A DNA stretch of 64,000 bases from Alteromonas sp. (GCA_964220215.1 CAXPTH010000007.1:1-64000), one strand, 5' to 3'; positions 1 through 64,000 are shown, numbered from the stretch's first letter. Numbers and translations are program-made. The notes: a model not told the origin generated them from the sequence alone.

Positions 1-921
1 GAAATGGAAAAGCAGCTAAGGTATAACATGGCTTATCAGTGGTTTTGTGGGTTTAGCGCATTTGAGCAAACGCCCGATCATAGCTTTTTTAGCCGATTTC
101 GGAAACAGATTGGAACCAAGCGACTGGCTAAAGTCTTTCAAATAATCGTTGATAAAGCGAAAGATCAGCACTTGATTCGATCTGTATTTCATTTTGTAGA
201 TGCAACCAGCATTGTCACAAAAAACACAACATGGGCCGAGCGAGATGCGGCCATTCAAGCGGGTGAATCAGCATTAAATAACCGAACTGTAAAACAATAC
301 AGTGCGGATAAACAAGCCCGATTTGGCTGTAAAGGAAAGCAAAAGTTTTGGTTTGGATACAAGGGCCATGTTGGCGTCGATATGAGTTCAGGGTTAATTG
401 AAAAAGCCGCCGTTACACCGGCTAATGTGTCCGATCAAGCTGGGTTTAAGTCCATCTGCCCACGGGACGGCCAGCTAGTCTTTGGCGATAAGGCCTACTG
501 CTTGAAAGCGGCTACGGATGAAATGGCCCGTCGAGGTGTTACCTGCGGGGCTATTTTGAGGCAAAACATGAAACGAAAAATAACGATTTAGATCGATGGC
601 GTTCATCTGTTCGTGCGCCGTTTGAGGGCGTTTTTTCAAAATTTGAAAAACGTGCGCGTTATCGGGGGCATGCCAAGGTTCAATTTCAGTTCTTCATGGA
701 CGCTATTGTTCATAATGTTAAGCGGCTTGTAGCCATACACGCACCGCCCTTGTTTCAGGGCGCCTAGCGGCGCCCAACGGGTGGATTGTGCCTAAAATTG
801 GCATAATCATCCAAAAATCATCAAAATTAACCAAATTACCCCCTGCTTTTTGACAATTAGCACTTGTTTTTAAGATTTTTGAAAATTTTTCAATTTAAAT
901 CACCCGTTTCGCAACAGTCCC
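1..921 (+). mobile_element. Insertion sequence (right part); terminal repeat TTTCGCAACAGTCCC at about 907-921
   Basis: Transposase followed by a GGGACTGTTGCGAAA-type end, where an unrelated minus-strand ORF is cut off. Confidence 0.75.
4..767 (+). pseudogene. IS5/IS1182-family DDE transposase, 5' end outside the window, frameshifted near 575-581
   Basis: ORF 4-591 has WFCG..PDHS.FSRFR, VDATSI, WFGYKGH and GDKAY motifs. After a -1 shift at CGAAAAATAAC the frame continues NNDLDRWRSSVRAPFEGVFSKFEKRARYRG..HNVKRL to TAG at 765-767. Confidence 0.85.
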
Positions 922-1007
922 ATTATAAGTATAAGATAAGCTATATAGAAACCAATAGCTTCTTTCGCGTTTCTTTTGTAGCCCAAATTTGTTAGATGTT
1001 TAAACAT
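922..1007 (-). pseudogene. 5' fragment of a cassette-borne small membrane protein (MFKHLTNLGYKRNAKEAIGFYIAYLILI...) interrupted by the IS
   Basis: ATG at 1007, about 30 nt after the attC GTT; frame runs into the IS end. Confidence 0.6.
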
Positions 1008-1037
1008 ATTCTTATTGTCTATCTTTATTGAAATTTT

Positions 1038-1135
1038 GTACAACGTTTCAGTATCATCTGATGTTTGACGTAGCGTAGCGGAGGCAAATATGGGTCGAGC
1101 GAGGGCACGAGCGAGCCAGATATACTGTGTTAGGC
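1038..1135 (-). mobile_element. attC-like integron cassette recombination site
   Basis: Minus strand reads GCCTAAC-A-CAGTATATCTG...CAGATGATACTG-AAAC-GTTGTAC, an imperfect palindrome with one unpaired base; GCCTAAC complements the GTTAGGC at the cassette start (2920-2914). Confidence 0.75.
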
Positions 1136-1294
1136 GAGGGTGATTTTCTGTAGTGATAACAAAAGAAAATCAAGTGCAACGACCCCGAAGCGTATTTCCA
1201 AGTCTCTTTTATCATTTGTTCGAGTGAAAAATTTTCGTTTTGGGCGAAGGGCAGAGGGGAACTAAAGGGGTGAATGCCCGTAGCCCAAAACACC

Positions 1295-2788
1295 TTATTC
1301 TTCTTTTTTGGCTTTTGTAAGCCTGTGTTTAAACTCAGGATACGCTTTTGATAAACAGTCAAAAATACTATTCATTATTTCTCTGGCATCATCTGTCGTA
1401 CTTGGCATAAGTGGTAAATTACATGCTGGAACTCTATGATAACGGTGAAGAGGATTTATACATTTTTGATAAACAGATTCTCTTACAGCTCCCCAATTTC
1501 CATGCATAAACCCAGAAGTGTAATTGTAGAACTTATCATAAACATCTTTTAATCCAACCTCATCGCTCATTTTCCTTAAATTTGCAGAATCCCAGTGCCC
1601 TAAATTTATTGGTACAAATTCCACCCACTTATCCTCATTTGCAATATGTTCCATTTCTTTCAAGTTAGTACACTCTGGAATACTTTTCATTTCTTGCAAT
1701 TTGAGATAAATAAGTTTTGTTTGTCCTATTCCATAACTACGATAATTATCCCAAACTTTCGGTTCTTCTTTTTCTTTTTTTAGCAAATAGGTAAATGTTA
1801 TATAAGTTTCAACAAGTGCTCTTAATCCTAATCTTCCTGTAATTGATAATGATGTTCTGTGCAAAATAGTTTCAATATAAAGGGATAAGGCATACATAGT
1901 TAGGCCAAAAGCACCTTCATGACGAGAATCTATAGCTGATATTTCAGAGGTTTCAAAAAAATAATCAATGAGATTGTTTCTTAATTTTACTGTGTCATCA
2001 AAATAATGTTTCCTTGTCTCTTCCATTTCTTCTGATAACTTTTTTTGTCTACTTTGAATTTTCTCATTTACAGCCTCTTCATGTGTACATCCAGTATTAT
2101 CAAAACAATATTTCCAAAAATACTTTGCCCATGCTGAATTTTCTTCACTCTCTGAACGAGAACAAATTTCCATTGCTCTTATAGAGGGGCGACTACGCAT
2201 GTCGCCATAATTTGGATATTCTAATATACCTCTAACAGTATCCTCCATTGTTTTTGCAAATTTAATTTTTCCTCCAAGAATTTCACACAAAATTTTTATC
2301 CAACGGCAATCAGTAGCTTCTTGAGATTGATGCCAAAATGTTTTCGCAATCCCATCTCCTAGCTTATTCCAATCCTCTTTCATATTTGGCTCTTCAAGAT
2401 ACTCTTTCCAATTTTCAATAGCTGGTAAATCTGGAAATAACAATAAAGTGCGGAAAATATCATTTACATTTTTTGAAAATACACACATATGATTTATGAG
2501 AGCTTTTCTTTTTATATCTTCAAATTTGGAAATACCTGAGATAGTTATATTTGAGCAATCTGGATTTTTTTCTACAAACTTTGCAACATATCTAAAGAAA
2601 TCAAGAGCCTTATCTCTTTCCATATTCCCAATAATTAAAACTGCCCAAAGCATCTCGGGCAATCTTTCATCAAACCAAGATGAAGTTTTCATATTCAATC
2701 CATGAGCTAAAAATGGAGGGTTTAATTCCTTCCTATGTTGCTTGTGATCTTTTAATCCACTTTCATTTTTTTCAGATTCTTTAGTCAT
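1295..2788 (-). CDS. Cassette-encoded 497-aa protein with a C-terminal DUF5677-like domain
   Basis: AT-rich ORF; LRALVETYITFTYL and YNYTSGFMHGNW segments resemble DUF5677. Confidence 0.6.
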   Translation of the reverse strand: MTKESEKNESGLKDHKQHRKELNPPFLAHGLNMKTSSWFDERLPEMLWAVLIIGNMERDKALDFFRYVAKFVEKNPDCSNITISGISKFEDIKRKALINHMCVFSKNVNDIFRTLLLFPDLPAIENWKEYLEEPNMKEDWNKLGDGIAKTFWHQSQEATDCRWIKILCEILGGKIKFAKTMEDTVRGILEYPNYGDMRSRPSIRAMEICSRSESEENSAWAKYFWKYCFDNTGCTHEEAVNEKIQSRQKKLSEEMEETRKHYFDDTVKLRNNLIDYFFETSEISAIDSRHEGAFGLTMYALSLYIETILHRTSLSITGRLGLRALVETYITFTYLLKKEKEEPKVWDNYRSYGIGQTKLIYLKLQEMKSIPECTNLKEMEHIANEDKWVEFVPINLGHWDSANLRKMSDEVGLKDVYDKFYNYTSGFMHGNWGAVRESVYQKCINPLHRYHRVPACNLPLMPSTTDDAREIMNSIFDCLSKAYPEFKHRLTKAKKEE

Positions 2789-2913
2789 ATTTAACTTATA
2801 AATATAAATTGTTTTCGTAGCGATAGCGGAGAAAACTCCTTATTTCCCCTCATTAAAATTAAGAAATTTTTTCACTCGTTCCTTATTTTTAAAAAGAGAC
2901 TTGGAAATATGTC

Positions 2914-2950
2914 GCCTAACTCGTTTTTATACAATAAGTTTTTATAATTT
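2914..2950 (-). mobile_element. attI-like or cassette insertion site (…TATAAAAACTTATTGTATAAAAACGA-GTTAGGC)
   Basis: GTTRRRY core preceded by two TATAAAAAC direct repeats and no attC-type hairpin. Confidence 0.45.
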
Positions 2951-3024
2951 AAACCATAATTTGCATATTATACGAAATAATGATAAATCCAAATCATATA
3001 AAAACTACATCTATTTTAGAATTT

Positions 3025-3726
3025 TTAAAGAATATGTGCAAGCAGAGCTAACGTATTGCGTTCTTCATTATTAAAAACGGGAACCCAAACCTCTGATTCA
3101 TGGTATGCCTTCTCCATTCCATTCATATAAATTACTGTAAACGACGCTTGGCAACCAACTTCCTCAGTCTCAGCATGTATTAAATTATCCTCGATAAATG
3201 AACCGTAGTCTAGATATCTTAACCCTATACCAACTGTTTCATAACTTTCGTAATCAGACGCTGTTTCTACATAGTCTTCAAAGCTTAGATCTACACTCGG
3301 TGACACTTCGATCCCTGTTAATTTTTTCTTATCTTTTCCCACCTTAGCAAATACTTTTATAGTTGGGTTAGTTAATATCCATTCTAGTTTTTCTTGATTT
3401 TTTTTAAGAATATAAACAGAAGCTGAATGCGGAACAATTGCTTTGGGGTGGCCAAAATTTTTATGTGTCCTTGCCACAATTGTACATCTTTCACCTAACA
3501 TAATAGAATAGGGTTCTTTATAAGTAACAATGTCTGTCTTTTCACTCTTTCTTTCAACGTACTTTGTGCCCTGAATAAAAACCCCCCCAACCCACACATT
3601 ATCTGGTGATGCATTTTTGTATTGTCGTTCAAACGTATAATCATTAAAAATCACTGCCCGACACCCACTCAATAGCATTACCAAAAATAAGCCCAAACAC
3701 CCAATAATCGCTTGTCTTTTATTCAT
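3025..3726 (-). CDS. Lipoprotein, candidate immunity protein for the upstream TpsA toxin
   Basis: Start MNKRQAIIGCLGLFLVMLLSGC (lipobox) overlaps the TpsA stop; AT-rich. Confidence 0.6.
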   Translation of the reverse strand: MNKRQAIIGCLGLFLVMLLSGCRAVIFNDYTFERQYKNASPDNVWVGGVFIQGTKYVERKSEKTDIVTYKEPYSIMLGERCTIVARTHKNFGHPKAIVPHSASVYILKKNQEKLEWILTNPTIKVFAKVGKDKKKLTGIEVSPSVDLSFEDYVETASDYESYETVGIGLRYLDYGSFIEDNLIHAETEEVGCQASFTVIYMNGMEKAYHESEVWVPVFNNEERNTLALLAHIL

Positions 3727-6700
3727 TGGAGTTTTTATTACGGTAGTTACGTAAAGCTTTGATAGATTCTTTGCCACGCATCCAAATTGTTGTTTGATCA
3801 TAGGGTGAGTTACCAAATGCAATGGAAGGCAATGCATCAACAATAACATGGCCCCCTTTTCGCCACCAATTGGGATACGGATCTCGTTTTCCTTGGTAAT
3901 CATCCGGATAAGTCTTGGCTGCAAAATTATAAGACCCCATATCCGCAGCCTGCCCAGGAATATCCTTTAACAAAATATCATGGTCTCCCGTCTCCGGATT
4001 GTACCCATAAACAGCTTCATGTTTGTTGTATACATATTTTTTATTTTCAGGCGAACCAGCTTTGATAGTATATTGATGCAGAGCTGCCTCCTCTTTTGTC
4101 ATTGGGGATATAGGATTAGGATTCTTTTCGGGATCGGGATCTCTCATCTTATCAACCACTTGCGTTTTATTCAACATATTCCGTGCGTAGTGTGGCATTC
4201 CGACCACATTTCTAACTGAACGACCATAATTCCCCGGCAATTCCTTCAACTCAGACCCCATCTCACTTCGGCCGGTTTGGCTAAACACCCGATGATCCAC
4301 CGTCAAGCTCGCATCAAACGACCCGCCATCCGTTTCGGATACGGTCTCCCGAACCTGATCAACATCCCGATTCACGCCCGCCAACGCGTCCGCATTGCCA
4401 ACCTCAACCGTTCCATTTCCTATCGTGCCAGTCACACGATCCAGTCTATCATATTTCCCATAGCCCAACGACACCGTCGTCTGTCCCGTTGAATGCGACT
4501 CGCCGGCCGGTACACTAGCGCCAGACCCCACCGTCCGACCACCCAACTGCAACCTCTCCGAATCCGTCTTTAACGCCACATCCGACACCGTCAGCTGATT
4601 CGCTTTCAGCGTCAATTCACCCGTATCCGCACCAGCCGCATCCGTCGCCGCAATCACGCCACCCACCACAGCCACACCATCCGCTTCAACCACCACTGAC
4701 TCACCCGTAATACTGGATACCGTCCCCACACGCTCCGATCGATGCGTCGCATACCCCATCGACCCCCCCAACGTTCCCGTGCCAACCGTCGCCGATTGAT
4801 TCGTATGCTCCATCGTGTCCACATCCACCACACTACGGACTGTCACATCGCCACCCGCATTCACCGCCACCGTCTCACCTCGCACAACGCCACCCGCAAT
4901 TGTCAGGTCTTCCTCCGCATTAATGGCCACCGATTGGCCCGTTAACTCACTCACCACCTGCCGAAGATACCCTCGCTTAGTCTTTGAATCCGAATGCGTC
5001 AACGACCCACTCGGACCCGCTTGTCCCACACGCACCTCCCCATTCACCGCTTGCGTTTTATCCGTATGCGTATGGCTATCCGCTACCGACTCAATCTCCA
5101 CATCCTTGGCCTGTATACGCAACGCCTGTTCCGCCTTCACCGCAGACCCCTGCACACCCGCCGTACCACCACTCGCTATTGTCACAGTCTCGCCCAGTAC
5201 CGCAGACCCCCGATGCCGGATCGTTGTCGCCTCCTGTTTGCGCTCCGTTCCCGTCGTTCGCACCAAACCCTCACCATAAAATCCATACGTGCTCGCCGTA
5301 TTCGCTGCTTTTTTCGCCGCCTTCGCCACTTGAGCCGTTGCCGCCGCCACATTCGCCGCTGCAACGGCTACATTCGCTTTCGCCAACTCAATGGCTCGGT
5401 CACTCGCTTTGCCTGCCGCCCTCAGCGACTCCAACCGCTTCAATTCCTGATTCGCCTTACGCAGTTGCCGATTCGCTTCATCTATATACCCCACCGTATT
5501 GACCGCATCCACATACGCATTGCCCGCAACCGCACCCACCATCACCGTTAAATCCTGTTCGGTTTCTGTCACATCCAATCGCTCCGCTGCCGCCGTTATC
5601 GTAACATCACCGCCAGCGCTTATGTTAATATCTCCCTCTGAAACCACATCACTACCCACAATATCCACCGTGCCATCTGTCCCCGCTCCAGCCGTCATGC
5701 GAACCCCCCCAGCTCCCGCTATTACACTACCCTTCATCGTCCGCTCATCCCGAATGGTTTCATGAATGTTTTGGTTGTACTGGGTACCCGCTTCAATCTG
5801 CTCATCTTCCGTTAAGACTCCCTTCACAGACCCCATCGTCTGCTTCATCTCATAATCCCGACGATACTCGCGCTCCTCAACCGCTTCCACACGAATCGTG
5901 TCCGCAGCGACGTCCACCTGACCATTCGCCTGAATGGACGACCCCGCTACACGCAAAAAATCACCCCCCGCCACCGTCACATCCGTACCAGCATCCACAG
6001 CCGATCCTGTTTGTGTCACGGATAACGTATCCGACTCCGTAACTTTCTTATACCCAAACGCCCCGTGGCGTTTTTTGTGATCAACCGTCTGGGTTTGATT
6101 TTCAGCACTCACAATCGCTACGCCCGTTTCGGCCGTCACGTCCACCGAATCCCCAGCAATCGCACTGCCCTGCATGACCACCGACTCCCCAGCGTCCACA
6201 GCCACGGCGCCATCGGCCACTAACGCACTACCCACCACCGTTGCCGATGCCGATCCTTTGGTGTGTGATTGACCCGAGGCATGCCCCATCCCCGTTTCGG
6301 ATTTTTCAACATGCCGCTCCGCAACATCCCAATCATTCAGTATCTGAATCCCGCCATCAGCCTTTAGACTCAAATCCCCCGCACTCTGAACCGTTGAGCC
6401 TTTGATTCGTGTGTCTTTACCCGATTCTATGGTAACACCATTGCCAACGATATTGGATTGAACCGTATCCCGAGTTCGAACCGTTTCAGTTTTGCTTTTC
6501 TTGGCCCCAAAACTACCGCTTGATTCATGATGCAATTTAGAAAAAAATGTATTGGATTCGGATTCAATCGTGACCGAATCATCAGCTTTAATCGACACCG
6601 ACCCATTGGAAACCACATCACTGGCACGCACCTCAACCGTGCGCCCATGAACACTGAGATCGCCCCCAGACTGAACCGCGCTTTTCACCTGTTCCTCACG

Positions 6701-9700
6701 CGATAAGGTAAAGTCTGAATCCGCATAATTTGTTTTTTTCTGGACCGATTCAATCACCACCGCATCCGTTGCATCCAGTGTCATGGACCCGCCCGCAACC
6801 ACCGATTCCCCCCGAATCGCTATAGACTCGCCCGATAGGTTCGCATTGCCACCCACAACCATCGACCCGTGCGATACATCCTGCAACTGAAACCCATGCA
6901 CCTGACCGGCATGCTCAAGGCTGGTGATTGCCAGATCTCCGGCTGTGTCCACCGTCATGTCCCCGATAACCGCTACGTCTGAGGCCTGAATGACCACATC
7001 CCCAGCTGAGGATTGAATCATTGCCGATCCACCGCTGATAAGCTGCGTCCCCGTATGGCTGATGCTGGTTGCATGCGCCGATTCATGCGATTGCTCAACC
7101 GCACCCAGTCCAACGCCTTCATCGCCTTGAACGCTTACCGAGTCACCCCCTTGAATCACGCCCCCAGTACTGGTTATGTGCCCATCCGCACGCAGATCAA
7201 CCGACTGACCGCTGATCAATCCCCGTTGGCGAATTTCCGTATGCGTGGACGTGCCATCGGTGCTGGTATCGGTCACCACATCCACCACAAGATCCCCATT
7301 AACCGCTATGTTAACGGCTGTATCCGCCTGGATGGCGCCTGTGAGCGTTACGGTGTCCGCATCGGTGATGGCAACCGTATTGCCACGTAAACGACCCGTG
7401 TTTTGGATAGCCCCTCCCGATAGGGTTAGCCCATCCTCAGCTTGAATATCTCCAGCATTGGCTAACTGGTCAGACACGGCTAGGCCCACGGATTGCCCAA
7501 TAATTTTACCCCGATTATCAAGCCGGTCAAGGGTTGCCGATACGGTATTGCCGCCACGAATACGTCCGGTGTTGGCCACGGAAGCCCCGGTTAATTGGAC
7601 TGATTGCCCAAATACGCTCGCTGAATTATGCACATCCGATTCGAACCGAACGGATTCACCCGCAAGACGCGTCAAAAAATTAACGGGTGACGCCGATGGA
7701 TTGGCAACAAACAATTGCGGTGCCAACACCGGTTCCCCATTCACTGTTTGATACACCAACCAAATAATATCCGAATCCAACGCCGCCTGCTGATCAAGCG
7801 TCAACGCCTGCCCCACAATGAAGCCATGCTTCTGGCCTTCCAAAATAGCCGCATCGTATAAACCTCTAAGCTCGTCTGCTTCTAAGTCTTCACCGTATGC
7901 TTGCCAATACTGCTGCCGCAACTGCAGATATTCAAACACCGCATCGCCCAGCCGCTGCCCAACACCCGACCCGTATTGCGTCATAAAATAACTGGAATCA
8001 ACGGTATAAGGCCCCGCTCCACCCGCATAATCCGCATCCAGTTGATACATAAATTCGCTGCCTGGCGATGCCATCACAAACAACCGACCCACATCCAACC
8101 ACTGGCCACTCGCCGTCCCAGCGACAACGTCCCCCTGATGCACCGTCCGTTCCCGTGTTGCAGTGTGAACAATCGGGTCCTCAACCCAGCTATACAATGG
8201 GTCTGAATAGTAGGTGGGAATCCATTTGTAGTGATCTTTACAACCACGCCAAGGCCCCCATCCCCAACAATGCGTATGACTATACACCCGCACATTTTCT
8301 TTAAACCGGTGTTTGACCGTCCCCGTTTGGGCCCATCGATGCGCATCGATCGCCACCGTTTGTTCCAAGGCATGCCCCGTGTTGGTCAACGCACCCGTTA
8401 TGGTTAGAGTATTCCCAGCTTCAATTTCAGCCAGTTCATTGGTCACCGCCCCATCCAAGACCATAGCCTGCCCCGATTGAATGACCGCCGGGGTATAGGT
8501 ATCCACCCATTCAATGGCTGATGCCGTATACGTCGTGTCATCCCAAGCAACGGACATTCCCGTTGCGTCCATTGCGTCATACGTATCGGGATCTCGCCAG
8601 TCGCCATCATAATACACCCACTCACCCACTTGCAGCACCAAAGGCTCGCCCGTCTCCGCATGCACCCAATCCCCCGTTGCAGTATCGCGATAATACCGAT
8701 GGGTTGCCCCCGTGACCGTATCCGTAATATCCCGCCATTCCCGCGCCGAGTGCGGAACCTCAACCCGTTCACCCGTATCCCGACGGTGCCACGTTTGTGT
8801 GTCCGAATCGTAATCCAGCCACACCGTGGTCAACGTACCCGTATTGGTGATCCTTTCAGCCTCAATGGTCAAATCACCACCCGCCAATAAATAGCCGGTA
8901 TTGTCCACACGACCATCCGTCTCGGCGGTACCGGTTGCGGTTATGGACAGATCAGCCGCTTGGCCATCCGCATCGCTGACAAGCCCCAAAACCGTGGGAA
9001 CATCCCCAGCCAACACGACCCCATCATTGGCCACCGATTCACCCGTAATTGAAACACCCGACTGACCCACCAAGGCCCCGGTATCGGCAATTTGAATAGT
9101 CCCGTTGGCATCCAAAAACAACGAACCGGATTGCGCCAATTGCTTGGCCTGAAACCGAACCCCAACACCCCCTTCCGTACTCACCATGCGAATGGCATTG
9201 GCATACATACCCCCGAGTTGACTGCTATCAATCGCAAAGCTGGGTGCGGGACCCCCCTCGGTGGACAAGGGCGCAATCCCCGCCATCATGACCGCCGGAT
9301 CACCGGATCCCAATGCCGCATAATCAATCGCATTGCGCCCGGCCACAAGGGTGGCTTGATTCGCATAAATGGCCCCATTGAGTTTAATGCCACGCGCCAA
9401 CAACTCAACGCTATCCACATTGGCGTCAACGGGCAGGGCAAGGAGCCCCCCGGGTCCAACAGTAATCGTACCACCCGCTACATGAATGGCATCCAATTGC
9501 CCCTGATTGAGAATCGGTTGCCCCGTGGTTAGCGTGACACGCGGCGCATTGTAAAACCCACCGCCATTCACATAAATACCATTGGGGTTGGCCACCATAA
9601 AATTGGCCCGTTGACCATAAATTTCTGTAGGCCCTTCCAGCACCGTCTGACCGGTTCCCGTAATTTGAAATAAAATGGTCGTGGCGGCGCCATTGGCATT

Positions 9701-10012
9701 ATTTAAATTTTGATTGATGCCCAAATAACCGCCCAACCGAGAGGCTTGCGCCGAGTCCACGTTGTTATTCACCACAACCCCAGCGTTTGGCACCGAATAG
9801 GACCGAAAATAATTGTCGGAGAATCCGGCGCCATTGGCACTCGCAATATCCACAACGGATGTCCCGGAACCAAGGGTATAAACCTGGGTATTTTTACCCT
9901 TACTGGAGTCAACCTCAATGGGCTCAAGAGCCAAGACCCACGGGGTTAATACCGTGTTTAGTATTAATTGAACCATTAACCATACAGCCGTGTAGTGTCG
10001 GATTGCCTTCAT
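3719..10012 (-). CDS. Filamentous-haemagglutinin family TpsA / CdiA-like exoprotein (2097 aa)
   Basis: Signal peptide, TPS domain (ANPNGI, IDSSQLGGMYANAIRMVSTEGGVGV), CdiA-type RLGD…LT.DQQAALDSDIIWLV…VLAPQLF segment, haemagglutinin repeats, lower-GC C-terminus. Confidence 0.9.
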   Translation of the reverse strand: MKAIRHYTAVWLMVQLILNTVLTPWVLALEPIEVDSSKGKNTQVYTLGSGTSVVDIASANGAGFSDNYFRSYSVPNAGVVVNNNVDSAQASRLGGYLGINQNLNNANGAATTILFQITGTGQTVLEGPTEIYGQRANFMVANPNGIYVNGGGFYNAPRVTLTTGQPILNQGQLDAIHVAGGTITVGPGGLLALPVDANVDSVELLARGIKLNGAIYANQATLVAGRNAIDYAALGSGDPAVMMAGIAPLSTEGGPAPSFAIDSSQLGGMYANAIRMVSTEGGVGVRFQAKQLAQSGSLFLDANGTIQIADTGALVGQSGVSITGESVANDGVVLAGDVPTVLGLVSDADGQAADLSITATGTAETDGRVDNTGYLLAGGDLTIEAERITNTGTLTTVWLDYDSDTQTWHRRDTGERVEVPHSAREWRDITDTVTGATHRYYRDTATGDWVHAETGEPLVLQVGEWVYYDGDWRDPDTYDAMDATGMSVAWDDTTYTASAIEWVDTYTPAVIQSGQAMVLDGAVTNELAEIEAGNTLTITGALTNTGHALEQTVAIDAHRWAQTGTVKHRFKENVRVYSHTHCWGWGPWRGCKDHYKWIPTYYSDPLYSWVEDPIVHTATRERTVHQGDVVAGTASGQWLDVGRLFVMASPGSEFMYQLDADYAGGAGPYTVDSSYFMTQYGSGVGQRLGDAVFEYLQLRQQYWQAYGEDLEADELRGLYDAAILEGQKHGFIVGQALTLDQQAALDSDIIWLVYQTVNGEPVLAPQLFVANPSASPVNFLTRLAGESVRFESDVHNSASVFGQSVQLTGASVANTGRIRGGNTVSATLDRLDNRGKIIGQSVGLAVSDQLANAGDIQAEDGLTLSGGAIQNTGRLRGNTVAITDADTVTLTGAIQADTAVNIAVNGDLVVDVVTDTSTDGTSTHTEIRQRGLISGQSVDLRADGHITSTGGVIQGGDSVSVQGDEGVGLGAVEQSHESAHATSISHTGTQLISGGSAMIQSSAGDVVIQASDVAVIGDMTVDTAGDLAITSLEHAGQVHGFQLQDVSHGSMVVGGNANLSGESIAIRGESVVAGGSMTLDATDAVVIESVQKKTNYADSDFTLSREEQVKSAVQSGGDLSVHGRTVEVRASDVVSNGSVSIKADDSVTIESESNTFFSKLHHESSGSFGAKKSKTETVRTRDTVQSNIVGNGVTIESGKDTRIKGSTVQSAGDLSLKADGGIQILNDWDVAERHVEKSETGMGHASGQSHTKGSASATVVGSALVADGAVAVDAGESVVMQGSAIAGDSVDVTAETGVAIVSAENQTQTVDHKKRHGAFGYKKVTESDTLSVTQTGSAVDAGTDVTVAGGDFLRVAGSSIQANGQVDVAADTIRVEAVEEREYRRDYEMKQTMGSVKGVLTEDEQIEAGTQYNQNIHETIRDERTMKGSVIAGAGGVRMTAGAGTDGTVDIVGSDVVSEGDINISAGGDVTITAAAERLDVTETEQDLTVMVGAVAGNAYVDAVNTVGYIDEANRQLRKANQELKRLESLRAAGKASDRAIELAKANVAVAAANVAAATAQVAKAAKKAANTASTYGFYGEGLVRTTGTERKQEATTIRHRGSAVLGETVTIASGGTAGVQGSAVKAEQALRIQAKDVEIESVADSHTHTDKTQAVNGEVRVGQAGPSGSLTHSDSKTKRGYLRQVVSELTGQSVAINAEEDLTIAGGVVRGETVAVNAGGDVTVRSVVDVDTMEHTNQSATVGTGTLGGSMGYATHRSERVGTVSSITGESVVVEADGVAVVGGVIAATDAAGADTGELTLKANQLTVSDVALKTDSERLQLGGRTVGSGASVPAGESHSTGQTTVSLGYGKYDRLDRVTGTIGNGTVEVGNADALAGVNRDVDQVRETVSETDGGSFDASLTVDHRVFSQTGRSEMGSELKELPGNYGRSVRNVVGMPHYARNMLNKTQVVDKMRDPDPEKNPNPISPMTKEEAALHQYTIKAGSPENKKYVYNKHEAVYGYNPETGDHDILLKDIPGQAADMGSYNFAAKTYPDDYQGKRDPYPNWWRKGGHVIVDALPSIAFGNSPYDQTTIWMRGKESIKALRNYRNKNSNE

Positions 10013-10130
10013 AAAAAAACGCCTCTCTTATAAAACCATAAAAACTTAAATGCTAAAAAATATTATCTAAAAAAATATTATCGCAATCTGCTTCTATTTG
10101 TCTAGAGACCTGTTGTCCGCTTGACTAATC

Positions 10131-11840
10131 TTATAGTTTTAACAACTGATTGAGTTCAGCGAGTAGCGGTGGGATTGCGGCATCATCCCCTTGCGCCTCT
10201 TTTTCACGAATACTGGCTTTAATCGCCTGCATGCGCTGCTTTGCATACCGATCTTGCAACAACGCTAGGCATGCGTCAAAATCCGCCACCGCCGTGGTGT
10301 CGTATTCCATCATGGACTTCGCCACATCGGAGCGAATCGCATCGGGTATAGCCTCCAAGCTGAGCGCACCGGTTGCGGTTGCCAACGCTTGGAACAGGGC
10401 TTGGTTTTGCTCAGTGTGAATCATCGCAATCTGAATCTCAGCAACCCCACGGGCGCGACAGCCTTCATCCAAAAACATCGCACACAGCACCACCGCTTCG
10501 GCCTTGGTGTATTTGGAAACGGCTGTGGGTCGAGCTGCGGATCGCTTTTTCATGCTAGGATTCACTGCCATTAACTGTATTTTGTCTTGAATAATTGTGG
10601 GGTCAATCTGTGTGGCTTTAGCGACTTGCTGAATATAATGTTGGCGCACAATTGGATCGGTTTGCCGCTGAATAAAGGGTGCAACCGCCTCAACCATGGC
10701 GCGTTTTGCTTGGCCATCGGGCTGCCCTCCTCGCATCAATTGCTTCAAACGGAACTCGACTGGATTTAAGGCCGTTTCCAATTGCTGATAAAACCCCTCC
10801 GAGCCCTGTTGGGCTAAAAAATCAGCCGGATCGAGCCCCTGCAAATCGAGCAACTGAACCGGCACATTGGCCCGATCCAATGCCTGGCTGCTTTTTGTCA
10901 TGGCGGCTTGCCCGGCAGCGTCAGAATCCATAGCCAAAATAATGGTGCTGTCTTTTAATCCATCGATATGGGCATCGGACAACGCCGTTCCCATAGTGGC
11001 CACCGTATGGCATAGGCCATGCGTGTGTGCAGCCAGCACGTCCATATACCCCTCCACTAAAATGCACGACTGAGTTTTTTTAATGGCCGCCTTCGCCTGA
11101 TACCCCCCATAAAGCAACCGGTTTTTATTAAAAACTAGGGTCTCCGGTGAATTTAAATACTTTGGGCCGGTATCGGTTCGGTATAATCGGCCCCCAAACC
11201 CGACGGTACGCCCTCGATGATCTAAAATTGGAAACACAATGCGATGCCGAAACCGTGCCACCAACTCACCGGATTCCGTGCGAAGGGCCAACCCTGCATC
11301 CACCAGAACGGACTCTGGGATACCCCCCCCTACACTCGCCTGCACCGAGGCTTGGGGCGTCACCCCCACGCTAAATTGATCAAGAACCGCCGGTGAAATC
11401 CCCCGGCCCTTGAGATACTCCTGAGCAGCGGAATCCGACTTCAGCGCATCCCGACAACACAACCGAAACAGATCCAACGCCTTGTACACCATGGCATAGC
11501 GATCCAATTGGGCTTTATCCGATTCGCGAAGGGCCTGATACTCCACGCTAATCCCCAATAATTTGGCAATGTGAATTACGGCATCCACAAACCCCACATG
11601 CTCCATATCACGCACAAAACCAATGGCATCCCCCGCTTTGTGACACCCAAAACAATAGTACATATTTTTATCGGCATTCACGGTAAACGAGGGGGTCTTT
11701 TCCCCATGAAAGGGGCACAGACCCACATAGTTTTTCCCGCGTTTTTTTAATTGAATATACGATTGAATAACCGGAACAATTTGAACCGCTTGTTTAACAG
11801 CCGCTACGGTGGTATCGGATAGGCGCTGATTATCCACCAT
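10131..11840 (-). CDS. dnaG: DNA primase
   Basis: CHC2 zinc finger (CPFHGEKTPSF…CFGC), PKYLNSPET, TOPRIM EGYMD. Confidence 0.95.
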   Translation of the reverse strand: MVDNQRLSDTTVAAVKQAVQIVPVIQSYIQLKKRGKNYVGLCPFHGEKTPSFTVNADKNMYYCFGCHKAGDAIGFVRDMEHVGFVDAVIHIAKLLGISVEYQALRESDKAQLDRYAMVYKALDLFRLCCRDALKSDSAAQEYLKGRGISPAVLDQFSVGVTPQASVQASVGGGIPESVLVDAGLALRTESGELVARFRHRIVFPILDHRGRTVGFGGRLYRTDTGPKYLNSPETLVFNKNRLLYGGYQAKAAIKKTQSCILVEGYMDVLAAHTHGLCHTVATMGTALSDAHIDGLKDSTIILAMDSDAAGQAAMTKSSQALDRANVPVQLLDLQGLDPADFLAQQGSEGFYQQLETALNPVEFRLKQLMRGGQPDGQAKRAMVEAVAPFIQRQTDPIVRQHYIQQVAKATQIDPTIIQDKIQLMAVNPSMKKRSAARPTAVSKYTKAEAVVLCAMFLDEGCRARGVAEIQIAMIHTEQNQALFQALATATGALSLEAIPDAIRSDVAKSMMEYDTTAVADFDACLALLQDRYAKQRMQAIKASIREKEAQGDDAAIPPLLAELNQLLKL

Positions 11841-12750
11841 GGTTGAATGGCACCGGCTCGCTATGAAATCCCAATTGAGATAAGCAATACCCGGTTTCAG
11901 CGTGAAACATGGCTTTAAAGGCCGCCTGAAGCCGTGCGGTTGTGGTCCCATTTCCCACGGAAAAGGGCGTCTCGTTGATTTGGCGAACGGGCATTAAAAA
12001 CCGCAACGACGTGGTCATAAAACACTCTGAATATTGGTGAATGGTATCCAGCGGAATGACGGCTTCCCGATATCCAATGCCCAGTTCCTCGGCTAGCTTA
12101 GCCACGGATTGACGGGTAATGCCCACCAAGATTCGCCCATCCGCCGGTGGGGTTACTAGGCCAGATTCATCCACAAATACAATATTATAGGTATCGCCTT
12201 CTAAGACTTCTGGGTTAAGCCCAGGGGTTACATACAGCGGCGAGTCCACACCCTGAGGGAGCTGCTGGCGGGCCATGTAGGCGGCCACATAGTTGGTAAG
12301 CTTAACCGACGCCAGTTCGCGTTGATGCGGGTAGCTGCCCAACCACACCCCATGCTGATACAGCGCATCCGGGTATTGGGGCATGGCGGACACGTACACA
12401 TAAAATTCAGCGCGTATACCCACGGCGGTGGATTCGGAAGATTGCCCGGATAAAATGAGTCGGACCATGACCATATCGGCAGTTTCCTGAGCCGCCAGCA
12501 CCTCCTGAACAATGCCCTGCATCTGCGATTTGGATATAGTGGGCTGCATGCCAATGTGTTTGGCCGCTAAAAGAATGCGATCCAAATGACTGCTTAATCG
12601 AAAGACCACCGAGCCAACCGCAACCGCTGTTGAAAAGACGCGCATCCCTCGCATGGTGCCCAGCCCATCGTTTTGAATGCGAATAGCACAGTCTGCATTG
12701 GGAACGATGCCCCCATTAGAATACGACCAATACTGTGTTTCGTTTTTCAT
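11830..12750 (-). CDS. Aminotransferase class IV (IlvE/Dat/PabC-like)
   Basis: FRLSSHLDR, VKLTNY, ILVGITRQ motifs. Confidence 0.85.
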   Translation of the reverse strand: MKNETQYWSYSNGGIVPNADCAIRIQNDGLGTMRGMRVFSTAVAVGSVVFRLSSHLDRILLAAKHIGMQPTISKSQMQGIVQEVLAAQETADMVMVRLILSGQSSESTAVGIRAEFYVYVSAMPQYPDALYQHGVWLGSYPHQRELASVKLTNYVAAYMARQQLPQGVDSPLYVTPGLNPEVLEGDTYNIVFVDESGLVTPPADGRILVGITRQSVAKLAEELGIGYREAVIPLDTIHQYSECFMTTSLRFLMPVRQINETPFSVGNGTTTARLQAAFKAMFHAETGYCLSQLGFHSEPVPFNHGG

Positions 12751-12892
12751 AATCGTGTCATTTAGTATAGTGGAAAATAAATACAATTGCTATCAATTAA
12801 TGGTATACTTAAGAAGTAAAACGAGTTGGTGCTTCTATGATAAATACTGTTCAATTAACCAATCTAAGAACCCGGGGGATCTAAAACCGACG

Positions 12893-13816
12893 ATGCACGA
12901 TCGCTTTTCGATTACGATTCTCCGACCCAATCAGTCCCAAGCTGTTCGGGTATCGATGTCCAAATTTTGGGGCTACAGCCTTGCCATCAGCACGGTGGTC
13001 TTTGGGATTGGCCTGGTTGTATTGGGTGTTATTGTGACCCAAAAATGGAGCACTATTCAACACTATGATCGTTTAAAAGCCAAGTACGATGCTCAGCATC
13101 AGCAAGTTGAAGACTTGTCCCTCCAATTGGAAAGTCTCCAATCCACGGTATCGGCCATTATTGACACCCAGTCGTCTCTGGAAGGCATGTTGCCCAATAA
13201 ACGCAACACCTACAGTAAAAAAAAAATCGCTTATAGCATTCAACAGTTTAATAATGCGTTTCGAGTCCCCCAAGATACGCCCCCGATTCAAACCCTACAA
13301 CAACAACTCGGTGTGTTAAGCGACCACGTGAATACACTGGTAGACAAATACACGTATATCAATAGTCAATTTTCAAAATATCAAAAGCGCTTGGATCAAA
13401 TCCCCTCTATCTGGCCCGTACACGGTTATATTAAATCCAAATTTGGGTTTCGCACCCACCCTATATTAGGCAAGCGCATGTTTCACTACGGGGTGGACAT
13501 CCCCTCCTGGCTGGGAACTCCCATACGGGCCACGGCGGACGGCCGTGTGATTGTGGCACGCTATATTAAAGGATTGGGCATGACCGTAATTGTGGAACAT
13601 GGGTATGGCTACAAGACCATTTATGCCCATGTTAGCAAGATTCATGTTCGCCCCAATGACCGCATCAAAAAGGGGCAGGTGATTGCGAATGTGGGCGCCA
13701 CCGGATTGGTGACAGCCCCCAGCTTGCATTATGAAGTGTGGCGGTATCAAAAACGCATTGATCCGATGCCGTTTTTAAACTTGGAATTATTTGCAGCTGC
13801 GCCCAACGTGTGGTAA
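12893..13816 (+). CDS. M23 family metallopeptidase with TM helix and coiled coil
   Basis: HYGVD, YAHV and LHYEV motifs. Confidence 0.9.
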   Translation: MHDRFSITILRPNQSQAVRVSMSKFWGYSLAISTVVFGIGLVVLGVIVTQKWSTIQHYDRLKAKYDAQHQQVEDLSLQLESLQSTVSAIIDTQSSLEGMLPNKRNTYSKKKIAYSIQQFNNAFRVPQDTPPIQTLQQQLGVLSDHVNTLVDKYTYINSQFSKYQKRLDQIPSIWPVHGYIKSKFGFRTHPILGKRMFHYGVDIPSWLGTPIRATADGRVIVARYIKGLGMTVIVEHGYGYKTIYAHVSKIHVRPNDRIKKGQVIANVGATGLVTAPSLHYEVWRYQKRIDPMPFLNLELFAAAPNVW

Positions 13817-13825
13817 GGTCACGAT

Positions 13826-14203
13826 ATGAAAAAACGATCCGGTGTTGTGCAATCGATTGTGGGCCCTGAAACCGATGTTCGGGGTGTTTTGCGCAGCGAA
13901 AACGCCATCCAAATTGAAGGGTATTTTGAAGGCGAAATTTTTGTTAAAAACGATGTGTATGTGGCTGAAAACAGCACCGTCAAAGCCACCATTCGCGCCC
14001 ATCGGGTGATTGTATCGGGGGAAGTTATCGGAGACATTGAGGCCCTGCAAACTGTTACTGTGAACAAAACCGGCCGGGTGTATGGCAACATTGCCGGCAA
14101 TGAATTGCATGTTGAACCCGGGGGCGTGTATAAAGGCAATGTGAACATGGATGTGATTAGCAGTTACAATGACTACGAAGGCATGGCCAAATTTGTTCAA
14201 TAA
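13826..14203 (+). CDS. Bactofilin (polymer-forming cytoskeletal protein)
   Basis: I.IEGYFEGEI…V.ATI.A..VIVSGEV.GDI beta-helix repeats; follows an M23 gene. Confidence 0.9.
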   Translation: MKKRSGVVQSIVGPETDVRGVLRSENAIQIEGYFEGEIFVKNDVYVAENSTVKATIRAHRVIVSGEVIGDIEALQTVTVNKTGRVYGNIAGNELHVEPGGVYKGNVNMDVISSYNDYEGMAKFVQ

Positions 14204-14976
14204 TGTATTTATTTGATACCCACGCTCACCCCCATTTGTGTACGGACACGCCCCTGAACGCCTTGGTTGATCGGGCAAAAGCCGCTGGGTTGGTGGGCAT
14301 GATGAGCGTGGCGATTGATCTGGACTCTGCCCGAGACGCCATCCAACAAAGCGAGGACTACCCGGGGTTTATTTGGCCAACGGCAGGGATTCACCCCACA
14401 TCGGTTGCGGATGACGACCAGATCACCGAGCTGGAGGCGATTATTCAGGCACATGATGTGTACGCCATTGGCGAATGCGGGCTGGATTTTTATCGAGATA
14501 CCAACCCGTCTGCGGGCTTGCAAACCGATTATTTTCGGGCACAATTGGACATTGCCAAACGCTACGATTTACCGGTGATTATTCATGCTCGCCATGCCGA
14601 TGCCGAACTGGTTCCTATTTTGCTTGATTACCCCGATATCCCCAAAGTTATTCATTGTTTTAGCTCCCCCTGGTCCGTTGTTGAGGCCCTGTTGGACACG
14701 GCAACGTGGTTTAGTTTTACTGGCATTGTAACCTACACACACTACGACCCTGAGGTGGTTGAGCGGTTGCCCTTGCATCGCATGATGATTGAAACCGACT
14801 GCCCCTATTTAACCCCACTGAGCCACCGCGGCACCGCCAACGAACCGGCGTTTGTATCAGCCATTTGTGCTCAAATTGCCGCCATCAAATCCCTAACCCC
14901 TGAAACAGTGGCTGCGGCAACGACCCAAACCGCCATTGATTTTTTCAAATTACCGACTGCGGTTCCAGCGACTTAA
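14203..14976 (+). CDS. tatD: TatD family hydrolase/DNase
   Basis: DTHAH, GIHP, AIGECGLD, IHCF, ETDCPYL. Confidence 0.93.
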   Translation: MYLFDTHAHPHLCTDTPLNALVDRAKAAGLVGMMSVAIDLDSARDAIQQSEDYPGFIWPTAGIHPTSVADDDQITELEAIIQAHDVYAIGECGLDFYRDTNPSAGLQTDYFRAQLDIAKRYDLPVIIHARHADAELVPILLDYPDIPKVIHCFSSPWSVVEALLDTATWFSFTGIVTYTHYDPEVVERLPLHRMMIETDCPYLTPLSHRGTANEPAFVSAICAQIAAIKSLTPETVAAATTQTAIDFFKLPTAVPAT

Positions 14977-14982
14977 TTCCCA

Positions 14983-15876
14983 ATGTTGCGTCGACTGACT
15001 CAGTACCAACAGGCCTTGCGGACCGTGCATGGCGGCCTAAACCAGGGGTTGAGTATGCAACAAAGTTTGGGGTTGTTGCTGCCAAACCAACCGTTGGCCA
15101 CCCTGCATGCGGCATTGGATCGCGGGATTCCCCTGCACACCGCCCTCGTCTTGCCCCGAGGCATCCCCACCCTGGATGCCCCGATTGCGGATCCACTGCG
15201 CTATATTCGCCAACTGGATCAGCATGTAACGCACCGAATTGACACCCTCAAGCAGTTGGGGCGTCGGTTAATCTACCCGAGCGTATTGTTTGCGGGGCTG
15301 CTCGTCAATGCCGTGGTGATGCACACGGTGGTTGTGCCAAGCCTATACACCTTGGGGGACCCGCCCACGGCATTGTCTCTTTATAATCGAGGCGTGCACG
15401 CACTGGCTGCCCATCGGTGGGATAGTTTGTTGGGTCTGGGCCTGGTGGCTTCGTTGGCTGGGCCATGGCTCTGTGCGAGAATTCAACGCGTATGGGGTCG
15501 GCTCAATCGGGATTGGCACACGGCCACGGCATTAACGGGTATTCATATGCGTGTCACCCAAGGATTGCCCATTCACAGCTGCCTGCGCCATGCGGGTATT
15601 CTCCCAGACCCCAGCACACGCATTAGCGATGCCCTAGCGGCGGCATTTCAGTTAAGCCCCGTCCATCGGCACCGATTAGCGATTGGGGAGCAAAGCGGAG
15701 ACTGGGAATCCCATTTAGCGGGTATTATTCACGGATTGACGGCCAGCCATCAAGACCGAATTAACCGATGCATTGCACTGATCCCGGCCCTGTTGTTGGT
15801 CATTATTGGGGGGTACATGCTCGTTTTCTTTTCGATTCTGTTTCAGCCGTTGGCTCAATCGATTCATTATTTGTAA
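14983..15876 (+). CDS. Type II secretion F / PilC-like membrane protein, divergent
   Basis: LIYPSVL, LAIGEQSGD and terminal TM ending LFQPL. Confidence 0.7.
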   Translation: MLRRLTQYQQALRTVHGGLNQGLSMQQSLGLLLPNQPLATLHAALDRGIPLHTALVLPRGIPTLDAPIADPLRYIRQLDQHVTHRIDTLKQLGRRLIYPSVLFAGLLVNAVVMHTVVVPSLYTLGDPPTALSLYNRGVHALAAHRWDSLLGLGLVASLAGPWLCARIQRVWGRLNRDWHTATALTGIHMRVTQGLPIHSCLRHAGILPDPSTRISDALAAAFQLSPVHRHRLAIGEQSGDWESHLAGIIHGLTASHQDRINRCIALIPALLLVIIGGYMLVFFSILFQPLAQSIHYL

Positions 15877-16049
15877 TTTCGAAAAAATCAACAAATCGAC
15901 AATACATCACAGCCTCAGAAACCGTCAGACACCCAAGCAGGCCCTTCAGCAATCAATCGGGTGCCTAGCCCATGTCGAAACCAAGCCCAACGCCGAGGAA
16001 CTAACAATTAACAACGGTATCTGGGTGTGTTATACTGTCTAGGTAGTAA

Positions 16050-18011
16050 ATGTCGACAAATAAAGAAATACAGTATGACGCCTCCCACATTAAAGTCCTC
16101 GAAGGGCTGGAAGCGGTTCGAAAGCGTCCGGGGATGTACATTGGATCTACCGGAAAGCCGGGGCTGAACCATTTAATATTTGAGGTTGTTGACAACAGCA
16201 TTGATGAGGCCATGGCCGGGTACTGTACCGATGTGCATGTTACGATTGGGCCAGACAACATTGTCACGGTTTCAGACAACGGTCGGGGAATTCCGATTGA
16301 TACCCATAAAGAAAAAAACATGCCTGCGGTTGAAGTGGTTATGACCACGTTGCATGCCGGAGGTAAATTTGAAGGCGAAGGGTACAAAGTATCCGGCGGG
16401 TTGCACGGTGTGGGCGTATCCGTGGTGAATGCATTGGCCGATTGGCTAACCGTTACCGTCCACCGGGATGGCAAACGGTATGAGCAACGCTACGAACGTG
16501 GGCATGCCCAAGCGGCCGGTATCTTATCCGATGCGCCGGGCCAGCCCACGGGTACCGTTATTGCATTTAAACCCGATGCCACTATTTTTGATGACATTGA
16601 ATTCACCCGCGAGGTCATCGAGCATCGCTTAAAAGAGCTGGCTTTCTTAAACCGTGGGGTTACAATCGTATTTACCGATTCTCGGGATCCCGAGGACACG
16701 GTTACGCATACGTTTCATTATGAAGGCGGTATTGTCGCCTATGTCGAAAGCTTGACCGCTGGAAAAGAGCGGTTGTTTGAACCCCCTATTTATATGAAGC
16801 GGGATCGCGATGATTACGAAGTCGAAGTCTCCCTTCAATACATTGACAATTATTACGACGAAACCGTTGTTTCGTTTGCCAATAATATTCGAACCAAAGA
16901 GGGGGGTACCCACTTATCGGGGTTTCGCAGTGCCTTAACCCGTGTGATCAATGCCTTTGCCAAAAAATACGACTTATTAAAAGACAAAACCAAGCCGCTG
17001 ACCGGTAATGATCTGCGTGAAGGATTAACCGCCGTCATCAGTGTAAAATTAAGGGACCCCCAGTTTGAAGGGCAAACCAAAACCAAACTGGGCAACTCAG
17101 AAGTCAAAGGGATCGTGGATTCGTTGTTGGATGAAGCGTTATCGGACTACATTGAAACCCAGCCCAAAGTTGGAAAAGCCATTGTCGCCAAAGGCCTATT
17201 GGCTCAGCAAGTACGCGAGGCCTCTCGCAAAGCGCAGGAATTGGTTCGGCGAAAAACCAGTTTAGAAAGCACAACTTTGCCCGGAAAATTGGCCGATTGT
17301 TCAGAAAAAGACCCCAGTTTATGCGAATTGTTCTTAGTTGAAGGGGATTCCGCCGGTGGTTCGGCTAAACAAGGCCGAGACCGAAACTGTCAGGCCATTC
17401 TGCCGTTGCGCGGAAAAGTGCTCAACGTTGAAAAAGCCCGTTTAGATAAGATCTTGGCGAACGAAGAGATTCGGACCTTGATCACGGCTATTGGCCCAGA
17501 AGCCATTGCCAGTTTGCAAAATACTGATGCGGAAGACGTCTTGGATGCCGAAACAGTCTTGGCCAAATTGCGGTATCACAAGATTGTCATTATGACCGAC
17601 GCAGACGTGGACGGGGCGCATATTCGGACCTTATTGCTGACGTTCTTCTTCCGCTATGCCCGGCCCTTAGTGGAGGCCGGGTGTTTGTACATTGCGCAAC
17701 CACCCTTGTACTTAGTTAAAAAAGGCAGTGTTCGGCGGTATTGTTATTCGGACAACGACTTGGATGCGTGTTTGGACGAGATTGGGCGAGAGCGCATCAG
17801 CATTCAGCGATACAAAGGACTGGGAGAAATGAACCCCGATCAGCTATGGGACACGACCCTGGATCCGGATAGTCGGACCTTATTGCAGGTTAATTTGGAT
17901 GATGCCGAAACGGCGGATCATATTTTTGCCTTATTAATGGGTGGCGAGGTGGAGCCACGACGCGCGTTTATTGAGCAATATGGCAAAACGGTGCGTTGGA
18001 TTGATGTGTAA
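16050..18011 (+). CDS. gyrB: DNA gyrase subunit B
   Basis: VRKRPGMYIG, VEGDSAGG, QRYKGLGEM. Confidence 0.97.
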   Translation: MSTNKEIQYDASHIKVLEGLEAVRKRPGMYIGSTGKPGLNHLIFEVVDNSIDEAMAGYCTDVHVTIGPDNIVTVSDNGRGIPIDTHKEKNMPAVEVVMTTLHAGGKFEGEGYKVSGGLHGVGVSVVNALADWLTVTVHRDGKRYEQRYERGHAQAAGILSDAPGQPTGTVIAFKPDATIFDDIEFTREVIEHRLKELAFLNRGVTIVFTDSRDPEDTVTHTFHYEGGIVAYVESLTAGKERLFEPPIYMKRDRDDYEVEVSLQYIDNYYDETVVSFANNIRTKEGGTHLSGFRSALTRVINAFAKKYDLLKDKTKPLTGNDLREGLTAVISVKLRDPQFEGQTKTKLGNSEVKGIVDSLLDEALSDYIETQPKVGKAIVAKGLLAQQVREASRKAQELVRRKTSLESTTLPGKLADCSEKDPSLCELFLVEGDSAGGSAKQGRDRNCQAILPLRGKVLNVEKARLDKILANEEIRTLITAIGPEAIASLQNTDAEDVLDAETVLAKLRYHKIVIMTDADVDGAHIRTLLLTFFFRYARPLVEAGCLYIAQPPLYLVKKGSVRRYCYSDNDLDACLDEIGRERISIQRYKGLGEMNPDQLWDTTLDPDSRTLLQVNLDDAETADHIFALLMGGEVEPRRAFIEQYGKTVRWIDV

Positions 18012-18024
18012 CGGAGTATAGAGC

Positions 18025-20490
18025 ATGGATAATACAGAGCATACTGGTATTGAATTAATGCCCATTGATCAGGAGATGAAGTCGTCGTATTTGGCGTATG
18101 CGATGTCGGTCATTGTGGGGCGTGCGTTACCCGATGTGCGCGATGGGCTAAAGCCGGTGCACCGCCGTATTTTATATGCCATGTTGGAGGCGGGTTACAC
18201 GTCGGACAAGGCGTATAAAAAATGTGCCCGTATTGTGGGGGATGTATTGGGACGGTATCACCCACACGGTGATTCGGCTGTTTATGAATCGATTGTTCGG
18301 ATGGCCCAAGACTTTTCGATGCGGTATTTGTTGATTGATGGGCAAGGCAACTACGGATCAATTGATGGCGATAACGCCGCAGCCATGCGATACACCGAGG
18401 CTCGAATGTCTAAAATCAGCATGGAAATGATCAAGGATATTGAAAAAGAAACGGTGGATTTCACGCCCAACTTTGACGAATCATTGGAAGAGCCCACGGT
18501 ATTGCCCACGCGGTTGCCGGGTTTGTTGCTCAACGGCACATCCGGTATTGCGGTGGGTATGGCCACCAATATCCCCCCCCATCAACTGGGTGAATTGTTG
18601 GATGGCGTCGATCATATTATCGATGATCCTGCCTGCAGCATTGACAGTGTCATGACCCATGTTAAAGGGCCCGACTTCCCAACGGGTGGCATCATTTGTG
18701 GTACGGACGGCATTACCAGTGCGTATCATACCGGCCGAGGCAGTGTTAAGATCCGCGCCAAGGTTCATTTTGAAGAATCCAAAAAGAAAAACAAGACGGC
18801 GATTATCGTGACCGAGTTGCCCTACATGGTGAACAAGGCCAATTTGATTATTAAAATTGCTGAGCTGGTCCAAGACAAAAAGATCCCCGATATTTCAGAC
18901 CTTCGGGATGAGTCGGATCGGAAAGGCATGCGTATTTACATTGAGTTGAAGCGGGATGCCCAGCCCGAAGTGGTGCTAAACCAATTATACAAGCATACGG
19001 CGTTGCAAAACAGCTTTGGCGTCAACATGGTTGCTATTGTCAATGGCACCCCCCAAACGTTGAATTTAAAGCAAGTCTTGGTACATTACATTGATCACCG
19101 CAAAGAAATTGTGGTGCGTCGCGCCACGTTTGATCTAAAAAAAGCCAAGGCCCGCATGCACATTTTGGAAGGCTTGCGGATTGCCTTGCAAAATATTGAT
19201 GCGGTTATTGCCTTAATTAAGCAATCTGAAAATGCTCAAGCCGCTAAGTCTGGGCTTGTTGAGACCTTTGGGTTAACGGAAATCCAAGCTCAAGCCATTT
19301 TGGATATGCGATTGCAAAAGCTGACTGGGCTGGAGCGAGACAAAATCGAAGACGAATACCAAGCCTTGATAGTTACCATTGCGGATCTGGAAGATATTTT
19401 AGCCAACGAATCCCGAGTGTATGGCATTATCAAAACCGAAAACCACGAGATTCGGGAAAAATACAACGATGCCCGACGAACCGTAATTGGGGATGCCATT
19501 CAAGACGTCAACATTGAAGATTTAATTCCACAAGAAGATGTGGTGGTCTTGGTGACGAAAAAAGGCTTTCTGAAGCGCATGCCGCTGGGCTTATTCCGAA
19601 CCCAGTTGCGGGGTGGCCGTGGGGTTGGCGGGATTAAAGTCCGGGATGAAGACATGATTGAGCATGTGTTGGTGGTCAACACCCATGACTTTGTCTTGTG
19701 TTTTTCTAGTGAGGGGCGCGTATTTAAAATTAAAGCTTATGAAATTCCCGAAGCGTCTCGACAAGCCAAAGGCGTGAGTGCGGCGCATTTTCTTGCCTTG
19801 AACGATGGGGAAGTGTTAACGGCTATTATTCACGTGGCGGACTTTAACACCGAAGACAGCTTGGTGATGGTGACGCAGAAAGGCATTGTGAAAAAAACGG
19901 CCATAAAAGCGTTTATACACTTCAAAAACCGGGCCATTGTTGCCATTCGGTTGGACGATGGGGATACCCTCAAGTGGGTCCGCCGGACGGATGGCCAGCA
20001 GGATGTGTTGTTGATAACTGTGATGGGCATGTCAATTCGATTCAACGAGTCTCAAGTCCGCGAAACGGGCCGATCCTCGCGAGGGGTTAAGGGCATTAAC
20101 TTAAAGCCTAACGATGCGGTTGTGGCGATTGGAATTATTAACCCAGAAGAAGAAAAAAGTTATGTGTTAATCATGACCCGGTACGGCTACGGCAAAACAG
20201 TCCTTATTTCACATTTTAGACCCCAAACGCGTGGCGGTGTGGGCGTTCGGTCCATTAAATTTCGGGTCTCACTCAACGATGACCGTGTGGTGGATGCGTT
20301 TATTACCAGCAAAGATGACGAGTGTTTGATTGTCACAGAGAAAGGGACGATGTGTCGGCAGTTGATTAAGTCCATCTCAACGCAGAAGCGCGAAGCGCAG
20401 GGCGTTCGGATTATTAAACTGGATGCCAAGGATAAGGTTACCGCAATTGCGATGATTGAGGCCGAAACTGAGGAAACCGAGCACGCTTGA
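18025..20490 (+). CDS. gyrA: DNA gyrase subunit A
   Basis: [16 protein letters not shown], GyrA-box QLRGGRG. Confidence 0.97.
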
Positions 20491-20551
20491 GTTGTTGAAT
20501 TCTAATCCTGTATAATAACGTCAGTATTTAATAAAAGAGGAGGATGTTAAC

Positions 20552-21307
20552 ATGAATGCTATTACAGGAGGAGCAGGAAGTTCAAGAGGAGTAGGAAATC
20601 CAGGAGGAGCAGGAAATCCAAGAGGAGCAGGAAGTTCAAGAGAAGCAGAATACAGCCCGTTACCACACCAGACAGATCAAAGCCGCCTATCAACTAGAGA
20701 CAAAATGTGTATGGGTGCTCTTGTACTTTTAGTTTTTGTAGTGAATGAGGCTTATCTTGGTTTTGAGCTTTGCGTTGACGATGTTCCAGACCCCTTACTC
20801 TTTAGGTACAGGATCAACACTGATGAGAAGGGTGAAATCGTTGACGAATTAGTAGCTCATGGGTATCTAACGCCGAAACCCACCGGTGACGGATTCAATC
20901 CAACTATGAAACTTGTCGATTCTCTACCCAAGGATAAAAACCTAGCTGAATCACTAAGCGAACTAGGCATTGACCCGGACGACCTCAAGAGCAATACTTG
21001 TAAATGCACCCTATTAGAAGCTGGGCTGTATGTTGGTACAGGACATTCTATAGAAGCGTGTCCTCCTTATCGTCCGACAGAAGCTCATGATGCTCCGTGT
21101 GCTTTGAGGGAGCAGCAACAGCTTTTGAGGGAGCAGCAACAGGAGCCGCCTAGAGGAACAAATACCACTAGAGTTTTGAATTACCTTGGCCAGCTCATAA
21201 CTGGAGAGAACCGTTCATCCTCAACTATAAAAAGAAATGACACTAGATTTTTGGATTACACTGGCTTGTCCATAACTGGAGCGAACCATTCATCCTCAAC
21301 TAAATAA
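20552..21307 (+). CDS. Hypothetical repeat-containing protein with one TM segment
   Basis: Strong RBS GAGGAGG; atypical composition; internal repeats. Confidence 0.6.
   Translation: MNAITGGAGSSRGVGNPGGAGNPRGAGSSREAEYSPLPHQTDQSRLSTRDKMCMGALVLLVFVVNEAYLGFELCVDDVPDPLLFRYRINTDEKGEIVDELVAHGYLTPKPTGDGFNPTMKLVDSLPKDKNLAESLSELGIDPDDLKSNTCKCTLLEAGLYVGTGHSIEACPPYRPTEAHDAPCALREQQQLLREQQQEPPRGTNTTRVLNYLGQLITGENRSSSTIKRNDTRFLDYTGLSITGANHSSSTK
20565..20650 (+). repeat. 18-bp tandem repeat (about 4.8 copies, CARGAGGAGYAGGAARTY)
   Basis: Read directly from the sequence. Confidence 0.9.
21166..21302 (+). repeat. Imperfect duplication with 75-bp period
   Basis: CACTAGA.TTTTG.ATTAC…CATAACTGGAG.GAACC.TTCATCCTCAACTA at 21166 and 21241. 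Confidence 0.85.
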
Positions 21308-21315
21308 AACTATGC

Positions 21316-22554
21316 CTATGAAAACGCTTTGAAAATAATCGATGCGTTGTGCCCACCAAAGCCCAAGGAATTGGACAAGACATGGGTTAAATTATCTGCG
21401 GATTGCTTCGTATTGGGAACGTAATTCAAATCACACTCCGGATCCGGATTGTCTAAGTTAATCGTTGGTGGAACCGTCTGCGTCAACAACGCCTGGACCG
21501 ACGCCACCGCTTCAATGGCCGCTGCAGCGCCCAATAAATGCCCCGTCATGGACTTTGTAGAGCTAATGAGTAACTGACTAGCCTGATCCCCAAACACGCG
21601 CTTAATTGCCTTTGTTTCCAAGGCATCGTTTAATTTTGTGGAGGTACCATGCGCATTGATGTAGCCAATCGCATCTGGCGAAATGGCCGCATCCGCTATC
21701 GCCGCCTGCATCGCACGCGCGCCCCCTTCACCCTCCGGAGCCGGTGCCGTAATGTGGTACGCATCCCCCGAAGACCCAAACCCCACCACTTCAGCCAAAA
21801 TGGTTGCGCCACGCGCCTGGGCATGCGCCAGCGACTCAAACACCAACATGCCCGCACCTTCCCCCATCACAAACCCATCGCGGTCCACATCAAACGGCCG
21901 AGACGCCCGCTTGGGGTCATCGTTTCGGGTTGATAACGACCGAGCGGCACAAAACGACCCTACCCCCAAGGGCGTTACAACAGCCTCTGACCCACCGGTA
22001 ATCATCGCTGTTACCACCCCATCTCGGACCAACTGAAACGCTCGGGCCATCGCATGAGCTGCTGACGCACACGCAGTGACTGACGCTGCGTTAGGGCCCT
22101 TAGCCCCTGTTTTAATGGACACAATGCCCGCCGCCATATCCACAATCATCATGGGCACCGTAAATGGACTAATCCGGCCCGGTCCCTTTGTCGATAACTG
22201 GCGCACCGCTTCTTCCAATACTTCAATTCCACCCATGCCCGAGCCAATCTCAACCCCGCACATCGGTGCAATTGATTCAATATCCAAACCCGATTGCTGA
22301 ACCGCTTCCATCGCAGCCACAACCGCAAACTGAATAAACCGAGCCGTTCGGCGCAACTCTTTGTTATCAAAGTAAGCCGTGGCGTCTAAATCGCGAACCT
22401 GGGCCGCAATTTGCGTTGTAAACGCGCTTGCATCAAACGCATCAATCCGATCCACACCCGATTGACCGGCACAGAGTGCCTGCCAATAGGTGTCCACCGT
22501 ATTGCCAATGGGCGTCACAGCACCCATCCCTGTAATGCAAACGCGCTGTTTCAT
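21316..22554 (-). CDS. fabF: Beta-ketoacyl-ACP synthase II
   Basis: TACAS, NAHGTST, SNSLGFGGHN. Confidence 0.95.
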   Translation of the reverse strand: MKQRVCITGMGAVTPIGNTVDTYWQALCAGQSGVDRIDAFDASAFTTQIAAQVRDLDATAYFDNKELRRTARFIQFAVVAAMEAVQQSGLDIESIAPMCGVEIGSGMGGIEVLEEAVRQLSTKGPGRISPFTVPMMIVDMAAGIVSIKTGAKGPNAASVTACASAAHAMARAFQLVRDGVVTAMITGGSEAVVTPLGVGSFCAARSLSTRNDDPKRASRPFDVDRDGFVMGEGAGMLVFESLAHAQARGATILAEVVGFGSSGDAYHITAPAPEGEGGARAMQAAIADAAISPDAIGYINAHGTSTKLNDALETKAIKRVFGDQASQLLISSTKSMTGHLLGAAAAIEAVASVQALLTQTVPPTINLDNPDPECDLNYVPNTKQSADNLTHVLSNSLGFGGHNASIIFKAFS

Positions 22555-22557
22555 GGA

Positions 22558-22800
22558 TTACTGATTGTCAACAATGTATTGAACAGTGGATTCAATACTG
22601 GTTAGCTTTTCAGCTTCATCATCGGGGATGTTGGTTCCAAATTCATCTTCCAACGCCATAACCAATTCCACAGTGTCTAGGGAATCTGCGCCCAAATCCT
22701 CGATATACCGCGCACCCATAACGACTTGCTCTTTATCAACTTCCAACTCCGTTGCAACAATGTCGCGTACTTTTTCGAAAACTTCTTCTTTTGATGCCAT
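22558..22800 (-). CDS. acpP: Acyl carrier protein
   Basis: DLGADSLDTVELVM. Confidence 0.97.
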   Translation of the reverse strand: MASKEEVFEKVRDIVATELEVDKEQVVMGARYIEDLGADSLDTVELVMALEDEFGTNIPDDEAEKLTSIESTVQYIVDNQ

Positions 22801-22818
22801 GTTTACACTCCTTTTTTT

Positions 22819-23550
22819 TTACATTACCATTCCGCCATCCACATGGATGACTTGTCCCGTTACATACGATGCGTCAATGAGAAACGATACAACACCTGCT
22901 ACATCGTCCACATGACCCAAGCGTCGTGCTGGAACCCCCTCTATTATAGTTTGCAACGTGGATTCCGGCAACGCTTTTGTCATGTCCGTATCAATAAACC
23001 CCGGTGCAACCACATTGACCGTGATGCCTTTCGCCCCCAATTCTTTGGCCATGGACTTGGCAAATCCAACCATGCCCGCCTTACTGGCTGCATAATTGGC
23101 TTGCCCCGCATTGCCCATCGATCCAACAACCGAGCCCATCATGATAATGCGCCCAAATTTTTGTTTTAACATCGGCCGCACACACGGCTTAGTCATATTA
23201 AACGCTGAGATTAAATTGGTCTCAACAACGTTGGCGAAATCCTCGGGCTTCATCCGAAGCAACAAATTGTCCTGGGTAATTCCGGCATTATTAACCAAAA
23301 CATGGGGACCACCCAAAGCCTCGGTTACGGACTGAACATACGCCTCAGTCTCTGAAAAATTGGTGACATCCACCGCCTGCCCATGCACCTGCGCACCCGG
23401 AATCGCTTGCAACTGAGCCAGCGCCGATGTTACCGATGCCTCAGAGCGCCCACAAATGGATACCGCAAACCCTTGCGTGACTAAATGCATGGCAATAGCC
23501 AGGCCAATGCCGCGCGTTCCCCCAGTTACAATGGCAACTTGTTGACTCAT
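22819..23550 (-). CDS. fabG: 3-oxoacyl-ACP reductase
   Basis: TGGTRGIG, NNAGIT, YAASK. Confidence 0.95.
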   Translation of the reverse strand: MSQQVAIVTGGTRGIGLAIAMHLVTQGFAVSICGRSEASVTSALAQLQAIPGAQVHGQAVDVTNFSETEAYVQSVTEALGGPHVLVNNAGITQDNLLLRMKPEDFANVVETNLISAFNMTKPCVRPMLKQKFGRIIMMGSVVGSMGNAGQANYAASKAGMVGFAKSMAKELGAKGITVNVVAPGFIDTDMTKALPESTLQTIIEGVPARRLGHVDDVAGVVSFLIDASYVTGQVIHVDGGMVM

Positions 23551-24440
23551 ACGCTCACCACCTCCGCATAATTTTGAATCGATACCTCAGGGGCAATTTT
23601 TTTAACCAAGCCCGTCAACACTTTTCCCGGCCCCACTTCATAAAGCGTGTCCACTTGATCGGCCATCGCACGCACACTCTGGGTCCATAAAACCGACGAT
23701 CGCACTTGTTGGGACAAATTGTCTCGCAACGCCTCCGCTTCAAATTCCGATTCCGCTGTTCGATTCAAAATAATGGGAAACGCCGCATCTTGAAATGGAA
23801 CATCGGCCAAATACGCCGCAAACTGCTCAGCAGCCGGCGCCATGAGTGGCGAATGGAAGGCCCCACTCACCGGCAACGGCACCACCCGCTTGGCACCCGC
23901 AGCCGTCACCGCCTCACCCGCCGCCGCGACTGCCGCCCGTGTACCGGACATCACCCACTGATTGGGGGAATTATAATTGGCAATCACCACATCATCAAGG
24001 CCCGCAACCACCGACTCCAACACCGACTCCTCAATGCCCATAACCGCACTCATAGCCGAATCCGCCGATGGATATGCCGCGGCCATGGCCTCACCGCGAT
24101 AGGCAATCACCGCCAAGGCCGTTTCCAAGTCATACACACCAGCCGCATAATACGCCGTTAATTCCCCCAAGCTATGCCCCGCAACCACCGTGGGCGCTAT
24201 CCCTGCCTCAGCCATCACAGTCAACCACGAAGCCGACACCAAAAAAATGCCCAACTGCGCCATCTTTGTTTGCTTTAAATCCGCTTCTGGGCCATCAAAA
24301 CAGACCGTTTTAATGGGTATCGACAGCCAATCTTCGGCATTGTCCCATAGGGTACGAACCGATGCATGCTGCGCATACAAATCCCGCCCCATACCCACCA
24401 CTTGGGACCCTTGTCCCGGAAATACAAATCCTATTGCCAT
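23547..24440 (-). CDS. fabD: Malonyl-CoA:ACP transacylase
   Basis: FPGQGSQ, GHSLGE, AFHS. Confidence 0.95.
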   Translation of the reverse strand: MAIGFVFPGQGSQVVGMGRDLYAQHASVRTLWDNAEDWLSIPIKTVCFDGPEADLKQTKMAQLGIFLVSASWLTVMAEAGIAPTVVAGHSLGELTAYYAAGVYDLETALAVIAYRGEAMAAAYPSADSAMSAVMGIEESVLESVVAGLDDVVIANYNSPNQWVMSGTRAAVAAAGEAVTAAGAKRVVPLPVSGAFHSPLMAPAAEQFAAYLADVPFQDAAFPIILNRTAESEFEAEALRDNLSQQVRSSVLWTQSVRAMADQVDTLYEVGPGKVLTGLVKKIAPEVSIQNYAEVVSV

Positions 24441-25372
24441 AGTATCACTCCTGCTCCCCAGGTAAACCCGGCGCCAAATCCAATAACCACTACCACATCC
24501 CCCGACTTAAACTGAGCCGACGCTTCGGCCAACCCAATGGGAATCGATGCTGCGGATGTGTTTCCATACCGATCAATATGACACACCATGCGATCCGCTG
24601 GCAATCCCAATTTTTTGATCGCATGGTCCATAATGCGTTGGTTGGCCTGGTGGGGAATAAACCAATCCACGTCGGATACCGTCAAGCCGGCTAAATCCAA
24701 CACTTCCAGTACCGACGGGACAACACAATTCACCGCAACTTTAAACACCGATTGCCCATCCATGTCGATGTACGGCGGGTCATTGGGCAAGGATAAAATA
24801 GACCCGTGCGCCCCATCCGCATGCAAAGCTGTGGCCACAACGCCACCCGTATCCACACGACCCAACACCACGGCGCCGGCACCATCCCCAAATAATATAC
24901 ACGTACTGCGGTCCGACCAATCCACCCGATGGCTCAGCCGATCCGCCGCAATCAACAACACACGCTGATACCCCCCCGATTCAATTAACCGCGTCACCAC
25001 GTCCAACCCGTACACAAACCCCGAACACGCGGCGGACAAATCCCAAGCCGGACAGGAACCCGCACCCAAGGCCACCTGAACTTGCGTCGCCACGGACGGA
25101 AATCCCCGATAATCCGGGGTTGTCGTCGCCACCACAATCATATCCAAATCCTGAGGATTTAAACCGGCTGATGCCAAGGCTTTTCGGGCAGCCTGCTCAC
25201 TCATATAGGTGGTGGTTTCATGCTCACTGGCCAACCGCCGCGCATGAATCCCCGTACGTTCAACAATCCAATCGTGGCTGGTATTCACCCCCCGATTCAC
25301 AATATCCTGATTGGTGCATACCGTTTCTGGCACATAAGCCCCAACCCCTAAAATGCCGGCCGAATGCGTCAT
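24431..25372 (-). CDS. fabH: Beta-ketoacyl-ACP synthase III
   Basis: AACSGF, PHQAN, GNTSAAS. Confidence 0.95.
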   Translation of the reverse strand: MTHSAGILGVGAYVPETVCTNQDIVNRGVNTSHDWIVERTGIHARRLASEHETTTYMSEQAARKALASAGLNPQDLDMIVVATTTPDYRGFPSVATQVQVALGAGSCPAWDLSAACSGFVYGLDVVTRLIESGGYQRVLLIAADRLSHRVDWSDRSTCILFGDGAGAVVLGRVDTGGVVATALHADGAHGSILSLPNDPPYIDMDGQSVFKVAVNCVVPSVLEVLDLAGLTVSDVDWFIPHQANQRIMDHAIKKLGLPADRMVCHIDRYGNTSAASIPIGLAEASAQFKSGDVVVVIGFGAGFTWGAGVILWQ

Positions 25373-26361
25373 GCGGACCCAACCGCTTCGGTAATTTCAT
25401 CAATCATATCGGTTTCAATGGCATGCGCAACGTTTAAGATCCCATTACACATGGCCAATTCGCTGGAAGATCCATGCGAAATAAACACGACCCCATTCAC
25501 CCCCAGTAAAGGGGCACTCCCATAGTTGTCTTGATGATACCGCGCTTTTAATTTGCGCAATACCGGAGCCATCAATAAGGCCCCCAAAGTAGCCCGAACC
25601 CCTTTAATTTCCTGTTTGAAAAAATCAAAAAAGACCTGTACGATGCCCTCGCCAAATTTCAGCAAATTATTGCCCACAAACCCATCGCACACCACCACAT
25701 CCGCATGCCCATTTAACACATACTTTCCCTCAACATTGCCCACAAACTGAATGGTGGCATTCGCCGCCAGCAACGCGTGCGCTTCTTGGGTCACTTGATC
25801 CCCTTTTTCCACCTCTTCCCCAATATTAAGCAAGCCCACACGGGGATTGGGAATGTCCAACACATCTTGGGCAAAAAAATGGCCCATCACCGCAAACTGA
25901 TTCAAATGCGTCGGTTTGCAATCCACCGTAGAGCCCATATCCAACATTAAAACCGGACCCGTGTTGCCCGGCAAAATCGTACCAATGGCCGGCCGCTCAA
26001 TGGTTTTGATACGACCCAAAATAAACGTAGCGGCCGTCATCACAGCCCCCGTATTACCCGCCGAGATAAAGCCATCGACGGCTTTGTCCTTAAGCAGCTG
26101 CAACCCCACATGAATGGACGATGATTTTTTCTTTCGATACGCATCCACCGGAGCATCCTCCATGGTAATCACATCGGCCGCTTCCACAAAAGACATCCGA
26201 GGATGCTCGGACCACCCACAATCCAAGGCATCAACGGCTACCTGTTGCCCAACTAAAACAATATGAATATCATCCCGCAACGCAAGGGCTTTTAGGGCAC
26301 CTTTGACGGGGTTCTCGGGCATAAAGTCCCCGCCCATGGCATCCACAGCAAGTGTGATCAA
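25369..26361 (-). CDS. plsX: Phosphate acyltransferase
   Basis: VDAMGGD, SAGNTGA, CDGFVGN. Confidence 0.95.
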   Translation of the reverse strand: MITLAVDAMGGDFMPENPVKGALKALALRDDIHIVLVGQQVAVDALDCGWSEHPRMSFVEAADVITMEDAPVDAYRKKKSSSIHVGLQLLKDKAVDGFISAGNTGAVMTAATFILGRIKTIERPAIGTILPGNTGPVLMLDMGSTVDCKPTHLNQFAVMGHFFAQDVLDIPNPRVGLLNIGEEVEKGDQVTQEAHALLAANATIQFVGNVEGKYVLNGHADVVVCDGFVGNNLLKFGEGIVQVFFDFFKQEIKGVRATLGALLMAPVLRKLKARYHQDNYGSAPLLGVNGVVFISHGSSSELAMCNGILNVAHAIETDMIDEITEAVGSA

Positions 26362-26364
26362 GAA

Positions 26365-26556
26365 CTAACCCTGTGTTTTAGACTTAACTCGAATAACCTG
26401 TCGGCCTTTGTAATACCCACAGTGTGAACAGGTTGTGTGGGTTCGAATACTTGCGCCACAGTTGGAACACGTGGTTACCTCGGGGGCAACCGCTTTCCAT
26501 GCGGACCGTTTAATGCGCTTTTTTGATTTGGATCGTCTCTTTTTTGGTACTGCCAT
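26365..26556 (-). CDS. rpmF: 50S ribosomal protein L32 (zinc-ribbon type)
   Basis: MAVPKKR…CSNCG…CSHCGYY. Confidence 0.95.
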   Translation of the reverse strand: MAVPKKRRSKSKKRIKRSAWKAVAPEVTTCSNCGASIRTHTTCSHCGYYKGRQVIRVKSKTQG

Positions 26557-26731
26557 ATTTCACTCTCTATTTTTTTACTTACGTCTTGTTAATTTTAAAT
26601 TAACTTTACTAATACACCAATTAAACCCTATTTTATGCTAGTTTGTCAACGGTTTTAGACCCAAGCGGCATCCGTTACTAATGAATTGGTTTTGTGCAAC
26701 CCCTGTATTTATGCCATACTAACATCCGCAT

Positions 26732-27481
26732 ATGGCTCACTATTTTGCAGAACAATCACAGCTTTCATCCAACACCCTTCAGCTCCCCAAAGCCGATTAC
26801 ACGCACCTTATGGGGAGTTTGCGGCTTCAAATCGACGAGCCCTTGCGTATTGTTGTGGATCAACGCATCGTTTTAGACACCGTCGTTACCGCCATCAGCA
26901 AATCCAGCCTATCGTTTACGTGCCTGCAAGAAACCCCCGTTCACCCCCCTGCCTATTCGATTGATCTAGCGTTATGTTTAACCAAACACGATGCCTTTTG
27001 TGAAACCTTGCACCACTGCACCCAGCTCCCTGTGTATCGGTTTATTCCGCTAATCTCGGAGTATAGCGTTCCCCAGCTTTCCGACCAAAAACTGCCCGAC
27101 AAACTCCTGCGGTGGAATCGAATTCTAAACCAATCCAGCTGCCAATGCGAGCGCTTGCACCGCCCCAGCATTGACGCGCCCCAACCCTTTCTTCCCTGGG
27201 TTCAAGCCGCTACCATTCAATGGCAATCCTACGATTGTGTTTTGTTTTGCGATGAAACCAAGCCCCAGCAGACCCTGGGCACCCTTCGGCCCATTCGTGC
27301 CAAACGGATTTTAGCGATTATTGGGCCTGAGGGCGGCTTTTCCGACGCCGAACGCACCGCAATGGCCCAAACATCGGCCACCCCCATTGCCCTGGGACCC
27401 ACCATTTTTAAAGCCCCTCAAGCGGCGTTTTACGTAGGCGCCGTGTTGCAACACGAACTAGAAAATTACCTGCCAACATAG
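26732..27481 (+). CDS. rsmE: 16S rRNA m3U1498 methyltransferase
   Basis: IIGPEGGFS, LGPTIF. Confidence 0.88.
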   Translation: MAHYFAEQSQLSSNTLQLPKADYTHLMGSLRLQIDEPLRIVVDQRIVLDTVVTAISKSSLSFTCLQETPVHPPAYSIDLALCLTKHDAFCETLHHCTQLPVYRFIPLISEYSVPQLSDQKLPDKLLRWNRILNQSSCQCERLHRPSIDAPQPFLPWVQAATIQWQSYDCVLFCDETKPQQTLGTLRPIRAKRILAIIGPEGGFSDAERTAMAQTSATPIALGPTIFKAPQAAFYVGAVLQHELENYLPT

Positions 27482-27494
27482 TACACTGCACACT

Positions 27495-27855
27495 GAAGGG
27501 CGTATCTCGTCGCGCACATTGTGTTTCAACTTGAACTCCCACTGTGTGAGGAAAGTCCGGACTTCGCAGAGCAAGATGCCGCCTAACCGACGGACGGCGC
27601 AAGCCGATGGACAGTGCCACAGAAAACTACCGCCTACGGACCGTGTGTCCCGGTAAGGGTGAAAATGTGCGGTAAGAGCGCACAGATCTCGCTGGTAACA
27701 GTGGGCTCGGGTAAACCCCATCTGAAGCAAGGTCAAATAGGGCACCAGAGATGGCTCGTCTCACTAAAGTGCCGGGTTGACTGCTAGACGCTGCGCGCAA
27801 GCGCAGTTCCAGATAAATGACGAGACTCGACAGAATCCGGCTTATCGCGCCCTTC
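27495..27855 (+). ncRNA. rnpB: RNase P RNA (type A)
   Basis: GAGGAAAGTCCGGACT, AGTGCCACAGAAA, GGTAAACCCC, ACAGAATCCGGCTTAT; P1 helix GAAGGGCG/CGCCCTTC. Confidence 0.95.
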
Positions 27856-27901
27856 GCATCACAAACCAAACCCACTCGCTATGGTATACTAATTGCCGTG
27901 T

Positions 27902-27978
27902 GGGCTCATAGCTCAGTTGGTTAGAGCATCCGGCTCATAACCGGCAGGTCCTAGGTTCAAGTCCTAGTGAGCCCACCA
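27902..27978 (+). tRNA. tRNA with CAT anticodon, most likely tRNA-Ile2
   Basis: Cloverleaf, CCGG-CTCATAA-CCGG arm, GGGC acceptor stem, encoded CCA. Confidence 0.9.
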
Positions 27979-27995
27979 GCCGAGCTTGTATAGAA

Positions 27996-28289
27996 CTACT
28001 TTGATTGTTGAATCATCCGCATCAAGCGCTTGCGGGTTCTCCAATCAGCCTGCAGCGTGTTCACCACATCCAAAACAACCCCTGGACATGTCGGGCTTTC
28101 TGGGTTTTCCTCCTTCAAGTATAGCCGAATAATGGCATCGTAATCATATGTAACCCCATCCGATGCAACCACTGGATTGCGCATTAGCTTACCGGATATG
28201 GGGCATGTCACAAACGACCGATTGGGATCGGACTCTGAAATTGCGTCAACCGAATAAACAATTGGATGTGGAATGCTATTTAATAACAC
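27996..28289 (-). CDS. Small U-box domain protein
   Basis: TCPISGKLMRNPVVASDGVTYDYDAI…SP matches the U-box consensus; GTG start with AGGGG RBS; TTGACA-17-GAGAAT promoter candidate starting at 28358. Confidence 0.75.
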   Translation of the reverse strand: MLLNSIPHPIVYSVDAISESDPNRSFVTCPISGKLMRNPVVASDGVTYDYDAIIRLYLKEENPESPTCPGVVLDVVNTLQADWRTRKRLMRMIQQSK

Positions 28290-28402
28290 AACAAGCCCCT
28301 AATATAACAATGACAATACAACTATTTTAATTCTCTCAAGTTGAACATAAACTGTCAAGAAGCCGTTTTTTCGTTTGTACCCATACCGCGTACATTCATG
28401 GT

Positions 28403-29656
28403 ATGATTAGCCCTAGAATGATTCTGTTTACGCACACGGATTCTGGGGTTGGGGATCGATTTTATCAACGCCGTCGGCAATTGGCTAAAAAAGTCGGGTT
28501 ACCGCTTATCTTAACAGCGGTTCCCACACCCTTGGGCCATCCTATTCCCTGGGTGCATGTCCATACACCCATTCATCAAGACCCCCTATTTTTATATCTT
28601 ACCGGCATTAATCAACCCGGATGCGTGCTGTACTGCGATGCGGACACAGACTATTTGTTTTTACCCAAGCAAGATCCCAAGCATGAATTTTGGGAGGGCC
28701 ATCGGCTCAGCTGCGACAACCCTGACGATGCACGCAATGTGCGCACTTACTCCGGTATTGAGCACATCCGCGATATCGCTGGCTTGTATCCATGGATCCG
28801 CGATCACGCCAACACGGTTGGCTGCCACTGGCATGCCTCAGACAGCAGCCCCATTCCCGATTACTTATGGGAGTTCAAAACAGCACTGACCGCTCAGCAC
28901 CCCGATTGCATGATTACCAACATTCAAGAGGCATTGTGGCCGGAACGCTTTGTGTTGGATTCCATTGACCAAGCGGACTTTGAGCATGCGTATCAAAAAA
29001 CAGTTGCTGCCTTTGCCGCCGTGCAATCCAAGTGGTCGACGTTTGCCTCCGAAACGGACTTAGCGGGGGCCTTAATTGGCGAACTGCTCAAAACAACCCC
29101 TTATGGACTTAGCTTCCCCCCCATTGTGGCCAATGGGGCCAATGCCACAACCTTGCATTACTCAGCCAACCATGCACCTCTGGATCCCAAGGCTCTGGTT
29201 TTGCTGGACTTTGGGTTGCGATGGCGTGGTATGTGCAGCGATGTCAGCCGAACGGTCCCGGTATCCGGCACCTTAAACCCGCTTCAAGCGCGCTTGCATG
29301 GCATTGTTGAAACGGTCAAAGCCAGCACCACGGCGTTGGCCAAACCGGGCGTCACGATTGATGCCCTCAACACCCATTGTTGGGGGGCTATCCAGCACGC
29401 TGTTCAAACAACCATTGTGGCTCATGGCGGCACCGTGACCCAAGACTATGATCAACGGCCCCATAATGTGGGCCATTTAATTGGCTATACCGTTCATGAT
29501 GGGGACCCCGCACGCAGCTACAAAGATAAGCCCTTGTCCGCCGGCATGGCGATCACGATTGAGCCTGGGTTTTATGGCCATGTTCGCATGACCCTGGACG
29601 GCACCGTGTATGAAGAAACGCTGGGAATTCGGATCGAAGATGCTGTGGTGATTTGA
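28403..29656 (+). CDS. pepP: Xaa-Pro aminopeptidase (M24)
   Basis: FLYLTG, LHY, LDFG…SDVSRT, GHLIG.VHD, TIEPG, GIRIED. Confidence 0.88.
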   Translation: MISPRMILFTHTDSGVGDRFYQRRRQLAKKVGLPLILTAVPTPLGHPIPWVHVHTPIHQDPLFLYLTGINQPGCVLYCDADTDYLFLPKQDPKHEFWEGHRLSCDNPDDARNVRTYSGIEHIRDIAGLYPWIRDHANTVGCHWHASDSSPIPDYLWEFKTALTAQHPDCMITNIQEALWPERFVLDSIDQADFEHAYQKTVAAFAAVQSKWSTFASETDLAGALIGELLKTTPYGLSFPPIVANGANATTLHYSANHAPLDPKALVLLDFGLRWRGMCSDVSRTVPVSGTLNPLQARLHGIVETVKASTTALAKPGVTIDALNTHCWGAIQHAVQTTIVAHGGTVTQDYDQRPHNVGHLIGYTVHDGDPARSYKDKPLSAGMAITIEPGFYGHVRMTLDGTVYEETLGIRIEDAVVI

Positions 29657-29785
29657 CAAATTTATTTTGATCAAATAAAATACACTATATAAAACTAAAA
29701 AATAAATTTAGTATAATTTTTTATATTTTTAAAAATTATAATTAAGTTTTTTTAGGAAAATTTAAAATTTGATACGGGGAGAATC

Positions 29786-30709
29786 ATGCTTCCATGTCTT
29801 GGAAAAATACTTTTCGGATGCTGTCAGAATCCATCTAGTTATATGGCACCGAGAGAGGAAGTTATGGAATATTCTAAGTCGCGATTAAGTTTTGCTACTT
29901 TAAGTGATGCAGTGACTATGTTTTGCAACTTCAAACCCATGGGGTTCGAGCAGGGTGACTATTTAGAAGTATCAGCTTTTGACAAAGAATTAGAATTACA
30001 ACTAAGAAACCTACAAAAAAATGGGATTTCAAAGAAAACAATTGACTTTGTGAGGGATGCCATAAACAATGCACCTAACGAAATAACTAAAAAAAACATT
30101 GTAGACAACCTACAACGGTATGCCGAAATTTGTGGCTCCCTGCTGAAGGACATCCACACTTTTAAAGTAATTAAAGGTCAGTTTCAAACAAAGTCTAAGT
30201 TAAATGATGATATTTTGGGTTTCATACAAGCACAACTTTCTGCCCCCCCCATTGTGGATAACCGCAAACAAATTCAGAATGCTGCTTATGCTATCTTGGT
30301 TCATAAACAACTATCCAACGATGGTATAAAGGCCCCACTCAAAGTGATTACCCATATACTCGATTATGTTGAACAACACCAAAATCAGACTGATCATGTT
30401 GGTGTAATTATGGACAATTTAGGCTGGTATGCCTTGGCCTACATATATTGTGAACGCACTGATAAAGATGAACTCTTCGATAAAATGCGCATTACTGTTA
30501 TCGTTGGCTTAAATATGAACTTCGAATCAAAGTTTTTGCTTAGCTGTAAAGATTATAAACAATTCGCTTCATTATCATTTTCACAAGTAGTCAATAACAC
30601 TGTTAATGGAGGAACCCGATACAAGAATATTATTAACTGGAAGAGTCTTGGCTATGATGCTCCAAGAATCTCCAGCGACGATAGCGCACACTCTTTCTTT
30701 AGCCTTTGA
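29786..30709 (+). CDS. Hypothetical AT-rich protein
   Basis: 307-aa ORF with GGGAG RBS after a very AT-rich spacer. Confidence 0.6.
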   Translation: MLPCLGKILFGCCQNPSSYMAPREEVMEYSKSRLSFATLSDAVTMFCNFKPMGFEQGDYLEVSAFDKELELQLRNLQKNGISKKTIDFVRDAINNAPNEITKKNIVDNLQRYAEICGSLLKDIHTFKVIKGQFQTKSKLNDDILGFIQAQLSAPPIVDNRKQIQNAAYAILVHKQLSNDGIKAPLKVITHILDYVEQHQNQTDHVGVIMDNLGWYALAYIYCERTDKDELFDKMRITVIVGLNMNFESKFLLSCKDYKQFASLSFSQVVNNTVNGGTRYKNIINWKSLGYDAPRISSDDSAHSFFSL

Positions 30710-30757
30710 CACACCTATTTTATTGACAGTTTACTGTAAACAATCAAGTTGTTAGGG

Positions 30758-30946
30758 CTAATCCAGCACCATGCTTGGCAACTGATGACGATCGGCTTCT
30801 GAAATCGCAATCTCAGGCTCGGTCATCCGCTGCGCAGCCATCCGATAATACACTTTGGGCGGCGCCCCGAGTTTAGTCAGTTGATTGGATTCCATCAAGG
30901 CTTTCAAATGCCGAAACAACGCTTGCGGCGAAATACCTAGATTCTT
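30758..30946 (-). pseudogene. Start-less winged-HTH fragment (KNLGISPQALFRHLKALMESNQLTKLGAPPKVYY…)
   Basis: Manual translation; in-frame stop just upstream and no canonical start. Confidence 0.6.
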
Positions 30947-31023
30947 TTTTATTTATAGTTTACTGTAAACTATAAACTATAAACTATAGCAAGTCATCGT
31001 CTAAAAACTGACTTCACCGTCAA

Positions 31024-31593
31024 TCACGACGCAATACGCACCACCCGATCCCCCTGTTGGTGATACCGCTCCTCGCTTTTGGGGCACACAAAATACCCAT
31101 CCGCATCAAACACCATGCGAATACCCCCCGCACTCATCCAACCAATACAATGCCCCGGATTGCCCACAATAACCGCATAATCCGGCACATCATCCACCAC
31201 CACAGCACCCGCACCAATGCACGCATACCGCCCAATCGTCACCCCACACACAATCGTAGCATTCGCCCCAATCGACGCCCCCCGCCTCACCACCGTCTTG
31301 ATGTAATACTGCGTGTCCGCCTGCGGAAATTCGCAGCGGGGGTTTTTGATATTGGTAAACACCATCGAGGGCCCACAAAACACATAATCTTCCAAAACAA
31401 CCCCCTCATACACCGACACATTGTTCTGAATCTTGCACCCATGACCAATAACCACCCGGCTGCCAATCATCACACTTTGCCCAAATACACACCGATCCCC
31501 AATCCGAGCCTCCGCATGAATCACACCAAATGGCCCCATACTAAGCCCCGCTCCAATGCTGGCTGAATCTGAACAAATTACCGTTTCATGCAT
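31024..31593 (-). CDS. Hexapeptide sugar N-acetyltransferase (WbpD/WlbB-like)
   Basis: [36 protein letters not shown]. Confidence 0.9.
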
Positions 31594-32632
31594 CCCTGTC
31601 ATTGTACTTTCCTGGCTGAGAATTATAGCAAACAATGCGCTGGGCAAACAAGCCACTCACCGACCAATCAATCGGGCTCGGCGACTCCCAATGCTGTGCC
31701 ACAGCCGCGCACACCGCCGCTGGATCATCGGCCACACACTGAATCCGTGGCCCAATCAATTGCGCCTGCTCCCGAAACCGTTTGGCTGTCGTTTGCGGAC
31801 CCGTTCCCGGAAATACCAGCACCGTCCGCCCATACAACGCCGCCTGCTCATTGGCCGTACCCGCCATCCCAATCACAACGCCACTCTGCTCAATCACCGT
31901 GGCCATGTCCTGGGTCCACACCGCCGACGGGGGGGCAATCGCACGCAATCGACGCGCATCCAATTGCGGCGGGGCCCCAATTAACAGCTGATACTCCCCC
32001 AAACAATCCGCTAAATGTGCGATTATTTTTTCCAAATTGGCATACGCTTCATCCCGAGAACCCGGCAATATCCCAATGTAGCGCGGACCAACCGGTACCG
32101 TGTCCACCGGCGGAGACACCGTCATCACCGGGCTGCCCACATACGCCGCAGAAACCCCAGCCACACGCAAATCATTGGCCGTTTCCAGGTCTCGGGGAAA
32201 GACCCGCTCACACCACCGCCGCATGAGCCAACACTCCAACCAACTGTGCCGCATAAACCGATGACTCTTGGCGGTGGGCAAAAACCATACCGATCGACCC
32301 AAGGCCCATCGCGTGACCACCAAGGCCCACACATCCCCCACAACCACCACCTGATCCACACCAGCCAATGCCTGACGAATGGCATCCCGTTGCCGAAACA
32401 CTAAGCCAATTAAGCCCGCGCTTACATCCCCCACCAATTGACGCCAAGAGCGCACAAACCCGCCACTGGGGAGCACCGGAAATGTGGCCGCTGGACGCAC
32501 CCCCACCCGGGCATAATGCGCCCCATCGCCCACCAAGGCCACCGCAACAACGTCCGCTTGACCCGCCCACGCCTGGGCCATGGCTGCCGCAATGGCATCT
32601 TCACCATACCCGTTGGACACCAGCCCGATCAT
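31586..32632 (-). CDS. Lipid-A-disaccharide synthase-related protein (TIGR03492-like)
   Basis: [31 protein letters not shown]. Confidence 0.85.
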
Positions 32633-33198
32633 GCGAGAATGGCGTCGACCGCTTGCCCAATATTGGGATAATACGGGGTCCCCGGTGGACACGCCGCATG
32701 CGCCGCCCGATCTTCGATTAAAATACCCGTAACACCCGCCCGTTGACCCGCTTCCACATCGCTGACCTTGTCCCCCACCATGTAACTACTGGCGGGATCA
32801 ATCCCGTGCCGCTCAATGGCGGTTATCAGCATGCCCGGATTGGGCTTTCGGCAGTCACACGCTTGCGAATAGCCCGGCACCACACCCGCTGTGGGGTGAT
32901 GCGGGCAGAATAAGGTATCCACAATTTCAATTCCTTGGGCCAATAACATGGCCAAGAGCCGATGCTGCCGAGCCCAAAACCCCGATTCGGTCATCAACCC
33001 CCGGGCAATGCCCGATTGATTGGTGACGATGATGCATAAAAATCCAGAAAAACTCGCTTTTTTGAGCGCTGGAATCGTTGTGGGCAAAAGGGTCATCGCC
33101 ATCGGATCTTCGCTGTATGGCACATCCTCAATCAAGGTGCCATCGCGATCCACAAACAAGGCCTTACGCAACGCCAAGTCGGTAATCCACCCACTCAC
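32629..33198 (-). CDS. gmhB: Heptose 1,7-bisphosphate phosphatase
   Basis: DRDGT, TNQSG, CPHHP…CDCRKP. Confidence 0.9.
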   Translation of the reverse strand: MSGWITDLALRKALFVDRDGTLIEDVPYSEDPMAMTLLPTTIPALKKASFSGFLCIIVTNQSGIARGLMTESGFWARQHRLLAMLLAQGIEIVDTLFCPHHPTAGVVPGYSQACDCRKPNPGMLITAIERHGIDPASSYMVGDKVSDVEAGQRAGVTGILIEDRAAHAACPPGTPYYPNIGQAVDAILA

Positions 33199-33742
33199 AC
33201 ATCATATGCAACGCCATAATATGCGTCTCCTGAATGCGCGGGGTATCGGGATGGGGCACATGAATGCTGTAATCCACCATGGTGCGAATGGCGCCGCCGT
33301 CTTTACCCGTTACCCCCACGGTGCTCACACCGGCTGTTTGGGCGGCTTCAATGGCTGCCAGCAAATTGGGCGAATTGCCACTGGTACTAATCGCAAAAAA
33401 CACATCACCGGGCTGACCCAAGGCCTGAATTTGCCGGGAAAATACCGCTTCAAACCCATAGTCATTGCCAATGGCTGTTATGGCCGAGGTATCCGTCGTT
33501 AAGGCTATGGCCGGCAATGGCTGACGATCTTTTAAAAAGCGACCCGTAAACTCAGCCGCAATATGCTGGGCGTCCGCCGCAGACCCCCCATTGCCGGCCA
33601 AGAGCACTTTATGCCCCGATTTCAAACACTGAAACACCTGCTCAGCGACCTGAGCGAGTGCCTCAAGATCCAAACTTTGCTTGGCCACAATGCTCGCAGC
33701 CAGACTATTCGTAAACAATGTTGTCTGCACAGAATCCGTCAT
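33164..33742 (-). CDS. gmhA: Phosphoheptose isomerase
   Basis: GNGGSAADAQH, STSGNS, RIQE. Confidence 0.95.
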   Translation of the reverse strand: MTDSVQTTLFTNSLAASIVAKQSLDLEALAQVAEQVFQCLKSGHKVLLAGNGGSAADAQHIAAEFTGRFLKDRQPLPAIALTTDTSAITAIGNDYGFEAVFSRQIQALGQPGDVFFAISTSGNSPNLLAAIEAAQTAGVSTVGVTGKDGGAIRTMVDYSIHVPHPDTPRIQETHIMALHMMCEWVDYRLGVA

Positions 33743-33786
33743 GTGCTTGTTATTGTACCATTTTTTAAATTACCTTCTGTAACGGC

Positions 33787-34563
33787 TTAGGCCTCCCGAC
33801 GGCTACACCCATAAAATACCAACACCCCAATAGCCACACCCACAAGGCTCAGCACGTGCCCCATCGACAACACCCCCCACACAAACCCCAACTGCGGATC
33901 CGGCTGACGAAACCACTCACACACAAACCGAGCCAGGCTATATGCCATTAAATAGATAGCCGCCAATTGACCCGGTTTCAACCGAAAGAATCGGTGCACA
34001 GCCCAAACCAACACACCCACACCAAGGCCCTCTAAACCCGCCTCATACAACTGCGACGGATGCCGCAACTCCGGACCCACGTGCGGAAAAACAAGGCCCC
34101 AGGGCACCGTTGTCACCCGCCCCACCAACTCACCATTAATAAAATTGCCCAATCGCCCAAAAAATACACCAATGGCTCCCCCAAAACTCAACCAATCGAC
34201 CAAGTGCAACCACCGCACGCGCTCGCGCTTCGCCACCCACGCCGTGGCCACCAACACCCCCAAAAGCCCGCCATGAAAACTCATACCCCCAGTCCAAACA
34301 TGCAAAATCGCCACCGGATGATGCATATAATACGCCCAATCATATAAAACAACGTAGCCCAATCGCCCGCCAAGAACGATGCCAATAATCAGTGCGGTGA
34401 TCCACGACAAATACAGATCCAAGTCCCATCGCATTTGCCGAGTCACCGGCCGATACAACACCCAGGCACTCAGCCCAATACCCAACACATACATCACCCC
34501 ATACCAATAAATAGCCACCGGGCCTAGTTGAATCGCCACGGGATTAATAGCCGGAAATACCAT
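33787..34563 (-). CDS. lgt: Prolipoprotein diacylglyceryl transferase
   Basis: WYGVMY, GGMSFHGG, RLGNFINGE, HPSQLYE. Confidence 0.95.
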   Translation of the reverse strand: MVFPAINPVAIQLGPVAIYWYGVMYVLGIGLSAWVLYRPVTRQMRWDLDLYLSWITALIIGIVLGGRLGYVVLYDWAYYMHHPVAILHVWTGGMSFHGGLLGVLVATAWVAKRERVRWLHLVDWLSFGGAIGVFFGRLGNFINGELVGRVTTVPWGLVFPHVGPELRHPSQLYEAGLEGLGVGVLVWAVHRFFRLKPGQLAAIYLMAYSLARFVCEWFRQPDPQLGFVWGVLSMGHVLSLVGVAIGVLVFYGCSRREA

Positions 34564-34619
34564 GCTCCTTATTATACAAATATACAAACTGAAAAACTAT
34601 TAGTATACTGATAGTGACT

Positions 34620-35366
34620 ATGACAACCAGTTTCATTGTATTAGCAGCCGGAAAAGGCTCCCGCATGAACAGCGATTTGCCCAAAGTCCTGCATCCATTG
34701 CATGGCAAACCCCTGTTGCATCACATTCTGGACACCCTGCAATCCCTCAACACAGACACTGAGCATCGCTACCACCTCGTCGTGGGCTATCAAGCCAGCG
34801 CCGTTCAACGCGCTACCCAAGACTATTCCATTCAATACAGCACCCAACACGAACAGCTAGGGACCGGCCACGCCGTCCAACAAGCCCTGACCACAACCGT
34901 GACCCCGGATGAACACACCGTCGTTATTTTACCTGGGGATTGCCCGTTAATTTCATCCCGCACGCTGTTGAACTTACTCAACACCCATCACACAGCATCG
35001 GCCGATGCAACGGTGCTCACCACCCAACTGCCCGACCCCGGGGCCTATGGGCGAATCATTCGCAATGCGTCCGGCGATCTGATTGGCATTCAAGAAGCCA
35101 AAGATTGCAGCCCAGAGCAATTGGCCATCACCGAAATTAATGCGGGGATTTATGTGTTTAATCGTGCCGCATTGGTGGATAGCATTCAAACGCTCACCTG
35201 TGCCAATGCCCAAGGCGAATATTACCTGACGGATGTGATTGGCAATTTGCACACCCATCACAGGACGGTATCCAGCGTGTGTACCGACGACCCCACTGAG
35301 GCTATGGGCGTCAATACCGCTGACGAATTATCTGAATTGGCAGCAAAATACAGCCCCAACCAGTAG
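34620..35366 (+). CDS. GlmU N-terminal (uridylyltransferase) domain protein
   Basis: LAAGKGSRM, QLGTGHA, YGRI, EYYLTD; no LbH domain. Confidence 0.85.
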   Translation: MTTSFIVLAAGKGSRMNSDLPKVLHPLHGKPLLHHILDTLQSLNTDTEHRYHLVVGYQASAVQRATQDYSIQYSTQHEQLGTGHAVQQALTTTVTPDEHTVVILPGDCPLISSRTLLNLLNTHHTASADATVLTTQLPDPGAYGRIIRNASGDLIGIQEAKDCSPEQLAITEINAGIYVFNRAALVDSIQTLTCANAQGEYYLTDVIGNLHTHHRTVSSVCTDDPTEAMGVNTADELSELAAKYSPNQ

Positions 35367-35439
35367 ACGGTTATTTCCAATTAACGGTATAATTGAAGGC
35401 TAAACGTTTGCATTAAATATTGAAGGAGTGTGAAACAAC

Positions 35440-36243
35440 ATGGCAGAGCCACTAATGAAAGGAAAAAAAGGATTAATTTTTGGTGTTGGCAATAAGCATA
35501 GTATTGCCTATGGCATTGCCAAAGAACTGTACGACCATGGCGCCGAATTGGCTTTCACCTATGCCGGACCCGTGATGGAAAAACGTGTGCGCCCCGTAGC
35601 CGAATCCTTTAATTCTAAATTCTTAATGGAATGCGATGTCACCAGCGATGGGGCCATTGATGCCGTATTTTCAGCGTACGAGTCCCAAATTGGCCAACTC
35701 GACTTCATTGTTCACTCCGTCGCCTATGCACAAGCCGAAGACTTAGCGAACAATTTTAGCGATACATCCCGCGATGGATGGAAGCTTGCGCTGGACATTA
35801 GTGCCTACTCCCTATTGCCAATGGCCCGTTGGGGGAAAAAACTCATGCCCAACGGCGGATCCATTTTAGCCCTAACATTTATTGGCGGCGAAAAATCCGT
35901 TCCGTATTACAACGTCATGGGTGTGGCCAAAGCGGCTCTTGAATCCAGTGTGCGGTACTTAGCCGCTGAGCTGGGGCCCCAACAAATTCGGGTTAACAGC
36001 TTATCCGCCGGCCCGATTAAAACATTGGCTGGAAAAGGCATTAAAGGCTTTGACTTATTATTAAAAATCAATGAAATGCGTAGCCCAATGCGTCGGAATA
36101 TTACCCTAGAAGAAGTGGGTAAATCGGGACTGTATTTGCTGTCTGATTTATCCACAGCGGTGAACGGGGAGAACTTGCATGTGGATGGCGGCGTTCACAG
36201 TATTGCCGCTTGCGAAGCCGATAAAGAACTCGCCAAACTATAG
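35440..36243 (+). CDS. fabI: Enoyl-ACP reductase
   Basis: YNVMGVAKAALE, AGPIKTLA. Confidence 0.95.
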   Translation: MAEPLMKGKKGLIFGVGNKHSIAYGIAKELYDHGAELAFTYAGPVMEKRVRPVAESFNSKFLMECDVTSDGAIDAVFSAYESQIGQLDFIVHSVAYAQAEDLANNFSDTSRDGWKLALDISAYSLLPMARWGKKLMPNGGSILALTFIGGEKSVPYYNVMGVAKAALESSVRYLAAELGPQQIRVNSLSAGPIKTLAGKGIKGFDLLLKINEMRSPMRRNITLEEVGKSGLYLLSDLSTAVNGENLHVDGGVHSIAACEADKELAKL

Positions 36244-36247
36244 CATA

Positions 36248-36625
36248 ATGATCCGCAGCCTCCGTCATTGGCGTGGCTGGGTTGCTGCGGGCTTAATCCT
36301 GGGTTTAATCAGCGCGACACCCACACTCCCCATTCCGAGTACAGCCAGCGTGGCCAATACAGCGACTGATCTTGTCTGTTCAGGCGCTGGATTTGGCCCC
36401 AGTCACGGCGGGATTTGGCTAGCCAAAAAAACACTTCAAGCCCAAACAGCAACAGATAGCCTAGACGCTCAGACTGTGCGAACCAGCACACATGCCCATG
36501 GGATGACCCCAACCGATCACCGATTCCATGCGGCAACCCCCAGCTGCCCACGGACAGCCGGGCCCGTATATGGGGGGTATGCGGACCCTGTTCGGATCAC
36601 CCACACCCGAGCCCCGCCCGCTTAA
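36248..36625 (+). CDS. DUF2946/CruR-like leader protein ending in RAPP
   Basis: N-terminal hydrophobic segment, VCSGAG, C-terminal RAPPA, directly upstream of a TonB receptor. Confidence 0.65.
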   Translation: MIRSLRHWRGWVAAGLILGLISATPTLPIPSTASVANTATDLVCSGAGFGPSHGGIWLAKKTLQAQTATDSLDAQTVRTSTHAHGMTPTDHRFHAATPSCPRTAGPVYGGYADPVRITHTRAPPA

Positions 36626-36667
36626 CGACGCTCAATCGTTTTACTGGAATAATTTGGAGGGCGTTGT

Positions 36668-38725
36668 ATGATTCGCACGTATTTAGAAGCACCGTGGGTG
36701 CATGGTTTAATAATGTTACTGTTAGGATGGAGCCAACTGGCACACGGAACCCTAGACCCCATTGTGGTTACAGGGATCCGAGAGTCGCAAAATCAGCATG
36801 CCGTTGCGGGTGCTATTGGGGTTGCCAATTCAGACGATATTGCACACGTGATGCCCAGTCATCCCGCTGAATTGCTCAATCGGATCCCCGGCGTGCACGT
36901 CAACAACTTAGGGGGCGAAGGCCATATGACCGCCATTCGGCAACCCATCACAACCCAAGGCGTGTATTTATTTTTGGAAGATGGTATCCCCACACGCCCC
37001 CCCGGCCTGTTCAATCACAATGCCTTGTATGAAGTGAATGGGGCACACGCCCACCGGGTTGAAGTGATTAAGGGCCCTGGATCGGCGTTGTATGGCAGCG
37101 ATTCCATTGGGGGCATTATTAATACCATCACCCAACCAGCCCCGGCTGCTATGGCAGGGTCCCTCAATCCCGAGTGGGGCAGTTATGGCTGGCGCCGGTT
37201 CCTAACTAGTGTGGGCGGGCCCATCACCGATTCTTTGGGCATTCGAGTCAATGCCAATAGCACCCAAAGCACGGGCTTTCGAGACCATGCGGCGTATACC
37301 CGACACAGTGGCAGCATTCGCTTGGATCACGCCCTTGGCCAAACCACAGATGCCGTCACCCACATTGCCTACACGTCGGTCCAGCAACGGGGCGTATCCG
37401 CATTGAATGCCGCCGACTATCACCACCGGCCCCATCACAACGATTACCACAACAGCGTGGGCCGACGCGATGTGCAAGCATTGCGCATTTCAACAGCCAT
37501 TACACACACCCCTAGCCCCCACCAGGAATGGTCCATCACGCCCTTTTTTCGCAGCAATCGCATGCAGTTGATGCCCAGCTGGATGCTGGGCTATGACCCC
37601 AATGATCGGGACTACCGTTTTCAGTCGTATGGCGCACTGCTTAAGCACCGGTACCAAACCGCTGATCACTCCCGCGTTTTGATTACCGGTCTGGACCTGG
37701 ACTATACCCCATCCACATACACCGAATACCGATTAACCAACGAATCGCAGGGCTCTGTGATTGTCAACACAACCCAAACCCCCACCCGAAACTATGACTT
37801 TCGGGCCAATCAGCTCAGCGCATCGCCCTATATCCATACCGAGTGGCAACACCAAAACCTACGCATCATCGGCGGATTGCGTTACGATTATTTTTCCATT
37901 GACTATACAGATCGACTCACAACCCCGCAAACGGCCATGCATCAGCGCCCACGCTCCCAAGTCCGAACCTACGCCCAAACCAGCCCAAAGTTCGACGTGA
38001 TCTACGCCCTATCGCCAAACCACAGCACCTATGCCACTTACCGACAATCGTTTCGAGCCCCCGGCACCGGAGAATTGTTTCGGTCCGGCAAGAGCCTGCA
38101 GACGGATCAACTCAAGCCAGTTCAAACGACCGCTCTGGAAACCGGTATCCGTGGCCGCTTTACCCCGGCCCTCACCTACAGTGCCGCCGCCTACCACATG
38201 GTGATTAACAATGATATTCTCACCATAACGGATACAAACACACGGCGCACGATTAACGCCGGGACAACCGTACACGATGGGCTCGAACTGGGTCTTAACG
38301 CCCAGCTGAGTGCCCAATGGCGGCTGCACACGGGGGTGGGGCTGAGTCGACACTATTACCGATCATTCGCGGATAAAGACGGTAATTACACCGGCAACAC
38401 TGTGGCCAGATCCCCCATCACCACAGGAACCGCTGAGCTGCAGTATCAACCGGTTCATCACGCCAGTATCACCCTGGAAGGCGAGCACGTGGGGGGCTAC
38501 TATGTGGATGAAACCAATACGGACCGCTATCCCGGGCACACCCTTTTGAATCTGCGCGTCCAGTATCATGTGTCCAACACGCACACCCTCTACGGCCGCA
38601 TGATGAACCTAGGCAATGTTCGCTACTCAACCTACACCAGCAAACAGGTTGGCCCCAACCGACCCGTAACCTATCGGCCCGGGCAACCCCGAACCGTTAT
38701 TATTGGCCTAAAATCCAAATTTTAA
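36668..38725 (+). CDS. TonB-dependent receptor
   Basis: IVVTG box, plug EVIKGPGSALYGSDSIGGIIN, terminal Phe. Confidence 0.93.
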   Translation: MIRTYLEAPWVHGLIMLLLGWSQLAHGTLDPIVVTGIRESQNQHAVAGAIGVANSDDIAHVMPSHPAELLNRIPGVHVNNLGGEGHMTAIRQPITTQGVYLFLEDGIPTRPPGLFNHNALYEVNGAHAHRVEVIKGPGSALYGSDSIGGIINTITQPAPAAMAGSLNPEWGSYGWRRFLTSVGGPITDSLGIRVNANSTQSTGFRDHAAYTRHSGSIRLDHALGQTTDAVTHIAYTSVQQRGVSALNAADYHHRPHHNDYHNSVGRRDVQALRISTAITHTPSPHQEWSITPFFRSNRMQLMPSWMLGYDPNDRDYRFQSYGALLKHRYQTADHSRVLITGLDLDYTPSTYTEYRLTNESQGSVIVNTTQTPTRNYDFRANQLSASPYIHTEWQHQNLRIIGGLRYDYFSIDYTDRLTTPQTAMHQRPRSQVRTYAQTSPKFDVIYALSPNHSTYATYRQSFRAPGTGELFRSGKSLQTDQLKPVQTTALETGIRGRFTPALTYSAAAYHMVINNDILTITDTNTRRTINAGTTVHDGLELGLNAQLSAQWRLHTGVGLSRHYYRSFADKDGNYTGNTVARSPITTGTAELQYQPVHHASITLEGEHVGGYYVDETNTDRYPGHTLLNLRVQYHVSNTHTLYGRMMNLGNVRYSTYTSKQVGPNRPVTYRPGQPRTVIIGLKSKF

Positions 38726-38729
38726 TCGC

Positions 38730-40103
38730 ATGCGACGGCACATCACCACACTCAGTTCGCGTTGGCACCGGTGGTTGGGCTGGACCGGCGGCCTTGCGTT
38801 ATGCGTATTTGCCGTCTCCGGCATGTTGCACCCCATTATGACCTGGACAGGACCCAAACCAGTCACCCATCGCCCCCCAACGGCCGCTATCGCTGGAACT
38901 GCGGTCACCCAACTGGCGCATTGGCTGAATCAATCCGGCCTTGCGCACGCCCGTCTGGTCAAACTGGTCCCCACACACACTGGACTGGCGATTCAAATCA
39001 CCCAAGATCCGAACCAACCCCGGCACTACATAAACCTAGACACTGGGCAGAAGCTCCCCGAGTCTACGGATGCCGAGTACGCCGTTTGGCTGGCCCGCCA
39101 CTACACCGGTCTCAGCGATGCCCCCGTAGCCAGCATTGGCATGCAAACACAGTTTGATTCGGCCTACCCCTGGGTCAATCGCTTATTGCCCGTTTATCGC
39201 ATTACCTTGGCCCATGACCCCCCAACAACGGTGTTTATTGACACAGAACTGGGCGCCTTGGCCAGCATTACAACGCCATGGAAAACACGCTTACAGGGAA
39301 TATTTCGAGCCTTACACACCTGGCAATGGTTGGATCGGTTTAATCAGACACGCATCATTCTGATGAGCGGGCTACTGCTGTCGTTAATTGGGCTGAGCCT
39401 GTCGGGCATTGGCCTCATTGTTGGCCTGCGCCGAAGCACAATCCCCCTGCGCCGCCGCCTACACCGCAGCCTCTCGATAGTCGTGTGGATCCCCTTGCTT
39501 ATGTTTTCCAGTAGCGGGTTTTACCATTTGCTACACCATGGGCTTTACCCCCCAATGCCCGAACGAATTCTGGCTGAACCCATGGCAATAGCGTCCATAC
39601 CAACTCCCCCCGCACACCAATCCCAATCCCCATTGAGCAGCATTAGCCTAATTCAAGGCCCAGACCATCAGCTGTTGTATCGGCTGGACTCCGGCACCCA
39701 AAAACCCGCTGAGTATGTGTCCCATCGGGGCACCGAAGCCCCCATGAGCGATGCGACGCTGGTTGAGTTTTACGCCAACCGCTACATGAACCATGCGCCT
39801 ATTATGGGTATAAAACGCCTAACTCGATTTAGCCCCTTGTATGATTTTCGGAATAAGCGACTCCCCGTCTTTCAGTTCACCTATGCCGACCGACATCTCT
39901 TTATCGATCCCAAAACAGGCACTCTGGTTGAACAGCTGGACCGTGCAGACCGCTACGAACGGTTGGTGTTTTCAAGCCTTCACAAATGGAATTTTTTAAC
40001 CCCTTGGACCGGCCGGCCCGTACGGGATGCCCTCATGATTAGCGTACTCGGGCTTAGCATCATCAGTGCCGGTCTTGGGTTTTGGTTACTGTTGAAACGT
40101 TAG
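38730..40103 (+). CDS. PepSY-associated TM helix protein
   Basis: WHRWLG, LHTW, LHRSL, LHKW repeats. Confidence 0.85.
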   Translation: MRRHITTLSSRWHRWLGWTGGLALCVFAVSGMLHPIMTWTGPKPVTHRPPTAAIAGTAVTQLAHWLNQSGLAHARLVKLVPTHTGLAIQITQDPNQPRHYINLDTGQKLPESTDAEYAVWLARHYTGLSDAPVASIGMQTQFDSAYPWVNRLLPVYRITLAHDPPTTVFIDTELGALASITTPWKTRLQGIFRALHTWQWLDRFNQTRIILMSGLLLSLIGLSLSGIGLIVGLRRSTIPLRRRLHRSLSIVVWIPLLMFSSSGFYHLLHHGLYPPMPERILAEPMAIASIPTPPAHQSQSPLSSISLIQGPDHQLLYRLDSGTQKPAEYVSHRGTEAPMSDATLVEFYANRYMNHAPIMGIKRLTRFSPLYDFRNKRLPVFQFTYADRHLFIDPKTGTLVEQLDRADRYERLVFSSLHKWNFLTPWTGRPVRDALMISVLGLSIISAGLGFWLLLKR

Positions 40104-40214
40104 GGACCGTGCGGAGGGCGTGGCGTTAGAGCAGACGCTACAAATCCAAAAATGCCAAAAAACGTGTTGCAAATGGTCACAACCTTTATGAAAATCCGGC
40201 GGTTTAATCATGTG

Positions 40215-40291
<77 letters not shown>

Positions 40292-40292
40292 T

Positions 40293-42290
40293 TTATTCTG
40301 GTGGTTGACCCCCAGATTGTTTGGCCGCTGCTTTTTTACTGGCCGGCTTAGCGGATCGCTTTTTTTCCGCCGGTTTTTTAGCTGCTGCTTTTTTGGCCAC
40401 TGCTTTTTTGGCCTGTTTATTCTCCTGTGGAGCATGCGACCCTGATTTTCCGGATAATAAATCATCCGCCAACCCTTTAAACGTCTCAGCATCCAACGTC
40501 TCTTTCTCCATCAGAAAGGTGGATATCGCCACCAAGACCGATTTGTGTTTGGTTAACAATACCTTGGCTGCGTCATAGTTTTTTTGAATAAGGGACTGAA
40601 TCGCCTCGTCGATTTGACGGGATGTTTGATCCGAATAGTCTTTGGAATGATCCGAATAATCCCGCCCCAAAAAGACATTCTGAGACTCTCGACCATATTT
40701 GCGCGTTCCCAACTCGCTCATGCCGTACAAACACACATACTGACGCGCGAGATCCGTGGCACGCTCAATATCATTAGAGGCCCCTGACGTTACCGTTTTA
40801 AATAAAAGCTCTTCCGCAATTCGACCCCCCATTAACACCTGTATTTTTGCCTCAATGTCTTCATTAGACACCAAATAGCGGTCTTCGGTGGGCAACTGCA
40901 AGGTATAGCCCAAGGCCATCCCCCGAGGCAAAATGGTCACCTTATGGACCGGATCCGTACCCGGAATCAAATGCGCCACCAGGGCATGCCCCACCTCGTG
41001 ATACGCAATAATCTGTTTTTCTTTATCGTTCATAATGCGGGATTTGCGTTGTGGACCCGACAATACGCGCTCCATCGCCGCTTCTAAATGCGTGTGTTCG
41101 ATTTTCAGGCAATCCGCGCGCGCCGCCAGCAACGCGGCTTCATTGAGCACATTGGCCAAGTCCGCCCCCGTAAACCCAGAAGTCGCACGCGCCAACACGG
41201 ATAACCGACAGCTTTCATCAAACTCTTTGCCTTTTGCATGAATCGCCAAAATGGCTTCTCGGCCACTCAAATCCGGCTTGTCCACCACAATTTGCCGATC
41301 AAACCGCCCCGGGCGCAACAACGCAGGGTCCAAAATATCCGGCCGATTGGTGGCAGCAATGACAATCACCCCCTCGTTTTTGCCAAACCCATCCATTTCA
41401 ACCAACAATTGATTCAGCGTTTGCTCCCGCTCATCGTGCCCGCCACCCAAACCGGCACCCCGTTGGCGACCGACCGCATCAATTTCATCTAAAAATACAA
41501 TACTCGGGGTTTGCTTCTTGGCTTGGGCAAATAAATCCCGAACCCGAGAGGCCCCAACCCCCACAAACATTTCCACAAAGTCCGATCCTGAAATACTAAA
41601 AAACTGAGCATCGGCCTCACCGGCAACCGCCCGAGCCAGCAATGTTTTGCCCGTTCCCGGGGACCCCATTAACAATGCCCCTTTCGGGATTTTTGCCCCA
41701 ATTTTCACAAACTTTTTGGGGTCTTTTAAATAATCCACAATTTCCCGCAACTCTTCCACGGCCTCATCGGCCCCCGCCACATCCCCAAAGGTAACCTTGT
41801 CGGCATCATCCGTTTGTGGCTTCGCTTTGGTTTTGCCAAACGACATCGCTTGACTGTTCATGCCCTGCGCTTGCTTGAAAATAAAAAACCAAAAGACAGC
41901 AATTAACAAAAAGGGGAATAAAGCCTGAATCAACAACCCCATGATCCACCCCGAATCCGACGGATTAACCGTCACATCCACCGCATTGTTTCGCAAGGTT
42001 TCCATAAGTGAATCGTGCTCAATAAAATACGCTTTGTACGTTTCCCCCGACACGGCCGTTTCAATGATCAACCGCTCCGATGGCCGAATCACCACCGAGG
42101 CCACGGTTCCTTGGTTCACATGATCTAAAAAGGTTGTGTACGAAATTAACCGAATTTCTTTGGGTGGAAATAAGTAGCTGCTCACCACTGAAAAAATAAT
42201 GAGCGCAATTAAAAAATACCACAAACCCGCTTTCCAATCGGGACGCTTTCGCTTACTATTTGTATTTGCTTTTTGTGGTTTTTTAGCCAT
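40293..42290 (-). CDS. ftsH: ATP-dependent zinc metalloprotease FtsH
   Basis: [20 protein letters not shown]. Confidence 0.97.
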
Positions 42291-42331
42291 ACTAGTCTCT
42301 AGTTTAAGCGATATGATCTAAAACAACAACT

Positions 42332-43864
42332 TTAATCACTCAAATCCAAGGATTTAAAAAACCGTGTGGCATCGGACTGAATGGCTGCTTTTTTTGCATC
42401 CGTCATCCGATCATACGTCTTGTACATCATCCCCACACGGGGATTGCCCTGCAAATAGTCCCGATTTCGAGCTAGAAAATCCCAATACAAGTAATTAAAC
42501 GGACAGGCATCTGGCCCCGTTTTTTCCGTCACCCGATACCGACACTGCTGGCAATAATTGGACATTTTTTGAATATAGCTGCCCCCAGCCGCATACGGCT
42601 TGCTCGCCAACAACCCCCCATCGGCAAATAAGATCATGCCCGTCACATTGGGCATCTCAACCCATTCGTACGCATCGGCATACACAATCAAAAACCACTC
42701 GTTTACCGCTTTCGGATCCAGACCCGCTAATAGGGCAAAATTGCCCAACACCATGAGGCGCTGAATATGATGCGCATACGCATTGCGTTGGGTCTCTCGT
42801 ACACAATTTGCCAAGCAGTTCATGCCGGTTTTGCCGGTCCAATAAAAGTCCGGCAACGGGCGCTTCGCATCCAAGGCGTTGCACTGGGCATACTCGGGCA
42901 TCATCCGCCAGTAAATGCCCCGAACGTACTCCCGCCACCCCATAATTTGACGCACAAAGCCCTCGACGGCATTGAGGGGCGCCTCCCCCCGATGGTACGC
43001 ATCCACGGCTGCCATAATACACGGCAAGGGGGTTAACAACCCACAATTCAAATAAAAACTAATATGCGAATGATACAGCCACGGCTCACCCTGAACCATG
43101 GCATCTTGATAATCCCCAAACTGCGGCAACCGATGCGCAATAAAATCTGCCAACACGGCCTGAGCCTGCGTCTGGGTAACCGCCAAATACATCGGCTCCA
43201 AATCCCCAAAATGATCCGGAAAGCGCTCCGCAACCATGGCCATCACCGATTGGGTCGTCGCATCCGGTTGGGTCTGCCACGGGGGCGGAACCCCGACCCC
43301 TGATTTTAAGGGCTTTCGGTTTTGGGCATCGTAATTCCATTGCCCCCCCACAGGCGCATCCCCGTCCATCAAAATATTATACTGCTTGCGCATGTCCCGA
43401 TAAAAATATTCCATACGCAATTGCTTCCGGCCCGATGCCCATTGGTCAAACGCATCCAACGAACACAAAAACCGGGTATCGTCACGAATAGCCACCGGAA
43501 CCCCAAACGCCGTTGCCCACGATTGCACCTCCACCAGCACCCGATACTCCCCTGGATGAGTCAGCACAATGCGATCACACCCCGTGTGCGCCAACGCACG
43601 GTGCACTTCCCCCCGAAATGACCCGGTGTTGTCTGGGTCATCCAACTGCGTGTACACCACCGTGTAACCAGCCGCCCGAACCGCATCGGCAAAGTGCCGC
43701 ATGGCTGAAAATAGAAACGCTAATTTCTTCTTGTGGTGTTTGACATAGGTCGCTTCGTCCCAAACCTCCGCCATGCACACGACGGTTGTGGCCGGATCGG
43801 CACCCGATAATGTGGCGATATCCAACGATAATTGATCCCCAAAAATAACACACAGCGTTGTCAT
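42332..43864 (-). CDS. FeS-type bacterial cryptochrome / (6-4) photolyase
   Basis: GDQL, HHKKK, HHIQRLM; Cys ligands in NCL, YCQQC and ACPF. Confidence 0.9.
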   Translation of the reverse strand: MTTLCVIFGDQLSLDIATLSGADPATTVVCMAEVWDEATYVKHHKKKLAFLFSAMRHFADAVRAAGYTVVYTQLDDPDNTGSFRGEVHRALAHTGCDRIVLTHPGEYRVLVEVQSWATAFGVPVAIRDDTRFLCSLDAFDQWASGRKQLRMEYFYRDMRKQYNILMDGDAPVGGQWNYDAQNRKPLKSGVGVPPPWQTQPDATTQSVMAMVAERFPDHFGDLEPMYLAVTQTQAQAVLADFIAHRLPQFGDYQDAMVQGEPWLYHSHISFYLNCGLLTPLPCIMAAVDAYHRGEAPLNAVEGFVRQIMGWREYVRGIYWRMMPEYAQCNALDAKRPLPDFYWTGKTGMNCLANCVRETQRNAYAHHIQRLMVLGNFALLAGLDPKAVNEWFLIVYADAYEWVEMPNVTGMILFADGGLLASKPYAAGGSYIQKMSNYCQQCRYRVTEKTGPDACPFNYLYWDFLARNRDYLQGNPRVGMMYKTYDRMTDAKKAAIQSDATRFFKSLDLSD

Positions 43865-45288
43865 ACGGACTCGGCGTTCATACGCTGAAATGCGGCTAAG
43901 GCTGACGCTCGGGTTTTCTCTAAGTCCAGACAGGGTTCCGGGTAGGTGATCCCCAACTGAACGCCGGCACTGGCCAACACCGAGGCTGGCGCCGTCCATG
44001 GATGTGCCAAATATTCGGTAGGCAACGCCGCCAATTCCGGAATATACCGGCGAATATACGCCCCATCGGGGTCAAACTTTTGACCCTGAAGCACGGGATT
44101 AAACACCCGAAAATAGGGTGCCGCATCGGATCCGCTGCCGGCCACCCATTGCCAACTGGCACTGTTGTTCGCCGGGTTGGCATCCACCAAGGTATCCCAA
44201 AACCAACGCTCCCCGTGCCGCCAATGCATCCGCGCATTTTTAACCAAAAACGACCCCGCAATCATCCGCGGTCGATTGTGCATATACCCCGTTTGCCACA
44301 ACTCCCGCATCCCAGCATCCACCATGGGAATCCCCGTTTCGCCCCGTTGCCACAGGTCCAACACGACCGGATCTTCTTGCCAAGGAAACGCATTGAATTT
44401 AGCTTGTAAATGGGTATGTGGCAATGTGGGGTGATGATGCAACATATAATAGGCAAACTCTCGCCATCCCAATTCGGTGCAAAAATGGGCCCGCTGTTTG
44501 TTCATGGATGACGCATACACGGCATGCCACAGTTGATTGGGCGACACTTCCCCAAAGTGCAAATGGGGGGATAGTCGAGACACACTGGGCTCTGCTGGAA
44601 AATCCCGCCGGTCTTTATACTGGTCCACCTGCGTATCAACAAACAGGTTGAATCGGCGATGCGCCCCCAATTCGCCAATATCCCAATGGGGAGCTAGGCT
44701 CAGATCCCACCGAGTATGCGGCAATAAATTCAAGGCATTGATGCTGGGCAAGGCCAACGAATCCGACTGATAGCGCACCGACTGAGGCTCGGGAATGGGC
44801 CGTCGGGGGGCGGGCGCTTCTAGACACCCTCGTTGATAAAATGGCGTAAACACCCCATACCGGGTGCCATCGGGTTTCACAATCGTATCCGGCTCCCACA
44901 ACAGCGACCCGCTGTGCACCGAAACCGCAACGCCGCGCTCGCGAAGGGCCTCGGCCACGTGTGCATCCTGAGCCACCCGCCATGGGGTATAGTCTCGGGT
45001 CCAATGCACCGCCGTGATCTGTAAGCGCGTCACGAGGTCCACCAAAATAGCCACCGAATCCCCCATGTACACCGACAAGGACCCATTGAGCCGCCGCTGC
45101 AAATCCGTCAAGCTGTGATGTAACCACCACCGACTGGCCGCACCCGGGGCATGCATGCCGGCAGCGGCATCATCCAAAATGTAAATGGGCAGCACCGAAC
45201 CGTGCTTAGCCGCCTGGGACAAGGCCGGATTATCCGCCAAACGCAAATCTTGCCGAAACCAGTGAATGGCCCGCTTGGGTGCACTCAT
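43861..45288 (-). CDS. phr: CPD DNA photolyase
   Basis: WFRQDLRLADNPAL, SRLSPHLHFGE, GYMHNR, YFRVFNP. Confidence 0.93.
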   Translation of the reverse strand: MSAPKRAIHWFRQDLRLADNPALSQAAKHGSVLPIYILDDAAAGMHAPGAASRWWLHHSLTDLQRRLNGSLSVYMGDSVAILVDLVTRLQITAVHWTRDYTPWRVAQDAHVAEALRERGVAVSVHSGSLLWEPDTIVKPDGTRYGVFTPFYQRGCLEAPAPRRPIPEPQSVRYQSDSLALPSINALNLLPHTRWDLSLAPHWDIGELGAHRRFNLFVDTQVDQYKDRRDFPAEPSVSRLSPHLHFGEVSPNQLWHAVYASSMNKQRAHFCTELGWREFAYYMLHHHPTLPHTHLQAKFNAFPWQEDPVVLDLWQRGETGIPMVDAGMRELWQTGYMHNRPRMIAGSFLVKNARMHWRHGERWFWDTLVDANPANNSASWQWVAGSGSDAAPYFRVFNPVLQGQKFDPDGAYIRRYIPELAALPTEYLAHPWTAPASVLASAGVQLGITYPEPCLDLEKTRASALAAFQRMNAESV

Positions 45289-45503
45289 CCGTCGTCTGCC
45301 CGCATTTTTTTGCCATGCTTAGCGGTGCGACCCGATACCCGTTTGCGCCACAATCGAAAACTGGATGGTTTTAAGTGTTTACGCATGATCGCAATAACCG
45401 CCGATTCGGTCACACCGGTGGCCGCTTCAATGGCATCAAACGATGTTTTATCACACCAAGCCATGCCAATAATATCGTCCACTGAAGCCGGGTCCGTGGT
45501 CAT
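45285..45503 (-). CDS. TIGR03643/DUF2805 family protein
   Basis: MAWCDKTSFDAI…LKPSSFRLWRKRVSGR. Confidence 0.85.
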   Translation of the reverse strand: MTTDPASVDDIIGMAWCDKTSFDAIEAATGVTESAVIAIMRKHLKPSSFRLWRKRVSGRTAKHGKKMRADDG

Positions 45504-46219
45504 GGCTGAATCGGCAATCCCTGCCAATCCCAACACTGGCCCGTATCGGCAGGTGTTAGATTTTCCACCACGTTTATTAAGCATTCAGCCGCATACTTCG
45601 CTGTAAACAATTGATCACTGGGGACTCGTGCCTGAAATGGCTTGGACAAGGCACTATCCACAGTACCCGGGTGAAGCCCCACAACAATGGCCTGTTTATT
45701 CACCCGTTGCATTTCAATGGCCGCCGTTTTGATAATCATATTCAGGGCCGCTTTCGATGCTCGATACGCATACCACCCACCCAGGCGATTGTCTGAGACA
45801 CTCCCCACTCGCGCCGATAAGGCAGCAAATACCGATCGGTTGGTTTTGGATAGTTTGGGCAAAAAATATTTGGCCACAAGCGCTGGAACAACGGTATTGG
45901 CGTGCAAGATCCGATTCAACTGATCCATGGACAGGGCCGCCACCGTTTTTTCTGGCATCAAGTCCCCGTCGTGCAGCATCCCCGTTGCCACAATAACGGC
46001 ATCGAGGGGGCCATCTTGGGCGGCAATCTCAGCCACTTGGGCAATAGACGCTTCATCCGAATAGTCCACCCGGTGGACCTGGGCGTTGGGTGGCGCATCC
46101 GGACTAAGCTGACGGGAAAATAATCGCAGTGTCGCTGTTGGGTATTGGGCGGCATAGCCATGGGCGAAGGCTTGGCCGATAGCCCCAGAGGCACCCACAA
46201 TTGCGATTGTTTGTGACAT
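45500..46219 (-). CDS. SDR oxidoreductase (CsgA/C-factor-like)
   Basis: SARVGSVSDNRLGGWYAYRASK, LHPGTVD. Confidence 0.9.
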   Translation of the reverse strand: MSQTIAIVGASGAIGQAFAHGYAAQYPTATLRLFSRQLSPDAPPNAQVHRVDYSDEASIAQVAEIAAQDGPLDAVIVATGMLHDGDLMPEKTVAALSMDQLNRILHANTVVPALVAKYFLPKLSKTNRSVFAALSARVGSVSDNRLGGWYAYRASKAALNMIIKTAAIEMQRVNKQAIVVGLHPGTVDSALSKPFQARVPSDQLFTAKYAAECLINVVENLTPADTGQCWDWQGLPIQP

Positions 46220-46370
46220 AAGATGTGTTTAGTTTAACACATTGTTTTTATTGTTGAGCAGCGAGTATAACTGCCCCAATGCCAACAGGAAATCCTAACC
46301 CCTTGGTCGAAGCGCTGGAAGCATTCCTTTTTTGATATAAACACCCCGTTTAGTGTAAACTATATAGACA

Positions 46371-46859
46371 ATGAGTAATATACCGGGTATCAATCCCAGC
46401 GCGCTCCCTAATGCGCAATCTGGGGCAAAAAAAAGCCAAGCGGGGCAAGAAAGCATCAAAGGACTTTCTGATGATATGGCCGGAGTTCTAGCCGCCGGAA
46501 AAAAAGCGAATTTGAACCCAGAGTCTGCCGCCACTATCCAAGGAAAAACGCCTCAGCAGCAACGCCCACAAGGCCAAGAAGAAACCATGTTAGCCGCTAT
46601 GGCCGCCTTGGATGAATTAATCAAAGAAGAGAAGAAAGAAAAGTCCAAGAAAAAAGAATCCTTTTCTGATAAACTTAAAGGCTTCAAATCCATTCGCAAT
46701 CAATTGGACGGTGTTCAATTAAACAACCCAGAAGAACAAGCCATTGTTGAAGAATTTATGCGAAACTACGATACAATATCTCGAAAATACAATCAGCTTC
46801 AGCAAGCCAAAGATCAATTAGAAGCACTCAAAAAAAAGAACGAAGATTCTGATACATAA
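46371..46859 (+). CDS. Hypothetical coiled-coil protein
   Basis: ORF with TAATG coupling to the next gene. Confidence 0.65.
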   Translation: MSNIPGINPSALPNAQSGAKKSQAGQESIKGLSDDMAGVLAAGKKANLNPESAATIQGKTPQQQRPQGQEETMLAAMAALDELIKEEKKEKSKKKESFSDKLKGFKSIRNQLDGVQLNNPEEQAIVEEFMRNYDTISRKYNQLQQAKDQLEALKKKNEDSDT

Positions 46860-47170
46860 TGTTAAATCAAGAATCCCTTCGCAAACGGATGAAGCAAGAC
46901 GAGCTGCGCAAACAACTCGCAGCGATGAAAGAATTTAATAGCCGATCCAAACAATTTTTGCGCCTCCTAAATTTTGGTTTAAAAACGACAGAAGATGAAA
47001 TCAAACGCTTAATGCGCCAAAATGATACCCTGCCGCCTGGCCAGCATTCATTGGACATCATGACCGTGGATCTTGGGGATACAACCATTGAAACAAACCG
47101 AGGCAAATACAGTACCTCCATGCGATGGGAAGACAATTTGCCCGATAGCGACCGAGGCATCATCATTTAG
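46859..47170 (+). CDS. Hypothetical protein
   Basis: Coupled ORF ending 9 nt before aroA. Confidence 0.65.
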   Translation: MLNQESLRKRMKQDELRKQLAAMKEFNSRSKQFLRLLNFGLKTTEDEIKRLMRQNDTLPPGQHSLDIMTVDLGDTTIETNRGKYSTSMRWEDNLPDSDRGIII

Positions 47171-47179
47171 CGTTGTCCG

Positions 47180-48478
47180 ATGCCAGTTACAATTCATCCC
47201 AATCAAGCATTACCCAATACCGCTGATCTGAGCGATATCCCCGGCGACAAGTCCATATCGCATCGATTGGCTTTGCTGGGCGCCTTGGCGGATGGACCTA
47301 GTACCATTCACAATTTTCTGCGCTCAGACGATTGCTTAAACACCTTGGCCATTATCCAACAATTGGGTGTGCCCGTCACCGACACCGACACAGCCATTAC
47401 CATTCACGGCGTCGGTCTGCATGGCCTTCGGCCTGCCAAAAAAGCCCTAAACGTGGGCAATTCCGGCACTGCCATTCGCCTACTAACCGGCGTGTTGGCT
47501 GCCCAAGCCTTTGCCAGCACACTCACGGGCGATGCCTCCATTCAATCCCGACCCATGGCACGGGTCACGCAACCGTTGGCCCTCATGGGCGCTCGTATTG
47601 ACTCAGACTACGCCCCGTTGCATATACCCGGGGGTGCGGTGTTATCGGGGCTTGATTACACATTGCCAATCCCCAGCGCTCAAGTCAAATCCGCCTTGCT
47701 CTTTGCCGGACTATACGCAAACAGCCCCACCCATATTCACGAACCCATCCCCTGCCGCGATCACACCGAACGGCTATTTCAGCATTTTCACATTCCCCTA
47801 ACCCGAAGCCAAACCACCATCACCCTAACGCCGCCCACCCAGATCGCAGCACCCACACCGCCCATTGTCGTTCCGCGAGACTTATCTTCTGCTATTTTTT
47901 TCATCGCATTGGGCCTGCTGACTCAAAAAACCTGGACCTTCGAGTACATTGGCGTCAATCCCACACGCCGCGCTGGATTGGATCATCTCATGGCTATGGG
48001 TGGTCAAATTCAGTGCCAAGCATCCGACACGGGCACTGAGCCCACCGCCACCCTAACCCTACAACCCAGCACCCTAAAATCGGCTCCCATTGCCGCAGAA
48101 TCCGTTGCCAATTTAATTGATGAAGTTCCCATTTTAGCCATTACCACCCTATGTGCCGGACAACCCTTTCGCATTCGCGATGCCGCCGAACTGCGCGTCA
48201 AAGAATCCGACCGGTTGGCCACCATCGCCCAATTGGCCACGGCACTGGGTGCCACCGTTCGGGAATACCCCGATGGCATTGATATTGAGCCGCCAACTGC
48301 ATTTTTAGACTTTGAATACGATTGCCACTTTGACCACCGCTTGGCCATGAGCGCGAGTATCGCCGCCATTGCCACCGGCGTTCGGGCAACCATTCACGGC
48401 TGTGAAAGCATCCAGACGTCTTTTCCCACATTTTTTACTCTGTTGGATACCCTCGGGATAGCGTATACTAGGACATAA
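47180..48478 (+). CDS. aroA: EPSP synthase
   Basis: PGDKSISHR, GNSGT, SAQVKS, RVKESDR, DHRLAM. Confidence 0.95.
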   Translation: MPVTIHPNQALPNTADLSDIPGDKSISHRLALLGALADGPSTIHNFLRSDDCLNTLAIIQQLGVPVTDTDTAITIHGVGLHGLRPAKKALNVGNSGTAIRLLTGVLAAQAFASTLTGDASIQSRPMARVTQPLALMGARIDSDYAPLHIPGGAVLSGLDYTLPIPSAQVKSALLFAGLYANSPTHIHEPIPCRDHTERLFQHFHIPLTRSQTTITLTPPTQIAAPTPPIVVPRDLSSAIFFIALGLLTQKTWTFEYIGVNPTRRAGLDHLMAMGGQIQCQASDTGTEPTATLTLQPSTLKSAPIAAESVANLIDEVPILAITTLCAGQPFRIRDAAELRVKESDRLATIAQLATALGATVREYPDGIDIEPPTAFLDFEYDCHFDHRLAMSASIAAIATGVRATIHGCESIQTSFPTFFTLLDTLGIAYTRT

Positions 48479-48480
48479 GT

Positions 48481-49755
48481 ATGTTACGCATTGTATCAGA
48501 GGCACTGGAATCAGAAATTAAAGCATTGCATCAACGCAATACCGCCAGCCCGGCAATATACAAACAACTAACCCAAATGGCCAAAGCCATTCAAACCCAT
48601 GGCGATCGTGCCCTGCTGGACTACACCAGTCAGTTTGATCAATGCACCTTTGGCTCGGGCCGGGAGTTGCTCGTGCATGATCGGCAATCCGCCTATGATC
48701 AAATATCCGACACGGCCATTGCCGCCATTCAACGGGCCATTACCAACATTCGACACTACCACCAACACCAAGTTCCCAAAAATTGGCGAAAATCCGGTGG
48801 CCCCGGCGTCCGTTACGGCGCCCAGTATCGGCCCTTAGATGCCGTGGGCCTGTATGTGCCCGGTGGGCGGGCCCCCTTGGTATCCACCGCAATTATGACC
48901 GCCGTACCAGCGGCCATTGCGGGCGTTCCTCGTATGGTATTGGCCACACCCCCACGCCCGGATGGCACCATTCATCCCGCCATTATTGTTGCGGCTGATT
49001 TGGCCGGTGTGCATGAAATTTACAAACTTGGGGGCGCCCAGGCCGTATTTGGGTTGGCCTATGGAACCGAGTCCATTCAAGCGGTGGACAAAATTGTTGG
49101 CCCCGGCAATCAATACGTCACCCAAGCCAAGCAGATGGTCTATGGCACGGTGGATATTGATAAACCGGCGGGCCCCTCCGAGGTCTTAATTGCGGTGGAG
49201 TCCATCGACTATGCCGCCCGTGCTGCTGCTGATTTGCTCTGCCAGTTGGAACACGACCCCTTGGCCGTCGGCTGCGTGGTCTCCACACAATTGGCCACCC
49301 TGCAAGCCATTCGAACAGAAGTGGTGCACCAACTCCCAGAGCGCAGACACCGAAAAACCATTGAAGCCGCTTTGGCTCATGCGGCATTGTTTCACGTGAA
49401 ACACACTCGGGAAGTCTTGGATGTCATTAATCAGGTGGCGAGTGAGCATCTGGTCTTGTTGCGGGACGACTTTGAGGATTTACTGCCCCAGATTCGGCAC
49501 GCCGGTTCCATTTTTTGCGGCCCCCATACCCCCGTCACAGCCGGCGATTATTATGCAGGCCCAAACCACGTATTGCCCACCAGTGGATCGGCACGCTTTG
49601 CCTCCCCGTTGGGGGTTATGGACTATATGAAATACAATGCCATTTTGGCTTATGAACCCACCGCCTTGGCCAACGCTGAAGATGACTTGGCTGTTTTGAC
49701 CGACTTGGAAGGCCTTGAGGCCCACTTCAATGCGGTTTCTGTTCGGTTGTCATGA
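48481..49755 (+). CDS. hisD: Histidinol dehydrogenase
   Basis: GLYVPGG, KIVGPGN, AGPSE, GPNHVLPT. Confidence 0.95.
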   Translation: MLRIVSEALESEIKALHQRNTASPAIYKQLTQMAKAIQTHGDRALLDYTSQFDQCTFGSGRELLVHDRQSAYDQISDTAIAAIQRAITNIRHYHQHQVPKNWRKSGGPGVRYGAQYRPLDAVGLYVPGGRAPLVSTAIMTAVPAAIAGVPRMVLATPPRPDGTIHPAIIVAADLAGVHEIYKLGGAQAVFGLAYGTESIQAVDKIVGPGNQYVTQAKQMVYGTVDIDKPAGPSEVLIAVESIDYAARAAADLLCQLEHDPLAVGCVVSTQLATLQAIRTEVVHQLPERRHRKTIEAALAHAALFHVKHTREVLDVINQVASEHLVLLRDDFEDLLPQIRHAGSIFCGPHTPVTAGDYYAGPNHVLPTSGSARFASPLGVMDYMKYNAILAYEPTALANAEDDLAVLTDLEGLEAHFNAVSVRLS

Positions 49756-50561
49756 CCCCTGCACCGCTGGCTACACCCCGGATTCTGGGGATTGTTAACG
49801 TCACTCCGGATTCGTTTTCAGATGGGGGTCACTATCTGTCTGTGGAGGCAGCCTTGCGGCATATTGAACGCTTAATCCGAGAGGGCGCGGACATGATTGA
49901 CCTGGGGGCTGAATCCACACGCCCGGGGGCTGAACCGGTATCCGAAGCGGATGAAGCGGCACGGTTATTGCCAATATTAACCGCCTACCGCCGGCATTTT
50001 GATACCCCCTTTTCAATTGATACCACCAAAAGCGCCATTGCGGATCTGGCGTTGCGCCATGGGGCTGCGTATGTGAACGATGTGAGTGCCTTTCGCAGGG
50101 ATCCAGCCATGCCCTCCGTCATTGGGCGCCATGGGGCCGGGGCGATCATCATGCACAGCATTGGCACGCCCAAAACCATGCAAACCAATCCCCAGTATAC
50201 GGACTTAATGGGGGACATTATCCAAGTCCTCACCCAAGCGAGTGACCAAGCCACGCAAGCGGGGGCCACGTCTATTCTCGTGGATCCGGGGTTGGGCTTT
50301 GGCAAAACGCTGGCCCACAACACCCACATTATGCGCCATTTAAGCGACCTAGCGGTGTTGGGGCACCCCATTTTAGTGGGGCCCTCACGCAAGGCCATGA
50401 TCCGACATTGGGTGGGAGATGCGGGGCTGGTGACGGGCACTGTGGGGGCGGTCATTGCCGCCTATACCCAAGGAGCGACGTGGTTTCGCGTCCACGATGT
50501 GCAGGCCGTTCAATCCGCTTTAGCGGTGGCTCATGGCTGCTTGAGCGACGTCCCCGCATGA
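49752..50561 (+). CDS. folP: Dihydropteroate synthase
   Basis: NVTPDSFSDGG, ESTRPG, SRK, RVHDV. Confidence 0.95.
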   Translation: MTPAPLATPRILGIVNVTPDSFSDGGHYLSVEAALRHIERLIREGADMIDLGAESTRPGAEPVSEADEAARLLPILTAYRRHFDTPFSIDTTKSAIADLALRHGAAYVNDVSAFRRDPAMPSVIGRHGAGAIIMHSIGTPKTMQTNPQYTDLMGDIIQVLTQASDQATQAGATSILVDPGLGFGKTLAHNTHIMRHLSDLAVLGHPILVGPSRKAMIRHWVGDAGLVTGTVGAVIAAYTQGATWFRVHDVQAVQSALAVAHGCLSDVPA

Positions 50562-51016
50562 TAACCGCCGGGATTGCTTTAGGCAGCAACGTGGGGAATG
50601 GTGAGGCCCATATCCAGACGGCCATTGCGGCACTGGATCAAGCCGTTGATATCACCGCCAAGGCCCCGCTGTTTGAGACAGAGCCGGTGGGCATGGCCGC
50701 ACACACGCCGGTCTTTATGAACACCGCCGTTGCCATTGAAACCGAAATCCCCCCGCTGGAACTGCTGCGCCATATCCAGGCCATTGAAGTGGCTATGGGG
50801 CAAGCCGTCTGTAAACACAACGCCAACCGCATCATTGACCTGGATATAATTTTCTATGGAGACTGGGTAATCCACGATCCGAGTTTAACAATCCCCCATC
50901 CGCGGTTCCGGACGCGCCGCTTTGTGTTGGCGCCCTTGGTCCACATTGCACCGGACTGGGTGGACCCGGTGTCTGGGCAATCGATTCAAGCGCTATTCGA
51001 GGCACTCGCCGCGTGA
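50558..51016 (+). CDS. folK: 2-amino-4-hydroxy-6-hydroxymethyldihydropteridine diphosphokinase
   Basis: IALGSNVG, RIIDLDII, IPHP…RRFVL.PL. Confidence 0.93.
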   Translation: MITAGIALGSNVGNGEAHIQTAIAALDQAVDITAKAPLFETEPVGMAAHTPVFMNTAVAIETEIPPLELLRHIQAIEVAMGQAVCKHNANRIIDLDIIFYGDWVIHDPSLTIPHPRFRTRRFVLAPLVHIAPDWVDPVSGQSIQALFEALAA

Positions 51017-51465
51017 CCCGTGTGATCACCCCGTCTGATTTGCCTCAATTGGCCATTGATTGGATCCCGGCTGTGCGCCGCCATCGGTTGGTGTTGTTTT
51101 CTGGGCCGATGGGTGCGGGAAAAACAACGATAATTGCGGCCCTAGCAAAGGCCTTGGGGTGCACGGATTGGGTGCGATCCCCATCATACACCTGGGTCAA
51201 TCAGTATGCCATCCACAGCGAGCATCATACCGGGCCGTTGTACCACTTGGATTTGTATCGGTTGGACACCGTATCGGCGGTGGAATCGGTTGTACACCAT
51301 GTGGATCTAGCGCGCTATATTGAGGATTTGGATGCCCTGTGTTTCATTGAATGGGGGGAGCAGTTGCCCGACGCCTTGCTGACACGCCCGCCCTTGCGCA
51401 TCCACCTTGACTATGGACAGGCCCTGGATGAACGGGTAGTATGGACACACGATGGTATTGGTTGA
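51013..51465 (+). CDS. tsaE: tRNA threonylcarbamoyladenosine biosynthesis ATPase
   Basis: GPMGAGKT, SPSY, HLDLYRL, IEW. Confidence 0.92.
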   Translation: MTRVITPSDLPQLAIDWIPAVRRHRLVLFSGPMGAGKTTIIAALAKALGCTDWVRSPSYTWVNQYAIHSEHHTGPLYHLDLYRLDTVSAVESVVHHVDLARYIEDLDALCFIEWGEQLPDALLTRPPLRIHLDYGQALDERVVWTHDGIG

Positions 51466-52006
51466 CACCCCACTGTGTAATTTTGATTGGCAAGCGCCGG
51501 ATTTTACCTTAGCGGATCCGACGGGTCGTCGGGTAGCCTTGGCGGATCAGTGGACCGCTTCAGCGGTCTTGGTGGCCTTTATTTGCAACCATTGTCCGTA
51601 TGTTCAACGCATTGCGGACCGATTGGCCGCAGATACCGCTATCTTGCGCTCAGAAGGCATTGCGGTGTTGGGGGTGATGAGCAATGATTATGTGGCGTAT
51701 CCGGATGATGCGCCGGACGCCATGCTCCAGTTTGCCCAGCAGCATGGGTTCGAGTTTCCCTATTTGGTAGACGCTGACCAAGCGGTGGGGCGCGCGTATG
51801 GAGCGGTATGCACCCCGGATTTCTTTGGGTTTAATGCCAATGGCGGGCTGCAGTATCGGGGCCGATTGGATGATGCGCGGGCCGCAGAAAACCCGGCGCA
51901 GCGAGTCCCGGAATTGTTGAATGCAATGCGCCAGATTGCGGCAACGGGCCGTGGCCCCGAGACGCAACACCCCAGCATGGGGTGCTCGATTAAGTGGCGG
52001 GAATAA
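51452..52006 (+). CDS. Thioredoxin / AhpC-TSA family protein
   Basis: FICNHCPYV, CTPDFF, YRGRLD, GCSIKW. Confidence 0.9.
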   Translation: MVLVDTPLCNFDWQAPDFTLADPTGRRVALADQWTASAVLVAFICNHCPYVQRIADRLAADTAILRSEGIAVLGVMSNDYVAYPDDAPDAMLQFAQQHGFEFPYLVDADQAVGRAYGAVCTPDFFGFNANGGLQYRGRLDDARAAENPAQRVPELLNAMRQIAATGRGPETQHPSMGCSIKWRE

Positions 52007-52017
52007 GTGTATTGCTT

Positions 52018-52686
52018 TTAATTTTCGGGAACAATCTGCAAGACTTGACCGGGGTAAATGGTCATATCACCGTCGATAGTCCCACGGTTGTTTTCATATA
52101 AGAAATTCCATTTTTTAGGATCGTTATAAACGGTTGGTTGAGCAGCAATTGAATTCAAGGTATCTCCGGGCTGAACCACATAGGTTTTTGGTGCTACGGG
52201 CTCGGCTGCTTTAAGCGCTTGGTTTTGACTGGCGATTTCGAATTCTAGGGCGGCTATTTTTATTTCTAATCGTCTATTTTTACCTTCTGAAGCCGTGTAT
52301 TGGGCACGTTGCTGATCCAACTGTTTTTGAAGACGGTTGGCTTGAGCCGCTAATGCATCTCGATCAGCCGTTTTCAAACCGGCTTGTTTCTGGGCCTGCA
52401 CGGTGTCTTCTTTAGCAATCGGATAGTACGCATAGAATCGGTCTAGCTCTTTTTTTGCTTTTTTGTAATCTTGCTTGTCTAAGTAAGCAACCCCTGTGTT
52501 GTAATTTTCTTGGAGTACCTGATAGTGATTGGGCACCCAGGTTCCCATGCTCATGGCAGCGGCTTCTGCCATTATTGCATCGGCGTTGGCTTTTTCTTTT
52601 TTAATTTGCACCTGCAATTCTTGATCGCTACAACCCGTTAGAATCGCCATTGCAACAACCAGTATTCCGATAACCTTTACTTTCAT
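52018..52686 (-). CDS. LysM-domain lipoprotein
   Basis: Lipobox ILTGC; YVVQPGDTL…IYPGQVL. Confidence 0.88.
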   Translation of the reverse strand: MKVKVIGILVVAMAILTGCSDQELQVQIKKEKANADAIMAEAAAMSMGTWVPNHYQVLQENYNTGVAYLDKQDYKKAKKELDRFYAYYPIAKEDTVQAQKQAGLKTADRDALAAQANRLQKQLDQQRAQYTASEGKNRRLEIKIAALEFEIASQNQALKAAEPVAPKTYVVQPGDTLNSIAAQPTVYNDPKKWNFLYENNRGTIDGDMTIYPGQVLQIVPEN

Positions 52687-52745
52687 TATATGTGTCCTTG
52701 CATTAACGCTTATAAACCAAATAAGTTAAAACTGAAAAAAATGCT

Positions 52746-52821
52746 TGGCTCCCCCGGTCGGATTCGAACCAACGACCCAGCGGTTAACAGCCGCTTGCTC
52801 TGCCAACTGAGCTACAGGGGA
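52746..52821 (-). tRNA. tRNA-Asn(GTT)
   Basis: TCCCCTGTAGCTCAG…GCGG-CTGTTAA-CCGC…CCA. Confidence 0.95.
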
Positions 52822-52839
52822 ACAATCTCAGGCTTATTT

Positions 52840-52892
52840 AGTGTATCGATTGTATGAGTTTCTTGTCAAGCATCCCGAGTGTTGGGTATGAT
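52840..52892. promoter_or_regulatory. Back-to-back sigma70-type promoters for tRNA-Asn and tRNA-Ser with overlapping -35 boxes
   Basis: Minus TTGACA-18-TACACT; plus TTGTCA-18-TATGAT. Confidence 0.55.
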
Positions 52893-52903
52893 AAGTAGAT
52901 TGC

Positions 52904-52993
52904 GGAAAGGTGTCCGAGTGGTTGAAGGAGCACGCCTGGAACGCGTGTATACAGGAAACTGTATCGTGGGTTCGAATCCCACCCTTTCCGCCA
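52904..52993 (+). tRNA. tRNA-Ser(GGA)
   Basis: CACGC-CTGGAAC-GCGTG arm, long variable arm, CCA. Confidence 0.95.
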
Positions 52994-53203
52994 GATATGC
53001 GTTTATTACGCACAGCCCTCTCACAAAATAACACAGTTTCTGGTATGTTATTATTTCAGAACTATCGGCGGATCAAAAAATTTGAAGGATATCTTTGAAT
53101 GAAACTTTATCCTAAATTTGTTTCTAGATGGTTACTATATTATTCAACTCGTCAGTGTCTCCAAAAATCTAAACTTAGCCAAGCAATTGGTGATGATTAC
53201 AAA

Positions 53204-53263
53204 CTTAAAAACAAAAAAAAACGGTTTTATTGGCTAAGGGACGCTGGCTTTATGGGTGATGAT
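53204..53263 (+). repeat. About 60-bp direct repeat, copy 1
   Basis: CTTAAAAAC(A)nCGGTTTTATT..CTAAGGGACGCTGGCTTTATGGGTGATGAT. Confidence 0.9.
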
Positions 53264-53284
53264 AACGTGCCAATACATTTGTTA

Positions 53285-54727
53285 TTAATCCTCCGCTCTC
53301 AAAAAGTCAACGATATCGATAATTCTATAAAAATAATCACGGGTAGCAAGATTGCTCGATACGCCGCCAATGTGAAATAAAACTGGAATGACAGCAAACC
53401 CTCTTGGCACTTTTAATGCTGTTACTTTATCTTGAATCTCAGATATAATCTCTACGCCTAATTCTCGGCGTTTAAATTTGAACTCACAGACAAATAAGTT
53501 TTTTGTCGTCGTTTGAATTAAGAAATCAATTTGGCAACCGGATTTGGTCGTCGACTTAGACTGCCTAAATGGACCACTCGCAATAATATCCGCCGGATTG
53601 ATGCCTATGCTTTCCAGTAGTGCCTGTCTATTTTGCAAAAGCAACTGTTCTAGCTGCAAGCCACTGTGCGCTTCAAACCCAGGCAAGCTTGATATAGCCG
53701 TATTCTGAAATCCATTTAAATCGATTTTATTTCGCTGAGGCTCTATAAGCTTTAAATAGAAGCGCATATAAGGATCCGAGATGCGATACAGGCTCTGTTT
53801 GAGTGGTTTATTGGTTTTAAACGACCAAAGGGTTTGTTTGGATACAAAGCCAGCAATAATTAGATGTTCCATAACACTGCTTAAAGTACCGCTATGCGGG
53901 AATCCTGTAATTTTGCGCACATCAGCGAGTGTTTTCATGCCATCTTTTAGGCTATCAAGAATTTTTTTATAAGAAGCACCTTTGCCATTAAATAAATCGT
54001 GGAAAATGCGGTCAAATTCTAAAACCAACACGCTATCTTTTTCAAAGCACAACTGTTTTATTAAATCATCTGCTGTTTGGCCAGGGACAACTTGTTCTAA
54101 ATACCAGGGAATACCGCCTAAAATACTGAGTAATTTGTATGTATCATAATCAGAGCCTTGAAATCCTGATATACGGAGTAGTTTATTTGCCTCTGCAATC
54201 GGCAGTGGCTCTAAAGTAATCGTTCGATTAATCCGTCCAAAAAATGCCGTGCTTTTTAGGATATTTTCTTCTATCCATGTCGATACCGACCCACAGAAAA
54301 CAACCATGATCGGGAGTTGCTGTTTATCCCACCAAGCTTTGAGCTTGGGAATAAAACTGGGGTCTTTAGCGCCCATCCATGAGATTTCATCAAATAAGAT
54401 GATGTCGCCAGATTTAATATGGTTGCTTAAATGTTCAAAGGCATCCGTCCAATCTTGGAATGTAAACGGTGGTAGCTTGAGGTGGGTTGCAAGCTGGCGT
54501 GCAAAATGATCGCGCTGGCTTTGGTCATTCATGCCTTCTTGTGGTGCAAGCCCCGCAAAATCCCAAAGTTTATTTTCTGAACAGGAAGCGGCAAAGAAAT
54601 TGATTAACCGACTTTTGCCGACTCTTCGCCTGCCTTTAACAACAACTAAGTTAGGTGTTTTTTTCTTATGAAGCGCCTTTAAGCGATCCAACTCATTTTT
54701 TCGACCAATAAATGTTTGTGTTTCCAT
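53285..54727 (-). CDS. AAA (archaeal-type) ATPase with C-terminal PD-(D/E)xK-like domain
   Basis: FIGR..EL, GRRRVGKS, FDEISW, LGGIPWYL, QIDFLI…VCEFKF. Confidence 0.85.
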   Translation of the reverse strand: METQTFIGRKNELDRLKALHKKKTPNLVVVKGRRRVGKSRLINFFAASCSENKLWDFAGLAPQEGMNDQSQRDHFARQLATHLKLPPFTFQDWTDAFEHLSNHIKSGDIILFDEISWMGAKDPSFIPKLKAWWDKQQLPIMVVFCGSVSTWIEENILKSTAFFGRINRTITLEPLPIAEANKLLRISGFQGSDYDTYKLLSILGGIPWYLEQVVPGQTADDLIKQLCFEKDSVLVLEFDRIFHDLFNGKGASYKKILDSLKDGMKTLADVRKITGFPHSGTLSSVMEHLIIAGFVSKQTLWSFKTNKPLKQSLYRISDPYMRFYLKLIEPQRNKIDLNGFQNTAISSLPGFEAHSGLQLEQLLLQNRQALLESIGINPADIIASGPFRQSKSTTKSGCQIDFLIQTTTKNLFVCEFKFKRRELGVEIISEIQDKVTALKVPRGFAVIPVLFHIGGVSSNLATRDYFYRIIDIVDFLRAED

Positions 54728-54884
54728 CGTAACCTCTTATGCTTTTTTTACTAGTTATACTATAATGAGACTGGTTTTAAGTCAAGAAAAATTGCTCAAA
54801 ACGCATTTTAAATTAAAATGAGACGGCGTGACTGCGCTCGCCATTTTTCACGACGGCCCCACTATTCTCGCAAGCCATATCTAT

Positions 54885-54943
54885 CTTAAAAACAAAAAAA
54901 ACGGTTTTATTAACTAAGGGACGCTGGCTTTATGGGTGATGAT
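54885..54943 (+). repeat. About 60-bp direct repeat, copy 2, overlapping the Fic gene stop
   Basis: Two substitutions and one fewer A than copy 1. Confidence 0.9.
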
Positions 54944-56018
54944 CGGGTTTGCTATACCAAGTTCCACGCGCTTTGCCATGACGGATCAGCAACCCTTGTT
55001 TTACTAATTGAGACAGTCTGTTTTTAATCGTAGGTCTGGATACGCTATCAATTATAGTTTCAGCATCCTTGATGGTAATACGCTGATATTCGTCTACATA
55101 CTGCATAATAAGGACGCTTTCATAAGGCAATGATGCATACGCATTGGAAGTGCTCGTTTTTGCAAGTAGGTGGTCTTTCTGCCGTTTCAATGCGTTCAGA
55201 AAAAAACGTAGCCACGGCAACCAGTCTGCTTGTTTATTTTTAAGCGTTCTTTGGGTTCTTTGCAGCGATAGGTAATAGGCATCTTTATTTTTCTCAATAA
55301 TACTTTCTAGAGAGCTATAGGGTATGTAACTATAGCCAGATTTAAGTAATAGTAAGCTAATAAGTACACGAGATAAACGACCGTTTCCATCTTGAAATGG
55401 ATGAATAGCTAAGAAAACAACATTAAAAATAGCAATGACGATTAACGGATGGTAGCTTTTATCTTCTAACGTTTCTCTTGTCCATGTGAGCAGGTCTTGA
55501 ATTTCTCTTAGCGTGTCAACTGGTGTGCTGGTTTCAAATACCACACCAAGACTCTTGCCTTCAGGGTCAAAGGCTTCAACATTGTTTGCATATTTTTTGT
55601 ATTTCCCTCTGTGCCAACTATCTTTTTCTGAGTGCCTCAATAGCATGGCATGGAATTGTTTCATGTAGTTATCCGTAAGCGATATATCTTTGTGGTTTTC
55701 AAATATCACTTCCATAGCTTCTGCATATCCAGCTACTTCCTGTTCATCACGAGTTAGAAACGAGGCATTCCCTACGTTGCCAAGCAATGCTTCAACTTGG
55801 GCATTATCGAGTTGGGCACCTTCAATACGAGTCGATGAACCAATGCTTTCAATAGTAGCGACATGCTTGAGTGCGTTTAATCGTTCTGGATTTTGATTGC
55901 TACTTGCTTGCCAATTACCCTTGAACTCATCAATTTCAGTAATGAGACGGAGAAGTTCGGGCGTTATAACGAGTGATATAAGGTTCATAGTATTTAATTT
56001 GTTGACTACCTTATCCAA
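54930..56018 (-). CDS. Fic family protein with C-terminal wHTH
   Basis: HPFQDGNGRLSR; start may be 55988. Confidence 0.92.
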   Translation of the reverse strand: MDKVVNKLNTMNLISLVITPELLRLITEIDEFKGNWQASSNQNPERLNALKHVATIESIGSSTRIEGAQLDNAQVEALLGNVGNASFLTRDEQEVAGYAEAMEVIFENHKDISLTDNYMKQFHAMLLRHSEKDSWHRGKYKKYANNVEAFDPEGKSLGVVFETSTPVDTLREIQDLLTWTRETLEDKSYHPLIVIAIFNVVFLAIHPFQDGNGRLSRVLISLLLLKSGYSYIPYSSLESIIEKNKDAYYLSLQRTQRTLKNKQADWLPWLRFFLNALKRQKDHLLAKTSTSNAYASLPYESVLIMQYVDEYQRITIKDAETIIDSVSRPTIKNRLSQLVKQGLLIRHGKARGTWYSKPDHHP

Positions 56019-56068
56019 TTATATCCAATAATAGCCAATATGCAAATGATTTATCCCTTTGACGACGC

Positions 56069-57400
56069 TCAGGGGGCGAAACCAAAAACGCGGCTTGTCA
56101 TTGCAGGTATTTCAGGAAACTTGACCTGTTTACCACGCCCATCGAAAATTGCTTGTCTACAGGCCTGTTTAAACAATTCATCTTCATTTTCATCTAAATA
56201 TTTAACAACCGCAAACAAATCAACCGTTTTTACTAATGCAATCTTGTTTATAGTGGCTACCTTTTTACATTGTTGTGTAAAGTCCACCGTTCTTTTTTTA
56301 GGGTCGTTTAGTCGTTCTGGATTACCAAATAAAATACCAAAAGGCATTTCGTCCACAATTTTATTTTCATAGGCTTGTATTAAATTGTCCGACAATTGTC
56401 TGATTTTGCTTATCTCTATTGCTTTTTTATCCTTGCCTTCACATTCACCGATAAACCTATAGTTTTCTGGACAGCTACCAAGTACATCGAATTCACATTC
56501 ACCATCACGATGGTTTTTTGCATCATATCCTAAACGATTCAGGGCGTTAATCACAGCGTTTTCTAATGGTGTTCCTTGTTCAAAAAGCAAATCCTTTAAA
56601 CCATTTGCTTTAGCTAATTTCTTATTTAATTCATTATTTTTTAAGTTTAGCTCTTCTATTTTATGATTGTTTTTTTGTATCTCTTCTTCAATTTCAATCG
56701 CCTTTGTTAAGGAAAATTCTTCTTGATCGCTCCATTCTGGGGTCGGTGTTTTTTCCGTTTTTTCAGATAACTGCTTATCAATAGATAAAAGACAACCCTT
56801 AAGCCTATCTCCAAACTTTTGTGCGTCATCTGTCCAGCCGGAGAACTGTTTATAGTAGTTATGGTTTAGGTAAGGCAGTGTAACTATATTTCCTTTTTCT
56901 ACTTTATAGACTGCACCCAGTATCTTAGATTGATCTGTGCCCGTAAAGATCACCTCGGAAGGATTGGAACCGTCTGTCTTTTCTACATATAACTGATAGT
57001 TCAAATGGCTTTTTTTGAATGCCTTATAAAATTCAGTAAAAATAGAGTTTCCAGAAAAATTTATACGCTCTCCTTTGGCCGATGTTAAAGCACCCATATT
57101 AATTGGTAAAAAACTATAATTATCGAATTCCCCATAAGAGACTTTTTCTGACAAAAAAACAAAGATGTTTTTTCCATATTTTAAGAAGTCTTCAATTTCT
57201 TTTTCAAACAGTGATACTGCCTCATAATCAGAATCGGATCGTAGTGAATATAATTGTTTTGGTGCGATTAAAAGAAAATCAGCATCCATTAACGACTTTC
57301 CATCTCTGATGCAAATTAAATCCTTTGAATGACCTGGGACTTCATACCCGATTGTGAACATTCGTTTTTTATTTTCTTGGTTTACGTCTTTGTTATTCAT
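56069..57400 (-). CDS. Hypothetical protein with coiled coil and possible C-terminal restriction-endonuclease-like fold
   Basis: LENAV..AL..LGY…EFDV…IGECEGK; AT-rich. Confidence 0.55.
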   Translation of the reverse strand: MNNKDVNQENKKRMFTIGYEVPGHSKDLICIRDGKSLMDADFLLIAPKQLYSLRSDSDYEAVSLFEKEIEDFLKYGKNIFVFLSEKVSYGEFDNYSFLPINMGALTSAKGERINFSGNSIFTEFYKAFKKSHLNYQLYVEKTDGSNPSEVIFTGTDQSKILGAVYKVEKGNIVTLPYLNHNYYKQFSGWTDDAQKFGDRLKGCLLSIDKQLSEKTEKTPTPEWSDQEEFSLTKAIEIEEEIQKNNHKIEELNLKNNELNKKLAKANGLKDLLFEQGTPLENAVINALNRLGYDAKNHRDGECEFDVLGSCPENYRFIGECEGKDKKAIEISKIRQLSDNLIQAYENKIVDEMPFGILFGNPERLNDPKKRTVDFTQQCKKVATINKIALVKTVDLFAVVKYLDENEDELFKQACRQAIFDGRGKQVKFPEIPAMTSRVFGFAP

Positions 57401-57513
57401 TTGAAATTTATTGGTATTATAGATTAGCACACTGCTCAGCGTTTTTTCTATGTTTGCAAAAATATAACCCAGAGCTGTTACATTTTCTTAAACGGATACC
57501 GCCGCTATCGGGT

Positions 57514-58650
57514 TTATCGGTTTTTTTGGATAAGCGCAAACAGGCTGGTATCTGGGTCCTGCGGGTCAAACGCGGCCAGGTCTTGGGTCGTGATTGTCAA
57601 CTCAGGAAATACGTTTTGTACCATGCTCACCGAAACCGTCTCCCCCAACCGAATCTTGTCTAAGAACACATGCCGGCGAAATCGAAACGGCAACCACTGA
57701 CTTTTTAACCGATTTAGCACATTTGGCAACACAGCCGAGCCATACCGAGCCACCGCCAAATACTGCGTCACCGCCGTCAATCGCTCCGCCGATACACTGG
57801 CATCCAACCACGCATGCACACCCGGTTGCCGACGGGCTGAGTTGGCCCCCACATCCGACACCAGCACAATGTCCCATGGCGCATGCCCCACCACAATCTG
57901 CCGGTGAATCTGCGCAATCGCCCCCAGCAACGCATCCGTCACAGCCGGCACCCGAAGAATTAAAGCAGATGGCTCCGATACCGATGCCGTATACGCCGCC
58001 ACGTCCGCCGCACTGGGATTGACCAACGTGTGGGGCTTCATCAACCGAGCCGGTGGCAAAAAAATGCCCGTATCATCCTCAAACAGCGCCACAAGACTGC
58101 GCACCACCGCCATCGGTGCAGGCGCCCCGGTTGCACCACTCAACGACGGGGGAGGGCCGTCACTCCGCCACGGCTTGGAAACCGGATAATACGGCATGGA
58201 CTGAAACCACTGCCGATACTGCATCAACAAACTTGCACTGCGTTCCAATGCCGAAGCCGTTACCGTGGCCGGCAACGCATGAAACAACCGGTGCTGATTC
58301 AACGCATACGTGTCTATGGCGGCACGAATCGACTCGCCCATGGTCGCCGTATCCGACACAGCCAGCGTCCGCACCGACGCATGCAAGTGGCCATCCACAA
58401 CCACAAGCGGGGGCATATAGGGCCACACCAAGCTGGGCAGCTGGTTCAACACCGTTTGCATGATGGGCTCCGCCCGACTGGCATCCACAATCACCGCCCG
58501 GGTTCGGCACCCAAATTGCCGAAAATGCTCGATCACATGGGCCGCCTGGCTCATGCTAATCACCCGATACGACCCACCCAACAACGCCTCAAGCGCCGAC
58601 TGCACCGGCCGTCGTAGGGATATTAAAACAATCGAGTATGTGGCATCCAT
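57514..58650 (-). CDS. Hypothetical protein, possibly with a degenerate receiver-like N-terminus
   Basis: 378-aa ORF with host-like composition. Confidence 0.55.
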   Translation of the reverse strand: MDATYSIVLISLRRPVQSALEALLGGSYRVISMSQAAHVIEHFRQFGCRTRAVIVDASRAEPIMQTVLNQLPSLVWPYMPPLVVVDGHLHASVRTLAVSDTATMGESIRAAIDTYALNQHRLFHALPATVTASALERSASLLMQYRQWFQSMPYYPVSKPWRSDGPPPSLSGATGAPAPMAVVRSLVALFEDDTGIFLPPARLMKPHTLVNPSAADVAAYTASVSEPSALILRVPAVTDALLGAIAQIHRQIVVGHAPWDIVLVSDVGANSARRQPGVHAWLDASVSAERLTAVTQYLAVARYGSAVLPNVLNRLKSQWLPFRFRRHVFLDKIRLGETVSVSMVQNVFPELTITTQDLAAFDPQDPDTSLFALIQKNR

Positions 58651-58758
58651 CGGAACTACTCATAGTATACCCGATGGAGAATTTCATCACCAACCGAAGA
58701 GAACCCCCATGGGTTTGCTTGCAAAAATATCGTCTTACCGAGATAATTATACTAGACT

Positions 58759-58835
<77 letters not shown>

Positions 58836-58861
58836 TACTTTTTTAGTAATATGTTTAGCCA

Positions 58862-59947
58862 TCACGCAACCTCCTTATATTCCACACGAACATCACCAGA
58901 GATGAGTTTCGGCAAGAGTGTATCGCGTAGTTTTTCTAATGTTTGAATTTGTTTTGTGTTTGCATCTAATTTACAAAATATTTCCTCAAACATATGCAAA
59001 ACTTCTTTTTGTTTTTCTATAGGTGGTATTAAAAACTCAGAATCTTTTATAGATTGTGTTGTTAAATTAACTTGGACACCACTATTCGCCTGACTTTGAA
59101 GTTCTTTTATATCATCAAGCTGTTTTTCCTCCCAATCATCTTGTGCATTTTCGATGAAGTGGTGGCGGAAGAGGGTTTCGGCGAGGCTTTCCAGTGTTTT
59201 ATTCTGACGGTGGAGCAGGTCTATCTTATCATCCAAACTACTCAAAACCTCCCCAATAGCCTTTTGTTCTGGGAGCGGTGGAAGGGATATTTCTATTTCA
59301 TTTATTATAGGAACGGTCAAGCTTGGAACTGCAGATCCAACATTCAGAGTTGTATAATTTATAGGAACTAACTGATAAAATAAAAATTTAGGATTTGCTT
59401 TCTCTTTATTAATCGTTGTCCAGAACATTGTATCGACAGTCCAGAATGGCTTGTCTTGGTACATGACGTTATTAAGCGATCCTTTTCTTGGTATTAGTAT
59501 AGATTCATCATCATATAAAAAACTATCAACAAATCTCATAAAGCCACCACTTCCAAAGCAAGGATACTGACCATTTTTTAAGTTTTTATGCTCTTTTCCA
59601 TATTTAACTTCTGCCACATCCCCCAATGTACATGTCCGCCACCCCTTCCGATAAAGAATTTTTCCTTTTGTTTTTATATGTTTTTTTAATTCATCATTAT
59701 CAATGCTATTATATGAAATAATATCAAAGAAAAAGGGGAGATAGGTTTCATCTTCAAAATGCCCTTTTATCTTTGCGGCAAGCATAAAATCCGCTTGCTC
59801 TCCCTTGATAACAATATCAATATCCGATGCTTCTTTATAGGTATCAATTGCTCGAGAACCAAAAAGCACGGCCTCTTCAACCTCTTCATAAGAAGCGAGA
59901 ACATCCTTTATTTCTTGCAATTGTTTTTCTGATAACCCGTATTTCAT
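58862..59947 (-). CDS. hsdS: Fusion of MNT nucleotidyltransferase and type I R-M specificity subunit (second TRD largely missing)
   Basis: GSRAIDTYKEASDID (GSx10DxD), then a TRD, LPPLPEQKAI…LDDKID and LRDTLLPKLISG. Confidence 0.85.
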   Translation of the reverse strand: MKYGLSEKQLQEIKDVLASYEEVEEAVLFGSRAIDTYKEASDIDIVIKGEQADFMLAAKIKGHFEDETYLPFFFDIISYNSIDNDELKKHIKTKGKILYRKGWRTCTLGDVAEVKYGKEHKNLKNGQYPCFGSGGFMRFVDSFLYDDESILIPRKGSLNNVMYQDKPFWTVDTMFWTTINKEKANPKFLFYQLVPINYTTLNVGSAVPSLTVPIINEIEISLPPLPEQKAIGEVLSSLDDKIDLLHRQNKTLESLAETLFRHHFIENAQDDWEEKQLDDIKELQSQANSGVQVNLTTQSIKDSEFLIPPIEKQKEVLHMFEEIFCKLDANTKQIQTLEKLRDTLLPKLISGDVRVEYKEVA

Positions 59948-60351
59948 AGTTCGGCTTTTAATCTTGAATATAATGTTTGTAATGATCGGCTGTATTTATC
60001 AACGATAAACGCTAAAACCTTTTTCATTGTTTCGTGATTATATGTATGGCTGGTTTCATTTCGTATTTCTATTGATTGCATCCAAATTTCAGCATCTTGA
60101 ATCATCTCATCTTGAAAAGCGCGACGGATTGTTTGCTTGCTATTTTTTACATCATCATAGCCTTTGTTTTCTAAATAATCCTTTAGCGTTTTCCAACTTA
60201 ATTCCTGCACAATCTCAAAGGCTTGAACCAGAGCCATTTGTTCTGCTTCATCATCCCTCTCATTCAAATAACCATCCAACCGTCTTTTAAAGACCCCGTA
60301 AGCATTATTGAGATTTTGAAATCTTTGCTTCCATCTTTCTTCATTATTCAT
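59944..60351 (-). CDS. HI0074-family nucleotidyltransferase substrate-binding / HEPN protein
   Basis: RWKQRFQN, QAFE..ELSWKTLKDYL, RNETSHTY. Confidence 0.88.
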   Translation of the reverse strand: MNNEERWKQRFQNLNNAYGVFKRRLDGYLNERDDEAEQMALVQAFEIVQELSWKTLKDYLENKGYDDVKNSKQTIRRAFQDEMIQDAEIWMQSIEIRNETSHTYNHETMKKVLAFIVDKYSRSLQTLYSRLKAEL

Positions 60352-60354
60352 TGT

Positions 60355-61887
60355 CTAGCCTCCTATTTTAACCTTCTTCAACTTTTCCAATATCCGTTGG
60401 TTAAGCGCTGCTTCCTCGGCAAGTTGGCTTTCAAATTCCTTTGTCAGCTCGCTAAAGCGTTCTTTAAAGTCAAAATCATCCTCTGTTTCTTCTAAGCCGA
60501 CATAACGCCCAGGGGTGAGTACATAATCCAGTTTAGCGACTTCTTCTACTTTTACCGTTTTGCAAAACCCTGCGATGTCTTGATAGCCGTCATCCTCGCT
60601 TTTCCATTTATGGTAAGTGTCAGCCACTTTTGCAATCTCTTCATCGGAAAGTTCTTTTGTGCGGCGATTGATCAGATGCCCAAGATTGCGGGCATCAATA
60701 AACAAGACCTCATCCCTGCGATAGGTTTTACCACGACGCATAAACCAGAGGCTTGCCGGGATTTGAGTATTTAAAAATAATTTCGCCGGTAGGTTTACAA
60801 CACAATCCACCATTCTTGCATCAATCAAGGCTTTTCGCATATCACCTTCACCCGATGATTTAGAGGTCAAGGAACCTTTCGCAAGGACAAATCCTGCCAA
60901 TCCGCCTTCGGGCTTCAAGTGATATAAAAAGTGCTGTATCCATGCATAGTTGGCGTTTCCCGCCGGTGGTGTGCCATATTGCCACCGTCCGTCATTTTTC
61001 AGAAGCTCTCCGCTCCAATCATTATCATTAAATGGCGGATTAGCGATAATATAATCAGCTTTAAGGTCTTTGTGAGCATCATTAAGAAAAGAGCCTTCAT
61101 TATTCCATTTGACCTGTGAGCTATCAATTCCACGGATTGCAAGGTTCATTTTTGCCAATCGCCAAGTGGTTTGATTGCTTTCCTGTCCGTAGATTGAGAT
61201 ATCGTTTACTTTCCCCTGATGTTCAGTCACAAACTTTTCAGATTGTACAAACATCCCCCCCGATCCACAGCAAGGGTCAAACACACGCCCCTTGTAAGGC
61301 TCCAGCATTTCAACAAGTAACTGAACCACTGAGCGTGGCGTATAGAACTGTCCGCCTTTCTTTCCTTCTGCAAGAGCAAACTCCCCCAAGAAATACTCAA
61401 AAACATGACCAAGAACATCAGCACTGCGAGCCTTTGCATCCCCAAGGGCAATGTTACTAATCAGATTAATCAATCCACCCAGATTAGTTGGATCAAGATT
61501 TCCACGGGCATAAACCTTTGGCAAAACGCCTTTTAGTGATGGATTATCCTTTTCGATTGCATCCATCGCGTTATCAATATCTTTGCCAATTTCATGACCG
61601 GTTGCACGGGACTTTAGGAACGACCATCTTGCATCTTGCGGCACAAAGAAGACATTTTCCGCTTTGTATTCGTCTTTGTCTTCTGGATCTGCTCCGGCAT
61701 AATCTCCTTCGCCGTTAGTAAGTTTTTCATGAAGCTCTTCGAAGCTGTCTGAGATATATTTTAAAAACATCAAGCCCAGCACAATATGCTTGTACTCTGC
61801 GGCATCAATATTTTTACGGAGCTTATCCGCTGCTGCCCATAATTGTTTTTCGATAGGTTCGTTCTTTGCGTTATTCTGTTTTGTCAT
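60355..61887 (-). CDS. hsdM: Type I R-M methyltransferase subunit M
   Basis: LWAAADKLR, GQFYTP, DPCCGSGG, ANPPF. Confidence 0.95.
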   Translation of the reverse strand: MTKQNNAKNEPIEKQLWAAADKLRKNIDAAEYKHIVLGLMFLKYISDSFEELHEKLTNGEGDYAGADPEDKDEYKAENVFFVPQDARWSFLKSRATGHEIGKDIDNAMDAIEKDNPSLKGVLPKVYARGNLDPTNLGGLINLISNIALGDAKARSADVLGHVFEYFLGEFALAEGKKGGQFYTPRSVVQLLVEMLEPYKGRVFDPCCGSGGMFVQSEKFVTEHQGKVNDISIYGQESNQTTWRLAKMNLAIRGIDSSQVKWNNEGSFLNDAHKDLKADYIIANPPFNDNDWSGELLKNDGRWQYGTPPAGNANYAWIQHFLYHLKPEGGLAGFVLAKGSLTSKSSGEGDMRKALIDARMVDCVVNLPAKLFLNTQIPASLWFMRRGKTYRRDEVLFIDARNLGHLINRRTKELSDEEIAKVADTYHKWKSEDDGYQDIAGFCKTVKVEEVAKLDYVLTPGRYVGLEETEDDFDFKERFSELTKEFESQLAEEAALNQRILEKLKKVKIGG

Positions 61888-61902
61888 TTTTTATCCTATT
61901 TA

Positions 61903-62223
61903 TTAATACCTTAAAGGTTCTGTTCCTCTATTTAAAATATCAAGATAATCTCTGTAAAGAAAGATCTTGTGTCGTTCTTTGCCTGTTATTTCTTTTACAA
62001 TTCCAAGATTTTCCAGGGCTGTTAAGCTTCTCATCACAGTTGGTTGAGACAGACCTGTTTTTTTACGGATTGATACTGTATTTGAAATCGGAGATTGCTG
62101 TAGATACGTGTGTATGGTCAATACCGCAGCAGCAGAATGATCAGAGTTTTCTATTCTTTTTCTGTCATTTGCAAAAATAAAGAACAAATTTTGAATTTTT
62201 TGTTCTTTGTTAAAAAATATCAA
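61903..62223 (-). pseudogene. C-terminal HTH remnant of a Fic-family gene
   Basis: TGLSQPTV…LENLGIVKEITGKER…YLDIL; catalytic Fic motif absent. Confidence 0.65.
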
Positions 62224-62256
62224 CCATAGATGTTCTTTAGGCGTATTTTCTAAGAA

Positions 62257-62574
62257 TTAGGCCTCATCCCCACACTGATTGGCTACCCACGCCCCATACT
62301 CAGCATTCACCGTCATCACAATCCGGCCAATGCACGGAACACTGTACGGATGATGCTCCGCAATCGATGCCGATACCAAATCCGCCAACGACTCCGTTGT
62401 TTTCATCACCGCCACCCACTCCGACTCCTCGGCAATCGTCCCCGACCACATATACACCGAATCCGCCGCCACCACATTGCCACACGCAATCAGCCGAACC
62501 AATACCAACGACCGAACCAACGCTTGCGCCACCGCCGCACTGGGGCACGGCACATAAAACAGAACTAAGTCCAT
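62257..62574 (-). CDS. cutA: Divalent-cation tolerance protein
   Basis: LIACGN, SVYMW.G, HHPYSVPC. Confidence 0.9.
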   Translation of the reverse strand: MDLVLFYVPCPSAAVAQALVRSLVLVRLIACGNVVAADSVYMWSGTIAEESEWVAVMKTTESLADLVSASIAEHHPYSVPCIGRIVMTVNAEYGAWVANQCGDEA

Positions 62575-63731
62575 CGGCCGTGCATCGTATCCACAATCAC
62601 CTGCGCCGCTTTCTCACACGCACCCCCAGCCCCCAACGAATCCCCAACTTTTTTCAAGGCATTGTGCACATCCATATGCCGCTGCGGATCCGTTAACAAC
62701 GCAACCACCTCCGGAATAATTAAATCCGCCCGACACCGCCGTTGAAAAAACTCGGGCGCAATCTCAGCCCGCGCCATAATATTGGGTAAGGAAATATACC
62801 CCAACTCCCGAAACCGTTTGCCCATCACTATATTGGCAACAAAATAAGAAAGCGCACTCAGCCGATACGCCGCCACAAATGGGGTGCCCAAACACGCATG
62901 CTCCAAAGTAACCGTCCCCGAGGCCACCACCGATACCGCCGTATGCTGAATCAAAGCATGCTGATCCTGACACACACAGGTCACCCGTCCCGATACCCCA
63001 TAGCGCTGCAACACCGAATAAATTCGGTCTAAATACACCGGCGATGATACCGATATCACCCACTGCTCAGTACTTTTAATGGCCGCCTCAACCGGCGCAA
63101 TTAAACTCACAAACAACGCCAACAACTGCTTTAATTCCTGTGGCCGAGACCCCGGAAACAACGACACAATCCGCCGCGATGGATCCAGCCCGTATCGCTC
63201 ACAAAACATCTCGCGCCCATCATGCCGTCGAATTAAATCAACAATCGGATGCCCCACAAACACCGACCGCCCCCCAAGCTTAGTATAAAAGTCATGCTCC
63301 TGCGGAAAAATCGACAAAATCGTGTCCGTGTATTGAACCACATTGCGCCCCCCTTTTTCCGTCCCCCACTGCCACTCCTGCGGCGAAATATAATACAACA
63401 CCGGAATGCCCAACCGCTTCGCCGCCCGAATAAACACCTGGTGATACCCCTGATAATCAATCACCACCACCGCCACGGGCTTCATGACTCGTAAAATCCA
63501 CTTCATTCGAAAATACGTCACAATTAATTTTGGAATATACCGAAACGGCTCAATAAACCCAATGGTTGACGCCGTAGTCATGTCCGCTAAAACGTGTACC
63601 CCCGCCGCACGCATGCGATTGTGCCCCATGCCCACGCATTCAACATCCGGATACAAGGCCCGAACCGCTTTCGCCAAGGCCGCACCATAGTGATCCCCAG
63701 ACACCTCACCCGCACTAATGAACAACCGCAT
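62565..63731 (-). CDS. lpxB: Lipid-A-disaccharide synthase
   Basis: AGEVSGD, YISPQ.W.W, FVGHP, PGSR, SGTVTLE, SLPNI. Confidence 0.93.
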   Translation of the reverse strand: MRLFISAGEVSGDHYGAALAKAVRALYPDVECVGMGHNRMRAAGVHVLADMTTASTIGFIEPFRYIPKLIVTYFRMKWILRVMKPVAVVVIDYQGYHQVFIRAAKRLGIPVLYYISPQEWQWGTEKGGRNVVQYTDTILSIFPQEHDFYTKLGGRSVFVGHPIVDLIRRHDGREMFCERYGLDPSRRIVSLFPGSRPQELKQLLALFVSLIAPVEAAIKSTEQWVISVSSPVYLDRIYSVLQRYGVSGRVTCVCQDQHALIQHTAVSVVASGTVTLEHACLGTPFVAAYRLSALSYFVANIVMGKRFRELGYISLPNIMARAEIAPEFFQRRCRADLIIPEVVALLTDPQRHMDVHNALKKVGDSLGAGGACEKAAQVIVDTMHGRWT

Positions 63732-63735
63732 GCGC

Positions 63736-64000
63736 TTAACGCCCTCGCAAGGCCGCAATAGCCTGCGCATGGTTTGAAGCCCCAAACAGATACGACGCAC
63801 TGATCAAATCCGTTGCACCCGCCGCAATTAATCCCGGCGCATGGTCCGCATTCACACCCCCATCCACACTAATCACCCCATCATATACCGCCCGTAAAGC
63901 CGCAACTTTTGGCACCACCGCCGGCATAAACGCCTGGTTGGAAAACCCCGGATCCACCGACATCAACAACACAGCATCACACCCATCTAAAATGGGCTCA
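63736..64000 (-). CDS. rpe: Ribulose-phosphate 3-epimerase, 3' part
   Basis: LLMSVDPGF..Q.F, SVDGGVN. Confidence 0.9.
   Translation of the reverse strand, partial: EPILDGCDAVLLMSVDPGFSNQAFMPAVVPKVAALRAVYDGVISVDGGVNADHAPGLIAAGATDLISASYLFGASNHAQAIAALRGR

Follow-up and report, generated by a model that had tools for sequence, protein, structure and literature searches.

In class I HEPN/MNT (type VII) toxin-antitoxin systems, a HEPN RNase is encoded beside an MNT antitoxin, and in the characterised relatives MNT moves AMP onto the Tyr of the RX4HXY motif of the toxin, blocking the RNase (PMC7641770, in which PF08780/PF01909 pairs are counted in this class). In the closest solved pair, from Legionella pneumophila (PDB 8XDJ, 8XEH and 8XEO), the toxin cleaves rRNA and uses Q44 and E47, MNT is a free 108-aa protein, and MNT proteins of this class are described as having no C-terminal α4 docking helix (PMC11586414). 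HEPN RNases are also known from restriction-modification (R-M) loci. PrrC, whose gene is embedded in the type I hsd locus of EcoPrrI (type IC), is an ABC-ATPase-HEPN protein held off by the holoenzyme, and PMC3710099 links 16 HEPN clades to R-M loci and mentions that HEPN-M proteins sometimes occur as fusions with MNT and methylase domains. Two described fusions, the MNT-HEPN protein FhepTA (PMC13000451) and an engineered HsdM-HsdS (PMC3510504), also join neighbours through loss of a stop or start and indicate that the MNT C-terminus and the HsdS N-terminus tolerate fusion; in neither case are the partners an antitoxin and a restriction subunit.

Here we analysed a locus in Alteromonas sp. (GCA_964220215.1 CAXPTH010000007.1:1-64000; this whole stretch of 64,000 nucleotides is the window) in which an MNT antitoxin is fused to the HsdS subunit of a type I R-M operon. 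The gene arrangement given in the original prediction was confirmed, with all of it on the minus strand. First comes hsdM (60355..61887), encoding a 510-aa type I methyltransferase subunit that is intact as judged by its Pfam domains (N6_Mtase, HsdM_N), its motifs (FDPCCGSGG and NPPF) and the full-length members of its cluster. After a gap of 3 nt follows the gene for a 135-aa HEPN toxin of the HI0074/NTase_sub_bind class (59944..60351; PF08780 NTase_sub_bind, TIGR01987 HI0074), whose RNETSHTY motif (60040..60063) is of the RX4HXY form defined in PMC7641770. This gene overlaps by 4 nt, ATGA, with a stop-free fusion ORF of 361 aa (58862..59947), in which Pfam Polbeta/NTP_transf_2 at aa 11-101 is followed by Methylase_S from aa 101. 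The MNT domain takes up aa 1-102 (59642..59947) and is of the HI0073 type, without the C-terminal α4 helix. Behind it lie an apparently whole TRD1 of the short 124-aa type (59282..59641), the central conserved coiled-coil region of HsdS with the first TRD2 residues (59112..59281), and a TRD2 remnant with the C-terminal conserved helix (58862..59111).

The pair carries every sequence feature of class I HEPN/MNT systems, as had been proposed for it. A PF08780 gene adjoins a PF01909-type gene, the HEPN motif reads R97-NETS-H102-T-Y104, and E46, R97, H102 and Y104 of HEPN are invariant in 48 of 48 aligned neighbours. The MNT motif of the fusion ORF, GSRAIDTYKEASDID, is GSx10DxD, and G30-S31, D42, D44 and a third Asp, D75, are invariant in 12 of 12. 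By sequence, the pair lies closest, among characterised relatives, to the HI0074/HI0073-class pair (PDB 8XDJ/8XEH/8XEO) and not to HepT/MntA of Shewanella. The best solved-structure matches are the Legionella pair and Haemophilus HI0074/HI0073 (1JOG, 1NO5), with E=1e-20 for HEPN and E=3e-12 for MNT, and the MNT model fits PDB 8XEO with a TM(target) of 0.93 and an rmsd of 1.3. In both cases MNT is without α4, and Q43, E46 and Y104 here align with Q44, E47 and the AMPylated Y105 of the Legionella toxin (PMC11586414); however, the Legionella MNT is a free protein whereas here it forms the N-terminal domain of HsdS within an hsd operon. HepT/MntA of Shewanella oneidensis has RX4HXY and GSx10DxD in common with our pair (PMC7641770), but here the proteins score below the NCBIfam cut-offs (17.1 and 32.4 bits against 60 for NF047751 and NF047752), HEPN is encoded first and the antitoxin is fused to HsdS. 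HEPN does pass TIGR01987 HI0074, with 72.7 against a cut-off of 55.8. In contrast to PrrC, the HEPN here is a stand-alone single-domain protein with no ABC-ATPase fused to it, it is paired with an enzymatic antitoxin, the antitoxin and not the toxin is joined to an hsd subunit, and this copy has no HsdR. By analogy with the characterised relatives, Y104 is the predicted AMPylation site and HEPN is predicted to be an RNase kept off by MNT through that modification. A second HEPN-MNT pair, which is free, is found elsewhere in the same genome.

The original prediction held that a stop between MNT and HsdS in reads would count against it; contigs of runs X1, X4 and X10 contain none. Those of X1 and X4, from one study to which the window itself may go back through X1, cross the junction with 0 differences, and the contig of X10, from another study, spans 59609-60304 with 5 differences and no gap. 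Together with more than 100 homologs, these contigs rule out a sequencing artefact at the junction. In the AlphaFold model of the fusion, with a mean pLDDT of 86, the MNT, a complete TRD1 and the two long helices of HsdS can be recognised; pLDDT falls below 50 only at aa 282-295, and confidence is also low at the C-terminal tail. An internal hsdS start was sought at the DNA junction of this copy and none was found, the six codons before W103 holding no start codon.

The suggested survey of NTP_transf plus Methylase_S fusions and their neighbours revealed that the architecture is recurrent, and we gathered at least 155 fused proteins. Among the best 120 homologs of the whole protein, 45 are fusions, the query included. 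Among the best 120 by MNT alone (proteins of 198-632 aa), 118 carry Methylase_S and the other two contain HsdS remnants, whereas among the best 120 by the central HsdS region 20 are fused and 100 are without MNT, with no other Pfam family listed on any. GSx10DxD is kept in 148 of 148 fused proteins examined, and no fused protein without it occurred in the MNT-ranked set. We scored the neighbourhoods of 30 fusion loci after dropping duplicates, counting only where the contig had room. HEPN lies directly upstream of the fusion in 25 of 27 loci, the exceptions being L001, in which it is frameshifted in an error-rich assembly, and L151, which has none; RX4HXY is present in all 26 HEPNs adjoining a fusion. 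hsdM is present in 19 of 19 loci and hsdR in 14 of 16, and the recurrent order in the fetched loci is hsdM-HEPN-MNT::hsdS-hsdR. In 77 metagenome loci picked by MNT similarity, we found 21 fused cases, a single unfused MNT in the slot, 6 truncated at a contig end and 50 rows with MNT/HEPN free, away from any hsd gene. GTDB samples from four phyla (1045 genomes besides seeds) yielded 7 fusions, a lower bound given the strict E-values and the 4 to 11 candidates scored per genome.

We found no description of an MNT-HsdS fusion in the openly accessible literature, including the available parts of PMC4621449, PMC3632139, PMC3710099, PMC12839542, PMC2701414 and PMC13000451; a listing of it may exist in Additional file 1 of PMC3710099. 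The architecture is real and recurrent, apparently undescribed, and built from known parts. The PADLOC S-subunit model PDLC03138 spans MNT and TRD1 (aa 14-271), so such fusions are filed in databases as ordinary S subunits, and where a source gives them a name it is that of a plain S subunit, which leaves the antitoxin unseen.

The fused MNTs fall into several lineages interleaved with free ones, and a single fused clade was rejected (AU test p=5e-35, on 62 rows and 99 columns with a quick, unrooted tree, the rows having been chosen from a first quick tree of 115 rows). At least 3 fused/free changes are forced by starred branches, with 13-14 required on the best trees; recurrent loss and the swapping of cassettes may have added to this scatter. 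The hsdM-hsdS slot of this hsd family was shown to take many passenger genes, among them DUF1016, ORF6N, PIN, Fic, Abi_C, Bro-N and unknowns. In the GTDB samples, MNT beside hsdS was fused in 7 cases and unfused in 2 whereas other passengers were fused in 0 of 18 (Fisher p=4e-5), a test with a bias, as fusions receive higher profile scores and the genomes are not independent. In L113, the stop of an unfused MNT overlaps the hsdS start, an arrangement that is likely the precursor of the fusion. Within the six residues preceding the Trp of HsdS, a Met occurs in 27 of 148 fused proteins, and a start codon of any kind occurs at 12 of 30 DNA junctions. Junction length is variable, and peptides of the kind RG(M/V/L)SEW resemble a ribosome site and start codon in decay. 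Since this MNT class is without the α4 helix, its C-terminus would be free, and at its N-terminus HsdS tolerates a partner joined to it by removal of a frameshift, the engineered HsdM-HsdS being active (PMC3510504).

Two points about the copy in the window were absent from the original prediction, a TRD2 deletion in HsdS and an operon without hsdR. Compared with the parent TRD2 carried by the full-length P0249 and L001, 120 aa are missing in frame after aa 278/279 (junction near 59111), so that the two TRDs and two conserved helices of a functional HsdS are not all present; the relatives are mostly whole, with a median of 484 aa. The deletion is not an assembly error, as it is bridged in contigs of X4, X5, X7 and X15 and encoded in P0101, P0224, P0225 and P0247. 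This hsdS is the only one in the genome. There is no hsdR at the locus, and the fusion ends 26 nt from tRNA-Arg(TCT) (58759..58835, plus strand), in the usual place of hsdR. HSDR_N and SWI2_SNF2 profiles likewise found no match in the genome, which is 82% complete and makes the absence of hsdR from the cell likely rather than proven.

The locus is an eroded tRNA-linked island. It begins at the tRNA 3’ end, measures 3.4 kb and has 38.5% GC compared with 54-57% in the flanks, and its site is empty in a congeneric genome (G001). Upstream of hsdM, on the eroded left part of the island, a minus-strand SoFic-type remnant with the C-terminal HTH (61903..62223) matches no more than the final 92 positions of the 361-position model (PADLOC SoFic positions 269-360). 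No integrase was seen in the island. Carriage by a phage or plasmid found no support, as no relative was found in viral contigs and none covering 80% occurred in 319 plasmid or 14 phage records.

Among the runs listed, 18 of 24 contain half or more of the stretch. In X5 and X15 (X6 looks like the same data as X5), the DNA from the hsdM end to the hsdS central region is replaced by DNA encoding an MNT of another lineage, which is joined to the C-terminal half with the same deletion, as in P0101, P0224 and P0225; the contig of P0225 has 3369 nt, the same as that of X5, and the loose end of X15 translates to the junction of this allele. Compared with its whole parent, P0248, the allele lacks a further 59 aa of TRD1. 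P0224 was found on 15 contigs, and in the X5/X15 allele HEPN is known only as about 490 nt of room. In a third allele (X10, P0247), the same TRD2 deletion is preceded by a TRD1 that differs again. The deletion is thus common to three or more alleles, found in runs from several studies, with MNT intact and hsdM full-length in all. The hsdM cluster has 15 of 15 members at full length (510-514 aa), with 8 of 9 differences among those listed at third codon positions, and whole fusions (P0028, P0040 and P0248) as well as an unfused HsdS (P0262) lie on contigs sized as those of members of the same cluster. Taken together, the replaced block, the deleted TRDs and the intact hsdM indicate that HEPN-MNT-TRD1 is swapped between alleles as one block and that the HEPN-MNT pair outlives the loss of DNA recognition. 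These alleles form a natural series (whole, TRD2-deleted, doubly deleted and unfused, with two unrelated toxin-antitoxin pairs on near-identical hsdM), making it directly testable whether the toxin is a guard or a hitch-hiker; more generally, fusion loci offer a compact three-gene test of this question for R-M-embedded HEPN toxins.

We favour, with a probability of about 0.5, a reading in which a type VII pair became fused at a stop/start overlap and so locks itself and the hsd genes together by addiction. The slot between hsdM and hsdS would receive a HEPN-MNT pair, with HEPN first and MNT second, so that the MNT stop overlaps the hsdS start, as seen in L113 and presumed elsewhere. A small indel would then fuse the two genes, and this probably happened in several MNT lineages. 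As the hsdS start is lost in most fusions, HsdS is made there only via MNT, while MNT would hold HEPN off by AMPylation as in the characterised relatives. Clean removal of the pair would thus cost the specificity subunit, and deletion of the locus would cost the antitoxin, a mutual lock-in. HsdS is probably unstable without HsdM. An MNT domain can be unstable without its fusion partner (PMC13000451), and the fused MNT may perhaps be stable only together with the HsdS coiled coil and HsdM. Such a dependence would account for the survival of hsdM and of the reading frame once hsdR and the TRDs are gone; this step is weak because fusions that break off or are frameshifted after MNT exist (P0123, P0138, P0184, P0186 and L036).

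The suggestion made at the outset that the R-M locus could be made addictive fits these data, with the start mostly lost and the pair intact in a decayed copy. Type I R-M systems are generally regarded as non-addictive, and a recurrent enzymatic antitoxin on HsdS would give them this property. Against addiction, fused HsdS show no significant excess of in-frame TRD deletions (4 of 120, compared with 1 of 104 unfused, the latter probably a 5’ fragment; p=0.63), and the notion that fused HsdS keep the scaffold more often was dropped; frame-keeping deletions in other fusions are those of P0183 and P0198 and, by eye, P0140 and P0212. Furthermore, the L151 fusion has no HEPN upstream, the genome has its second, free pair, and in L109 the fusion partner of an MNT from this class is a formyltransferase gene, so read-through needs no R-M function.

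The L109 fusion also fits a neutral ratchet, which we consider possible if tentative. Here read-through would simply be tolerated and the pair would behave exactly like a free toxin-antitoxin pair, with no gain or contribution through the fusion; fusions would accumulate only because both the C-terminus of MNT and the N-terminus of HsdS are free and because a start, once lost, is not easily regained. The gene order that makes MNT abut hsdS, the variable junctions with decaying ribosome-site and start remnants, the persistence of unfused versions (L035, L113 and L157) and the activity of the engineered HsdM-HsdS all agree with such a ratchet. However, fusion arose repeatedly across MNT lineages, and none of the 18 passengers overlapping or abutting the hsdS start was fused, in a small sample in which most passengers are larger.

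A further reading, which we regard as doubtful, is a dead-man switch. The fusions would constitute a widespread, repeatedly evolved class of type I R-M system whose antitoxin, as a structural component of the methyltransferase, works or survives only with HsdM assembled, so that attack on the complex or its loss leads to arrest by the RNase; HEPN-MNT-TRD1 would serve as a cassette, and the toxin would keep a restriction-dead HsdM-HsdS scaffold alive in some lineages, that of the window included.

That the RNase guards intact loci in the manner of PrrC seems unlikely to us. In this scheme, the M2S1/R2M2S1 complex would contain MNT as a built-in part, so that its proteolysis, or the action of anti-restriction proteins (Ocr, ArdA or Stp-like), would stop AMPylation, free HEPN and abort infection. 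It gains from the PrrC/EcoPrrI precedent and the proposal of R-M-linked HEPNs as back-ups (PMC12707154, PMC3710099), from the near confinement of the fusion to HsdS (118 of the best 120 by MNT) with repeated origins, and from hsdR being kept in 14 of 16 loci with room. On the other hand, the same MNT/HEPN clade is also free of hsd genes in 50 metagenome rows, 100 of 120 close HsdS relatives have no MNT, and HEPN has no sensor ATPase, unlike PrrC. AMPylation is covalent, so disturbance of the methyltransferase would free only newly made HEPN, making a fast switch unlikely. For the copy in the window, the guard role raised by the original prediction fails, since with TRD2 deleted and hsdR absent from both the locus and the assembly it cannot back up restriction, and a widespread sister allele has kept the pair (HEPN as its room of about 490 nt) with both TRDs cut, TRD1 in part.

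It is very improbable that MNT, once tethered, also acts on another target, on DNA or within the R-M complex (for example by AMPylating HsdM or HsdR as a restriction switch), with the neutralisation of HEPN as just one of several tasks: tethering would give a high local concentration and L151 is a fusion without HEPN, but 25 of 27 loci retain a HEPN whose acceptor Tyr is intact, and MNT matches a dedicated antitoxin fold with no sign of another substrate. As for expression, only 6-8% of words are present in the RNA runs X19 and X20; a promoter/terminator scan found 13, an uninformative count against 9.3 expected.

Unfused MNT and hsdS genes were seen in genome G823, where one locus (L157:4810-14130) has the order hsdM-HEPN-MNT-(91 nt)-hsdS and also includes hsdR. 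The other strand bears a second hsdS, the N-terminus being common to both copies, and this looks like an invertible hsdS locus. A single Rickettsiales assembly, G041, carries two hsd loci (L001:5151-7397 and L107:3782-6569) in which nearly identical MNT is joined to differing target-recognition domains, and in one of them a reverse-transcriptase-like gene lies after the fusion and precedes hsdR. Passenger genes also separate MNT::hsdS from hsdR at L028:8500-11477, where they are SIR2-like and HerA-like, and in other loci this interval holds GmrSD, Abi_C, RhuM, PIN or ABC-three-component genes. Two HsdS proteins (L101:1510-3204 and L005:4762-6666) have a C-terminal extension of ~200 residues, for which a Pfam search gave no match.

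HEPN-MNT pairs were also found outside the hsd fusion. The genome of the window itself has a second, free pair of the same class on contig C28 (L110:6339-7063), which shares 34–36% identity with the window's pair and retains whole motifs, RNKMSHQY in HEPN and GSx10DxD in MNT. In genome G020, HEPN is followed by MNT fused in frame to an fmt-like formyltransferase with Formyl_trans_N and Formyl_trans_C domains (L109:6253-7407), an antitoxin attached to what is probably a housekeeping gene.

Between the tRNA-Arg island and the next gene, the window contains an ORF (62257-62574) that we take to be cutA-like; the orthologous site in the congeneric genome G001 showed nothing matching it. Additional to this island is a low-GC stretch behind tRNA-Ser (53285-57430); it holds a whole SoFic-type gene and also encodes an ATPase that hits PADLOC PDC-S27 and a 453-residue protein that matched no family.
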